This document shows, piece after piece, positions 1 to 64,000 of a DNA stretch of 64,000 nt. A program made the translations under genes and the position numbers. The stretch covers positions 3,703 through 67,702 of the forward strand of contig RHPI01002220.1 in the NCBI GenBank assembly GCA_009103225.1. The letters are read 5' to 3'. Under the pieces are notes generated by a model that was given only the letters and a program-made list of their open reading frames with translations, was not told where the DNA came from and ran no database searches. The stretch is from Chlorokybus atmophyticus. Taxonomy: Eukaryota > Plantae > Mesostigma and Chlorokybus algae. Position 1 is the stretch's first letter. Each line of letters opens with the position of its first letter.

Positions 1-2
1 TC

Positions 3-917
3 AGCCGCTTTGGCAGCTGCGCCGAGGTCATCACCGACCAAGGTACTGAGTTCAGAGGGGAATTCGACACCCTTTTGGACAAATGTTACATCGACCACCG
101 CCGTACCTCGCGTGACCACCCCCAAGCCGACGGCCTCGCCGAGCGAACGGTACAGACCATCAAGAAGGCACTCCGCAAATACGTGTTGGAGTACAAGAAG
201 GACACTTGGGATGACCACCTACCATGGGTGGCCCTTGGGTATCGGTTGTCAAAACAGGCAGCTCTGAGGGAGTACAGCCCGTACTACCTGTTGTTTGGGC
301 GGCCACCATTGCTCCCCTTCCGTGCGCAACAGGAGGTGGATCGCGTCGTGAACAACCTCGACGACCCTGACTGGATGCACCACGACATCACCACGCGCGC
401 CGCACTTTTCGAGCGCACCGTCCCCATGGCCTTCAACAATCTGCGCATCGCGCAGCATCGCGACACGCTGCGCTACGAGCGCGTACGTAGCGGCTTTTAC
501 AAGGAGCGCCAACGGCGATTCCAAGCGGGGGACCTTGCCTATCGTATGGCAGCCACCAAAGACACGCTTGACACCTCCGTAAGCCGCACCGTCTACAAGG
601 TACTCAAAGTGTACCCCACAGGGGTGCTGGACCTCCTTGGTCAAAACGGAGAAAGGTTGAAGGACAACATGGTGAACTGTGCGCCATGTCACCTCCCTTA
701 CGTAGCTGGCTTCGGGCGTATCCAGCACCCTCGTCCTGCGCGCAGCACCCGCTGTGAACACTGCGGCAGCGCCGGCGACGACGCACTTATGATGCTCTGC
801 GATGGCTGCAACAAAGGCCTGCATTGCTACTGCCTGGAGCCACCGTTGGACACGATACCTATGGAAGAATATTGGTGCGACGACTGCCGTACCAACGGCC
901 CTCCTCACTTGCGCTAG
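3..917 (+). CDS. Retrotransposon integrase (5'-partial) with C-terminal PHD finger
   Basis: Open frame with RFG..VITDQGTEF and HPQADGLAERTVQTIKKALRK (rve core), YSPYYLLFGRPP (GPY/F region), and C4HC3 PHD CEHC..LCDGCNKGLHCYCLEPPL..W-CDDC at 753-887. Confidence 0.93.
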   Translation, partial: SRFGSCAEVITDQGTEFRGEFDTLLDKCYIDHRRTSRDHPQADGLAERTVQTIKKALRKYVLEYKKDTWDDHLPWVALGYRLSKQAALREYSPYYLLFGRPPLLPFRAQQEVDRVVNNLDDPDWMHHDITTRAALFERTVPMAFNNLRIAQHRDTLRYERVRSGFYKERQRRFQAGDLAYRMAATKDTLDTSVSRTVYKVLKVYPTGVLDLLGQNGERLKDNMVNCAPCHLPYVAGFGRIQHPRPARSTRCEHCGSAGDDALMMLCDGCNKGLHCYCLEPPLDTIPMEEYWCDDCRTNGPPHLR

Positions 918-968
918 TAGCTGAGCTCTGGAGCTGGAACCTTCCCCAGAGCCCAGGGGGGGGTGGCT

Positions 969-1205
969 TGTTGACTTTGTATGCTACAACACAACATGTT
1001 CTTAGGGAAAACACCGACTCCACCTGCCCGTACTACTCAGCAGCAGCACCCCAGCTGCACGAAGCACTTGTCACCTTGAGGGGGGAGGTCATCTTTCTGT
1101 TCTTGCTACGCGTCACCCAGGTGGCGCAGCAGCATGTCCAGCACAATATGGCTGTCCATGCAGCTGTCCGAGACAGCGTGACCCTCGACTCCCCTCGACC
1201 CGACA
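969..1205 (+). repeat. 3' LTR (~237 bp)
   Basis: Starts TGTTG immediately after the PPT and ends CCCGACA. The sequence after 1205 is the interrupted pol of a second element. Confidence 0.7.
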
Positions 1206-1860
1206 AATCAGTCCCTTTTCCAATAACTCTTGATTTAAAATTCCATTTCCCCCCTCTCGTTGGGGCTTAACCTATATATTGGTCGAAATGGAGGCTCACT
1301 ACCAGGAATTCAAGGTATTGTGTGTCCGACACCTCGATCAGGGGGCAAGCCTGGCAACTCATCTGAGAAAACATCTATTTATTTCTCAATGATGTCCGCT
1401 ACACCTGTATTTCCGGGTACGACATCATCACTTGATGTCAAATGTACAAGAAAAGACGATGTGTTTTTACGCAATACACGTTTCACTTGCAGTGCAGTGA
1501 GTAGCGCAGGGTCCGTTTGCTTGTGTTTCAAGCTATGCGACCCTTTTACGGACATTGTAATCCGGTTGCGCCTCTTTTTCACTATGCACATTCGTGCACC
1601 AATGTCATTCAAAATCATCTTGCCATTTCTGCCCTTGTACGACATCAACACCAAGTATGTTGATAGATACCACAATGCAAGTCAAATTGGCATGTTAATT
1701 ACCAATCTTTACTTTCAATCTGATTTCAACTTTCACTGATAACGAGGCCCCCGCACCAGCTGATGAAAATGGTGAGGGTTTGCAAGCTATCTTATTGCGC
1801 ACATCCCATTGTTTCTCAGCAAAGTTATGGGTCGCTCATGTGTCAATCAAAAACGAACTA
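1206..1860 (-). pseudogene. Degenerate retrotransposon protease / RT-linker fragment
   Basis: Catalytic DTG reads DT-TGA(stop); further in-frame stops and a frameshift occur before ELLEKGLI. Confidence 0.85.
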
Positions 1861-2289
1861 GTGATACCCTGTTATGTGCCTGCAGATGTCCACAGCAGCC
1901 GTAATACCGAGTCCTTGAAATGTAGCCAAGATTCCGTGACTGATGCGAGGGTTAATCAGTATTGCCGACATCCTCATCGTCCCTGTTTCACACTTTGTGA
2001 ATTGCTTCAACACAGTCCCCCCCCGAGTATGTTTTTACCATGGCCCAAGATAGTTAAGCACCATCACCACCATACTCAGAGTCTTGTGTTTACCTTGCAG
2101 CTCACACAAAGTGCGCAATACATTTGCAATATATTCTACATGCACCAGGACACACAAGCATTATCCCCCACTTTTTCAGCGTCAAAAAGTGGCAACTTGT
2201 CATGTGCTTACCATGCATGTGTTGCTACATGCACACGCGACAACTCATCACACCAATTTGCACATGTAGCTCTAGCAGTTGGCCACTAG

Positions 2290-3849
2290 CTGATGCTATA
2301 TCAGTCACGACGTAATTCTATTGAATCTTCTTGGCCTTGCCCTTCCTTCTGGTTGGGCAGTTCTTTGCAATGTAACCCGGCTGATGACGCACATAACAGG
2401 CGCGCCGCCGAAGGCGCACCGCCAGCGGCAGCTGCGGGGTGTGAATGTCTTGGCCTTCTTTGCCGCATGCGCACTTGGTGGGGGGAATCGCTTTCCCCCT
2501 CCCTGCGGCTTGGTCGAAGCTGTCACGTGCGACTTGTCCCGCACAGCCGCAGAATCATCATCGTACAACAAGACACTCAACCTCTGCACGGTCGCGAAAT
2601 CATTGGGCACCGAAGGCTTTTTCGTGGATGTGTTGTACTGCTGATCGCGTCGACGCGCATCCAACCCGCGCTTGTAGTTGGCGAACTGCTCAGCCTTGCC
2701 CATAGGCATAAGTTCACTGTTTCCGCAGCCAACCAATGCCTGGAACTCTTGCAAATAGACTGAGTCCGCTTTGCCATTCTGCCGCAGCTTGCTGAGCTTG
2801 TTGCAAGCAGCAGCGGCCGGGTCTATGCCACCATAGCGCTCCACCATGAACTGGAACAGTGCCTCCACTGTCTTGGGAGCACCATTCGCACTCTGTCTCG
2901 CCCACTCAATCAACACATTAAGTGGCATGAGCAACTCAGCAACAGCAATGTGCTCAGTGATTGGGCGCTGAAATGCTGCCAAGTACCGCTCAACAGTCAC
3001 CACCCAATCATGAATGTTGACAGTCCCGTCACGGAGCCCAACGGTTGGGCTTGAACTTTTCAGGCTTGTTCAGTGATGTGACAGGCATCAGGATGATCCT
3101 CGCCGATGTACCACCCACTGTTGTCGCAGCTCCAGCCACTTGCCGACGTAGAGCCACCAACTCAGCCTGCATCGCGTCAAGGCGCGCCGTCAACCGTTCC
3201 TCACGAGCCGAGCGTCCTTCCAAGTTAGGCCCAAGCTTCCACAATAGATCCTTGCAGCGTTTTTGAGTCTCTACTGTCAACATGGCCCAAGCCTCAAACG
3301 CCACCCTATTACCCGGGAATGGGCCTGGTTGTCCCAAGTGGCCATGAGGGTAGTTACTGCTGGATCAATGCGCACGAGTGGTGGAATGTTCTGAGTCAAC
3401 TCATGCTCGAGCATTCGGATCACCATCCCTTTGCTTGCTTGAGGAAGTGTTGCGAAGTCCGCCTCATATCCATGGCGGACTATTGCTGCCCACTTATCCC
3501 ACACTTCCTTAGTCATGCAAGGGTAGCAAGCAACAAGCTTTGCTTGCCCTTGTGCATACTTCTCAATGGCCCCATCGATGACAAGTGAAGGGTCCACAGT
3601 TGGAGCACCATGAGAGGACAAGTCGGAAGCTTTAGCACTTTCGTGCTTCGAGTTCTCCTCATCATTGCCACCCTTGGTCTCGCTCGAAGAGCTCTTCTTC
3701 ACTTCCTCCTCATCACTTGACGGCTCATATGCGGATGCGGACAAGCTTGGCATAGGGGGGTACCTTTCTGCCTTGTCCCGTTCCCCTTGGCTAAACATCT
3801 GCCCAAGAATGAAGTCGTAACTAAATGAAGTGTTCAAGTGCACAACCAC
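2290..3849 (-). pseudogene. Degenerate retrotransposon gag (frameshifted)
   Basis: Three overlapping minus-strand ORFs (3277-3849, 3029-3337, 2305-3003); the last has the retrotransposon gag motif and leads into a mutated CCHC knuckle. Confidence 0.75.
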
Positions 3850-4149
3850 ACTAGTTGTGCACTCAAAAAGTGCTGAAACTTATGGTTTCGTCCTTGTTGA
3901 TTTCAAGGTGCTATACTTGGGTAAAACAGCATGCAAAATAAGTGCCCAACACCTCTCAACAAGATGCTCGCTTGTAAACAAATCGTACGCGAATCCACGC
4001 AACGGTTCACAAGCTATAGCAAATCAAAGTTTTCACTTTATACAACCCATGGTATCTGGCCAGCTCAATTCACAACTGTAAATAACACAAAAGGTGCCAA
4101 ACTCTCGTTGAATCAGCCCTGCAGGCTGATATTGACAAGTTGTGAATCG

Positions 4150-4850
4150 TGAGTTTGATATCGATCGCTCAAAATAAATTTGGCGGCCCCACCGAATGGC
4201 GGCCAAAACAGCCCAAGTTGGCGCTAGACTGCTTCCTTGGGGTGGGAGAAGACAACATTCACAACCCCCCCTTACACCACCACGAATCCACGCGGTGGCA
4301 GCCCCAACCACGAGCACACTGATAAGTAATAGATAATGTGATTACAAGTGATGTGCTGAGATGCAATGCTTGAGGCTGCCTGAGTGGCCGCCTCCCCTTC
4401 ACACTAATAAGCTAGGCTAGGTCAGGGCAGCTAGGCTAGGCTAGGCTAGCAAGCAAACAAGCAAGCAAGGCTATGCTACACCAGCAGCAGCGACAACAAC
4501 AACAACAACCACACTAACAACTACCACTACCCACCCTAACTTATGGGTAGCACCTGCTAGTGCTGCCGCCTGGCACTGCTCAGTGCCGCCGCCTGCTGCC
4601 GTCTCACTGCCGCTGCTCCTGCCATCACCAGAGCCGCCGCCCCCACAGCCCTTCACGCCCTGACTCCGATGCCAAATGTAAGAGAGAGGGTGTGCTATCA
4701 CCCCCTTTTATCCCTACCCCAACACCGCTACGAGCCACGCCGACACCGCCGCCGCCGCCGTCAGGGCCGCTGCCAGAGAGAACATCCTCTGGCTATGGAT
4801 ATGGCAGCTGCTGCGTTAGCAGCGCCGCCATGCGGTTGATATCATGAGAC
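4150..4850 (-). repeat. Possible 5' LTR/leader of the decayed Ty3 element, with simple repeats
   Basis: Directly upstream of gag, with (GCTAG)n, (CAA)n and (GCC)n tracts. No clear PBS or LTR boundary was found. Confidence 0.3.
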
Positions 4851-6926
4851 TCATGTTTTATGTTGATATCAGTGTTACAAGTGACTAACATTACATTAGG
4901 GCCTTCACACTAGGTTAACGGCCTTAATTTGGCTTAATTGGCTGTATATACCCGTTGGGACCCTTATGTAATCATAAATACTTAATCTTAAATAAGGGCG
5001 GGGAACCTCTATGGAGGTAGCACACCGTTACATTTGTGCTTTTTACGCAGCGCTCAGCAATTGCGTTTTCAACTAACGCGACCACCTGGCTTATGTATCG
5101 TTAAAATTGACGCATTGCGGCGTAACGGTTGTGCATGATACCAAATCAATATAGTGACTTCAAAGCAATCTACTACTTCCATATACGAAAATTCCTTTCA
5201 TTAATGTGCTTATCAAACACGATCTTTTTCAACGTTCTGTTGGCGGTATAAAAAACAGTTATACAGGCTACTGTGAGAGGGGTTTGAACGGTAACGATTA
5301 GTAGTGTGCGGTTCGAGTAAGCGAAATCTGTTTATCCCAACAATTCAAGATGGAATGTAACTGTTCCTTATATACATTCATATGCGGCCATATGTGTAAT
5401 ACACAATCAATCTGCTGCTTTATTTCACCATATAGTATCTATGGTAAGATATATACTGTTAGAACATTTTCAACTGAACAATATGCTGTCACATGTGGCC
5501 ATTGCACACGGTGTGCATACCGGGGTACTGTGCCCATGATTGTCATTAATGTATTGGCATATATTTGAGCTAATGCGTGATGTCGAGATGTGCTTTAGAC
5601 GGCCATGCTCTTGTCTTTGGCAGATCCAAACGGTTCAATGCTAGTACTCGCCGCCCAGCCAATGAGAGGCAGCAGGTCGCGCACACTACCGCGCAGCTCG
5701 GCAATCGCGAGTGCCATGTGTGATGGCCCTTTGCGCACGTGTGTTGTGTAAGTGACCTTGCTTGCGTGACGGCCGGCAAGCCGGACCAACCAGCCGCACC
5801 ACTAGTTTCTGCATCCGATCCAATCCCATACAGTAGTAATTGAGGTCGTGTTGATGCTATTTATAAAAATTGTTTTATTTATACATGAGTCATCATGAGT
5901 CATCATCATATATGTGTGTATGTATGTATGTATGCAAACATTGAATGTATTATGTTTTCTTCCAAGCGTAAAACTCAAGGTCTACCATCAAGGATTGTCA
6001 ACATGTTTAATCGTAACGTATTCAGCTTAAACTCAAGCAAAAATGCAATATGAGCACATGTGCTTGACGATAAGATAATAATGTACGGCTACGAATTGTT
6101 TGGAATTTAACCTAAAGAACGGTAGCGAAGCCAAAAGCGACTTTTTATTACAAGTTCCAAGCAAAGACTAGCTACAGAACCATGCACTGTAATTATTTGG
6201 CTGATGTGGCAGCAAATTGACGAAATAAAAACCACATGCTCAACGCGAGGCGCGCGTGAACAGTTCATGTCTTTACAGTGTACGTTTTTGCAGGACAACA
6301 TGTCTGCGCATTGATGCAGCACCGTGTGACATTACTGTAACGTGTAAGATTAACATCGTCAACACTCAAAGCCAGACCTTAACACTCAATGTCAAACCAT
6401 TACATTAGTAGCAGCTTGCAAAGCGCAATGCAAATTAGAGTTCATGCACATGTGTGACCCACACCTGCAAGCAACACCGATGATCATGTGCAGCTAGCAG
6501 AGCACCAAATGCAGTCACACATGCCCGTACACAAGCATACGAGCAACGTGCAGTCCCATGATATGCACACGTGTACAAGGGCTATGCTCAACACAACATG
6601 CAAGGGGCAGAACCGCCTGAACGACGGACAAGCGGAGACTTGTTGTCAGACATGAAGCACTTGGCTGGCGAGGGTTTCGTCACCAAGTGCAGCAAGGACA
6701 GGCGACCTTCTTTCCAGCAGCACCTTCGCGCCAACACACGCACAACACCAGCACCATGGCACCAGTACCACCCTCATCAGGAGGGAGAGGAAGGCCCCTT
6801 CAACAACTAAGCCAAGCACCCCAATCTCATAGCAAGTTAGCACCCGATTGAGTGCCAGAGACATTCTGGCTTAGCATTTAGTGTTCCTCCACTATTGCCT
6901 TCCCATCTGGCCACACGCTCAGCCGC

Positions 6927-6961
6927 TGAGTAACTTACTCAACGATTGAGTAAGTTACTCA
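6927..6961. repeat. Perfect 16-bp inverted repeat with 3-nt loop
   Basis: TGAGTAACTTACTCAA-CGA-TTGAGTAAGTTACTCA. Confidence 0.9.
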
Positions 6962-8147
6962 ACGAGCCTGGCCTCATTGGTTAGCGTTTGCTAACACAAA
7001 CTTATCTCTTAGCCACACAAGTCCTCAAGAGACAACATGCACATATGCCAGTGGCATATGTGCATGTTGATGTAACAACATGTATGTTGTTAGATCAACT
7101 TGCACATGTGACACTCATTTACAACATGTTTTGTCAAGAGACACCGAACAGCTCCGTGCTAGCTGCTTATCAGTGTGTTGCACAGTTTATTTCGCCCACG
7201 ACGCAAGGAGCACAAGGGCTGGTTGCATGAGCGCACCACTTATGTACTGCACACATCTAAGCAGTGGCCACTCCATGGAACTCCCGTACAACCATGCTGT
7301 CATGTGTTGCAACATAGCAGATGAGAGTGATCATGCCTTGCCTGTGAGGCGTGACAACTACACCATTTCCAGCTCATACTACCTGACGTCTTGCATATGG
7401 CACATGTGGGAGCTTGTCACAATCACAATCACAACAGTAACAACCCAATGTGATATCGCACCATCAACGTCGTCGTCCAAGTCATGATGGTCGTCGTTTG
7501 CTGCTCCTCCCGTGCCAAGGACCTAACGCCTACGCCGTTGCTGCCCAGGTGGTGCATCCAGTCATACCCTACCCTGCCTTGCCCTGCACTACCCTCCCTG
7601 CTTGTGTTGGTCTAGCTAGCTAGATGTTGTTGTTGAGCGTTAATCTAGGCCCCCTTAATTGTCTTTCTTGCCATGTTACCTGCTCTTGTGATTTGCTGCG
7701 TATGCGTGCACTGCTGCCTTCACATCTTCCGAGCGCTATACATACCACTCACAAGGGTGTTTGCTATATTACACTTGCATGTGTGATCGTTAAGCATAAG
7801 TATTCAGCAAGATGCAAAATGATTTCACTCATGTACTCATGTTTGTCTTGTATGTCAACAAGCGCAGCGGGCGCAAGTGATAGCGAATCGATTTTACAAT
7901 ACTGAACAACCTGTAACATGGACACGGATGCATGCGATTGTAGTATTATTGTAATTTACAATGTGTTGAATAATAACATGGAGTAGATTTGCTGCAGCAA
8001 AAAGCCGATCTGGTGTCTGTATAATGTAGGCCAGCACGTTATAAGTACCCTTCAAATCCATGGCACAACATTTCAAAAGAGACTGGGAGCACTCAACTCC
8101 AAAAAACGTTTCCCAAGGTGTGTGTGTGGAGGGGGGCGGGGGGGGGG

Positions 8148-8287
8148 NNNNNNNNNNNNNNNNNNNNNNNNNNNNNNNNNNNNNNNNNNNNNNNNNNNNN
8201 NNNNNNNNNNNNNNNNNNNNNNNNNNNNNNNNNNNNNNNNNNNNNNNNNNNNNNNNNNNNNNNNNNNNNNNNNNNNNNNNNNNNNNN
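8148..8287. other. Assembly gap (N run)
   Basis: N run preceded by poly-G. Confidence 1.
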
Positions 8288-8366
8288 ATCCATGTCACAC
8301 CCAAAACTGCCATGAAGGCCGCTGCATCACCATGGCCACTCCAAGTTGCAAAGCCCCTGGTGTCAC

Positions 8367-10807
8367 TTAGGCAGGGATGAGCTGTTTATCAACCTCATGT
8401 CGCCAGGGCAAGCTAGGCATGGCGCCCAATTGCTGGATGCACAGGGCTGCAGCCACAGCTGCACACATACAATGTCAGTGACTGGTTGACGACCAAACGA
8501 GCACAAGCATGCAACGCGAATGCATGCACTTACATGCAAACTGCAAAGCCTCCTGCGGTGACTTGCCCTGCAGAAGAGCCACCGCGTACGCTGCCGTGAA
8601 GCAATCGCCCGCACCTGTTGTGTCTACAACTCTCTGCACCTTCACGGCTTCCTGCATAACACACAACTGGTTACTTCTAACGTACTTGATCTATTTACTT
8701 GCGACGCATTCACCGAGACAGCACCTGTTGTAGAACTGTAACACCACCTCCCTCATCCCGTCGTACAAGCAATGAACCCTTGGAGCCAAGCTTCACCAGT
8801 ACTTGCTGCAGATTCTGCACACAGAATTGTCACGAGGTAACACATGCGAGCAGATGACGCCAAGCGCATGTGCATGCGAGCGTGCAGATGACGCGCATAA
8901 AGATGTGGCCATTAAGCCTGTGACACGCATATGGAGACCATCACAATAACATATTGTGTCCGTGCTAGCAGCACACTCCCTTCAGCGTGCACGAAGAAAC
9001 CCACGCACACAATTGTGTGTGTTGTGTGTGCACGAAACCTATGCTGCTGTCAGATACCACAGTCAGAGTATGAGCGTACATCCTCGTATTGCAGCAGAAG
9101 TTTAGCCGCCTCCACGGCATCCTTTGCTGAATCAACATTCCGCCCTGTGAGACGCGACAACTCGGTCTCGTTAGGGCTCAGGATGGTAACGAGACGCAGC
9201 AGCTCTTGGCTGGGAGGTTCATCTGAGCCGCCTGCATCCAGAACAACTTCTGCTCCCGCAGCCCGTGCTATCTGAACAAGATCGCAAGGAGACATTAGAG
9301 AGGGAAGCGAAGGACAAGATGCTTCAGTGTGCCAGAGTATGTATGTGGCAACGTATTGTCCATGGCACATGTTACGCTCGATTGTGCGGAAACTGAGTAT
9401 GGTAGTTTGGGAGCTGCTTCGATGTATAAAAAGCAAGCGACCAACCATCTGAAAGATATGACTAGGACAGTAGTGAACTCACAACGCCCAACTTGCTTGG
9501 ATAAAGCTGCCATCTTTAGCCAGGCCATACCTGAGCACTGGAGATGTTGACCGACTCCGGTATCTCCATTTGTAGAAGAACCACGCCTGCGTTACTGAGC
9601 AGCTCATGCGTAGACGGCGAGACTGCCTCCCATGCCTGGTTTGCGCCACCCACAAGCAGAATAGAGTTCTCCCCTCCTGCCTACATATCGTTAACATACC
9701 AGAAACACTATTTCACCCACAGTGCGACCAGCATGTTACATTCCGCTTCAAACATACCTGGAGCAGTATTACAGCAAGCCCGGTTGCGCCATCGACTGAG
9801 GCCACGTGACTTAGGCCAACCTCAGCAGAAGTTAGAGACTCGCGCAGAAAGTCACCATAGGTGTCACTGCCAACCTGCATGTGCACATGCCAAAAGTTAG
9901 TCAGGATTTTGCTTGGTTCACGTGCCGACTGCTCAGCCGGTACAGGCGACACCATGACTACCCTTGCATATCGTGGTATTGAGGTTCGCAGGAAAGGTTG
10001 CATACATTACGTATGCATGACAACTGAGTGAAGCAAAACGTAAGATGATGAGCTACAGCTGTTTCTGACCTGACCTATCATGTAAGTTGGCCAGCCCAGT
10101 TTTCCAGCAGCAGCAGCTTGGTTGGCGCCCTTGCCACCAGCGCGCATCTCGCCGCCTCGGCTGGGCAGCGTCTCTCCCGGACGTGGCATGCGGTGAATCT
10201 CGATGTAGAGGTCCGCGTTCAACGAGCCCACAACGACCAGGGGACGGGGCGGTTCCGGTGCACCTGCGCAACCAACCATGTGCTGCGGATGAGGTACTCG
10301 CTATCAGCAAGCACTCCTTGCACAGCCACTATGTGTATGACGGCATTGCCGGGTGTTGCAGTAATATCGTAACCAGTGACAATAACTGCTCAGTTGCAGT
10401 TGTAACTAGGTATATACCGGTGGTTTTCAATCATGCAACAACCTCATGTGTATACAGTGTGTAAGTAAGTGGATTGTCATTGTAAATGCAGCGCCTGCAA
10501 CCACCGGCGCCAGTGAGCTTAGCAACACGGCCGAAGAAGCACTCGGTATGGTGCACATTCTGCGCAACGCGCATTGCTGGATGATTGTTCAAAGAAAAAT
10601 GTAGCAGCAATTGAACGTATTGCAAGCTGCAAGGCTGCACGCGCGTGTGTTTTTACCATGCGCGGCCATGGCAACCGCCGCTGGTGGCTGCTGATTCCGG
10701 CGCCTGAGTGCCAATAGTGCAGGCGTACATCGCAGCAAGCGCCCACGCCGGGGGTCGGATATCCCGATTATAGCTCCGGCGTACGTCGGCGCCAACACCG
10801 AGGCCAT
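8367..10807 (-). CDS. RBSK: Ribokinase (PfkB family), probably plastid-targeted, multi-exon
   Basis: Exons give VVVGSLNADL..GGKGANQAAAAGKLG, GSDTYGDFL, VLLQMEIP, LDAGG, ILSPNETEL, VLVKLGSKGS, VVDTTGAGDCFTAAYA, ending GAMPSLPWRHEVDKQLIPA*. N-terminal MASVLAP..RRR transit-like exon, ATG at 10807. Confidence 0.93.
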
Positions 10808-11526
10808 GACCACCACCGCCGCTGCTAACAGCGACAATGCCAACAATCTCACCCACAAGCGTCATGCTGGGAATAGCGTCACGCTTAGGCTGAGATCTTA
10901 TCCAGAGGCATGACGCTGACGGGGCAACAAAGTGACGCTGACGGCGTCACAGACGCTGCCATGCTGCGTAAGCTGCGTTGGCGCTTTGCGCTGACTGTAG
11001 GCGCAACCTACCGGTTGTAAACTTCTTACATGTCCGGTAACGTCAATCACAAAGAGTGCAGGGCACCACCAGGTGACCTGCCAACTTGTGCAAAGCCGGC
11101 AAGAGAATGCGGCACAAGGCCGGAACCAAACGGTCGTCCCGTCACGGCCAGCATGTTTCAGCCTGTGCTTGTCAGCGGCGATGTAGTTGTGGGCGGCGGC
11201 GTGCTGGTAGAGGTTGTTTGGTAGAGGTCGTCGTTTCGAGGAAGCTTCTGAGGCCCGGTGTCTATGCAACAGATCTTCATGTTGTGAGTCCAAGTGACTG
11301 AGCGGTGTCGATCCTTGCGTTCTGCTGAGTAATTTACTATCCGCGGAAGGATGTGAGTGAGTGGGTGGGTGGAGCTTGGCCTGTGTCGCCTTTTGGCTTT
11401 ATTTGGGAATCTGCGTGTTTGCATGTGGGATGGCTTACTGATGGTCCTGTTGTTATGCCTGACAGTGTGTTAGCAGAGCACACGTGCAATCGTTGCAGCA
11501 GAGAGCCTCAAGCTTAACTCACTAAC

Positions 11527-13691
11527 ATGCCCTCCGCTTGCACTGCTCTGTACTCAGAAGCGTTTTTGGTGAGGTACGTATGATTTTTTCAACTGTGCTG
11601 ATGACTAGAAATCGGTACAGACCAGCATTAAGTTTACGTATGGTACTGTTGCCACCACTGAAGTGACCTCTTCATGTATAGCCAAATATCTGCACGTTGC
11701 CGTCAAGACAACAGCATTGTCTGATCAGGTCTGTGAAGTTGACTTCACCATCAAAGGAGAACAGAGTGGGTGCTAGACATTCGCGCCGCCAGTCTTCTGT
11801 TGTTGCCATGGCCAAGGCCCCTAGCGTGGTGGTTGTTGGAGGGGGCATTGGGGGTCTCGCAAGCGCGTTGGCATTGCGCAAGATTGCCGGCATTCAAGAT
11901 ATTATCGTATTGGAACGAGGAAGTACCGGCAGCAGTGAAGGTGCAGGGAGTGTATTGTGTGTTGAGGGGCTCGTGTGCAGGATATAAGCATGTTGAAACT
12001 GCATTGCTAGCTTCTCATACAGGCACACATACACGTGTGCCCGCGAGCCCATACCCTCAGTCACTGTGCACACGTGTGACTGCAGTATGAATGCAGGATA
12101 CACGCACACACAGACACACGCAGGCAGGTCCACTCACACAAGCATGTGAGCAAACGCACACACCATATGCATATGCTTGATCGCACCCACCCACCTACCG
12201 ATTCCAGGTGGCACGGGGTTAATGCTGTGGCCGAATGGGCTCAAGGCGTTGGGGCACATTGATCCTGCATTAATGCAGGCAGCAAAAGACAGTGGGGTGG
12301 TTATCCGCAACAAGGCGAGTCAATAATGCTACGTTCTATGCCTTGTACATTGTGTGTGAGTCAAGCGTGGCAGCCCTGGTTGATCTTTTGTCATGTTATG
12401 GACCAGTGCAGGTCTATCAGCGCAGCTCGGATATCACATTGATACCCTGTGATGAGGCGCAGAAGTTTGGCGAGCCCATGATGTGTGCTTATTGGAAAAG
12501 CTTGCACCAGGCAAGCCGGTTGTTCAGCTGCTTTGCACCACATATGTGGACCTACGACAGCAATAGAGTGATAATCTAACATACCAACATGGTGTGACAC
12601 TCGCAGCTATTGTCGGAAGCAGTGGCGGAAGAGGCCATCACAGTGGAAGTGGATAAACGTTGCACTGGCGTACAGTTAGATGATGCAGAAAACCAGCCGG
12701 GCGTGACGGTTGTAAGCAGTAACGGAAATGTCACAACTGTACATGCAGACATGATCGTTGGCGCGGACGGCATCGGTTCCCAAGTTCGAAAGACTCTGTT
12801 TGGGGAGCAGCGGCCTGACTATGCTGGGCGCGTGCTATGGCGCGCTGTCATCCGCGACTACTTTCCACCGCTCATCGCTGCACCTCAAACCTCTCTAGTA
12901 CAAGATGTGTACATGTGCACAATGGTAAGCACGTCTGTTGCACAGTGTGCATGGTAAGGAAATTGTGCGACTTGTGACTTTTGTGAAATTGAAGGTAGCC
13001 CTTGTTGAAACATTAAGTGGTAACTAATAATGCAACTGGGCCCAAATGTTATAACACTCGAGGTATTCTTGTGCAGACCAACCCGACGCAGATGGTCACA
13101 TACGCTCCCGTCGGTAGCGGTAATCTATACTGGGCATGTTCATCAACCGCGGAGGAGGAAGACGGCGCACCACCATCGTGGGTGCGGCAAGACATCGAAG
13201 GCGATCCCGAGCTGGTGAAGGCCAAGCTTCTTGACATGTATGGCGAGTTTCAGGACTTGTGCGGGATGATTGAAGCAACTCCCGCCGACAGGATACTCAT
13301 GCGGCCCGTGATGTACCGAAAACGGCCCTTGGAACTGTGGAGCAAGGGGCGGGTTGTGTTGTTGGGTGACGCAGCCCACGCCATGCTTCCCAGCCGAGGA
13401 CAGGGCGCTTGTTGCGCGTTTGAAGATGCCGTGCAGCTGGCTTACAGCTTGCGTGATGCAACGCATGAAGGCCATCACAAAGATGTTCGTGATGTCTGTC
13501 TCAGCGCCATAGCGGAGTACCAAGGCGTGCGATCACAGCGGGTGGATCGCATACAGGCGGAGTCAAACACTCAAACGCCGCAAGGTTTCCGGAAGAAGAC
13601 TGCTGAAGAGCTCATCAAAGACAATGAAGAGATGATGGCGTGGACATTTATGTTTGAGCCCGTGCAAAGGCAGCAAGTTGTCACGAAGTGA
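11527..13691 (+). CDS. FAD-dependent monooxygenase (class A flavoprotein, zeaxanthin epoxidase/salicylate hydroxylase-like), multi-exon
   Basis: VVVVGGGIGGL (GxGxxG), IVGADGIGSQVR (DG motif), RVVLLGDAAHAMLPSRGQGACCAFEDA (GD motif). A short upstream exon (ATG 11527, AG|gtacgt) splices in frame to give a transit-peptide-like N-terminus; alternative ATG at 11808. Substrate unknown. Confidence 0.9.
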
Positions 13692-13949
13692 TGATATCAC
13701 CTGTTTTGCAAGCTAAGAAAGGGTCGCGGTGAGAAGTATGGTGGGTGTACATAGTGAAGATAAACCTCTGACGCGGTGTACTTGTTGGATGTGTAATATA
13801 CATGTCACCATTGTTTGCTTGACAAAACTGCTGATGGCACTTGTATGTGCCTGTCATGACAAGTCATGTGACACAACAGTTGGCTGGAATGATCTGACAA
13901 GCTTCCCATTGAAACGAATCAAAACTGCTCCGCAGTGCAGCAATGTGCG

Positions 13950-15208
13950 TTATCCCACAGTCTTGTTCATGAACTTGCGCTTGGCAAATGCAAGCCAAAA
14001 CTTGTTCTGCGTCCCATCTCCTAAGTAGCATTTCTCCAGCAACCTTCGGCACACTTCGGCCCTTGCCTGCTTTGCATACGCCTTGAATGCATCTATACAC
14101 ACACGTCAACACATGAGTGCACACACATGTGAGTGTGCACGTGTGCACACTCGCAATTTGTGCATTTGTGATTCAGCGAGAATATAAGTGGCCACACATA
14201 ATACAAGCTGCATCGGCACTGAGCACTGAGTGCATGCACCTGCTTCGTCTTTTGTTTGCGGTGTTGCAATAACATCCACTACAAGTTTTGTGTCGCCCTC
14301 CAATGACAAAGTCATCATCGCGCGCTGACCGTCCGCCTTGGACCTGGTCACCAACATTAAGTGAGTACACTTTCATATAGTTAACTTAACTCTTTGTGTG
14401 CACGGACTTGCAGGGCTCGAGGCGTTTTAGGCAAAGGGAGATGAAAAAAGTGAGGTAGATCAGCAGCTTGTCCGCACCACTCTGGAAGAGGTAAAGCCAT
14501 CAGTGACACAGTGTGTTACTGGTAACCACAACATCCTGCAGCAATATTCAGTACCTTTACTTCAAAGCTCCTGAACAGCACGTTGGCCCGGAAGGTGTTG
14601 ATGGCCTCATCCACGATGTCTTCCGCTGCCCCTGTGATACTTTACATGTCTGCATGTGCGCATGCGCATGTGCGGTTGCGTGCGAGCGCGCGCCTGTTCG
14701 GGTGTATGCACGCCTGCGTGCGTGTGACTGTGTGTGCAGCACTGCCATTTCTGTAGCTATGTGTCTTTGTGAGGCCATGCAACCCGTCGAACAGTGCGCA
14801 GCGGTGCAACGTGTTCGCTCTCATTCTCATCATTTACAAGTACACAGTTCCACTCCAAAGCAAGCAAGCGGAACAATTAGACAGAACAAACACCCACCCA
14901 ATGAACTCACACACAATCACCTGGCTCCGCAGCTCTGTCCTTCTGTTTGAGAGGCAGCAGCGGGCACCCGCAGGCGACGGCGCAGGAAGGGGCGGTGCCA
15001 TCGTTGGCCCCAAATGAGGAGTGGTACACCTGCGAGAGAAGATCGTGTTCTGTACTAGTGTTGTTGTGATGCTGTCGGGGTTGGCTGTCTGGTATGTATA
15101 TGGCATGGATGTTGTCTTGTGTCTAACGTCGGTTTCTTCGGCGGACATCTATGACAGCGTGTATGTGGGCCCAAGGACAACTCGCTTACGGTGCAACATA
15201 CTCACCAT
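13950..15208 (-). CDS. ARPC3: Arp2/3 complex subunit 3 (p21-Arc), multi-exon
   Basis: M|VYHSSF..ACGCPLLPLK, DIVDEAINTFRANVLFRSFEVK, ADKLLIYLTFFISLCLKRLE, NKFWLAFAKRKFMNK; matches recalled plant ARPC3 motifs. The first exon contributes only the ATG. Confidence 0.92.
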
Positions 15209-16210
15209 AGTGATGGGGCTCAACAGCAACCAGTGGTCAAACGATATCAACAACTACATAGTAAGCTTCTACGCTGTGTTAATTGCAACCAGCTGCCCCC
15301 TTACTCAAAACTCCTCCTCCTCCTCCTCCTCCTCCTCCGCCGCCGCCTTTACAGCAGCAGCAGCAGGCGCCTTTTGCAGTCTCGTCTCACGTGAGCAAAC
15401 GCTATCAATATCAACTGGGCGATATACAAGACGTCTTGACATCCTTGTCAAGATGCTGACATCAGGCCCCTGCGGATAAGGACTGTCCCATTGTCGATAT
15501 CGCTGACTGTGCCAGAGCTGCGGCGGCGTCGCCTGGACAGCGACGGCGGCGGCGGCGGCGAGGGCGGCGGCGAAGGCGCCGTGGGTGTAGGTGCAGTTGT
15601 GTCGCCTGGTGGTTATTGTCAAGCACAACATGCTAGGCGAGTCCTTTCGTGTATGCGTCTCTCTTTTAGTGAATGGCGTGGCATTGTCCCTTCCAGCCTG
15701 GAAGCGGCAGCTATGGTGGAGGCTGGGCTAGGGTTGCTGCTTGCAACACATATTCTTCCTGAAAAACTTACGCATGTGCTAGCACAACCCTGTTACACAA
15801 CTAGTTCAAGTGGGGTTGCAATGCTCAAGCTCAAGCCAACAAGCACGCCATGCAGCGCAAAACACTGCATGCTCAGGCTGTTGCGCATTCTAGCCCATAA
15901 GTCTTTCAGCTGGATTTGCAGACGTGCATATGCCATGCCGACACAGCATACTCAGTCACACTAAGTGCACAGTTTGACAGTTGCATACAACTTAGCATGC
16001 AACATAGTGCAAGAATACAGGTACATCCAGATTGAGACGGCAGTGTACACGTGTACACTGCTTCTCAATTGGAATGCAAATCAACTGCCCACAACGCATT
16101 CTTGCAAGTTCAAGTATGCACCAACCCTGATCTGACACTCACTTATGTACCATACATTGCTGTGTCGTACAATGTGTCTCAACACCTGTGGTACAGAGCA
16201 CGCAAACAAG

Positions 16211-19200
16211 ATGAATGTCAATGGCGGAGCCAATGGCAATGCCAGCCCGATGCTCCTGCGCCGGATGGTGTCGGCGCAGCAGCTGCCAGTGTCGGAGATG
16301 GACGACTTGATGAAGGCAACAGCAAAGAACGACTCGCTTCTTCGTGAGATTCTGCTGGGCATTATTCTTCACCACCACGGGGAGGTGCGTCTGATGCTGA
16401 TATGCACACGCATGCACGCGCAAAAAGGAACCTGCGCACATGCATGTTGCACCAAGCAACTGTGTATGCTGCTGTGTGCATTGCCCTTTGGTTTGCTGTT
16501 GTATAGCACAATCCACAATACTGACATACTCTCATTGCAGCACCTCGCTGACCTTGTGGCCAAGACGCACAACCTCTCTCAAAAGTACTGCGAGTCTGGT
16601 GAAGAAGGGGACCTCATCAATCTTGAAAACCTCCTCCGCTCCTTCAACAGGCAAGGCTTGTTGCAAGCTTTACTTTTGTTCACTTTGATCACTTGCTTGC
16701 TTGTTGGCTTTGTGCTGATTACAGCTGCGTGTATGTGTTGCATTACGCCTGCAGCGAAGACGCGATGTTTGTGGCGAGCGCGCTGTCCCACATGTTGAAC
16801 CTGTACAATCTGTCGGAGGAGCAGGCTGAGGCGCTGCGCGCGGACGCGGAGGATTGGGACCGCAACCATGGCAAGGCCGTCGGCAACGATGCTGCGGACG
16901 ATGTTGGCGAGATGAAGGACATGTCCCTCTCGGACACCATCGACAAGCTGCTCAACCTTGGCAAAACCCAACAAGAGATATATGAGGTCAGTGATTCCAT
17001 AACACATACATGTTAGTAGCCGTCTTTATTTTCGGACACGCAGTGAAGTGTTGCAGATCCCAACTTGGTAACTTGCGCATATGCGCAAGTTACCAAGTTG
17101 ACTGGGCTTTCAAACTATTCAAAATGCGTGACTGTGTCTATGTAAGAACGGAAGCAATAATTGGTTAAACATTGTTGCTCCTATATCGTCATGAGATGAG
17201 CAGCTGTCATCCAGCATGTAGCCGCGTACTCAGTAAAGGCTTGTTGACGCTGTGGTGTTGCGTTGGGCTTACACTGTCTGTCTCTTGTCGCAGGCATTGT
17301 GCCAGCAGGAGGTGGACCTGGTGCTGACGGCGCACCCGACGCAGAGTGTGCGGCGGTCGATCCTGCAGAAGCACACGGTGGTGCGGCGCTGCCTGGACGC
17401 TCTGCGCGACCCCGCTACCGCCGAGGACCCATGGGTGCACCGGGAGACACTCGACACCCTCCGCCGCACTCTCCATGTAACGAACCCACGCACCCGCATG
17501 CACACGCACCTGCGCGTGCAAGCATGTACACGCACCTGCGCATGCACGCACACGAAAGTGCTTACGCACATGCGCTCGAACATGCACGCTTAAGCAGTGG
17601 TCAATGGTTGCCATAGCAACAAGTGACTGTTGTGGTGATTGAGAGGGTGGGGGGCGTGTTATGTGCAGGCTGCGTGGCGTACGGATGAGATCAGGAGGCA
17701 GCAGCCGAGCCCGCAGGACGAGATGCGCGCCGGGTTGTCGTACTTTTACGAGACCATCTGGTATGGTTGTGTGCAGTCAGACATGCATACACAGTCATAT
17801 ATATACAGTCACGACGTGCGATGTTCTCCACGCCTGCAACCCTGTGCAGGAACGGTGTGCCAGCTTTCCTGCGGCGCGTGGATTCTGTGTTGGTGTCCAA
17901 AGGGCTCAACCGCCTCCCTGTTGAGCATGCGAGTGCGTGATCATGCTTTGTCGTTGCATTGCGTGCAGTAACCAATTTGTCTTACAGTGTATGCGCGTAC
18001 ACGCAGTCATCAGGTTCAGCAGTTGGATGGGCGGAGATCGCGACGGCAACCCGCGCGTGACGCCCGAGTGCACGCGCGACGTGTGCCTGCTCGCTCGTCT
18101 CACTGCTGCTGAGCTTTACTTCCGAGAAGGTGAGGAGAGGAGACTTGTGTGCTCACGCAAGTGCGTGCGTGTCTTCGTGTTTGTGTGCGCGCATGCCGCC
18201 GTCCGTGTGTTTGCGTGATGTGCCATATCCGCGTGCATGCGTGCGTGCGTGTGGGTGTGTGTATGTGTGTTTCTGACTGAAGTGTGTTGACGTTGGCAGT
18301 GGAGGCGCTCATGTTTGAGCTGTCTGTGTGGCGCTGCTCGGAGCCGTTCCGGCGGCGCATCGAGCACCTTCCTCACAACATCAGCCCCAACAAACATTAC
18401 ACCGAGTTCTGGAGCTACATCCCTCCCACTGAACCCTACAGGTATGCACTTGTAACCTATATAGCAATGCACTGCGGACCAACATGGCACTGCACTTTGA
18501 TTATGCTTACAGCATCTTGACACAGCCAGCTCTGTGCAGGTTGCAGTGCATACAATTATCGCATGAACAGTTAACCTTTGTTGAACGCGCACTTGCAAAC
18601 AATCTATTTGTCTGCACTGTGCGATGATTGCGTTCATGTGCTTGTGTTCACAGAGTGTTGTTGGGCGAGGTGCGTGACAAGCTATACAACACCCGCGAGT
18701 GGCTGCACCACCAGCTGACCACAGGTTCCTCCCCTGTCGACCCCAGCCACATCTACCTCGACACGGAACAGCTGCTTGAACCCCTTCAGGTGAGTTGATG
18801 CTGTCATCACATGTAAATTGCTTAACAAGGGCAGCGAATCAAGGAGACAACTACCAACAGGCCTGCTATGAGTCGCTGTGCGCAACGGGTGACATTGAGA
18901 TTGCCCAGGGACGCCTCCTTGACAACCTGCGCCGCCTAACATGGCAAGTTGTGTGTGTGCGTGCTTTTGTGTCTGTGTGTCAAGGGGCGTGTGCGTGTGT
19001 ACGCACGCATGTGCTCCGTGCTTGCGCACGCGTGTGCGTGCATGTGTGCCCGTGCGCGTGCACGTGTGAACTTTGCGTGCATGAGCACCTGATTCTTGCG
19101 TGCGTGTGCTTCGGCTTGCATGCTTGCATGGATATATGTGTGCGTGTGAATGATGACTGGAGTGATGCCTGTGCAGTTTCGGGCTGTCCCTGGTCAAGTT

Positions 19201-20969
19201 GGATGTCCGTCAGGAGTCGGAGCGTCACGCGGATGTGATGGACGCGATCACGACGCATCTGTCGCTGGGGTCGTACCGCGAGTGGTCCGAAGACGCCAAG
19301 ATTGCATTCCTTGAAAACGAGCTTTCCTCCCGCCGCCCCCTCTTCGGCGCAGACCTCCCCACTGATCCCGCAACCCAAGACGTCCTCGACACCATACGCG
19401 TCCTTGCAGGTATGACTGTGTAACATCTCAAACACTACTAGCACATGCCAAGAAACAACACTCTAACCAAAAATTATCAGAGTTGCCGTCGGACTCTTTT
19501 GGGGCGTACGTGATCAGTATGGCCACGTCCACGTCGGATGTGCTGTGCGTGGAGCTTCTGCAGCGCGAGTGCGGCGTGCGCCAACCTCTGCGCGTTGTGC
19601 CCCTCTTTGAACGTGGCGACGATCTCCAGGTGACTGTTGTGTTGTGGTATTGATGGTAATGGTTGACCCGCAGTTCAACTGTCTTGTGCTGACTTAATCC
19701 ATGCGCAGGCTGCTCCCGAGGTTATGAGGAGACTGTTTTCTTCACCTTGGTACATTAAGCACATCAACGGTTACCAAGAGGTGCGTGCATCAAGCGTGTG
19801 TGATTTGCGTGTCTGTGTGCTCATGTGTGGGGCAAATACAGACGTGCACGCATGCTTGTGTGCGCGTAAGCATGCGTGCGTGCGTATGACTGTGTGCATA
19901 TGTGTGCGTGTCTATACGCCCGCGTGCCTGTGCACCTGCGTGCAATTGTTTGTATATTGTGTGTTGGTGTGCATATCTGTTCCTGTCTATGTGGTAACCA
20001 ACTTAGCACAACTGCTGGCAGGTGATGATTGGCTACTCAGATTCGGGCAAGGATGCCGGTCGTCTCGCGGCTGCGTGGGAAATGTTCCGCGCGCAGGAGC
20101 AGCTGGTGGAGGTGGCGCAGGAGTTCAACGTAAAGCTGACGCTGTTCCACGGCCGCGGCGGCACGGTCGGTCGTGGAGGAGGACCCGCCCACCTCGCCAT
20201 CCTCTCGCAGCCGCCGGGCACCGTCAACGGACGCCTGCGAGTCACCGTACAGGGAGAAGTGCTGGAACGAACCTTTGGAGAGAAGCGCCTGTGCTTCAGG
20301 TACGTGTGCTGAGTAATTGTTGGCATTGTGATGGTCTATACAGCGCGCATGGCGCAGTATAATAGTTAACGGATTGCACTAATGTGTATGTGTATGCGCT
20401 CACATATACATAATGAAAGGCACATACAGGGTAACACATACAGCACGCGCACACGCACATGCACACGCACATGTATGCCCACAAGTACGCGCATGCGCAC
20501 GAGCACACACACTGCTGCATGTACGCAGGGCAATGGAGAGGTACACAACTTCGACGTTAGAGGCAACATTGGCTCCGCCAGCGGGGCCGGTGCACACGTG
20601 GCGGCAGGCGATGAGCCACATGGCGCGCGTGTCGTGCGCGCAGTACCGCTCCGTCGTCTTCCGTGATGAACGCTTCCTGGATTACTTCCGTTCTGCCACC
20701 CCCGAACAGGAATATGGTACAGCACCTGCACATAATACATGGCATACATATGGCACAATTGTTGCACATGCATGCTATGCTTGATGGGCTTGCTGGTTGC
20801 TTGACATCTGTTGCTATCCCCCTACAACTCAGTTGTTTGTGCTCCCAAGGTCGCATGAACATTGGCAGCCGGCCGAGCAAGCGCAGGGCTGGTGGCGGTA
20901 TTGAGACGCTGCGTGCAATCCCGTGGATTTTCGCGTGGACGCAGGTTGGCTGACTGACATGAGCTGTTG

Positions 20970-21001
<32 letters not shown>

Positions 21002-22189
21002 CGCATGAGCACGTGCACGTGCGCGCACACACACACATACACATACACAGGATGTGTTCGTGCATACACACGCGTGTTGTAACCAACCAACTTGTGTTCA
21101 CGCAGACGCGGTTGCACTTACCGGTGTGGTTGGGAATTGGCACAGCGCTAGCGTCCGTACAGGCCGGGGATGAGGCGGTGCCTCTCCCGCTCATGCAGGA
21201 GATGTACAAGCGCTGGCCGTTCTTCCGCGTCACAATGGTGGGTTGGCCATTGCTCTGTTAATGTGTCGCCGTCCGCAGGGACTTGATGTGGGTGTGTGCT
21301 TGAGTTGTGCTTGCTGCATCAGGATCTTCTCGAGATGGTTCTGGCAAAGGCGGATCCCTCAATCGCAGCACATTATGACCAGGTACACACTCTCTCATGG
21401 GTCAATGATGTCACGACGCGATCTTGTTGTGAGAAGTCCTCCTGTCAACAAATGTGTGATGTGTGTGCAGTCTCTTGTGGACAAATCACTGTGGGGATTC
21501 GGGGCGGAGTTGCGGCAGCTGTTCGCGGAGACTGTGGAGGAGCTGCTGAAGGTGACGCAGCACGAAGTGCTGATGGAGCACGACCCCGTCCTCCGCCAGC
21601 GCATCGCCATGCGTGCTCCCTACATCACCCCGCTCAACCTACTGCAGGTTAGTTCCCCACACTTCATGACAACGCACCTCAACTCAATTGTAGTTGTTTG
21701 GTGACGTGTTGTGAGTTGTCAGGCGCAGTACAGCTTCCATGCATGCGTAGTTGAAGGCACACATGCATGTGTTCTGCATCCACGCGCAGGCCTGTGAATC
21801 TGTCGCGCAACACACGCACACGCATTCATACACGCACACACGCGCAAGCAGGCGTGCGGGCAGGCGCGTCTGCACATTATCGTGCATGACTACTACATGC
21901 ACACCTTGACGAGATGAATGCCTGCAATATCTGCCTATGCGCTTGTACATGTGCATACACACATGCACTGACCGTTTTTTCACCATTCTTTCAGATCATG
22001 TTGCTGAAGGAGATGCGGGAGCCCGGCAGTTTTACAAACCTGGTTCAGGTGGCCGTGGACACGGGCTCGCGCAGCGGGGCGGACACGCCTATCGCGCTCA
22101 ACAAGTCGTCCGAGCACGCGCCGGGCGTGGAGGACACGCTCATCATCAGCATGAAAGGCATTGCTGCCGGCATGCAGAACACCGGCTGA
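16211..22189 (+). CDS. PPC: Phosphoenolpyruvate carboxylase, plant-type, ~20 exons
   Basis: [66 protein letters not shown]-terminal [12 protein letters not shown] (QNTG is the plant-type ending). Confidence 0.98.
17061..17100. repeat. Perfect 40-bp palindrome in a PEPC intron
   Basis: CAACTTGGTAACTTGCGCAT|ATGCGCAAGTTACCAAGTTG is its own reverse complement. Confidence 0.97.
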
Positions 22190-22967
22190 GAGAAACAGCT
22201 TATGCTCAGGTCTACGTGCGTGGATTCGGTCAATGTTGTGGTTGCTTACACACCAGTTGGTTAGGTACAAGTGCGTATGTGTATGTGTGGTTGCTAGGGT
22301 TGTGTGTGTCCATGTTACTAGCCTATTAAATGGGCCGTCCTATGTTGCTTAGTGCGTTCTTTGTGATGATCCTGTCCATTGTGGTTACGAATACAAGAAG
22401 GCAATTTGGTAAGGCTGTGTTGATGCAGTGCCCAAGTGCTTGAAGCGCATCTGTAGATTGAAACGCTGTTGCAATCTGCTGTAAGTCATATGTAGTGTTG
22501 ATGTTGCTGTCTCAAACATCGCGCAGAATCACATACAATGACTGATATACAATGAAAATAGGCCGGGCAAAAGACTCACAACACAACTGTTAAACACAAG
22601 AGAATGGCAATGGTTTTTCCCACTGTCTGCCTTGCCCTATGCTGGTGTGTGCAGAAAGCATTGTGCAGAAAGCAGCTGTCAATCACCCTTTGTTACGATC
22701 ACGCCTCACTTCTTGACAGGCCTGCTTCTGACAAGAGAAGGCCTGTAAAGAAGCGTGGTCTTCTTTTGGCAAGATTACATTGATGAGAAGATACAGGCAT
22801 TTGCAATGAACACTGTTGCCGCATGTTTGCCTGTGCACAGCATTTCTTATGCTGCACCAACTGGCAGAGGGCCTGACTTGAAGAATCAATGGCTGCTGAC
22901 AGTATGCATCCAAACGAAACTGCACTGTTGTTCACCTATAGTAGTGGTGTCGAAAGGACAATAGTGC

Positions 22968-25365
22968 CTACCCAGCAAACGCGTGTGCGGCGTGCGCTCC
23001 TCGCACTCCCGGCACATGCACGCGGATGAGGTTGCCCGCATGCGGCGAAGGGTTATCTCCTACGATAATACAACAAGTCAGAAACGCTTGAGATCAGGAA
23101 ACCCACACTGCTTGACAACCAATAAAACCAACACCCTGTCTGTAACAACGTACCGGGTTCTTCTCTTGTAGTGACGTACAGTTCGCTCAAGTCCACACCT
23201 GCACATAACCGAAAGCCAGTCACGCAGCGAACATACGACATACAGTGGTGTGTTGTATAACGTATGTCATCTCACCGCCAAACGTGCACGCGGTGGGTCG
23301 CTTGACGGGCAACTCCAGACGCTCAACAAGAACCCCGCCCGCGGCGGGGTCGTATGCATGCATCGCGCCGGAACCATCCTGCGCCACCCACACGCGGCCC
23401 CGTGCGTCGCACGCCAACCCGTCTGGCAACCCTGCGTGCACATGATACATGACCACATACGTCTTGCGCGCGCTCACATAACCACATAACCACATGCGCG
23501 ACACACGTCGCACCAAACACCGTGTCGTTCTCGCTTGCGATGTGAAGACGTGTTGCACACATGTTGCGATTGTAGAAGAGCATCTGAGACTGTGTGCACA
23601 TGGCGGTGCTCAGCCGCGTACATTGCCCACTTGCCTGCCTCTTTTGGTATAGAGATTGCTGTGCGCCGGTTCTTGATCTCGCCGGCTTCAACATCAAAGT
23701 CGAACACGTCGATGCGCTGTGAGGACACATTAGTAGTTGGGATGTTGGGTACATGTCCGAGAACGCGCCACCTACGCTCAAGCACTTGCCAACATTGCAT
23801 CGTCACCCTCACAATCAACATCATGAGTGGACCTGTCACTTACCCCACAATGTATGTGTGTGAAACTGACACAGACAACCACCATCCAACATTGCCGACA
23901 TTGCCAACATACCTGTGTGACGGAGTCCGTCCAGTAGAGCAGAGTCCCGTCTGGACTCCACGCCAACCCGTTCGACAATGTTGCGTCCTCCACAACCGAC
24001 CGCAAAGCGAGCGCTTTCTTCGCACCGCTATTACCACCAACACTGGAAAGGCAATGGAGTGCTCCCTTCATCGCAGAAGCATCCCTCCAGTTACTGCACA
24101 CGAGAAGGCAACACACGCACACGCACAATCGTTCAACATGCGGTAACAACAACAACACCTTGGAACATATAACCAACATACCGATTAATGGTTCCTATCC
24201 AAAGTCGGCCTTTGGCATCGCACTTTCCGTCATTGAATCTCAGAGCCTTGCGGGCCTCCTCGTCTTTGATCTTGAACAGAGGGTTGTCTGTGCCCAGGGC
24301 TCCAGTGTCCTCATCAAGTGTCTCGATCGTGTTCTGCGTATAGGCTGCTTGACTATGTGTGTACACGTGCGCGTGGATGGGTGAAACATGTGTGCCCGCG
24401 AGCATGAGCGTGCACGCATGCGCATATGTCTGCATGCGCGTGCAGGTGAGCATATATGCGCCTCGTATATGTGCAAGTACGTGCATGCATGGCAGTTCAC
24501 GTGGGTGGGTGGGTGGGAGAAAGATGTGTGTCGATGTGCGTGCGTCAACAAGTCACAAGTGCCTGACCTCGAGAGCGACGAGGAGGCCGCCACTGGCGAG
24601 CGGGACAACCGTTCCAGTTATGCGGCCACCGGTGTCCAGCTGGCGGGTGGCGCCCGTGCGCGGTTCCAATGTGTACACGCACCTGCCTTATTAGCTGTGT
24701 GAGATAGGTTTGATTCTTGGGGTTGCTGTTGAGCACCAGAAGCAAGTCAACTTCAGCGAATGCAGGTGCAGGTGGCGAAGACCAAGCAAACCGTGTATGC
24801 GCACGACAGGCATACGTGCAACATGCAGGTATGTGCATGCATGAACGCGTGTTACTCCAACATGAAGAATGTGTGCGTGTTTGGTTCAAGTGTGCACTTG
24901 CACCATGCCGCCATGGTGCACTACAACATGCAATGCCAGCTGTGAAGCGGAACCGCAACGCGCACAAGCACTTTACCACATAGAAAACACAACCGCATTT
25001 CATTACATTGCATGTCATCGCATGGCATCACACGAAAGCCCTGCCACTTGCTGCTGTTTGTTTGTGCTCTTGTTTTCGTGCTGTCCTTTCCTTTTCAGCC
25101 AGAACAACGGCTGGTTTTTAGAAATCAACCCAACAAAAACAACAACAACTCGCTTCACGATTTTCACTCAACCATCAAGCGCAACCTGTGACGTGAAAAC
25201 AGGCCGCTCCGCTCTCTCGGCGCTACGCTAGGCTTACCCCTGCAGCGGTCGTCCCGTGGTCTTCGGCCCGTAGACGTCGATCCACCGCAGCACGCCGCCG
25301 TCCCACGAGGGCGACTCGCCAAGGACGGCGCGGAGGTGCGGGGAAACCGCCTCCGCACGAGACAT
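22968..25365 (-). CDS. SMP-30/gluconolactonase/regucalcin-family beta-propeller protein, multi-exon
   Basis: LGESPSWD..LRWIDV, RFNDGKCDAKGRLWIGT, SNGLAWSPDGTLLYWTDS, GLPDGLACDARGRVWVA, PVKRPTACTFGG.DLSELYVTT. Confidence 0.93.
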
Positions 25366-25719
25366 CTTGAACAAGCAGACCTCACCCACGCTCACGGACT
25401 GAGTCTGAGTCACTTCGGCTGCCAGAAGTAAGTACACAGTGTACTGAACGCAGTGCACTTAGTCTTTGTGTGAATGTTTGCATCATCACTTGCACAGAAT
25501 GCCAGGCTTGGTTGCAGGTGCAGGTGCAGGTGCGTGCTTGCGCGCGCGTGTGTGTATGTGTGTGTGTGTGTGTGGTGGTGGTGGTGGTGGTGGTGGGGGG
25601 GGGGGGGTCTTCAGTTATACGTGAATGCAGGGAGTTTCAAGAGAGGCGCGATGTGACGTTACACCTGAGCAACTTGTGACTTGGTCAGGAGTTGCGTACG
25701 CGCGCGAACATACTACTCA

Positions 25720-26430
25720 AGCACAGGACAATTGGCAACAGTGCTGGCATCTGGAAACACACGGTGCAATGCTCACTGACACTACCATAACACGATGCCA
25801 ACTCTAAGTACACGAGGGCGTCACAGTACTGGTGTATACACACTTAGTGCAAATGATTGCAGTTTGCATTGGCAAACAGTTCATCACAGATGCGCACTCG
25901 CGCATCTGCAGCAACTCCGGCAGGGTGCAATGTACAGTGGTATGTGATGTTGGGTTGTACAAATGCAGGCGCCCTTGTGAGGCCTAATAACCTACCAACC
26001 CTGACCTTTCAAATGCATGTGTGCGCTAGAGTCCGTCTGGTGGTCCCGAAAAGAACGCGTGCGCGCGCAAGCGAGGGTTGGGCTTGGCCAGCAAGTTGAA
26101 CAACTCATCTTCTCGCAAGGACTCATCGCTGACAAACACGACGGGCTTGCCAACATCAACGGTCCTGGCCCAATCATGACAGCATCACTCAAGGCAATGC
26201 TGTCTGTGTCAAAGTGAAGCCGCATTCGTACGCCGACTGTTGGTCTGTTGGTGCTGCTCGACATCTTCATGTGCTGCTGCTAGCCTTGCTTGCTTGCCGC
26301 TCACCGTGCACAGAAACGGAGCCTCATGGCGGGCAAGGCAAGGACAAGCTGCGTAGTGGACTTGTGGCTATTGTTGTTGGAGTTGAAAAAGCCTCCGAAA
26401 GAAGGTGATTGCTCTTGGACGCTGTCTTTC
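25720..26430 (-). pseudogene. Diverged duplicate of the kinase's last coding exon and 3' region
   Basis: Aligns by eye with ~31690-32400. Encodes disrupted SHKST..RSLSLP, QARLAA and DWARTVDVGKPVVF..LRAHAFFS, with a frameshift and stops relative to the kinase tail. Confidence 0.85.
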
Positions 26431-26669
26431 AATGTCGTTGATCTCCCCCCTTCTGCTTGGAGCGGTTGCTCTGGGCTCTTCGGCCCGTAGATGTTGGCAT
26501 TCACATCATCAACCACCCAGCACACACAGCGTATCACAAGGGTTGACACGCAACGACAATGAGCGCAACCGCTCACGCTGTCGGACAATGTGGCTCAAGG
26601 TTGTTGGTACGTCTGCATCAGAACGTTATCTGTCAGACAAGCGCTGAGAACAGCAACATGTCTATGACC

Positions 26670-29600
26670 TTATTCATGACTAACCTTCAAGGTGTCCATC
26701 ACTTGCTTCATCTTCGCATTCCCCTGTCCGACGAGGTGAACCTCTTTTGCTACTATTTCGCCATTCCAATGAATTCTTGCCTTGCTGTAGCTCTTTGAGA
26801 AGTGAACAGTGAACAACTTCTCATGTCTGCGCTCCAACTTGGATGACCGCTTGCCAACAGGGCTACGTAGGTCGACGACTGCCCAATCCTTGACCACTTT
26901 CTTCTCTAGAAACAAACGGTACTTCTCTGGTACCTCAAAGCCTTCCAGATGCTCATTGGGATTGCAGCCGTCACGCACAACCTCCAAAACCACGCCAATT
27001 CCGGGCACGAGAAAATCAACCGTGACCTTGGCCCCATATTTCTACGTAGACCAACAGCACTCAATGGTAAATACACGGACAACCAACTACTTGCACAAGT
27101 ACCATCTGACAGGCATCTAGCCACGAATACACGTACTCGCTCAAAAGACGGTGGCCCAACCACGGAGTGTTGCAACATTGTTGAGAGAGCCCGGTAGAGT
27201 TCCAACTGCCAGAGCCTCTCAGAAAGAGTGCCATCAACACTGATGCTTTCCATGTTGCGCAAAGCCGCAGCATCCATGCGCGTGAGAGCGCATGTCAGCA
27301 ACCGCAAAACCGTGCCGTCCTCCGCCTTGTCCACATACGGCAAACCGTTGTACAACGCATGGAAGAAGTACTGGTAGTGGATGGGACTTGTGAACTGCAG
27401 GCTGGCAGCGGACAAGACAACATGATAAGCTGTGTGCTATGCTTGCAGCTGTTGCAACAACCGCCAATTATGATGCTACACCATGCCAACTATGACTTAG
27501 AGGTTGCATACATAGTTAAGCTGCCAATGCGGCAATATGTAGCAAGCAGTGTATGGAGGTTACCTGTCATTGCACTTCACAACTTGACCGAATCTTTGCA
27601 ACAACCGCATTGCAATGTTGTCATGATCAGGGAGCGAGCCACCCCACAATAGCGCCCTCACAATGACAGGAACTTCAGCGTACTTACAGGCAAGCCCTTT
27701 GTAGGGGAAGATGGATCGCAGCCCCTTGAGACGTTGCACAAATGTCGTTGAACTAAGTGTGCACCTGTCATTTGCACAAAGTCAAAGCGCTAGAAACTCA
27801 GAGTGAGTTATGTGTACGTTCACATACAGCCAGCAACGTAGTGCCTCGAGCATGTAGCTGACAAGCTGAGATAACCACTTACAAAGCATGTGCATCAATC
27901 TTGTCGGGGTTCCTAAGTTCGGCGCTCTTGAGGCCTTCTTCCAGCTGGTCAAGGCAAAAAGTTACGAGGCCTACCTGCGCGAAGGCACACAATGAAGGCA
28001 GGCCCACAAGCTGGGCGAAAGTAACCGTTATTTTTGCGTATGCCACGTGGTTCAACCAACAGAGTGTCCCTACCTGACCTGCGCAGATCTCATACACGTA
28101 CATTTGTATAGCCTTCCCTAGGAGCAGCTTCGTATGGCTTGTGAAGGATTGCCATAGCTCGTCCCACTCGTCAGCCTGCAGCTGCAGACTGCAAACCCCT
28201 CCGCTTTCTTCGCGAGGGAGAATATGGACTTGTAGCTCGGCAGGGATGTCAATCGGCATCGGCTTAGGGGTGCCGGATTTCCATGGGATGGAGGAGTTGG
28301 GCAAAAGCCCATGCGAGCAAGCAAGGATCATGCGCAATCCAGAAGAGGGTCTGCCCTTCTCCAATAACAGTTTTACAGAATTCCACAGCGACTGGCTCCC
28401 GGTCTTCTCTACGTAGTACAGCACCTGCGCCTCATCCACCAACACAACGGGCGTACTACGTCGTGCTCCTGTTGGAATCAAGCCAAGGCAAGCAGGAATG
28501 GCAGTTGGTGATGGACATTGACAGCAACGTGCAACGTATGCAATTAGACATGGCACATAACTGCACAAGGCACCCACGACAAACACACCTCGGACTAGCG
28601 CCTTCGGCGTAAGTCCCACCTCCTTCTGCAAGATGTCATTAAAGTTGAACGGAGGCAGGTAGTTGAGGAGGGTGATATACTTGCAGGGCAGGCCTTGAGC
28701 TTTAGCCGCTGCCTCCAAGAGCTGCAACATGCTGGTTTTGCCTGACTGGCCCGGAGCTTTCAGCATAACAAAGCCACGGGTGCTGACCAGCTCCATCAGC
28801 TGCTCGCACAGCTTTGCGCGCCGCGTGAGAAAGTCGCGTGCATTGATGCCCCAGCTGTGATGTCCTCGCAGAACACCAGGCACAATACGACTGGCATCTG
28901 CAAGCCACACCTGGTGTTAGCAAGTACCTCCTCACCACATAATGCCGGCAAGTACCAAGCAATGTCAATGAACAATTTCATGGTGAAGTGCTTACATGCA
29001 TGACTCAGCGCAGGCATGCTCACACACATGCTGTGCCCCTCCCCCCCCCCCCTTCCCCCCCCACACACNNNNNNNNNNNNNNNNNNNNNNNNNNNNNNNN
29101 CCCGCACCACCACCACCACCCCACACACATGTAACACGGCCATAGCACACATGAGATCAGCAATCAACCGCGTGCAACAACCTGCCAGCAGTGAGGAATG
29201 GCACATGGCACAGGGGTGCGGGATTAGGTGCAAGCCAGCCTGGGTTGCTTCCTGAAGCATGAGAAAACCGGATACTCATGCCCAACACAGGGCTAACAAG
29301 AACCGCCCCACACAATGTATACACACACAAGACACCATGACCGATAACAACTCAAGGTGGATGCTTGAGTGATAAGGATTGCGCATCTTCACACTTTATG
29401 TGGTGACATAAGGGGCATCAAATCTGAAGTATGTATACAGATACATCACATATCTAAGACTAGCAGTACACATGTGAGAGAGCACGGGTTGTGTATGCGT
29501 AGATGCGCTGATGGGCACCTGGAGGACGTGCATGTCGAGAGGTTGATGCTGGCGGACATATAATCTTCACTTGCACACGAGACAAGCTTAGCAGCTCATC

Positions 29601-29873
29601 AAGTGACGTTTTGGCTAAAGCAACCCATCCCCCTCGTGTGCCCACACGCCAATCTCCACCCAAAGGTATACTTCTGAGTTCTGCTGCCATTGTTGTCTCG
29701 GCATCTTCAATGAGTGCAAGCCTCACCTCCTCGGGACCGTTCACAGACACTTGTCTGACTAAAGACCATGCGTGTTGCGGAATGTCCGTCGTGTGTATGT
29801 CGACAATGGCGTACGCCACTTCTGCAATCACCACCCTTTCACACCTCGTTCGCTTTGTTCCTGCCGGAGTCAT
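26670..29873 (-). CDS. Crinkler/CR-type protein: N-terminal header + P-loop NTPase + PD-(D/E)xK-like restriction-endonuclease domain, multi-exon
   Basis: Walker A APGQSGKTS, Walker B VVLVDEAQ, then LQFTSPIH, SERLWQLELYRAL, SFER|KYGAKVTVDFLVPGIGVVLEVVRDG..EHLEGF..Y..DWAVVDLR..LFTVHFSKSY. The frame reads through with canonical GT-AG introns. The header ends in VQVKIICPP, resembling the CRN HVLVVVP position. Linker exons at 28910-29510 are uncertain. Confidence 0.78.
29069..29100. other. Assembly gap (N run)
   Basis: N run within an intron, next to poly-C. Confidence 1.
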
Positions 29874-30698
29874 TGATGGCTGTTCGACAATGTCCAGTCT
29901 ATTGTTCGCTGATGTGCTTGTAGCTTATGGCTCGTTGCAGCGAGGGCTTTGCAGGTGACTCCAATTCAATGATACTGCAGGGTTTCTCCTGGCCAAGCAG
30001 CAGGTGAGAGAACATAAGGGCTTTAGTGCTAGGACCCCAATGATTTGAGGAGATCACTCCAAGAGAGCGGGGAGAAGACACACCCATGTTATTGTGGATC
30101 AGCATGCCCTGCCAGTTCATTTAGAAATTATCAGAGCATTATCAGTTCATTCACTCATTTTTTCAGCAATGAATGTACAAATCAGCTGGCAGCAGCAACA
30201 GATTGGTTGTCAAAGATCGACAGACGCACATGGCCATCGCAGCACATGTGTGCTTCGATGTGCAACGGCCTTCTATTCACCAATGCGCAGGAGTAAGGTG
30301 TCGCAGCGTTTCACTCACTCACTCTCACAAACGCACACCGGCACACATACCGTCTAACACCTCATACTCCACACTGTCTCTCCACTAGCACAACGCTCAG
30401 TGCGTCCACACTGCGCTCCGCATGCACACACAGCCTGCGCATCCAAACGGTATAACAATAACAATCAACAACGAGCCTCAGCAATTGCGGGTGGGAGGCC
30501 GGACGACTCACCTGCAAGGAGAAGGATTTGCCTTGCGAGCCCCAACCCTCCGCCTCTCAATGGAAAATCGCCAGGACCAGCAGGGCGAGAGGTCGTGCTT
30601 CCCGCTCTCCGCCCCAAAATACCCGACCACGCGACTCCTCTACCTCGCCCTCCTCTGCTTGGACTTGCCCCCCCCCCCCCCCCCCCCCCCCCCTCGAC

Positions 30699-30723
30699 NN
30701 NNNNNNNNNNNNNNNNNNNNNNN
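30699..30723. other. Assembly gap (N run)
   Basis: N run flanked by poly-C. Confidence 1.
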
Positions 30724-31962
30724 TGCCCCCCCCCGCCCCGCCCCCCTTTCCTGCCGCCGCCGTCACCTCCACCACCGCCGCTGCTGCCTCAACAGCGCCC
30801 ACAGCACACTAGTGCTCGCTGTACAAGCTGTGTGCACGTGCAATCACACACAAGTTGGGTGTGCGCTGATGTGGTGCAGGCCTGCGGTCTTCGCCGATGG
30901 GCTCACTGGCTTGCAAGCTGGAGCCAAGAGTTTCGGTCTCCCACGTTCAAGATGGACCTATGATGGATGCATGTGGTAATGCATGTATCCCTTTCTCAGT
31001 TATGCTTGCAGTGTGGCTGTGGCTCAGGACTGCGCGGAGGTGAGGGCCCTCCGCCCGCAACATCTCACCCGCTAGCATTTGCGGGCTTGCATTACAAGCA
31101 ATGCTAACACGGTGCGTGCAATGAGTGACATGTTGTTACCTGCTTTGTTGATAAAAAAAGGGGCCAGCATATAGGGGAAAACGTAGCTGTCAATCAACTA
31201 ATCTGAGACTTGAAGAGTCATCTACCTGGTTATGCACTTGTAGAAGTTTCTTCTCACTCAAGCAACCTATTCATGGATAGGGTATAGGTCGTGTATAATG
31301 TACCCCTCCAACACACCCCAAGTCGTTGCTGATACAACTGGTGTACATTCGGTAAGTTAGTCCGAGCCTTTGTGTGAAACTGGCGGGATGCTCCAGTCCA
31401 ATGACCTACGCACACAATTCATTGGTCACTTTATGAACCTCACATGCGCTAACTGGTTTGCTTATGCTCGCTCATATACTTCTCCTGCTAATTGGCATGC
31501 CCATCAGGTACTGTGTGTTGGGGTACTTTGTAAGCAAGCAAGCAGGGTCTTGTTTGCTGCGGTTGTGTGCTTGCATGTGTGCCTGAAAACGGCAAAACTT
31601 ACAAACGCATCTTCTAATGTTTGACAGGCGCAATATGGTGATTTGGCAGTAGTGTTGTGCCACGAGCTTATGTGTGTGCGCATAGTATGTGGACAAAGCA
31701 TTGACAGCGCAGGCATTTACCACAAACATGGCGCACACCTTGCTAGCATTGCCACGCTATTGCATACTACCTCCCCAAACCCCCCGAATCTCTCAGGTCA
31801 CTGCTCTATATACACTCATTTGCAACTACTTACAGGTTGCAACGGCAAACCGTTGACCAAATCACTCGCGTCTGCGGCAACTGCGACAGGGGTACAATGT
31901 ACACTGGTACGTGAGTTGGGCTTGGATGTGGGCTTCCACCAAAGGTCCCGCCTGCGAGCGGC

Positions 31963-34807
31963 TCATAACCTATCAATCCTGACCTTCCAATTAGGCGTGC
32001 CTGCGCTGGAATCCGTCTCATGATCCGAGAACACTGCGTGTGTGCGTAAGCGAGGCTCGGGCGTGGCTAGCAAGTTGAATGACTGCTCATCTCGCAAAAT
32101 CTCATCACTGTCGAACACGACGGCTTTGCCAACATCAACTTTCCTCGCCCAATCATCAGTGTGATGCTGTCGGTTTGAAACTGAAGCCGCATTTGCTTGC
32201 TCATCGTTGATTTGTTGCTGCCGCTCGGCTGACTCTTGGACTGCTGCAAGCCTCGCTTGCACATCGCTCACTGTGCGCAGAGACAGAAGTGGTTTTCTTG
32301 CTGGTGGGGCAGGCAAGGACAAGCTGCGAGGTGTGGACTTGTGGCTGTTGGTGTTGAACTTGAAGGAGCTTCCAAGGGCAAGTGATTGCTTGACCCAGCT
32401 GCTGCTCATCATTGGCACGCTCAAGCGCTCGCCACTGTCTTGTGCGCTCATTGTTGGCGAGCTCGCTTCTGCCGTAATGATCGGAGGGATGAGGTTCAAC
32501 AGGTGCGACACTTTCCGCAGCCATGGATGCCGCGCCACTTCCTGTTTAGAGTTTTCAGCAGTTTAGCGTTGTGCACGAGTGTTGCAAACACTCAGTTTTG
32601 GACTTGCAGATTGTACTTTACAGGTTTGCTTACCCAAACTGTGAGCCGCGCCTTGGGGTTGGGGTCCAGCAAGCCCGTGATTAGATCTCTCGCTGCGCAG
32701 GATGCACATGGCACCGTAAGCACTACTTTGGTTGCAATCAATACAAGTGATACATCGACATACTATCCTGTTGAAAGGTTTACAAGTGACCAGATAAACA
32801 GTTCAATAAGATGGGTACATACCGTCACTGGAGACGCCCAACCAGTCCAGATGTGGAAACTCCACGCGGCTGGACACTATATTTTGCGCGCGTTCTGCAT
32901 CATTTTTCCCATGGAATGCTGGCTTGCCACTCAGCATGAGGTAAAGGACACAGCCGAAAGCCCACATGTCTACCGCCTGGCTGTACTCCTCTTTCCTGAT
33001 CAGCTCAGGAGCTGCACGCATAAGTTGCCATGATTCACTTCGGAAGATCGCATGAAGTAGTCAACGCCCTGTGCTGACAAGAAGGCACACAAACACAAAC
33101 CCACACATGCACTCACACAAGCACGCGCACACATACATGCACATGCACGCTCTTAGACACTGCTGCTCGTAATCCAGTGGCACTCAAGTGTGTGTGTACC
33201 ATTGTATGCGATGGTACCGCAGGGTGTGCGGGAGGACATCCGCCCGACAAAGAACTTGCCCAGGTCAAAGTCAGCTATCTTGATGTTGGAGCCCTGGTCG
33301 TTGCTTTCAGCGAACATTAGGTTTTCTGGCTTCAAGTCTCGATGAGCAATACCATCTGCAAAGGATACACAGCTTCCAGCGCATGCTAAGGTTGATTTAG
33401 CAGCAAATACACGTGAAGCCAGTTGCAGGTTGCTGAGCAATGAATCCTTACGTGCATGCAGATGGCAGAGGCCAGCCACAATCCCAGCAGCAACAGCTTG
33501 GGCTTCCGTCTCCACAAGGAACTTCTCCCTTACTATCCTGTCGAACAGCTGTCCGCCACCCAGCAGCTCCGTCACAAGCACGATGTCTCCCGCATGGTCA
33601 TAAAACCAATCCTCAAGATAAAGAACGTTCGGGTGCCTCTCCTTGTTTGCGTGCACGAGAACCTGCAAAGCCACACACGCATTGGACTCCTTGCCGATTA
33701 TGCAACGAACTTCAGAGACCATTGCCTTTGTGGCATAGCACACTTCAACTCACCTGCAGCTCGTTGAACAGTCTGCCTTGCATGGACTCCGTGTCATTGA
33801 CTGCCTTTTTCATAGCCAGTTTAACATGGGTCAGGCGACACACGCATTTCTGCACTGAAGACACTGAACCTCTGCAAACACATGTTGCATCTGAGCACAG
33901 TGCCCATGACAAGTGCGAGAGGTACCCAGAGTATACTGAAACAACTGTGACACCCCTGCAAGCAACGTACCTGCCAAGTCTGCTCCCAACCAGGTAGTAG
34001 TCATTCACTCGTCTACGCTGCAAGCATCAAGAACAGAAGGTAAGCAACGTACAGCTTGGCATTGGTGTTTAGACAACTTTCTGCTTACCAGGCCCTTGAC
34101 AGCGCGGAATCCTTGCAGCCATTCGTCGCGCTGATGGGGAGTTGTCGTGTGGAACTTCCAGGCTACATCCGCTATCGTGATGGTGAAGCTGCATTGTCCT
34201 GTGACTGATAGTTTAGCGCCGTTCAGCTGCAGAGTAAATAGCCCTTCTCCTCCCTGTAGATGTAAGCAGTAGCCAAGTTAAGCCAAAGTAAGCCAACACA
34301 TAAGCGCGCGTCCATTGATAATAGTGGTCATAGCAAAGCATATTCTGTCCTCACCTCAATTTTGAGAGCAGTGAGAAGCTCCGTCAGTGGCTGCACGTCG
34401 ACCAGCACCTCCTTTCTGAAAGTATACTTCTTCTGCACCCGACACGTGCCTTTGAAACGTGGCTGCAAGGGCACACTTCGTCAGCTGAGTGTCAAGCTTG
34501 TATCAAGCTGCGGCCTTGGAAAATACAGGCACAGCCTATTTTTGTGTGTTTGCACAGCACTGCACAACAGCAAAGCTTTACTCTTTGTGCTTCATGCATT
34601 ACACTTAGCCCACAGAATGCATACCCAAGTGCACGCTTGAACTTCAACCACGAGTATTAACAACTAACATGCACAACAGCTCCGTTCAAACAGCTTTTAC
34701 GGCATAAGCTCCCAACTGACCAGACCACGCACCTGCTGGACTGGCCCGTGGTCGAACTCTTGACGCCATTGGCTATCACTACGTTTGAGGCACACACCAA
34801 GACCCAT
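31963..34807 (-). CDS. CAMK-group Ser/Thr protein kinase with DFD motif and N-terminal PH-like domain, multi-exon
   Basis: LGRGSVSSV, LAMKK, NEL, HPNVLYLEDWF, VTELLGGGQLFDRIV, AHRDLKPENLMF, KIADFDLG, TPCGTIAYN|APEL, AVDMWAFGCVLYLMLSGKPAF, ARDLITGLLDPNPKARLT. An upstream exon ends FHTTTPHQRDEWLQGF (PH C-terminal helix-like). The start (MGLGVC, ATG 34807) and second exon are tentative. Confidence 0.88.
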
Positions 34808-35746
34808 TGCTGCCACCAAACAATTCAGTGCAGCGCTGCGCTGCTCTACTTCTCAACTGCTACCACTAACAATCCAAAGCTTGCTCAATCTCCCACCTGC
34901 GAGCTACTTGACTGCCACCCAGTCTGCCCATTATAGCTATGTTGACAAGTTTTGCTTGGCCATTGAGACTGGGCGGCATTGTCGGCGTGCTAGCTTCAGA
35001 AGCATTGAACCATCCTGCGTAAATAAGGAGCTTCTCATGCAGGGGCGCGCGCTCCAGTGCGCTTTTGGGCGCAGATTTCGCTGCTTGCTTGCGAAGTCTT
35101 GTCACTTTCCCTGCTGCTGCAGCTGCTGCTTCAACTTGAGATAGTCAGCTGTGACAATTGCTGCTGCTTCAGCTTTGTCAGCTTGAGGTAGTCAGCTGCG
35201 AGCATCAGCCGACCAGATGAAGCAGAAGCATACGTAGTTTTCTGGCTGTCACCGTCAACGCCAAAGCAGCTGTCCCATCCAATACCAGCACTCCTCAGCT
35301 ACTGGCCTAGCCTGGCCTGGTTGTACTTTTCACTTGACAACACGCACACTAGCGTTTTTAACCAACCAACGAACACATACAAGCACAGCTTTCTGCAAAG
35401 CTTTGGTTGATAAGACCGTGCGCGCCGCCTCCACTGCCGCCGCCGCTAGCGTCCACGTGGCAAAGTTTGGAAGCTTCAGGTGCAGCTGCTGTGTGCGTTT
35501 TGGTCTGACCAAACGATCACATGGCGTTTCAGCACATGACTCTTTGGTTGGACCCGTTGCGATGTATATCTGTCGTCTGTAAGACTGATGTAGCGCCCAC
35601 CGGAACGGATGTCCTACAAACCGGAGCTGTTAGTGCACGGTAACAGACTGTCACCAACTCGTCACTCTTGAGTCATGAGACTTGTTGAGTTACATCATGC
35701 TTCGAAGGCCTTTACGCTTGTACATTATGAAAGCTCTATTGCAATT

Positions 35747-35785
35747 TACACGACGTACATTACAAGTTGCAATGTACGTCGTGTA
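35747..35785. repeat. 15-bp inverted repeat with 9-nt loop at the edge of an AT-rich intergenic block
   Basis: TACACGACGTACATT-ACAAGTTGC-AATGTACGTCGTGTA. Confidence 0.9.
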
Positions 35786-36393
35786 TATATCTATATACAA
35801 GTATCGCAATGATAGTGACATATGATATTTTTAACAAGCAATATATATACTAATACGCTTTTACATATTATATTGAGGTTTTATATCCGTTAGAAAGATG
35901 TTTATTGAAACTTATTACAAGCATGCATTTTTTTCGTCAAGTTTACGAACAAATAAGTAAACAGTTGAATTTATGTGGCATAACAGCAAATGTGGTGTGT
36001 GCTTATGTGTTGATTATAACAACATTGCTATGTTTAACCATATCAAGAAATGTATGCCTTCATGTTAAGCATAGCTTGCTTGAAATGATATTTAAAAGCA
36101 TTAGAATTTGTAATAATGGATATACTGTAAGTACGTAAAGTATAACGTTGCAACGTAGTGAAGTTTGTTGGTGAGTTCAATGTCTAAGCAATAATATTAG
36201 TATTGCTATATTATTGCATTTTATTTTAATAACATAAGACATATGCCAAGTCCCATTTACATACGGGTGATGCTTACCAACTTGTTGATATACAAACATC
36301 ATAGTTTAAGTTTATAAGAGTGGCACCCCCGAGGCCTTCTAGCTCACCTCTCACTCTATCATAACACCCCCCCCCCCTCTCTCTCTCCCTCTC

Positions 36394-36607
36394 NNNNNNN
36401 NNNNNNNNNNNNNNNNNNNNNNNNNNNNNNNNNNNNNNNNNNNNNNNNNNNNNNNNNNNNNNNNNNNNNNNNNNNNNNNNNNNNNNNNNNNNNNNNNNNN
36501 NNNNNNNNNNNNNNNNNNNNNNNNNNNNNNNNNNNNNNNNNNNNNNNNNNNNNNNNNNNNNNNNNNNNNNNNNNNNNNNNNNNNNNNNNNNNNNNNNNNN
36601 NNNNNNN
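36394..36607. other. Assembly gap (N run) inside a (CT)n microsatellite
   Basis: N run flanked by CT repeats. Confidence 1.

Positions 36608-36682
<75 letters not shown>
36608..36682. repeat. (CT)n microsatellite
   Basis: Uninterrupted CT dinucleotide run. Confidence 0.98.
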
Positions 36683-36684
<2 letters not shown>

Positions 36685-36789
36685 ATGCGCATGGTTTGGC
36701 TATGAGATCTGCCATCATATCTAACACAAGACATGCACAACCATACGAGGCACTCACTGTAGCCTACATCGACCTGCGCCAAGCGTCAT

Positions 36790-37070
36790 CACACCGCGTC
36801 CGCCTCCATGGTTAGCGCCGTCTGCAACGGCGGCCATGCTAGGGTGGGCGCTACTGCTGCTGCTCCCCTCTCCATCGTCGCCAACACATGCTGCAGTGCA
36901 CACTTCACGCGCTGGCGGAACAGTGTCACGAAGCCGCGCGGTCAGCGCTCAGCTTTTACCGAGTGGTATATATGCTGGGCAAGTGTAGCAAAGGCAAGCA
37001 GTAGGAGCTGGTCGGCAACCAACCTGCTAACTGGTCGAGCAGGTGCAAACTTGTCTGCTCTGCCTACTGC
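36790..37070 (-). mobile_element. Possible decayed 3' end of a non-LTR retrotransposon (CRE-like, RLE domain tail)
   Basis: Disrupted minus frames give EQTSLHLLDQLA... and FVTLFRQRVKCALQHVLA, resembling the recalled FRQRLSxALQRxxA C-terminal motif of RLE-bearing LINEs. Short and degenerate. Confidence 0.35.
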
Positions 37071-37614
37071 TGTGGTTAGTGCTGAGAGATGAACAAATGC
37101 ACACTGTGTGCCATTACAGCTTGCACAGGGTGTACGATGTATACTCTATGCAAGCTTCAGCTTGGGACCCTGTTTGCTCGCGCGTGCATGCATGAGCGCG
37201 CACACACCTCCCACTTTTCCAGCCCGCTGAAACAACCACCTACACCGCCCTTGCACTTTTCAACAACATGCGGTAGAGTACAGTCACCTGGCTACCATGA
37301 CGCGGCCAGTGACATGTTGTGTCACCTCACATGCTCTATTAACATGCGCATACAACACAATAGCAAAACTTAATCCTATTCCATACATGCAGATGCATGC
37401 AGGAAGCACTGCACCGCATTGAAGTCCACTTCTTGAAGTAAATATAGATGGATGGTCCGAGCACCCCATCAATAACCTCCATGTTACAACTGTTTCGACT
37501 CTAGCAACTGATTTAGCAATAGATCTAACCTTGATGCAGCACGACAAGCAACTAGCAGCTCTGCTGCAGTGCCAAGTGTTATGTTGAATGCTCCTATGTT
37601 GAGTACTCCTACCG

Positions 37615-38757
37615 TCAGCTTCCAGAGCTGCGCCTCTTCTTTGGTGATGGCGAGTTTTGAAAAGCAGCCGGGCAAAGGGCGTTGGCCAAACACTCTGAGC
37701 ATTTGGTGCTGCGGGGCGTGCATATTGTCTGGCCAAAGCCCACAAGCAGCGGGTTGATTTCCGCCCACAGCGACTGCGGAAGCCACGCTTGCAGTGCCAG
37801 CCGCGTGGCCTCGGGTGTGGTTGTACCATTGGGACCCACCCAATTCAACCTGTTGGCTATGCGATGCACATGGGTGTCCACACAGATGCCCTCCACCTTC
37901 CCCCATGCCACGGTCATGATGAGGTGGGCCATTTTTGGGCCAATGCCCGGCAGTGCCATGAGACCGGCCATGTCGGGAGGTATATCTCCATCATACTTGT
38001 CGCGCATGATCGCAGTGATGCCCTTCAAGTTGGCGGCTTTGCGGTTGTAAAACCCAACGGGATGAAGCAGCTTCTGCAACACGTCCACCTCGGTGTCAAG
38101 CACACTCGAAACTGTCAGTCCCGAGTGCGCCTGCAGCCTCAACACCGCAGCGTAAGTCACCTCGTCTTTGGTCTGACTGGACAACAACGCCGCAACCAAT
38201 ACGTGGAACCGTCTCACTTCCGGGGGATATTGCGTAAGCGAGACGGCTTCACAGCCCATTGTGTCAACAGGCGCGTTCTTCGCTGCTCGCATGGCTTGGA
38301 TGTGCGCAAGCTGTTGCTCCCACAACTCAGGTGGATTTATGGTCATGGAGGAGGCTGCTGCCTTTACCACCACCTTTGCACTGGGTTCATCTGGCACACC
38401 ACCAGCAGGTTCTTGTTGCTGTGCTTCTCCCTTACCAACACCGCGTGCATGCCTCTGCCGCTTTGGGGGAGTTTTTACTTCACACGCATGTGCGGGTACC
38501 ACATCTGCCTCATACTCCACCTTTACTGTTGCTCTGCGCGTGGCTTTACGGCTTGCGAGTTGAGTACTTACTTCCACCTGCTCGTGACCAACACCTTTTG
38601 TTGAAGAGGAGGCGAACGCAAACTCTTCAAACACGTTATTGACCTCAACAACCACAACGCGTGCTCGGGTCAGAGGCATGCCGGCTCGGCAAGGGAGGAG
38701 AGCAAAGCAGCGCACTCTCAGCGCTGCAGCTCTTGCGCAGTGTCGCAAAGCAAGCAT
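37615..38757 (-). CDS. NTH1: Endonuclease III homolog (DNA glycosylase/AP lyase), single exon, organelle-transit-like N-terminus
   Basis: APVDTMGCE, LLSSQTKDEVT, HhH motif LMALPGIGPKMA (catalytic Lys), ICVDTHVHRI (catalytic Asp), 4Fe-4S motif CTPRSTKCSECLANALC. Uninterrupted 380-aa ORF. Confidence 0.97.
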   Translation of the reverse strand: MLALRHCARAAALRVRCFALLPCRAGMPLTRARVVVVEVNNVFEEFAFASSSTKGVGHEQVEVSTQLASRKATRRATVKVEYEADVVPAHACEVKTPPKRQRHARGVGKGEAQQQEPAGGVPDEPSAKVVVKAAASSMTINPPELWEQQLAHIQAMRAAKNAPVDTMGCEAVSLTQYPPEVRRFHVLVAALLSSQTKDEVTYAAVLRLQAHSGLTVSSVLDTEVDVLQKLLHPVGFYNRKAANLKGITAIMRDKYDGDIPPDMAGLMALPGIGPKMAHLIMTVAWGKVEGICVDTHVHRIANRLNWVGPNGTTTPEATRLALQAWLPQSLWAEINPLLVGFGQTICTPRSTKCSECLANALCPAAFQNSPSPKKRRSSGS

Positions 38758-38767
38758 GTACTGTGAA

Positions 38768-40388
38768 CTATCTGCTGTTGCTGTCCCTGTCGTCCTTCAA
38801 CTGAGCGTCGCCCAATAGCTCTTGGGCCTTCAGTGCCACCATGCGCTCCTCGAAGGCTTCGGCCAGAAGCTCTGAGCCGCTGGCGGGCCGGCCTGTGAAT
38901 GACCATGACCATGATGACGTGTCTGCTCTAACATCAACAGATCAATGAAGCAAAGCACCGGGCCTTACCCTTTCTATCAGGTACCAAGCCAAGGCCGCGT
39001 GCTGACACTGGCAGCACCTGTATGTTGGACAGCTGTCGCACACTTGCCTGCAGGCATCATCACCATGCGAGTAAGGCCTTTTCCCCGATGAGACAAGTGC
39101 AAACAGTAAGCATCCCGCAGATGCTTTGAACTCAACATGCATAGCTTGCTGAGGAGCTCAGCAGGAGCTTGATAGGACACGCACCTGCGGGGTGTAAGAA
39201 TAGGTGGCTGCCACTGGCCTTGGAGGGGGTATAGTCACAGACGGTCGCAACTCTGCGCAGGACTGAAAGTCAGCAACATCAACAACCACGCATATGCGCG
39301 CTTGCACATCCACATAAGCAACACGCGCGCACACGCACATGCACAGGCACACGTACAGTGCCTGTAACAACTGGGTCATGCTTGTTACGCTCTGCAATGA
39401 AGGTATGCAGTCCTCACCTTGTTGAGATGCTGTAGCTGGTGCTGCTTGAGGGTTGTGCTCAGGTGCTGTATTGGCGGGGTCGATGCCAGCATGGCGAAGC
39501 GCAGCGCGCGTCAAGGGCCCGGGAGTTTGCACGACGCTCACGCCGCCTCGGATCTCATCGCGGATGGCATTCAGCTGCTGCAAACCCTGTTGGAGCTCCT
39601 GGTGCAGCTGAACGAGGAACAGATAACAAGCGCGCAAAGCAGATGTTAGCTCCTGAACCATGCAAAGCCAATGCAAGAACACTCTTTGCCAACACTGCTT
39701 GAACTCACTTTAATCTCATACACTCAATTGGTACAGCAATGCCATGCTGAGAACTACAACATCGCACGCACTTTCACAACCACAAATTGATGGCAGCAGA
39801 GTGCAGAGCGACATTTGTACCCTCACTGGTGATAGATGAACCAAAGCAGTCATAAATGTGCATGACACCTACCTCGTTGAGCTGGTTGCGCTCTGCAAAG
39901 GAGTCAAAGCTCTGGCGCACTCTGTAAATGTACCCAAGCGCCCGCCCGGAGACTTTCCCTGCCGCGCGCGCGATCACAGGCAGGTCCTTCTGCCCTGGCA
40001 AAGCACACATGATGTTCACAACAAGCATTGGCAGTTGCAACCATTTCGAAGACTGGCGCATTCATCAGCTGCAAGTCAGTGCTGTTGGACGCATTGCATC
40101 TACTATTTTCAAGGTCGACAACAATCAGGCAATGCCATGCCATGCCATGGATGTGCTTGAGCTGGCATTTTAGCATTTGACAGCACGACAAAGCAGCAGA
40201 CTTGGCATGCACAATACCTTGGGATGTATGCGCTAAACTTTGCATGCAGGCTTGCACAGCTGCCCTGCTCTCTAACAGCAGAGCTGCCCTGCTCCATGCT
40301 ATGCTGTGCCTGCTCTGTGCTCACCAAAGACGACGGCGCCAACGCCCAGCAGCAGGGCCACCTCGCCAAACGACAATCCAAACAGCAT
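38768..40388 (-). CDS. TATB: Plant-type mitochondrial TatB (twin-arginine translocase subunit), 6 exons
   Basis: MLFGLSFGEVALLLGVGAVVFG|QKDLPVIARAAGKVSGRALGY, LHQELQQGLQQLNAIRDEI..GPLTR, VLPVSARGLGLVPDRK, SGSELLAEAFEERMVALKAQELL; these match recalled motifs of Arabidopsis mtTatB (At5g43680). Stop TAG at 38770-38768. Confidence 0.85.
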
Positions 40389-41256
40389 GGACGACAACAG
40401 CAGGAGGCAGGAGTCGCGTGCACCTCGGACAACAGCTACCACCACACCACCGCCGCCGCCGCCACTGCCAGCACCAGCTTTTACCCTAAGCCGTGACGCA
40501 TTTCCCGCCAAATTTGCGGTGGCTGTGTTGTCGTCGGTGGCGGTGGCGACAGAGGCGAGGTGGAGGTGGAGGTGGAGGTGGAGGTGGGGTCCTTATCAAT
40601 CAGGTCGTCTTGCGTGTCAAGCCTTCGCACAATCGCTTAAAGCGTTGCAAAGCTGGGGTGTGTCAGATGGTCAAGTGCAGCATGTACAAAGTATGGGTTC
40701 AGTGGATAGTGCGCGTGAGTAGGTGTGGATATTAGTAAATAGGTATGATGTACTACTAGCCCACGAACCCATGCGTTTCCCTGCAGTACACTTCATTCTT
40801 CAATCGTTCAGTGGTTTGCAGTTGCACAAGCCAAGTCCTGGCATGTTCAACAGTTGCCATGCACAGTCGCATTGCTCCTTTCAAGCGAGATCAGAATCGA
40901 GCTTCTTGACTGCCAGCGCTGGCTACTTCTCGAACGTTGTCTTAGGTTGACAACATGCATTGGCGCACAAGGGAGTGCACAAGCGTGCACACATGCATGC
41001 ACTTTGCAAACAACGGTGCCATCAAGATTTTCCTTGTCGTGCACATAGTACATCCAGTTGCAGCTCACTCTGCTTTTGCGCATTGCTTGCTTGCGTTCAA
41101 TGCAACGAAGATAAGCTGGCGCTCTATCTGCAGCATACACTTGTGCTTTGTCAACACTGGGAGCTGGAGAGCAAGACGATTAGCAAGCCAGCACTAGAGC
41201 AGCTGAAGCAGCGAAGTTGGGTGTCGTTTGAGCGTGCGCATGGCAACAACACAGTC

Positions 41257-42266
41257 ATGACGCCAGCAGTAGCAGCATCAACAGCAGCAGTGAAGGAGAA
41301 GCTGACAGCCAAAGAGAAGAAGCAAAAGCGAAAGCAAGCGCTGTTAGCCGAGCAAGCTGAGCTGAATGCTGCCAAGGGCGCCATTGCCGCCGCATATGCA
41401 AAGGCAAACTTGCTGGCGGAGTTCGCTGCTTTCAGTGTATTTGAAAGAAGTGGCCTTGCATTGAAGCTGGAGCTTAAGCGATCCAGCGAGCTTAATGGTG
41501 AATCAAGGAGCTGGATCATGGGCGTACTCGAGACGAACATGGCTCCGCAGTATGCCAAAACCTGGCAGGAGGTGAAGAAGCTGAAAGCCAGAGAGATGGT
41601 TGAAGGTGATGCTCTGTACATTGTAGCCCGTGATGCAAAGACGGATGAGAGAACGGCATTCGCACAATTCCGATTCGTCATTGAAGAAGACATTGAGGTG
41701 CAGTGGCATATTTTACTGCTCAAAAGTGATGTATACAACATAAACCGACACAGCCTGGATTGCATGCACACAAACCCTACGCCAATATCGAGTGCATTGA
41801 CACTTCTGTGTTGTGTGTTACAACATACATGCGCATTTGGGCCTTTATACATCCATGTGACTACACATGGATGTAAAAATGCACAGCATTTGTTACCGCA
41901 TGCACACGCAGACACACGTGTGCACGCAAGCAGGTGCTGTACGTCTACGAGCTGCAGCTGATGGAGGACGTGCTGAGGAAGGGTCTTGGGCGTCATCTCA
42001 TGATGTTGATGGAGTTGCTTGCTAGGAAGAACGCCATGCGAGGCGTCATGCTGACTGTGCAGAAGCGTAACGCGGCAGCCTTGGCGATTTATGAGCGAAT
42101 GGGGTATACGATTGCCGACATATCCCCCAGCAAGTGCGACCCGCTGGCCCCCGAGGGGACATACAACTATGAGATATTGTGTAAGATACACGATGCGCAA
42201 GCGGGAGCGCTGCTAGTGTCCAGAGGAGAAGCTGCCAGGAGTGAGAACTTGTCTTTTGGTGTATGA
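41257..42266 (+). CDS. NAA40: N-alpha-acetyltransferase 40 (NatD, histone H4/H2A N-terminal acetyltransferase), 2 exons
   Basis: LETNMAPQY, AFAQFRFVIEEDIE|VLYVYELQL..RKGLGRHLM..VMLTVQKRNAAALAIY..MGYTIADISPS..YNYEILCK. Confidence 0.9.
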
Positions 42267-43144
42267 CAAGATTTCATTTGCCTGGCACGGACATAGCCCC
42301 GCTAAAAGGATCAGCCTCTTCATGTACGAATATCAACGGATAGGTAATGGTAACTTCGTGCAACGCGCTGTGGTCATGCAAGTCGCTCATGCAAACTTGC
42401 CAATGTATTTATTGAGCTCCACTGAAGGTAACGCTGGCCAAGCAAAATAAGGTAAATGCCAACAAGCGATTGCCTGTTCACACTTCTGCATGCTGAATGC
42501 TAGATATCTGGACATCAACTTGCCTACGCTAGCACAGGCGGCAAATTCGCACTTGCTTATGCTGCCTGGCATCCAGGCAATTGATAAACACCATGTGCAG
42601 TCGCTTGTGTGGTTGGCCTGTGCCAGCCGCAGGGTACAAGAGCAGGACTTAAAATGCAAGCAGACACTGCACATCATACACGGCGCCTGCACAGATAGCC
42701 AAGGCTGCAGTGCATGGCTGACAGGGGGCCAGTAGAAGTAGTGTTAGAGGTAGAGGGTAGGTAGCACGCAGGTGCTTCAGCCCAATGGTTGTGTATGTAG
42801 GTGAAATGCATGCACTGTTGTTGCGATGATGGTTGCACGCACTTTGCGTGCCCAGTTGCACTCCGCAATGCATGTACACCAGCAAGCGACCACATTCAAG
42901 CCCACACAACCACGCAACCATCAACCGCCATATGTTGAGGCCCGAATGCCAGTGACTGATGCCACTGGCATTATATGCTTGAATGCCAGTTCCACTGGCA
43001 GCAGCATGGCAACCAAAAATTGCATGCCCAGTATACAAAGCAGTTGCAGCTGTCAAGTCGTGTGAAACACTACGACTGCACTCGCCAATAATCACACTGC
43101 ACCTTCTCACCGGTACACCGTGTGCGAGATGTTCAGAATATACA

Positions 43145-46100
43145 TCATAGCCCGGCAGGGAAGTTGGTCACTTCTCCTTGTTCTGTCAGCGGCGTGCCAT
43201 TAACATTGTACTGGATGCGCAGCCGCATGGCGAGTGGCTTCTGGCCGTGTGCGCTGTTGGTAATGTGGAGTGTCTGCGTGACATTGCCGCTGTTGTTTGG
43301 TGGCACGACCAGTGCCGAAGCAGGCTCCATCCGCAACTGCATGAACTTGGGGACGGCCGCTTGCAAGACAAACTCAGAGAACGGCTGAGGAGATGAATTG
43401 CTGTATGTTGCCTTGATGATGCTGGTCTGAGGTGCACCAGCTGCCTTGGTGAAGTCAAACTGGACCATTAGTCCGCCACGTTGGAAAGCAGTGATGCTTG
43501 GGAAGGCTGTGCCCGCGTGAAATTAGTACGAAACGCAATTGACACAAATCTGTAAGGAACAATGGTAGGCAGGCAGCAGCATGAGGGCTACGTCCAGAAG
43601 CATGGCCCAAGCCTTACCTGTGGGGGTAGCGGGAGCGGAACCAAAGCTCAGGTCTGCCAGGCCAGCTATGGGAGAGACAGCTGTTGCAGCAGCTGGTGCT
43701 GCTGGGGTTGAGGCCAGTATGTCCAGCAGGAAGTTGGGAGCAGCAGCAGAAGCAGCAGGCGGAGCAGCGGCTGCTGTAGACAATACAGTGGGTGTCAGAT
43801 AGTGCAGTTCGTGCAAATGCGTGTACTGGCGATGATATCAGCATACCGGGTATGGTGGTTGGTGCGGGGCCCATCAAGTCCAACAGGGCATCCATGGTGG
43901 CTTTGTTGGGAGCTGGTACAGGCCCACTGGCTGGCGTCGTATCCAGATCCAGCAGATCCATCTGCGAGCATACCAGCAGTTTACTCCTGTACGTGACTGC
44001 ATGCAATCATGTGTGTGTATGTGTGTGTGCGTGTTCATGACAGGCTGTATTAGTTGTTGTAACCATGGCAGCACATACACCACAACCAGTGATGCAAGAC
44101 TTCACCAGTGCAGGAGGCGGCTTCGCTGCGACAGGACCAGACGACGGTGCCTTGAATGCAGCCTTTGCGTTGCCATTGGCCTTTGGTGAAAACATTGGCG
44201 ACATAGTGCCGTCCGTCGCGTGCTGAGCAATGCGCGCATGGTACTGTTCTTCATTGAGCGCTGGCATGCGCTCAAGCAGCTGAGACCTGCGGGAGAGAAT
44301 CCAGATGCAATCAATATTTCCATGTTTTTACGACAATGCAACTACAAGCAGTCGCGGGGAACCAAACGTAGGCTCTGTAAGCAGATCTGCAAGCAGCTGC
44401 TGAGCTGGACTGGACACAACACGCACCGGATGTTTTCATGATTGAAGATCCGAATGTACTCGCAGGAGCGTTGCTGCAGCTCCAGCTGAGCGCTGTTGCG
44501 GTGCTTGTCCACCACAGCACGGATGTGGGCTGTGTACGAGGGGTACCGACTCGTGAGCTTCATGAGGGCTGTGAGTATGAACTCGCGGCTCGCAGCAGTC
44601 AAAGTGGGGTCCTTGAGCAATCCTTCAACAAGCTCCACGACCTGCGCCTCTGTAGGCTGCAGCGGCTCTTCACCTTGCAGCATGCCCGTCCCAGCAACCA
44701 GCTTGTCACCGTACTCACCAATGCACCAAACGCCAACCTGTGCAATGCGCTAGATTTGGCCACACACGTTCTGCAAGCTTCATAGCTGTGCTTGCCGGGT
44801 TGCAAAGTCCAATTGTCATGCAAAACGACTGGTGTATGAATGAATACATTGTCAAAAGTACCTGGACAAGACTTTGCTGTGTTCTATCTGCAGTCAGAGC
44901 TCTGTACAGAGCTCGCACAGCGTAGCCCTGGAGGTCTGAGGCGTTAGCAACTAGAATGACGAAGCTCCGGGACACCTCGTCCTTGACGTAGTTGCCAGCT
45001 TGCGACATGACTTGGATAAGAGTGTCAATGTGCCACTGCTTGTCAGGCGCAAAGCGCTGGACAAGTGCACAGATCTTGTTGGTCAAGTCGCCCTTAAACT
45101 CTACATCAGCCACCTTAAGGTACTCTAGCAACTCCTTGGCCAGAGTGGCCACATTCTGCTCATTCACTAATGCATAGACAAGGTCCAGGGCGCGTCTCCT
45201 GATGGAAATATCCGCGTCCTACCAGAAGCAGAGCAAATAGCATTACCACCACGGCATGCGAGTGTTGACTGTGCAACTTGTGAATGGATAAACCATTTCG
45301 CAAAGACCACCCTACCTTGACACAGTCAACAATAGTAGTGCGGTGGCGCTGCACGGCTTGCGTGTCAACAGAAACAACCTTGGCCAAAGTGTTGAGGGCA
45401 ACATATCTGCCACATAATGGTCAGTACTATGCAGATATGTGCTCAGGCAGCTTGTTGAACTGGCTGGAGTTCAGACCTGATGTTGTTATCGCGGTTGGAG
45501 AGGAAACGGCCAAGAATATTGATTGCCAGCACTCTCAGGCCGCCAATCGCTTCAATTCCCATAATAGTTTGCACGCACTCATATAGAATGGCATTGCCAG
45601 CATTTTTCTTTGACTCTGTATTGCTGGCAACCTATAGACAAAGGATCACAATATGGACAAGAAACGCCACAAACTTACCAATTGAATAACCAAACAAAGT
45701 AGCACACCTGGGCGAGAATGTCACTCATGGTATCACTCGCTTCTGCATTGCCCTTGCCAAGCACGCGCAGCAGCTGCAAGATCTTGACTTGCAGAAAAGG
45801 ATCTGTGATGCCTGCCACATCATGCTCCGGCGCAAAACCGCTCAACACCAGATTCTTGAGCACACGCACGAGGGCAGGGACATGCTGCACAACCAATGAT
45901 GACGTTGGATGTGATGTTGAGATACCATAGGTAAGCACTACCAGCTCAGTCCATGTGCAAACATGCAAGCTTACCACTCTGAAGGCATCAATGTTTGCTG
46001 GGACAAGGTCGCAAAGCTCACCAGCCAAAGATATGGCGGTGATAAGCACACCATGGTTGCGGTCCTTGAGCAGCAATGGAATCTGTGCTGCAAATGCTTC

Positions 46101-46763
46101 AATCTGTTCAGGGACCTTGCGAGCTATCCGGATCGCACACAGGGTAGCCTGCCAGACACGACACCTCACCAGTGTCAGTAACATGAACATGCGCGCGCAA
46201 GTCGCAAAGGACAGTACCTTCTTCTTAATGTAGGCGTTCGTACTGTTCATAAGTTTCTCCACCTCAGGAGCCAAGTCACGCGCCATCTCAGCAGAGCAGA
46301 TATTGCCGAGTGAGCACAGTGCAAGTCCCACGATGTATTGGTTGGAGTGGGCCATGTCACTGCGAATCATCAAGCATTACAACCATGCTGTACAGCTGCA
46401 TAAAAGGGCGGCATGTATTATCAACATGCACACCGGCTAAGGCTCTCTTGATGTTCTTACTTTTTGAGTGAGTTGGTCACAAGCATGAGCACTTCTTGAC
46501 GCTCGTCGAGCAGCAGCATAAGACCCAAGTAACCGATGCGCTTTTCGGGATATGAGTTGGCGGCGATGAGCTTGAGACACTCCATCTGGCCAAAATGAGT
46601 GGGGTAACCAAGCATGTGGATGAACATGAGCTTTGCGACATTGCGATGGCGGTTTGACTGGTCCTGCTCCTTGAAAGAGTTTCGCAATGCAGCGCATTCT
46701 TTGGCAATAACGCCACGCTCTTCTGCTGCAGTCTTGCAAGCGCGGATCTGACGAATCAGGTCT
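43145..46763 (-). CDS. AP1G: AP-1 adaptor complex gamma subunit, multi-exon (first coding exon unresolved, likely within 46800-47500)
   Basis: [95 protein letters not shown]-terminal ear [29 protein letters not shown]. Confidence 0.96.
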
Positions 46764-48490
46764 CTGCAAACCAAGCAATATCGATTCAGACAACGTGCAA
46801 TGAAAAAGAAGTTGAGCGATGCAACGACTCTGCAGTTGGTGGCCTGCATGACGAACATGCACACCAAAACTACGTGAACACTCCACGAGCAACAGAACAC
46901 TGAACGACAGGCAGACACTCTCTTAGTGCAGACTGTGGACACTAACTGTGGACACTGAAGTTCTACACTCCTCTATAATTATCTGATGTAGGCGAGCAGC
47001 CAGATTGCAGGTATACTTCGTGAGCCAACAAGCACTTGAGCGCTGTGACTGCATGACGTGACGTTTCGACTTGCTCATCAATGATAGCAAACCAATCATG
47101 CGCCAGCAGTTGCTTCACCACTGATTGACCATGTGGCGTTGAGATCTAGGCGTCCGGGCGGTGGCTGTGACGATTGCAGATGGCTGTAGATCACAACCTA
47201 GCACTACCGCGAAACAGCTGTAGCTGTTGTCATAACTCAGCGTGGGTCTGCTGCTGGTAAATGGTTTCCATGCAACATGCAAAATCTGGCGACGCAACTA
47301 GTCCCGCAGAACATAATCACACCGAGGCATGCAATCCGACCAGACCTCAACGGCCTGCTGTAAGCAACCCCACCGACTGTGGCCCACTGCACGGCATAGT
47401 CCACCGTTGACGCCAAGCCGCCTGCCGACAGCTTGCCCGGCCCCTTACCGGCGACCGACATCAGCAGCCAGGCGGCTTACCTTACGTGCAGCCCAAGGAC
47501 AACGTCCCACACAAACAGCGCTGCTTTGCCTCACTGACTCAACAATCTACACACCTATCCGCAAGGCGCAAGCATTCTCCAACTCCACCGCACCAACCTA
47601 GCACACACGGGAGCGCCACCAGCAAGCCCGGCGCTTCGGCACACACATTTGAACACACACGTCGAGCATGACGTACACGTATAGTACACATATAGAACAG
47701 CTCGCTTCCTCTGTTAGTTGGGCTGATCAAAGTTGGTGGTTTAGCTCGAACCGAACTGTCATGTCAACTACCAGTTTCAAGTGTAGAGCAGCTCAAACCA
47801 TGGGATGAAAGCTGTCAACAGCAAAAGCATGTACACTCTCATGTTGGCAGCTAAGACACATAATGTGCAGCATACAAATAGCGTACCGCAGCTTGGACAT
47901 GGCTGCTGGCTAGCTGGATGATCAACTGTGCTTCAGTCAGTTGTGAGAGCAGAACAGCGCAATGCGACTATGGGGGCAGCTCCAGCAAGCAGCGCAGCGA
48001 TAATGCGCTGAGGCCTGACCTCCCCCAGATGCTTCAGCACCACCTGCTCAGCTCCATACACCTCGTCCTGCCCCGCCTTCTCCACACTACCAGCCGGCTC
48101 AACGCCAAGCTGAAGAGCAGTGCAACAAGAATTTGCGTTTGTTAACCGGCTTATTTTGGCACATCTACGGTTAAACCTGTCCGTTCACGTCTGACCTGCA
48201 CAGCAAACCCTAAGTCTGCACACCCTCTCGCTGCGCACTGCGACAACTATTGCCACACCGAAAGCGGGCATCAGACTCTGCGGCTTCTTGGTTGAAAAGC
48301 CTGAACACGAATTGATATCGCTATACCAAGGGTTATGAGTATGCTTAATCGAAGGGTTTCTAACTATGCACTGTGCATTGGCGGCGGCGGTGGCGGCGGC
48401 GGCGGCGACGGTGGTGTAGGCGGCGAGGACAAGGTCGGTGTCTGCTTGCAGCAGCTCTGCTGGTGAGTCGCGTGGTTGTTGCTAAGCTTA

Positions 48491-51400
48491 ATGGTGGCTA
48501 CCGTGGTGGCGGCGGTGGCGCCGGGGCAGGTTGTGCAGCACGCTGCGGCAGTGCGCAGGCGAGAACAGCAGCAGCAGCCTGCCGGTCGCTCCTCAGCACC
48601 TTTGCCTCGAGGCAGCTTTGCTGGCGAGGCGCTTGTAGTGAAGGGTGGCAATCGTGCTGCTGCCACCCTGCGCGCTGCTCGCTTGCATGCCGTCATGGCT
48701 GCCGCTGCTGACACACATAGCGCATCGAAGTCGGCCTCAACTTCCCAGCAAGGTGCGCTCGTGTATCAAGTCGCTACGTTGTTCCAGCATTGCAGCATTA
48801 GATTCATTGACACCGCAACCGCGCTGTCGAACCTGCAGTTGAACTTCAAGTTGACACTATGTGCTGTTACATCTAACGCGATGGCATGCGTAGTGTACTA
48901 CTTGTGGACATGCACCAACCAGAACTGGCTGCATGTGATTCTTGGCGGCACTTTGCGCAATCGACATGCACAGCTACTTCTATTGCAGTGCCTGTAGACC
49001 TGCATGCATTGTGATACAGGTCCGCATGCATTGCAATGGCAGCCACAACCTGGAACAACGCGTGTGTAGGCATGCTGTAAATTCCTAATGGCATGCGAGC
49101 TAAGTTCAGCAAGCTGCCAGCAGTTGGTAACACGCAGTGCCCTGCATGGCAGTTGCACATGCAGGACACTCAAACATAGCTGACGTGTTGACTTGGTGTA
49201 CTCAGTAGTGGCCGAAAAGCAAGCACTGTTAGCAGTCTACAACAAGTCAGAGCTGGCAGCATTGGCCAAGGGTCTGGCCGAGCTTGGGTAAGACAAGTGA
49301 GCTGGAAGCTAGCAGCCAGGTTGCTTCACTTAGCTCACAGCTTACTAATGCTTGATGCACAGATTTAACTGCATCTCGACTGGAGGCACAGCAGCGGCAC
49401 TGCAGACGGCTAATGTCCCAGTCAAGGAGGTGAAGGCTGTCACGGGCTTCCCTGAGATGGTGAGCATTGTTTGAAGTTACCTGATGCACATGATTGCGCG
49501 CATCACATGAGGATCACAATGTTGGTGATGCTTAAACCAGTAGCTCATGCCGTTAGCTCTGGGGCGCTGCGCTTGGTGATGCAGCTAGGAGGGCGAGTGA
49601 AGACGCTGCATCCTGCCGTGCATGGCGGCATCCTGGCACGACGAGATCAGGAGTCTCACATGACTGCACTGCAAGAACATGGGATTGGTACGGCACGCAT
49701 TGGGGCATACTGTGTCCTTACTTTGTTCTTACCGTGCATGTTGCGCTTGGGCATTGTTTTCTCGCGGGCGGAATATGGTAACAAGCATATGCAGGCCTGA
49801 TCGACATTGTGGTGGTCAACTTGTACCCATTCTTCGACACCGTGACGGCTGCTGCGGGCACATCATTCGAGCAAGGCATAGAACAGATAGATATAGGTGG
49901 CCCTGCGATGATCCGAGCGGCGGCCAAGGTGGGCTATACACATTGAACATCTGCATGTCCCTCTATGCAAGCAGCCAACTCACTCTTCTGCTTAGAATGG
50001 GCATCACGCTGTGAACTGTCTGTGTAGAAATCTTCAACTGCCGCGCATGGTGCATGCGTCTTTATGGCAGGGCGGTGTTGCACTTCTCGGCATGCCACAT
50101 AGCTGTTGTGTTGAAGCACATGATTGTTAAGTTGGCCGCTGTGATTGGCTAGCCCGATGATTTAAGCTGCAGCGGTGCGCTTGCAGAATCATAGGGACGT
50201 ATTGGTCGTGGTGGATCCTGCGGATTACCCCACTCTTCTGTCTAAGCTTAGAGATGGCACTATCGGTCCGGAAGACCCTTTCCGCAAGCGGCTTGCTTGG
50301 AAGGCCTTTCAACACGTCGCTGCTTACGATTCTGCTGTGTCTGAGTGGCTCTGGACGCAGTCAGCAGGTGTGTTGCAATCTGTGGATCTGCCAAGGACTT
50401 CACCACCAGTTCACGCCATCCAACACATGTATATTGCTGGCACCTCAGGTTCAGATGAGGCTCCTCCAGCTTTGACCGTTCCGATGCGGCTGCAATCGAC
50501 GCTGCGCTATGGTGAAAACCCGCATCAGTCAGCAGCGTTCTACACCGATGGCTCCTTGAGCGAGTTTGGACGAGGTGGAGTTGCAACTGCCGTGCAACAT
50601 CATGGCAAGGTTTGTGGCATTGTTTGTCCAGCGTTTCATGCATGCACTTGCCTGCGCAGTCTGCTTCTTCCTTCCAGCTGCATGGTTTTGCCTTTGGAAG
50701 TGAGCTGCATGCGCAGACGAGTCGCGCAGCAGTTGATGATTGATGCATGCTTGCAGGAGATGTCTTACAACAACTACCTCGACACAGATGCAGCATGGAA
50801 TGCTGTGTGTGAGTTCCCAGAGCCAACATGCGTGATTGTAAAGCACACCAATCCTTGTGGAGTTGCAACGCGAGGAGATGATCTGATAGAAGCATACCGG
50901 CTCGCTGTGCGCGCCGACCCAATCAGTGCATTTGGCGGCATCGTGGCATTCAATAGGCCAGTTGATGCGGTTAGTTTGACACGTATGCTCATGTCTGCAC
51001 TCTTGCAATAGGTGTTCAAATTGTGAACGTGCTTGCACAGGACCTTGCGCGTGACATCCGGGAGTTTAGAAGCCCCACGGACAATGAGACCAGGATGTTC
51101 TATGAGATAGTCGTCGCTCCCGGGTACACCGAGGAAGGGTTGACGGTGCTGAAAGGAAAGAGCAAGACCTTGCGCATACTGGAAGCACAGCCTCGAAAGC
51201 AAGGGGGCCGATCGCTGCGGCAGATTGGTGGCGGCTGGCTGCTGCAAGACTCTGATGACAAGCTGTCTGATGAGATAGAGTTCAAGGTGGGAACCCTACA
51301 ACAACTTGCCAGGCTTAAGCAAGGAACATAATGGTTCCTCATGGTGGCAAGCTGTTACAACTTGTGTGTGCGCATGCAGGTGGTGACCAAGAGCGTACCA

Positions 51401-51937
51401 ACTGACCAAGAGCTGGAAGATGTTAAGTTTGCATGGAGCTGTGTGAAACATGTCAAGAGCAATGCCATAACCGTTGCAAAGGTTGGCAACATTGTTCTGG
51501 ATATGCATTATGTGTGATGAGTAACTGTACCTTTGCTTACCTGCGCGGCTGTTTATAGGACGGGAGGCTCTTGGGCATGGGCAGTGGTCAACCCAATCGA
51601 GTGAAGAGCGTGCAGATTGCGTTGGAGAAGGCCAGCGACGAGAGCCAGGGTGCTGCCCTTGCCAGCGATGCCTTCTTCCCATTCGGTAGTTTACAACTGC
51701 TTGCAATGGCTTGGTTACCACTGCTGTGCTATCATTTTGCTGCAATGCTGGACCCTTTTGTTAACATACCACTGCTGTGTCATAGCGTGGAACGATGGAG
51801 TGGAAGCCGCATGCAAAGCAGGTGTGAAGGTCATTGCTCAGCCAGGTGGAAGCCTGCGTGACCAAGACGCCATAGACTGTTGCAACCAGTATGGCGTGTC
51901 GATGCTGTTCACAAGCATACGCCACTTCAGGCATTGA
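48491..51937 (+). CDS. purH: Bifunctional AICAR transformylase / IMP cyclohydrolase, plastid-transit-like N-terminus, multi-exon
   Basis: [14 protein letters not shown]|[41 protein letters not shown]|[74 protein letters not shown]. Confidence 0.98.
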
Positions 51938-53591
51938 GACGGGAGATTTAGTACATGCGCTTTGCGCTTTGAAGTCAATTGTTAGTCAATGAACACTGTT
52001 CTTGTGCGCACCACAGCACATCAGGAGGAGGCAACGGCCTCGGTTGCACAACCAACAAGGCCCAAGCCACATGCAATTGCAAATAAGATTGCACGTGTTG
52101 TATTCCAACACCTTGCAAGTGCATACAACGGCGTACTGCAGTTGCTTATGCCTCATGAGCAATGGTGAATGAGAAAAATGCCAAGGGTAATGCGCACACC
52201 CTACATCGCATTTTGGGTTCACATGAGTATCCCCATCCCTAGTGCATAAATACCTATGCATGTGCGCGTGGGCAAAGACTACACCACCACATGCATGGCA
52301 ATTCCACCTTGCATTGTTTGTACGGTCTACCCCCTTTAAGAGCATACTGTTTATACTCCGCTATCTTATGCTCTTGGCGGGGTAATTCTTTTTGCGTTTA
52401 AGAGCATGATATGCTCTTGAATGTCAAAAGCATAAATATGCTATAAATGCAGTTTTCATCACGCCCATTGCGTTCATTATATCACGCGCACCACGTCACG
52501 CCCGTTGCGTCGTCACGTTTATCACGCTGGTTGCGCGTCACACCTTGCCCATCACGCCCTTATCGTCATGTTCATCGCGCCTTATGCCACACCTGTCACG
52601 TCTCCTCCCATAATGTTAAGACTATGCACACTTACCTATGCACAACTTGAAGTTTGCAAAACTCTGATGAACAAGAAATATGCTTTCTAGGGTTAGTCAT
52701 ATTCTCTTAAGCATTAACATTTGCCTGTTAAGCCACTGGTAGTCCTATGCTATAAGCTGGGTTATTCTCTTCGAGCGAAGTCTCCTAGCGGGGGTAGACT
52801 GTACATGGTTAGCACCATAGTTGCACCATACGGCTTACAAGTTCATTGCATACGCGTATGTACGCGTATTATAGAAACTGTCGTGCATACTTATTGCGCG
52901 TATTATTAAGCCTTTTACTGTTCCACCGCCAGAAAAATGCCCCTGCCCCGTGTTTCAAGCCATTTAGCACCGCACGGAACCAGATTGTGGGGTTGCTCGT
53001 GGCGCGCGGTGCGCAATAGCCCTAAACGCGGAACAAGGGCATCTTCGCGGTGGGAAAGTGCAAAAAGGTGGATTACCATTAATGTAACAACATTATGTGC
53101 GCTTATTATTGCCGTATGCAAAGACGGCCTATAATGCAACCCCGTGCATACCCGTATACATTTATTTGCAATGCATACCCGTATGTTGTATGGTGCAACA
53201 TTGGTTAGCACTCATGGATAGCACATGTGCGGTGGTGACGGTGTTGGCATTGTTGGATCCCATATAATCGTTGTAAAGTTGCTTGCTTGCAACACCCCTA
53301 TCGTATAATATGTGTATCACGGTCTTTATCCCCCATCAAGTTTTGACTTTCATTGCAAAACAGTATCAAAAAAATAGCAGCAGTAGATGTGTTCATTTTT
53401 GCTTATTCAGGCAAAATTATATGCTTATAAAAGAAAGTTTGGTTATGCACAAAACTCATTAATAACTTTATTATGATTCTGCATTCATACACAACATATC
53501 ATGTGCGCTTGTGTTGCCAATGACATTTGTGTCTTGCAAGTTTGCATGAAATATACATCTTATTTGTAAACTATGGCATTTAACACTAGGA

Positions 53592-53636
53592 TTAGGGTTG
53601 GGGTTGGGGTTGGGGTTAGGGCAAGGGTTAAGGTTA
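53592..53636 (+). repeat. Degenerate telomere-like hexamer tract (TTAGGG/TTGGGG)
   Basis: TTAGGG TTGGGG TTGGGG TTGGGG TTAGGG CAAGGG TTAAGG TTA. Confidence 0.6.
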
Positions 53637-54622
53637 CGTTCGGGTATGCCTGAACCGTTATCTGAAGCGTACGCGCAACTTGCGATCAGAGTGGCTGAGT
53701 CCACTTTTAAATTGTTGCTTAAGATTATGAGCAATCGGTTGCAATTGTCAAAGAGCATAAGGGAACATGTTGGGTCCGCGAGGCATTTTGCTAATGGTAT
53801 ATGTGTAAGTCATTCGTCACACAGTGTGACCAATTAGTGCATCCCTCAAAAGAGCATCTTTATGTGTAAGGTTAAAGCCTTGTTTCGCAAACAGTCTAAA
53901 AAGGAAGTGAACGTTTGAACCATATAAGCGGCTTTTTGTAAGGAAGAGATGTTTTACAACATGTGCATAGGTTGGTACGCAGTGGTTGGTTCAGGTTGAG
54001 CTACTAGTTTACAACCCTCGTAGATAACCCCTAAAGCCAATCTTTTTGCAAATTGTGCTGCCAAGTGTAAGGTGTTTGAAGAGTGAGCTCAAATTCACTA
54101 GTGCCACTGTTTAGCATGTGCTTAAAGTTTGTGCTCAATTGCAAGAGCATGTGCACGTGCGTGCAACCAATTCATGTGATGTACCAATACAGTGCGCACA
54201 AGAAGAAAAGCTTGTGCAGCATCTTCTCCAACAATATTCAATAACGCCGATCCCACCCTTGATTGGAGCAAATTAAAGGTGCAATGCATTTAAAAATGCG
54301 TGATGCCACATTTGATATTGCAAGGCGTAGGGGGAGCTGACTGCCACAACGACCTTCATGTGTTAGAAGAAGACTGTCATCACCCCACCAAATTGGTACG
54401 CCACCTCTCTCACTGACATTAAATGTATGCACGCGGTGAGACGCGACATGGGCGAAATATTTGCCCCCAACGATTACGCGAGCCGACATGCCGCATGTCG
54501 GCAAATAGCGGCTATTTGCCGATAAGGTGTTTGTGAAGGTAGATTTTTGCCCGTTAAATGGCTTTTTTTTAATAAGTTCCCTGCCCTTTTGGGCCAAGGG
54601 GGCTTTTTTTTGGGGGGGGGGG

Positions 54623-54696
54623 NNNNNNNNNNNNNNNNNNNNNNNNNNNNNNNNNNNNNNNNNNNNNNNNNNNNNNNNNNNNNNNNNNNNNNNNNG
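54623..54696. other. Assembly gap (N run)
   Basis: N run flanked by poly-G. Confidence 1.
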
Positions 54697-55950
54697 GGGG
54701 GGGGGGGGGGGCTTATACGGTAGAGACACGTACAGTACAACCCACACTCAATTCTACAAAATCTTTTTCAATTCAACCTTTTGTTATGATGACCGCAAAA
54801 AGTCAATGCATTGATATGATAGTAATAAGGGTTATAATACCCTATTTGAACTCCAACCCAAGACATGTGATGATTATCTTTATGTTGTAATGTACGTGTC
54901 TCTATGGCATACGGATAAATACGATATACGACGGTGCGTGTGCATGCTTGTCATGCATCAAACACTTGTGATAGCATAAGAATATCCATGTATGCAGTCA
55001 GCATAAAAGCAAGCATGCACACACGTACAGCCAACCGCAATAGTAGCATACTATTTCGTAGATTATTGTAGTGCGGCATTACTAGTGCCTCGAAATCTTC
55101 ACAAAAGGAATAACTGTGATAAGACACTCTACAATGTTTACGGCTGATCTTATACATTATGACATTACAATAGAATGCATAGCTATGCGGGGTTTTACGA
55201 AGTATAAACTAACTTTTGAGCCGGCGCAGTACAAAACATTTGCAGCACTACGGTAAGCTCATTCCAACATGACCTCGTTGTATAAGACACGTTTGTTTCC
55301 TACCATTGTCTCTTACAAGAAGGGTCTCTTTCCTCAATATCAGAGACTATGCTTACATCAAGGTTTTGTAAAAAACTTCACGCACTTTGTATATAAAGTG
55401 TGATGCTATGTCATTTTTGTGACACGTATAATGTGTAAAATTCTTGTTTAGTTTTAAGCAAGCAAAGTTCTTATAGTGCATACTTGTCAATGCATTCTAT
55501 ACTGCATCTTCCGCGTAAGAGACAATCGATGATGATGTTGAGGTCTCCTCAGTAGTAGGCTACTGCGGGGTCTCTTAATCCTAAAATGGAAGAATTTTGA
55601 GTGGTAACGATATGTTCTCAATGAATTGTCTCCAATAAAGCGAAATCTCATAATCGGAGGTCTTTAACAAAGGTTGTACTCTACCCTTAACAACGAATGA
55701 CTACACATGTTGTACGTTTAACGGTGTTTATAGCATATTCAATGACGTGGGGGGTGGAGGAGGTTGAACCATAATGCTTAGTCTATTAATCATGCTTCAT
55801 ACATATAAGAGCATACTACGGTATTAACGCCAAGCGCATAAGATGGCGGAGGATAAATAATATGCTTAATGAACGTAGACTGCGGCACTGCTCATTGTGC
55901 CGCTATTGACCTAAGCCTACAAGTATTAAAAACGAAGCACTGTTGGATAT

Positions 55951-56022
55951 GCGCATCCGTGGTCTATGGGTATGATAGTAGCCTCCCACACTACTGATCT
56001 GAGTTCGAGTCCCGGACAGGTT
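55951..56022 (+). pseudogene. tRNA-Gly(CCC)-derived sequence (tRNA pseudogene or SINE head)
   Basis: GCGCATC 5' acceptor strand, A-box-like TGGTCTATGGGTATGAT, anticodon arm GTAGC-CTCCCAC-ACTAC, B-box GAGTTCGAGTCCC. The 3' acceptor strand (ACAGGTT) does not pair with GCGCATC and both stems have mismatches, so it is not a functional tRNA. Confidence 0.75.
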
Positions 56023-56999
56023 TGCCGCGACTTAGATTGGGGCCGCTGCGAGGTTCAACTTTAGAGTAATACTCTGTCAAAACCGTACGCAAAGCCGCGC
56101 TTTCTCTTAGCAGCTTGCGGGTGTAAAGTTACGTTATTAATGCTTTCAACCGACCCTAGCATTCACAAGGATGCCTTGTGCACGTGTGCAAGCATGTACA
56201 CAAACATGTATGCAAGCACGTACATACTTAGCCCTGCAGCACAGCTTGGGTCAACCCCATTGCGCGTACGCACGCGTCACACTCCAAATGTAAGGTTGGT
56301 ACTACTCAATGACCCAATTGGGCCACGCAGTATATGAAGGATTGAATTGTATACTATAGTAGTATTATAGGCTGAGAGGCCTTAACGAGTTTACGACGCG
56401 AAATGGCTTGAGGAGTTGGTTGAGCGCTCCTCGCCACACATGCCCTGCCAAAACAGCCCTATGGGTGGGTAATGACAATGTACAAATAATGCGCAACAAA
56501 GTGTGTACATGCGTCGCCAAATGTTTCCCCTGCCGGCCGACTAAATATTGGCAACGGCCGTGCACCTGATAATACTCATTTAGACTGTTGTGGCTCAGTC
56601 CACCTGTAATCTCAATACAGGGACCTAACGGCCGTTACCATAAGTCGACGGCCGTTTGCGTAAAGAGACTGACCCTAACTGATAGGTACCTGAAAGTTAC
56701 CTCTCAGTCACGATAAGGCGATTTTGCCTAATTATTAAGTTACCTAATTGACAAGTTACTTAACCGTAACCTAACAAGTATGTACCAGCGAGTATACGTT
56801 AATTGGGCGAAATTGTCAAGTACCTTAAGGTTCCTTTAATGTACCAGCCTTTACTGATGTGTACTTTTGCAGGTACATGTTGGTATCGCGCAGTCGTGAT
56901 TACGTGTCACACATGATTATCGTTGTAAGAATGTGCTTGAATATTTCAAAAAGGATTTTTAACTATTTTTTACACTGCGTTACTACTACTACTAATACT

Positions 57000-57290
57000 A
57001 CTACTACTACTAGTACTACTACCCTTGTAATTAGCTGCCGCTCCTACACCGCCCGCTCCAGCTCTGCCGCCGCTATTCCTCCTCCTCCGCCTGCGCTGGA
57101 AAGCACAAGGCGATCAAGGCCATCAAACACGCGTAGTGAACATACACAATATACACAACATACACACTCACGTGCTGCCGCTTGCCATGTACGGCCGCCG
57201 CTGCCGCCTAGCCTCGTTTGCCCTAGCCTGGCCTGGCCTGGCTTGGTCAAGCCTAGCCTAGCATGGCATGGCCGCCCTAAGATAAGAAGG
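57000..57290. repeat. Low-complexity block: (ACT)n, (CCT/GCC)n and (GCCTA/G)n
   Basis: Directly visible simple repeats. Confidence 0.8.
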
Positions 57291-58995
57291 GTGGTTAGGC
57301 TGCATGCGGTGTTGTGCGTAGTGCAACGTTAGACAGCAACCAAACTTATCTACTGTCCGCCGCCGCCATCACCGCCACCGCCGCCGCTGTACAACTATTC
57401 TTGAAGCCGTTGAGTATTTGAAATAAATGCTCAACGACTTCAATTATAATTTCAATTTCAATGTCTGTGGTACAATTGTACCATTAAAATGGTACGACGG
57501 CACCAGTATACTTTCTCGTGATGAGTACCATATTTGGTATTATAATGGAACCGTTGTACCATTGTTGTACTCGCCGCCATCGCTCGTCCCTCTTAGGTGA
57601 CTTGGTTGGGAGTGAGTGGTCACTTGCTTGCCAAATAACATTTGTCGCCGCGGCGGCTTGTGTATGGCCGGCGGCCGTCCGTGCAACAACTTTTACTCAC
57701 CAGTATCATTCGTCGCCATTGGGGGCCTGAACATTCAACTAACCGTCATAATAGGTAGGTCGCCGTTGCGTAAGCTGGATGACCAGCGGTCGGCCGTCAA
57801 CATATGTTGCTGTCACGTCATCATCGGTAGGCAACAGTCCATTTTACTGTAAGATAGGCGGTCGGCAATTTAATAATGTCCACAACATGCACCGGTTGTC
57901 CATTCAGTCCCTTTATGGCTCAATTCGTTAGGTTCGTTAGGGTCAGATAAGGTCAAGCACCCGACAGTCCCTCAGTCCTTGGTCGGTCACCGTGTAAAAT
58001 TTGCGACGTGTGCATGCATGCCTAATGAAGAGGGGTAGTAGGTGTAGAGTAGTACAGTAGATGTTACCCCAGTTCTAACAACGCTGAAGTGTGTGGTAAT
58101 GCTTTGGGAGTGTGCATGTTGCAGAGGGATGCATGTGCGCAACACATCAGATGTCATGTACACATGCGTGCACGTCATTGAGTTGCCTACTATGTGGCAT
58201 CACCATATGTGGAGGTATTTGAAGCTGAGGGGGGGGGGAAGGTGTGTGTGTGTTGCTTAGCTTCGTTGAGTAGCTAATAACTCAAAGTTACTCAAGCTAG
58301 AGATAGAAGGATGCGCCTACTTTAACTAGAACCAGCCGTTATCAGATAACACAACATGATTTGCTCTGGTAGGAGGTGCATAACTCCGTTCCAACTTGCG
58401 GCACTCCTGAAATAAAGTCTTGGAGTTGAGGATGCGTGACATCAAGCTGTCAGCCGCCTAGTGGGGCTTTTGGCACCATTTTGCCCTGCTTCCCCTGTCT
58501 CTTAACATGGAAGGTGACTACTATTATAGCGATGCAGTCCGAGGCAGTGTTTCCTCCACGTCGATCAGCGGACACATACGCATGAGGGGCAGCTGATGCA
58601 GAAGCTGAATTGCGTGAGCACTGTTATAGGCCTCCCCAAGTATTTGTAATAACTGATGCCATGGTTGTTGTGGTTGCTATGCATGCTGGCACACATAATT
58701 GCATTCTTTCCATAAATAAGTGTAACCCCACACCAAGTGACGGCTTGTCTCATAGATTGCAAGCACTTACCTACAATTCTCTCTGACACAACTCGATGAC
58801 CCCACAACCCACCACCCATCTCCTACGCATGAGTACACAGCTATCATTACAATTGTAATGCAACTGCTCCGCTCAACTCGTTTTCTTGGCAAGCTAAGTC
58901 CTTTAGACACAACAGGCTGAAGCGTAAGCCAATAAGGAGCTTTACACACACCCAACAACCTTCCAGCAGAGCGTATATATCGCCGCTGCATCACC

Positions 58996-61447
58996 TCACA
59001 CGTCAACGACATCGCCTCGAGGCAGAAAGAGGAAAGTGATTATGACGATGATGGCGTACACGCCACAGACGAGTGGAAGCCAGATGGCACTCGCGTCATC
59101 CTCATTAAGCACCTGAGATAAGATGTGTGCAACAGTGCTGTTAGGCGACGACACGTGCGCACACGCATGCACACGCACGAGTCCATCGACACACATGCAT
59201 ACACGCGCACATACGCACATACACCCACACACCTTGAAGAGCCAACCGAAGAAGACGCCCGATATCAGATACACGTAGTTGCGTCTAAACCTCACACCGA
59301 TCGCTTCAATAAGACTGATATGAAACCGCGGGCACACAAGCGAGGCGTGCAACTCCTCCCTCCAATTGGAAAAATTGGTACCTTTGCCCATGTGTGCATG
59401 TGCGTGTGTGTGTGTCCGTGTCCGTGTGCGTGTACATGTGCGTGCGCGTGTGCACGTGTGCGTGTGTGTGCGTGTGTGTGTGCGTGCGTGTATGTATACA
59501 TGCGTATATCTGTGCGTGTGTACGAGTGTATACGCGTGTGTATATGCGTGCGTGTGTACCTTTTTCTTTCTCCACATGTGTAGGTGCATGTGTGTGTGTG
59601 TCTCTCTCTTGTCTCAAAGCTCTCCCAAACAGGGCTTCCCCATACAGTCCCCCTTCCATCAATCTGCACCGTTCATGCGACACCAAGTAGTAGCGATATC
59701 TCCTCGCTTCCAAGAGACATATGAACAGCACGATGCTCGCGATCACGGCGAAGAACGCGCTCGATATCGATGAGTTGCTGACGGAAACGACCATCAGACC
59801 GCCAGTGAGAGTGATGGCCCAGTTGGTGGAAGTGTCGAGACGCTGCCTAAAGGGAGAGCGTGTGCGTGTGCGTGTGCGTGCGTGCGTGTGTTGGGGTAAG
59901 AGTGGGCGTCGTAATTGGTGATGGGTGGTAACGTTGTGTGTGAGTGATGAGAGTGGTGTACGCCAACCAACCTGTACACGCCGAGGCGGCCGACCTCTCC
60001 TGCAACACACACAACCAACGTGAGCTTGTGTTACTTGTTGTGCTTGTTGCACGACTACCGTTTGCACGCAGTTGTGTGATGTGCGTGTCAAACGCGTGAT
60101 TTGCTGATGCAGGCGTGTGTCTGCGCATGTGTGCAATGCAGAGATGACTGTGTATGTGCACTGTTGTTGCTGTATAGCGTGCATTTGCCTGTGTGCGTGT
60201 GCGTGTGCGTGTGCGTGTGCGTGTGCGTGTGCGTGTGCGTGTGCGTGTGCGTGTGCGTGTGCGTGTGCGCGTGCGTATGCACAATTTCACCGCACACACA
60301 TACACACTTACCTCTGTACAGATGCACCAGCGCAGTGATGAGGTCGCTCTGTTTAAACTGGATCTCCTCCAATTTTGGAAAGCTGCTGCCACCACTCTGT
60401 TGCTGCTGCTTATCTGGTTGTTGTTGTTGTTGTTGGCTTTGTGCGGGCGCCGGCTTTCCTTTTGAAGCAAGTCTTACTTTCAGAAACAACAGACACGATG
60501 ATACTAAATGTACCATACATGGTTTGCGTGATACTACAAGTATGTACCTTGAGTTGGTGGCTCTATCTGTATGCATGTCGTGGGCATCTCCAAAGACACC
60601 GCTTGGTGCTGATTGATGTCGTTGGTGTTGTGGCTGTATGATGTGTCGTCGGCCATCCTTTCGTAGCCCTGGTGTTAATAGAACGCACATGCAGTTTGTG
60701 CATTATCAGGGTAGTGTTGCTGACTGTGCTGTCATGCAGTAATGTTTATAGCGAAGCGCGTGTTAACACATACACACATGCATGTGCCTGTAGGCGACGC
60801 GCGCGCGCGCACACAGCACAACACATGTATACGGACACACACACAGCACAACAGACACAACACAACATGTATCCTTAGCCTTCATACACACATGTCGCAA
60901 CCTTATGTTAAAGGCACACGTGGCACATTGACAACCACGTTTGAAACCGATTGCAAGCAAACACAGCAACACAGCAATTGCGTTACTCAATCTGGAGATG
61001 TTTGCAAGCACACCACGTTGAGATGAGCGTTGATTGAAATGGCTCCCAAACGCAGACGGAAAGATCGAACAAACAAGCCTCCCAAGTGAAGATTGCTGTA
61101 CGTTTTGTGTACCCTCTGGCAATCTGATTCTGATAAGTGAGGGGATGCAAGTTGCTGCGTGCGCTGCAGGCTGTCATGCAAAAACTTTGCACTGTGGTCA
61201 GTTTCAAACTTGCAAACACACCGACCACCATACAAATGCCGAAGACTGACTGGCTGCTTCTGCATGCGCCTCAAGCGCTCGACCCAAGCCGCTGTGATAG
61301 GATGATTGTTCCACTTGATTGTTGCCATGATTCTCGTGGTTGTGGTTGTGCTTGTAGGTGTAGGCGTGGCTGTTGCTTATAGCCTACCTGCGCCGCAGCA
61401 GATGAGGACGCGAGTCGCTCCAGAGACAGCTGCCGCCTCACAGCCAT
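58996..61447 (-). CDS. DUF2270 family predicted integral membrane protein, multi-exon
   Basis: TALVHLYR|GEVGRLGVYR|QRLDTSTNWAIT..LLEARRYRYY..RCRLME..NWREELHASL..PRFHISLIEAIGVRFRRNYVYL..GWLFK. The start is either ATG 60656 or an upstream in-frame exon MAVRRQLSLERL (ATG 61447). Confidence 0.85.
60191..60268. repeat. (GTGTGC)n alternating purine-pyrimidine hexamer array in an intron
   Basis: About 13 perfect tandem hexamer units. Confidence 0.95.
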
Positions 61448-62415
61448 AACCAAAGCCTAGCCGTCTATACTCTCTGCTGCTCCCTCCTCCATCCGCATTC
61501 CTCACCCTTTACCTCCGCCTCACCCTTCCACAGCCTCGCACAGAGATCTGATCTGATCTGATCAACAACCGTAACTTGTTCATAGGTGGGTTCTCGCCTT
61601 TGAGGGTTGGCAGGGGTGAATGTGTGCAGCCCCTGTCGCTGTCAAACAGACTCTCTCTGACTGAACTAACTGTTGCGTGCGTGACCGAGGATGGGTGTGT
61701 TTGGCACAGGCGAATGGGAAGTCTGTTGAGGATGCCAACCTCAATCTGCAATCAACTTGTGTGCAGACATATGCAGCAAGTGTGAGTGAATTTATATTTA
61801 AGTTACGCGGGAGCTATTCGACACTCTGCACTGCGCATGTCTGTCTTGTGCACAGGGTGAAACATAGAGGGGCCCGCATTACGAGTGCATGTGTGGCATC
61901 AAATGTATGCAGTAGTGGTCTTGTCTGTCTGGTAGTTAGACTGTGCAAATCTGACGTCTCTTGCGTGTTGGGTTAGGTGCGGTTTGTTAACAAAGATTTG
62001 CATGCATATGTGACGCACACGCAAGCACGGCATACGGCAACCAGCACACACAAGTAGTATGGTCTAGAAGCTGCGGGGCTGATACAGCGTGGGTCTTAGG
62101 CAGTGGACAAGTACATGTTGGGCAGCAAGCAAGCCAAGTTAGGCAGGTAGTGCGCTGGGCCCCACAGCAGCATCGGTACTCTAGAGGTGCATGTGCCAAT
62201 GCTGCTATCCTGTGACATTGGCCAATAAAACTCAACTCCACACAGTCAGCTGACAAGCAATGAATGAATACACATTGGCAATGACCAAGCTAAGCACTTC
62301 ACTACAATGGTTGGGTCACTGCAATGGCAGTGACCCAACAACACCACAACTGCAACACATCAACGCGCCCCAAACCACATGTCCACACATCCACACATCA
62401 CAACTCCACCCCACA

Positions 62416-63257
62416 TCAGTTGGCTGCGATCTGCTGCGGTCTTAGTGTAACGCCCGCTCCCCCTGTCGGCGAGTTGAACGCATCTTTCAGCGCGACCGCG
62501 GCTCTGGCCTGCGCGTGCGTGGCGGCGGCGGCCACCGCGCTCGAGCTCGGGGTCTGGTACGTCCTCGCGTACGTTGAGGAAGGGGTCGAAGTCTGGTAGT
62601 TCAGACCGTGCAGGCCGAGCGGGACCTGGCTCGCCGTCAGACGGTACCTGCAATGACATGTGTGGACACATGAGTGAATACACACATGCGAACGCATGCA
62701 CGCACACACGCGCACACACGCATGCGCGCAGAGACAAGCGCACACGCACATGCACGCGCAAGTTGTGTGCGCGTGCCTGCACTCACACACGCATACACAC
62801 ACATGCGCGACATGAGGAACTGATACAACTCAACACACACAACAGGAGCAGGCTTGGATCTGTACCTGTATTCCTTGGCGGCATCGCTGCCGGCGGCGAG
62901 CCCCTTAGGTTCGAAATGTATGCGATACGTCGTTCTCGTGGTAGAACCCACGGCTGCAGCTGCCCGATCAATCTTTTGCTTCTGGAACGCGCGCGGGACC
63001 ACATACGATGACTTCGTAGACAAGTCTCCCGCTTCGGATTCGGGTTTACTGCTGGTTGTGGCGTCTGACTTGTGAGATCTGTCTGTGTTGTGCGCGCTCC
63101 GCTCCGTGTTGGTGTTCGTGCGGGCGGAGTTCGGGGCGCTCTCGTCCTCATGCTTGAACGCATGAACCCGAGCGGCAAGAGCCTTGCGATGCAACCTGCA
63201 TGATTGAGACACATAAACGCATGCACAAGCACACGCAGACTCATCGATACACACGCC

Positions 63258-63288
<31 letters not shown>

Positions 63289-63860
63289 GCGCGCGCTGTG
63301 AACTGATGTGCACCGGCACACAGCTCAACATGTTCCTGTAAGTTGACTGACCAGTTGAGTATACCATCCATGCCTGAGATGATGAACAAGTAGTCACCTG
63401 ATCAACTCTGGCGTGTTCTGTCCGAACGCGATGCCGTACGATGAGACGTGCTGCTTGTCCGGTATGTGCCCCGCCCACGTCAGCGGCACGTTGCTCTTCC
63501 ACGTGTCCATCACAGGAGGACCCTGCGATGGCGCCGCCTGCAAGAGTAAGAGAACACAACTTCAACACTTCATCATGTTGTGCGTGTGCATGTGCGTGTG
63601 TGCCGTCGTGTGTTGGTGCGTGTGCGTGTGCGTGTGCGTGTGCACGTGCGCGTGCGCGTGCGTCTCTGTCAGCCAACAACAAGTCCACATTATCACCTTT
63701 TCGCCAACGGTGGAGATTCTGCTCAAGCTGTCGGCCACTTGCTTCTGCAACGCCTCCTGAATCTCCGAGCGGTGTCTCCGCTTCGCGAGGTTTGCGGGCT
63801 TGGCTCTGCTCTCGCCCACGAGGCGCCGCTTGTTGTCCGCCAACTCCTGTGTTGGGGAGC
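62416..63860 (-). CDS. 3' part of a multi-exon gene, possibly a flagellar microtubule inner protein (FAM166/SAXO-like motifs); 5' end lies beyond the window
   Basis: GC-rich exons with GT-AG boundaries: QELADNKRRL..EIQEALQKQ, TWAGHIPDKQHVSSYGIAFGQNT (GxxGHIP-like), STKSSYVVP, TTRTTYRIHF, STYARTYQTP. The CDS is clear; the family is tentative. Confidence 0.55.
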
Positions 63861-64000
63861 ACAAATAAATACAATACAACCACCTTGTGAGACACAACCA
63901 TACAACCATACAGCACAACACCTTACACAACGCCATATGTAGTGTACGGACAACACAGAGCCATCAGACAACACAGAGATACCACACAAAACCAGTGAAT

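Follow-up and report, generated by a model that had tools for sequence, protein, structure and literature searches.

Gene content and layout of the locus

Within the window (the whole 64,000-nt stretch of Chlorokybus DNA analyzed here), the minus strand carries a spliced gene predicted to encode TatB (ORF1) and, after a gap of 10 nt, a gene predicted to encode the endonuclease III NTH1 (ORF2). RNA assemblies were compared with this locus: X1 is identical to the window, and X3 and X4 are from relatives about 5-10% diverged, making three lineages; a further run, X2, is of low depth. The features of the locus, given in 5' to 3' order along the minus strand, are as follows.

40389..40460, minus strand: minimum 5' untranslated region (UTR); X3 aligns to 40460 (plus 22 unaligned letters) and X4 to 40401 (plus 42)
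40325..40388, minus strand: TatB exon 1; ATG in UCGUCC-AUG-C, transmembrane helix with conserved Glu9; intron 1 removed in X3 and X4
39873..39994, minus strand: TatB exon 2; encodes the amphipathic helix; joint 39607/39873 present in X1, X3 and X4
39418..39607, minus strand: TatB exon 3; conserved ELHxELQ...IRxEI and PGPLTR motifs in the alignment; supported by RNA contigs
39185..39252, minus strand: TatB exon 4; joints in X1 and X3
38969..39047, minus strand: TatB exon 5; conserved LPVSA..GL.P motif; supported by RNA contigs and alignment
38768..38892, minus strand: coding part of the last TatB exon, ending in TAG 38770-38768; its C-terminus aligns with the ends of orthologues
38770-38768, minus strand: TatB stop, read from the sequence as ...AGC AGA TAG
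38758..38767, minus strand: inter-ORF spacer of 10 nt, TTCACAGTAC, read from the sequence
37615..38757, minus strand: NTH1 ORF, intronless, 380 aa, ending in TGA 37617-37615; catalytic core at about residues 140-365
38757, minus strand: first NTH1 AUG (AUG1), which opens the 380-aa ORF
38677..38679, minus strand: second in-frame NTH1 AUG (AUG2, MPLTR), which has G at -3 and may serve as an alternative start
37417..37614, minus strand: shared 3'UTR; X1 extends to 37417 and X2 to 37376

The junction between the two genes agrees with what the first-pass annotation had read there, namely a 10-nt gap separating TAG 38770-38768 from ATG 38757, with the ORFs out of frame. The spacer is crossed by the X1 contig with 0 mismatches and by the X3 contig with no indel across 38657-38891. 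In the spliced RNA the ORF2 ATG lies 658 nt past the ORF1 ATG, which places ORF2 in frame +1; an in-frame TGA stands 39 nt ahead of the ORF2 ATG and closes the frame there. The next in-frame methionine of NTH1, which the first-pass annotation put less than 100 nt downstream, lies at 38679-38677, 88 nt past the TatB stop. These ORFs, colinear on one strand with a 10-nt spacer, are arranged as in a green-algal bicistron. A Pfam search of the divergent upstream neighbor gene returned no match.

Identity of the TatB gene

The TatB model comprises six coding exons and five introns, all GT..AG, and encodes 215 aa in 648 nt; it is identical to the annotated Chlorokybus protein Chrsp182S08759 (P0121), and all five introns are confirmed by spliced RNA contigs. 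With the 62-aa spliced TatB N-terminus as query, Pfam PF02416 (TatA_B_E, mttA/Hcf106) was matched at 6.4e-6 (25.8 bits, cut-off 21), and Glu9 is present; a glutamate of the N-terminal helix belongs to the described signature (PMC6251230). For the same query TIGR01410 tatB was the best NCBIfam model, but it scored under its cut-off. Single TatB exons gave no Pfam match, and exon 2, searched by itself against PDB sequences, gave chance matches only (E of at least 0.5). Exon 2 as the sole query retrieves P0121 at 100% identity together with streptophyte TatB proteins, and a profile search with TatB returns land-plant proteins named TatB. The alignment contains 25 invariant columns, spread from the N- to the C-terminus.

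Plant nuclear-encoded mitochondrial TatB of the At5g43680 type (Carrie et al. 2016, as cited in PMC6251230) offers the closest frame of reference. As expected of such a protein, ORF1 aligns over its whole length with proteins of Mesostigma, Mesotaenium, Chara and land plants, and the two share an N-terminal helix from residue 2-4 onward with no presequence before it, the glutamate of that helix, a long amphipathic helix and a C-terminal LP(V/I)SA..GL.P motif. From this full-length orthology with streptophyte TatB, ORF1 is predicted to be a nuclear-encoded mitochondrial-type TatB, which is the identity first proposed for it. The mtDNA of Chlorokybus encodes TatC (MttB), the partner of TatB (PMC1894977).

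Identity and conservation of NTH1

ORF2 matches Pfam HhH-GPD at 3.5e-21, NCBIfam TIGR01083 nth at 9e-35 and the human NTHL1 structure 7RDS at 2.8e-77. Like human NTHL1 and plant NTH1/NTH2, it keeps the catalytic lysine of the helix-hairpin-helix (LPGIGPKMAHL), the catalytic aspartate (VDTHVHRI) and the C-x6-C-x2-C-x5-C Fe-S motif. By fold and motifs, ORF2 is predicted to be an endonuclease III base-excision-repair glycosylase with an Fe-S cluster. It differs from its eukaryotic homologues in a lineage-specific N-terminal extension of 140 aa and in having no introns, next to a TatB gene with five introns in 648 nt; the RNA contigs, in which NTH1 is unspliced, confirm that it is intronless. The earlier description of the N-terminus as transit-like stands as regards composition only, with 5 basic and 0 acidic residues among residues 1-26 after AUG1. 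NTH1 was also considered as a Tat substrate and rejected, as the twin-arginine-like TRRATVK at about residue 72 is followed by acidic/polar residues and no hydrophobic segment.

The NTH1 ORF is under purifying selection across Chlorokybus lineages. Of the 18 substitutions listed within NTH1 between X3 and the window, 15 are synonymous and 16 fall at codon position 3 (P=1.7e-6); between X4 and the window, codon position 3 accounts for 10 of the 11 listed. All ORF2 indels between lineages keep the frame (-3, -12, +3, and a +1 compensated by a -1 at a distance of 5 nt). The protein collection that contains the annotated TatB holds no annotated protein matching NTH1, which appears to be unannotated in the Chlorokybus proteome, as would be expected if ORF2 had been overlooked behind an annotated ORF1.

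RNA contigs spanning both genes

In X1, X3 and X4, single contigs of 1.9-2.3 kb hold the spliced TatB, the junction, the whole of NTH1 and the 3'UTR. Four TatB introns are missing from the X1 contig (1931 nt, 0 mismatches), each cut out at the exact model borders, and the contig then continues without interruption from 38891 to 37417. The same layout, with exon 1 added, recurs in the contigs of X3 (2286 nt) and X4 (2044 nt), which otherwise contain short UTRs only. Since introns and intergenic DNA are uncovered, the RNA runs are cDNA. The leader 40389..40460 has no AUG, and the sole sense-strand UGUAA in the shared 3'UTR lies at 37488-37484. From the TatB ATG to 37488, past the NTH1 stop, there is no sense-strand AATAAA, ATTAAA or TGTAA, motifs that are canonical and may not be the poly(A) signal of Chlorokybus.

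The proposal that one mRNA serves both proteins is supported in that spliced contigs span both ORFs in three lineages. It is weakened by the run X2, in which NTH1 is covered without TatB, and by the nature of short-read contigs, which may merge overlapping transcripts, so that a contig across two genes is no proof of one molecule. Such contigs do not show RNA ends, and they are compatible with an additional transcription start for NTH1 or with early polyadenylation of TatB. We infer that both ORFs reside on single molecules and that the bicistron accounts for all or most NTH1 mRNA; the subcellular targeting of the products is likewise a prediction.

Start contexts and access to the second ORF

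Judged by the general rule for eukaryotes, which may not match the Chlorokybus consensus, the ORF1 start, UCGUCC-AUG-C, is weak (U at -3, C at +4). AUG1 of NTH1 also has a weak context, and that of AUG2 is better. The 658 nt between the ORF1 and ORF2 AUGs contain four other AUGs only, two of them with a purine at -3; the ORFs opened by three of the four are 6, 10 and 30 codons long and close well ahead of ORF2. AUGs occur at 6.1/kb before ORF2, at 18.4/kb inside it and at 22.6/kb over the window as a whole, and the value before ORF2 lies within the lowest 1.1% of equal-size genomic windows. The ratio of observed to expected AUGs is 0.59 before ORF2 and 1.38 inside it, compared with medians of about 0.49 and about 1.0, respectively, in the literature (PMC11892635). 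When synonymous codons of ORF1 are permuted, 2.6 AUGs occur on average where 4 are observed, so the low AUG count follows from the composition of the TatB protein, with no extra avoidance.

We favor, at a probability of about 0.6, a nuclear bicistronic TatB-NTH1 mRNA in Chlorokybus from which ORF2 is reached by leaky scanning, a mode of translation demonstrated experimentally for chlorophyte bicistrons (PMC11892635; PMC7896298). One promoter upstream of 40460 would give rise to a transcript of about 2.0-2.3 kb, and removal of the five introns would leave ORF2 wholly within the last exon, 10 nt after ORF1. Many 43S complexes would bypass the weak ORF1 AUG, scan past the four internal AUGs and initiate at AUG1 (38757) or AUG2 (38679). 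Use of the two starts could yield NTH1 forms with and without a basic 26-aa N-terminal presequence.

Alternative explanations

The alternative that survives best, though we consider it unlikely, is a partly polycistronic locus, in which read-through RNA exists and most NTH1 protein would come from a monocistronic mRNA that starts in the last TatB intron or exon, or just past the TatB stop, and uses AUG2. Many incompletely polycistronic loci have been reported by Gallaher et al. (PMC7896298), and the coverage of X2 (depth 3-7x) is of the kind such a locus would produce, extending over 37376-38686 only and stopping 7 nt upstream of AUG2, the start with the better context. The X4 sequence at 38653-38783, moreover, is too diverged to be aligned, as a non-coding leader might be. 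However, the depth of X2 drops from 7.1 to 3.5 from 3' to 5', so the upstream loss can be 3' bias, and no X1, X3 or X4 contig begins near the junction. An internal promoter would also need to fit within 125 nt of coding exon or 76 nt of intron, and the 26 residues after AUG1, which an AUG2 start would omit, resemble a presequence.

A bicistronic mRNA could instead be translated by termination-reinitiation, ribosomes that end TatB at TAG resuming 10 nt on at AUG1. A spacer of this length is within the coupled stop-start range, and the weak context of AUG1 would then matter less; we nevertheless hold this very unlikely, since the weak ORF1 context and the scarcity of AUGs favor scanning. In eukaryotes, reinitiation is normally inefficient after a long ORF such as one of 215 codons. 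Mutational tests in algae also favored leaky scanning (PMC11892635; PMC7896298).

Less credible again are two ordinary but overlapping units joined by the assemblers, with the TatB poly(A) site inside NTH1, the NTH1 start inside TatB and no functional bicistronic RNA. De Bruijn contigs can merge transcripts, and, as the gap is only 10 nt, every TatB 3'UTR would necessarily extend into NTH1. Yet the merged layout is repeated in three lineages, in contigs with full 5' and 3' ends and without alternative branches, NTH1 contains no canonical sense-strand poly(A) motif, and conservation of both a promoter and a terminator within the genes would be needed. Fusion of the two proteins by readthrough or frameshift is ruled out by the different frames, the closure of the ORF2 frame upstream of its ATG and a TatB C-terminus that ends with its orthologues.

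Relation to known bicistronic loci

Exclusively polycistronic nuclear loci are known in chlorophyte green algae (Gallaher et al. 2021, PMC7896298; Duenas et al. 2025, PMC11892635), and in curated algal bicistrons the spacers and 5'UTRs are typically short (spacer medians of 40-183 nt) and ORF2 is the longer ORF (PMC11892635). The leaky-scanning bicistron proposed here shares with these loci two conserved, unrelated ORFs on one strand with a very short spacer and the shorter ORF first, a short AUG-free 5'UTR, a weak Kozak-like context at ORF1, few AUGs before ORF2 and the involvement of an organelle-related protein. It differs from them in its host, a streptophyte alga (Chlorokybophyceae), in a long ORF1 with five introns and in an intronless ORF2; at 648 nt, ORF1 exceeds the medians of the curated sets (291-357 nt), which counts against a typical bicistron. 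The likeness is drawn from gene layout and short-read contigs. The green-algal precedent invoked in the first-pass annotation applies to the kind of mRNA, but it was described in chlorophytes, to which Chlorokybus does not belong. The TatB/NTH1 pair is absent from the curated Chlamydomonas and Auxenochlorella datasets, a comparison that did not extend to the 2021 supplementary locus lists, and it is probably a new gene pair within a bicistronic layout known from green algae.

A bicistronic transcript of land plants and algae, CDC26-TTM3, is described as deeply conserved with a tiny ORF1 (cited in PMC11892635). TatB-NTH1 resembles it as a probable streptophyte nuclear mRNA for two unrelated proteins; in CDC26-TTM3 the downstream ORF is translated after bypass of the upstream start, and similar translation would apply to TatB-NTH1. 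In contrast to the depth of conservation ascribed to CDC26-TTM3, the TatB-NTH1 adjacency occurs only in Chlorokybus among the genomes checked. It is not found in Chara, Closterium or the orchid Apostasia. Other streptophytes checked have the TatB gene alone, whereas the last TatB exon of Chlorokybus also carries NTH1. On an ENA scaffold (L001), the second ORF after a TatB-like gene proved to be the second TatB exon and not NTH.

Implications

An intron-rich ORF1 followed by an intronless ORF2 in the last exon makes the locus a natural test of how nonsense-mediated decay is avoided. In an extended scenario that we consider quite unlikely, NTH1 would be made only as the second cistron of the TatB mRNA, having arisen as a retroposed intronless copy in the TatB 3'UTR that was kept for tens of millions of years since an ORF2 in the last exon would escape junction-dependent decay, and its two starts would give organellar and nuclear isoforms. 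If true, this would be a datable birth of a eukaryotic bicistron.

Annotation with one ORF per transcript seems to have overlooked a core DNA-repair gene in Chlorokybus, and genes scored as 'absent' from such genomes may accordingly be hidden second cistrons. Chlorokybus is an early-branching streptophyte alga, its lineage being sister to all streptophytes but Mesostigma. The literature searched contained no description of bicistronic nuclear mRNAs in streptophyte algae. Polycistronic nuclear mRNAs are documented in chlorophytes, with few cases in land plants, and the probable Chlorokybus bicistron helps to show that this layout is older or wider in the green lineage than its occurrence in chlorophytes alone would suggest.

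Organization and transcription of the TatB–NTH1 locus

TatB and NTH1 form a real, conserved unit in Chlorokybus which, with a probability of roughly 0.6, most likely yields a bicistronic mRNA whose translation relies on leaky scanning. The TatB gene model was built from six exons, all with GT..AG borders, and is followed on the same strand by NTH1:

40388-40325, minus strand, TatB exon 1
39994-39873, minus strand, TatB exon 2
39607-39418, minus strand, TatB exon 3
39252-39185, minus strand, TatB exon 4
39047-38969, minus strand, TatB exon 5
38892-38768, minus strand, TatB exon 6 (coding part)
38757 (ATG) to 37617-37615 (TGA), minus strand, NTH1 open reading frame, 380 aa

The TatB frame ends in ...AGC AGA TAG (TAG at 38770-38768, minus strand), and the first-pass annotation had correctly read a spacer of ten bases, TTCACAGTAC, between this stop and the NTH1 ATG. 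It had also placed the next in-frame methionine of NTH1 less than 100 nt downstream; this codon lies at 38679, 88 nt past the TAG. TatB carries five introns in 648 nt, whereas NTH1 has none in 1143 nt.

Contigs from four runs, labelled only as possible RNA, were compared with the window. As these contigs contain neither introns nor intergenic DNA, the runs represent cDNA.

Contigs from four RNA runs at the TatB–NTH1 locus
X1: contig of 1931 nt; no mismatch to the window; TatB exons 2-6 joined at the modelled borders
X3: contig of 2286 nt; about 5-10% diverged; layout of X1 plus exon 1 and a short leader
X4: contig of 2044 nt; about 5-10% diverged; layout of X1 plus exon 1 and a short leader
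X2: several short contigs, depth 3.4-7.1; identical to the window; 37376-38686 only

The X1 contig is continuous from 38891 to 37417 and so takes in the junction, the entire NTH1 frame and some 200 nt of 3'UTR. Together the contigs confirm all five TatB introns and leave NTH1 unspliced, in keeping with its earlier description as intronless. The contigs of X1, X3 and X4, which span both reading frames, are consistent with the proposal of one mRNA for both proteins; those of X2 cover NTH1 only. The main alternative is that the locus is only partly polycistronic and also gives rise to a transcript of NTH1 alone. The restricted coverage of X2 may hint at such an mRNA or may be 3' bias; X2 depth declines toward the 5' end. 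No sense-strand AATAAA, ATTAAA or TGTAA occurs from the TatB ATG to 37488, past the NTH1 stop, which, should Chlorokybus use these signals, is weak evidence against TatB transcripts ending early.

X4, otherwise about 8-10% diverged, also has a contig of low depth (4x) that matches 41226-41400 (plus strand) of the window without a difference, suggesting slight cross-sample carry-over within the study or a very conserved exon of the neighbouring gene. A perfect (GAGGTG)5 repeat (plus strand) and GGC/GGT runs (40557-40587 and 40436-40470) lie inside the TatB leader and immediately before it, in a stretch of roughly 860 nt common to TatB and a divergent plus-strand gene starting near 41251.

Identity of the encoded proteins

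Exon 2 alone, as a query against 1.84 billion representative proteins, retrieved a 215 aa protein identical to the 215 aa product of our TatB model (EukProt/JGI Chlorokybus atmophyticus Chrsp182S08759). This match places the window in the sequenced Chlorokybus genome, whose strain, CCAC 0220, is now assigned to C. melkonianii (PMC8611356). The spliced N-terminus matches Pfam TatA_B_E (6.4e-6, over the gathering score), with TIGR01410 tatB as the top NCBIfam model, and over its full length the protein can be aligned with nuclear TatB from Mesostigma, Mesotaenium, Chara and land plants. Shared with these streptophyte proteins are a helix starting at residue 2-4 without a presequence, the glutamate in that helix, an extended amphipathic helix and, at the C-terminus, an LP(V/I)SA..GL.P motif; hundreds of land-plant proteins annotated as TatB came up in a profile search. 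These matches bear out the assignment to mitochondrial-type TatB, and the first reading frame is of the nucleus-encoded kind treated in PMC6251230. Its partner MttB/TatC is encoded in Chlorokybus mtDNA (PMC1894977). The searches also found intron-bearing eukaryotic mitochondrial-type homologues on an ENA metagenome scaffold (2012 nt) and a TARA scaffold (1226 nt), presumably from uncultured algae or protists.

The second reading frame encodes an endonuclease III, matching Pfam HhH-GPD (3.5e-21), TIGR01083 nth (9e-35) and, over residues 140-365, the human NTHL1 structure 7RDS (2.8e-77); it preserves both catalytic motifs, Lys and Asp, and the four-cysteine Fe-S motif, in line with the initial call of an Fe-S NTH1 glycosylase. 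Synonymous changes make up 15 of the 18 X3 substitutions listed inside NTH1, and 16 of the 18 affect the third base of a codon (P=1.7e-6); third positions likewise account for 10 of 11 in X4, and all indels inside NTH1 are in frame or compensated. This pattern indicates a maintained coding sequence rather than an accident of the 3'UTR. The segment between the first two in-frame methionines (38679-38757, minus strand) has 26 residues, five basic and none acidic, and looks like a presequence; basic stretches PKRQRH and PKKRR occur further inside. Alternative starts could give organellar and nuclear isoforms.

Features bearing on translation

Under the bicistronic reading, the NTH1 frame of a single mRNA would be translated through leaky scanning. 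Curated algal bicistrons have a short ORF1, a short 5'UTR, a weak ORF1 context and spacer medians of 40-183 nt (Duenas et al., PMC11892635); TatB is long by comparison. The two frames are 10 nt apart, the leader of at least 72 nt is AUG-free, and the TatB start context, UCGUCC-AUG-C, has a pyrimidine at -3 and C at +4. Just four more AUGs precede NTH1, one in frame and three out of frame (opening ORFs of 6, 10 and 30 codons), and a purine occupies -3 at two of the internal AUGs. Upstream of NTH1, AUGs occur at 6.1/kb, compared with 18.4/kb inside it, 38/kb in TatB introns and 22.6/kb window-wide; a count this low is seen in only 1.1% of genomic windows of the same size. Observed/expected ratios are 0.59 before and 1.38 within NTH1, compared with about 0.49 and about 1.0 in curated algal bicistrons (PMC11892635). 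Synonymous-codon permutation attributes the low count to TatB protein composition. The first NTH1 AUG has a weak context, and the second has G at -3.

Distribution, origin and annotation

In Chara braunii, Closterium and the orchid Apostasia, the 10 kb around TatB contain no NTH homologue. On the basis of these three genomes the pairing seems confined to the Chlorokybus lineage, whose diverged members share it. Logan land-plant TatB transcripts measure 1.0-1.6 kb. The divergence among runs and the study fit cryptic Chlorokybus species, whose crown age is maybe up to 76 Ma (PMC8611356). The intron contrast fits a possible origin of NTH1 by retroposition into the TatB 3'UTR, and also the earlier idea that a last-exon cistron would avoid junction-dependent decay. 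The pair is absent from the curated Chlamydomonas and Auxenochlorella datasets, and nothing relevant on bicistronic or polycistronic nuclear genes of Chlorokybus or streptophyte algae emerged from literature searches.

The collection that contains the annotated TatB yielded no annotated protein matching NTH1 exactly or almost exactly, so NTH1 has probably been overlooked, and second cistrons may be systematically missed in Chlorokybus genome annotation.
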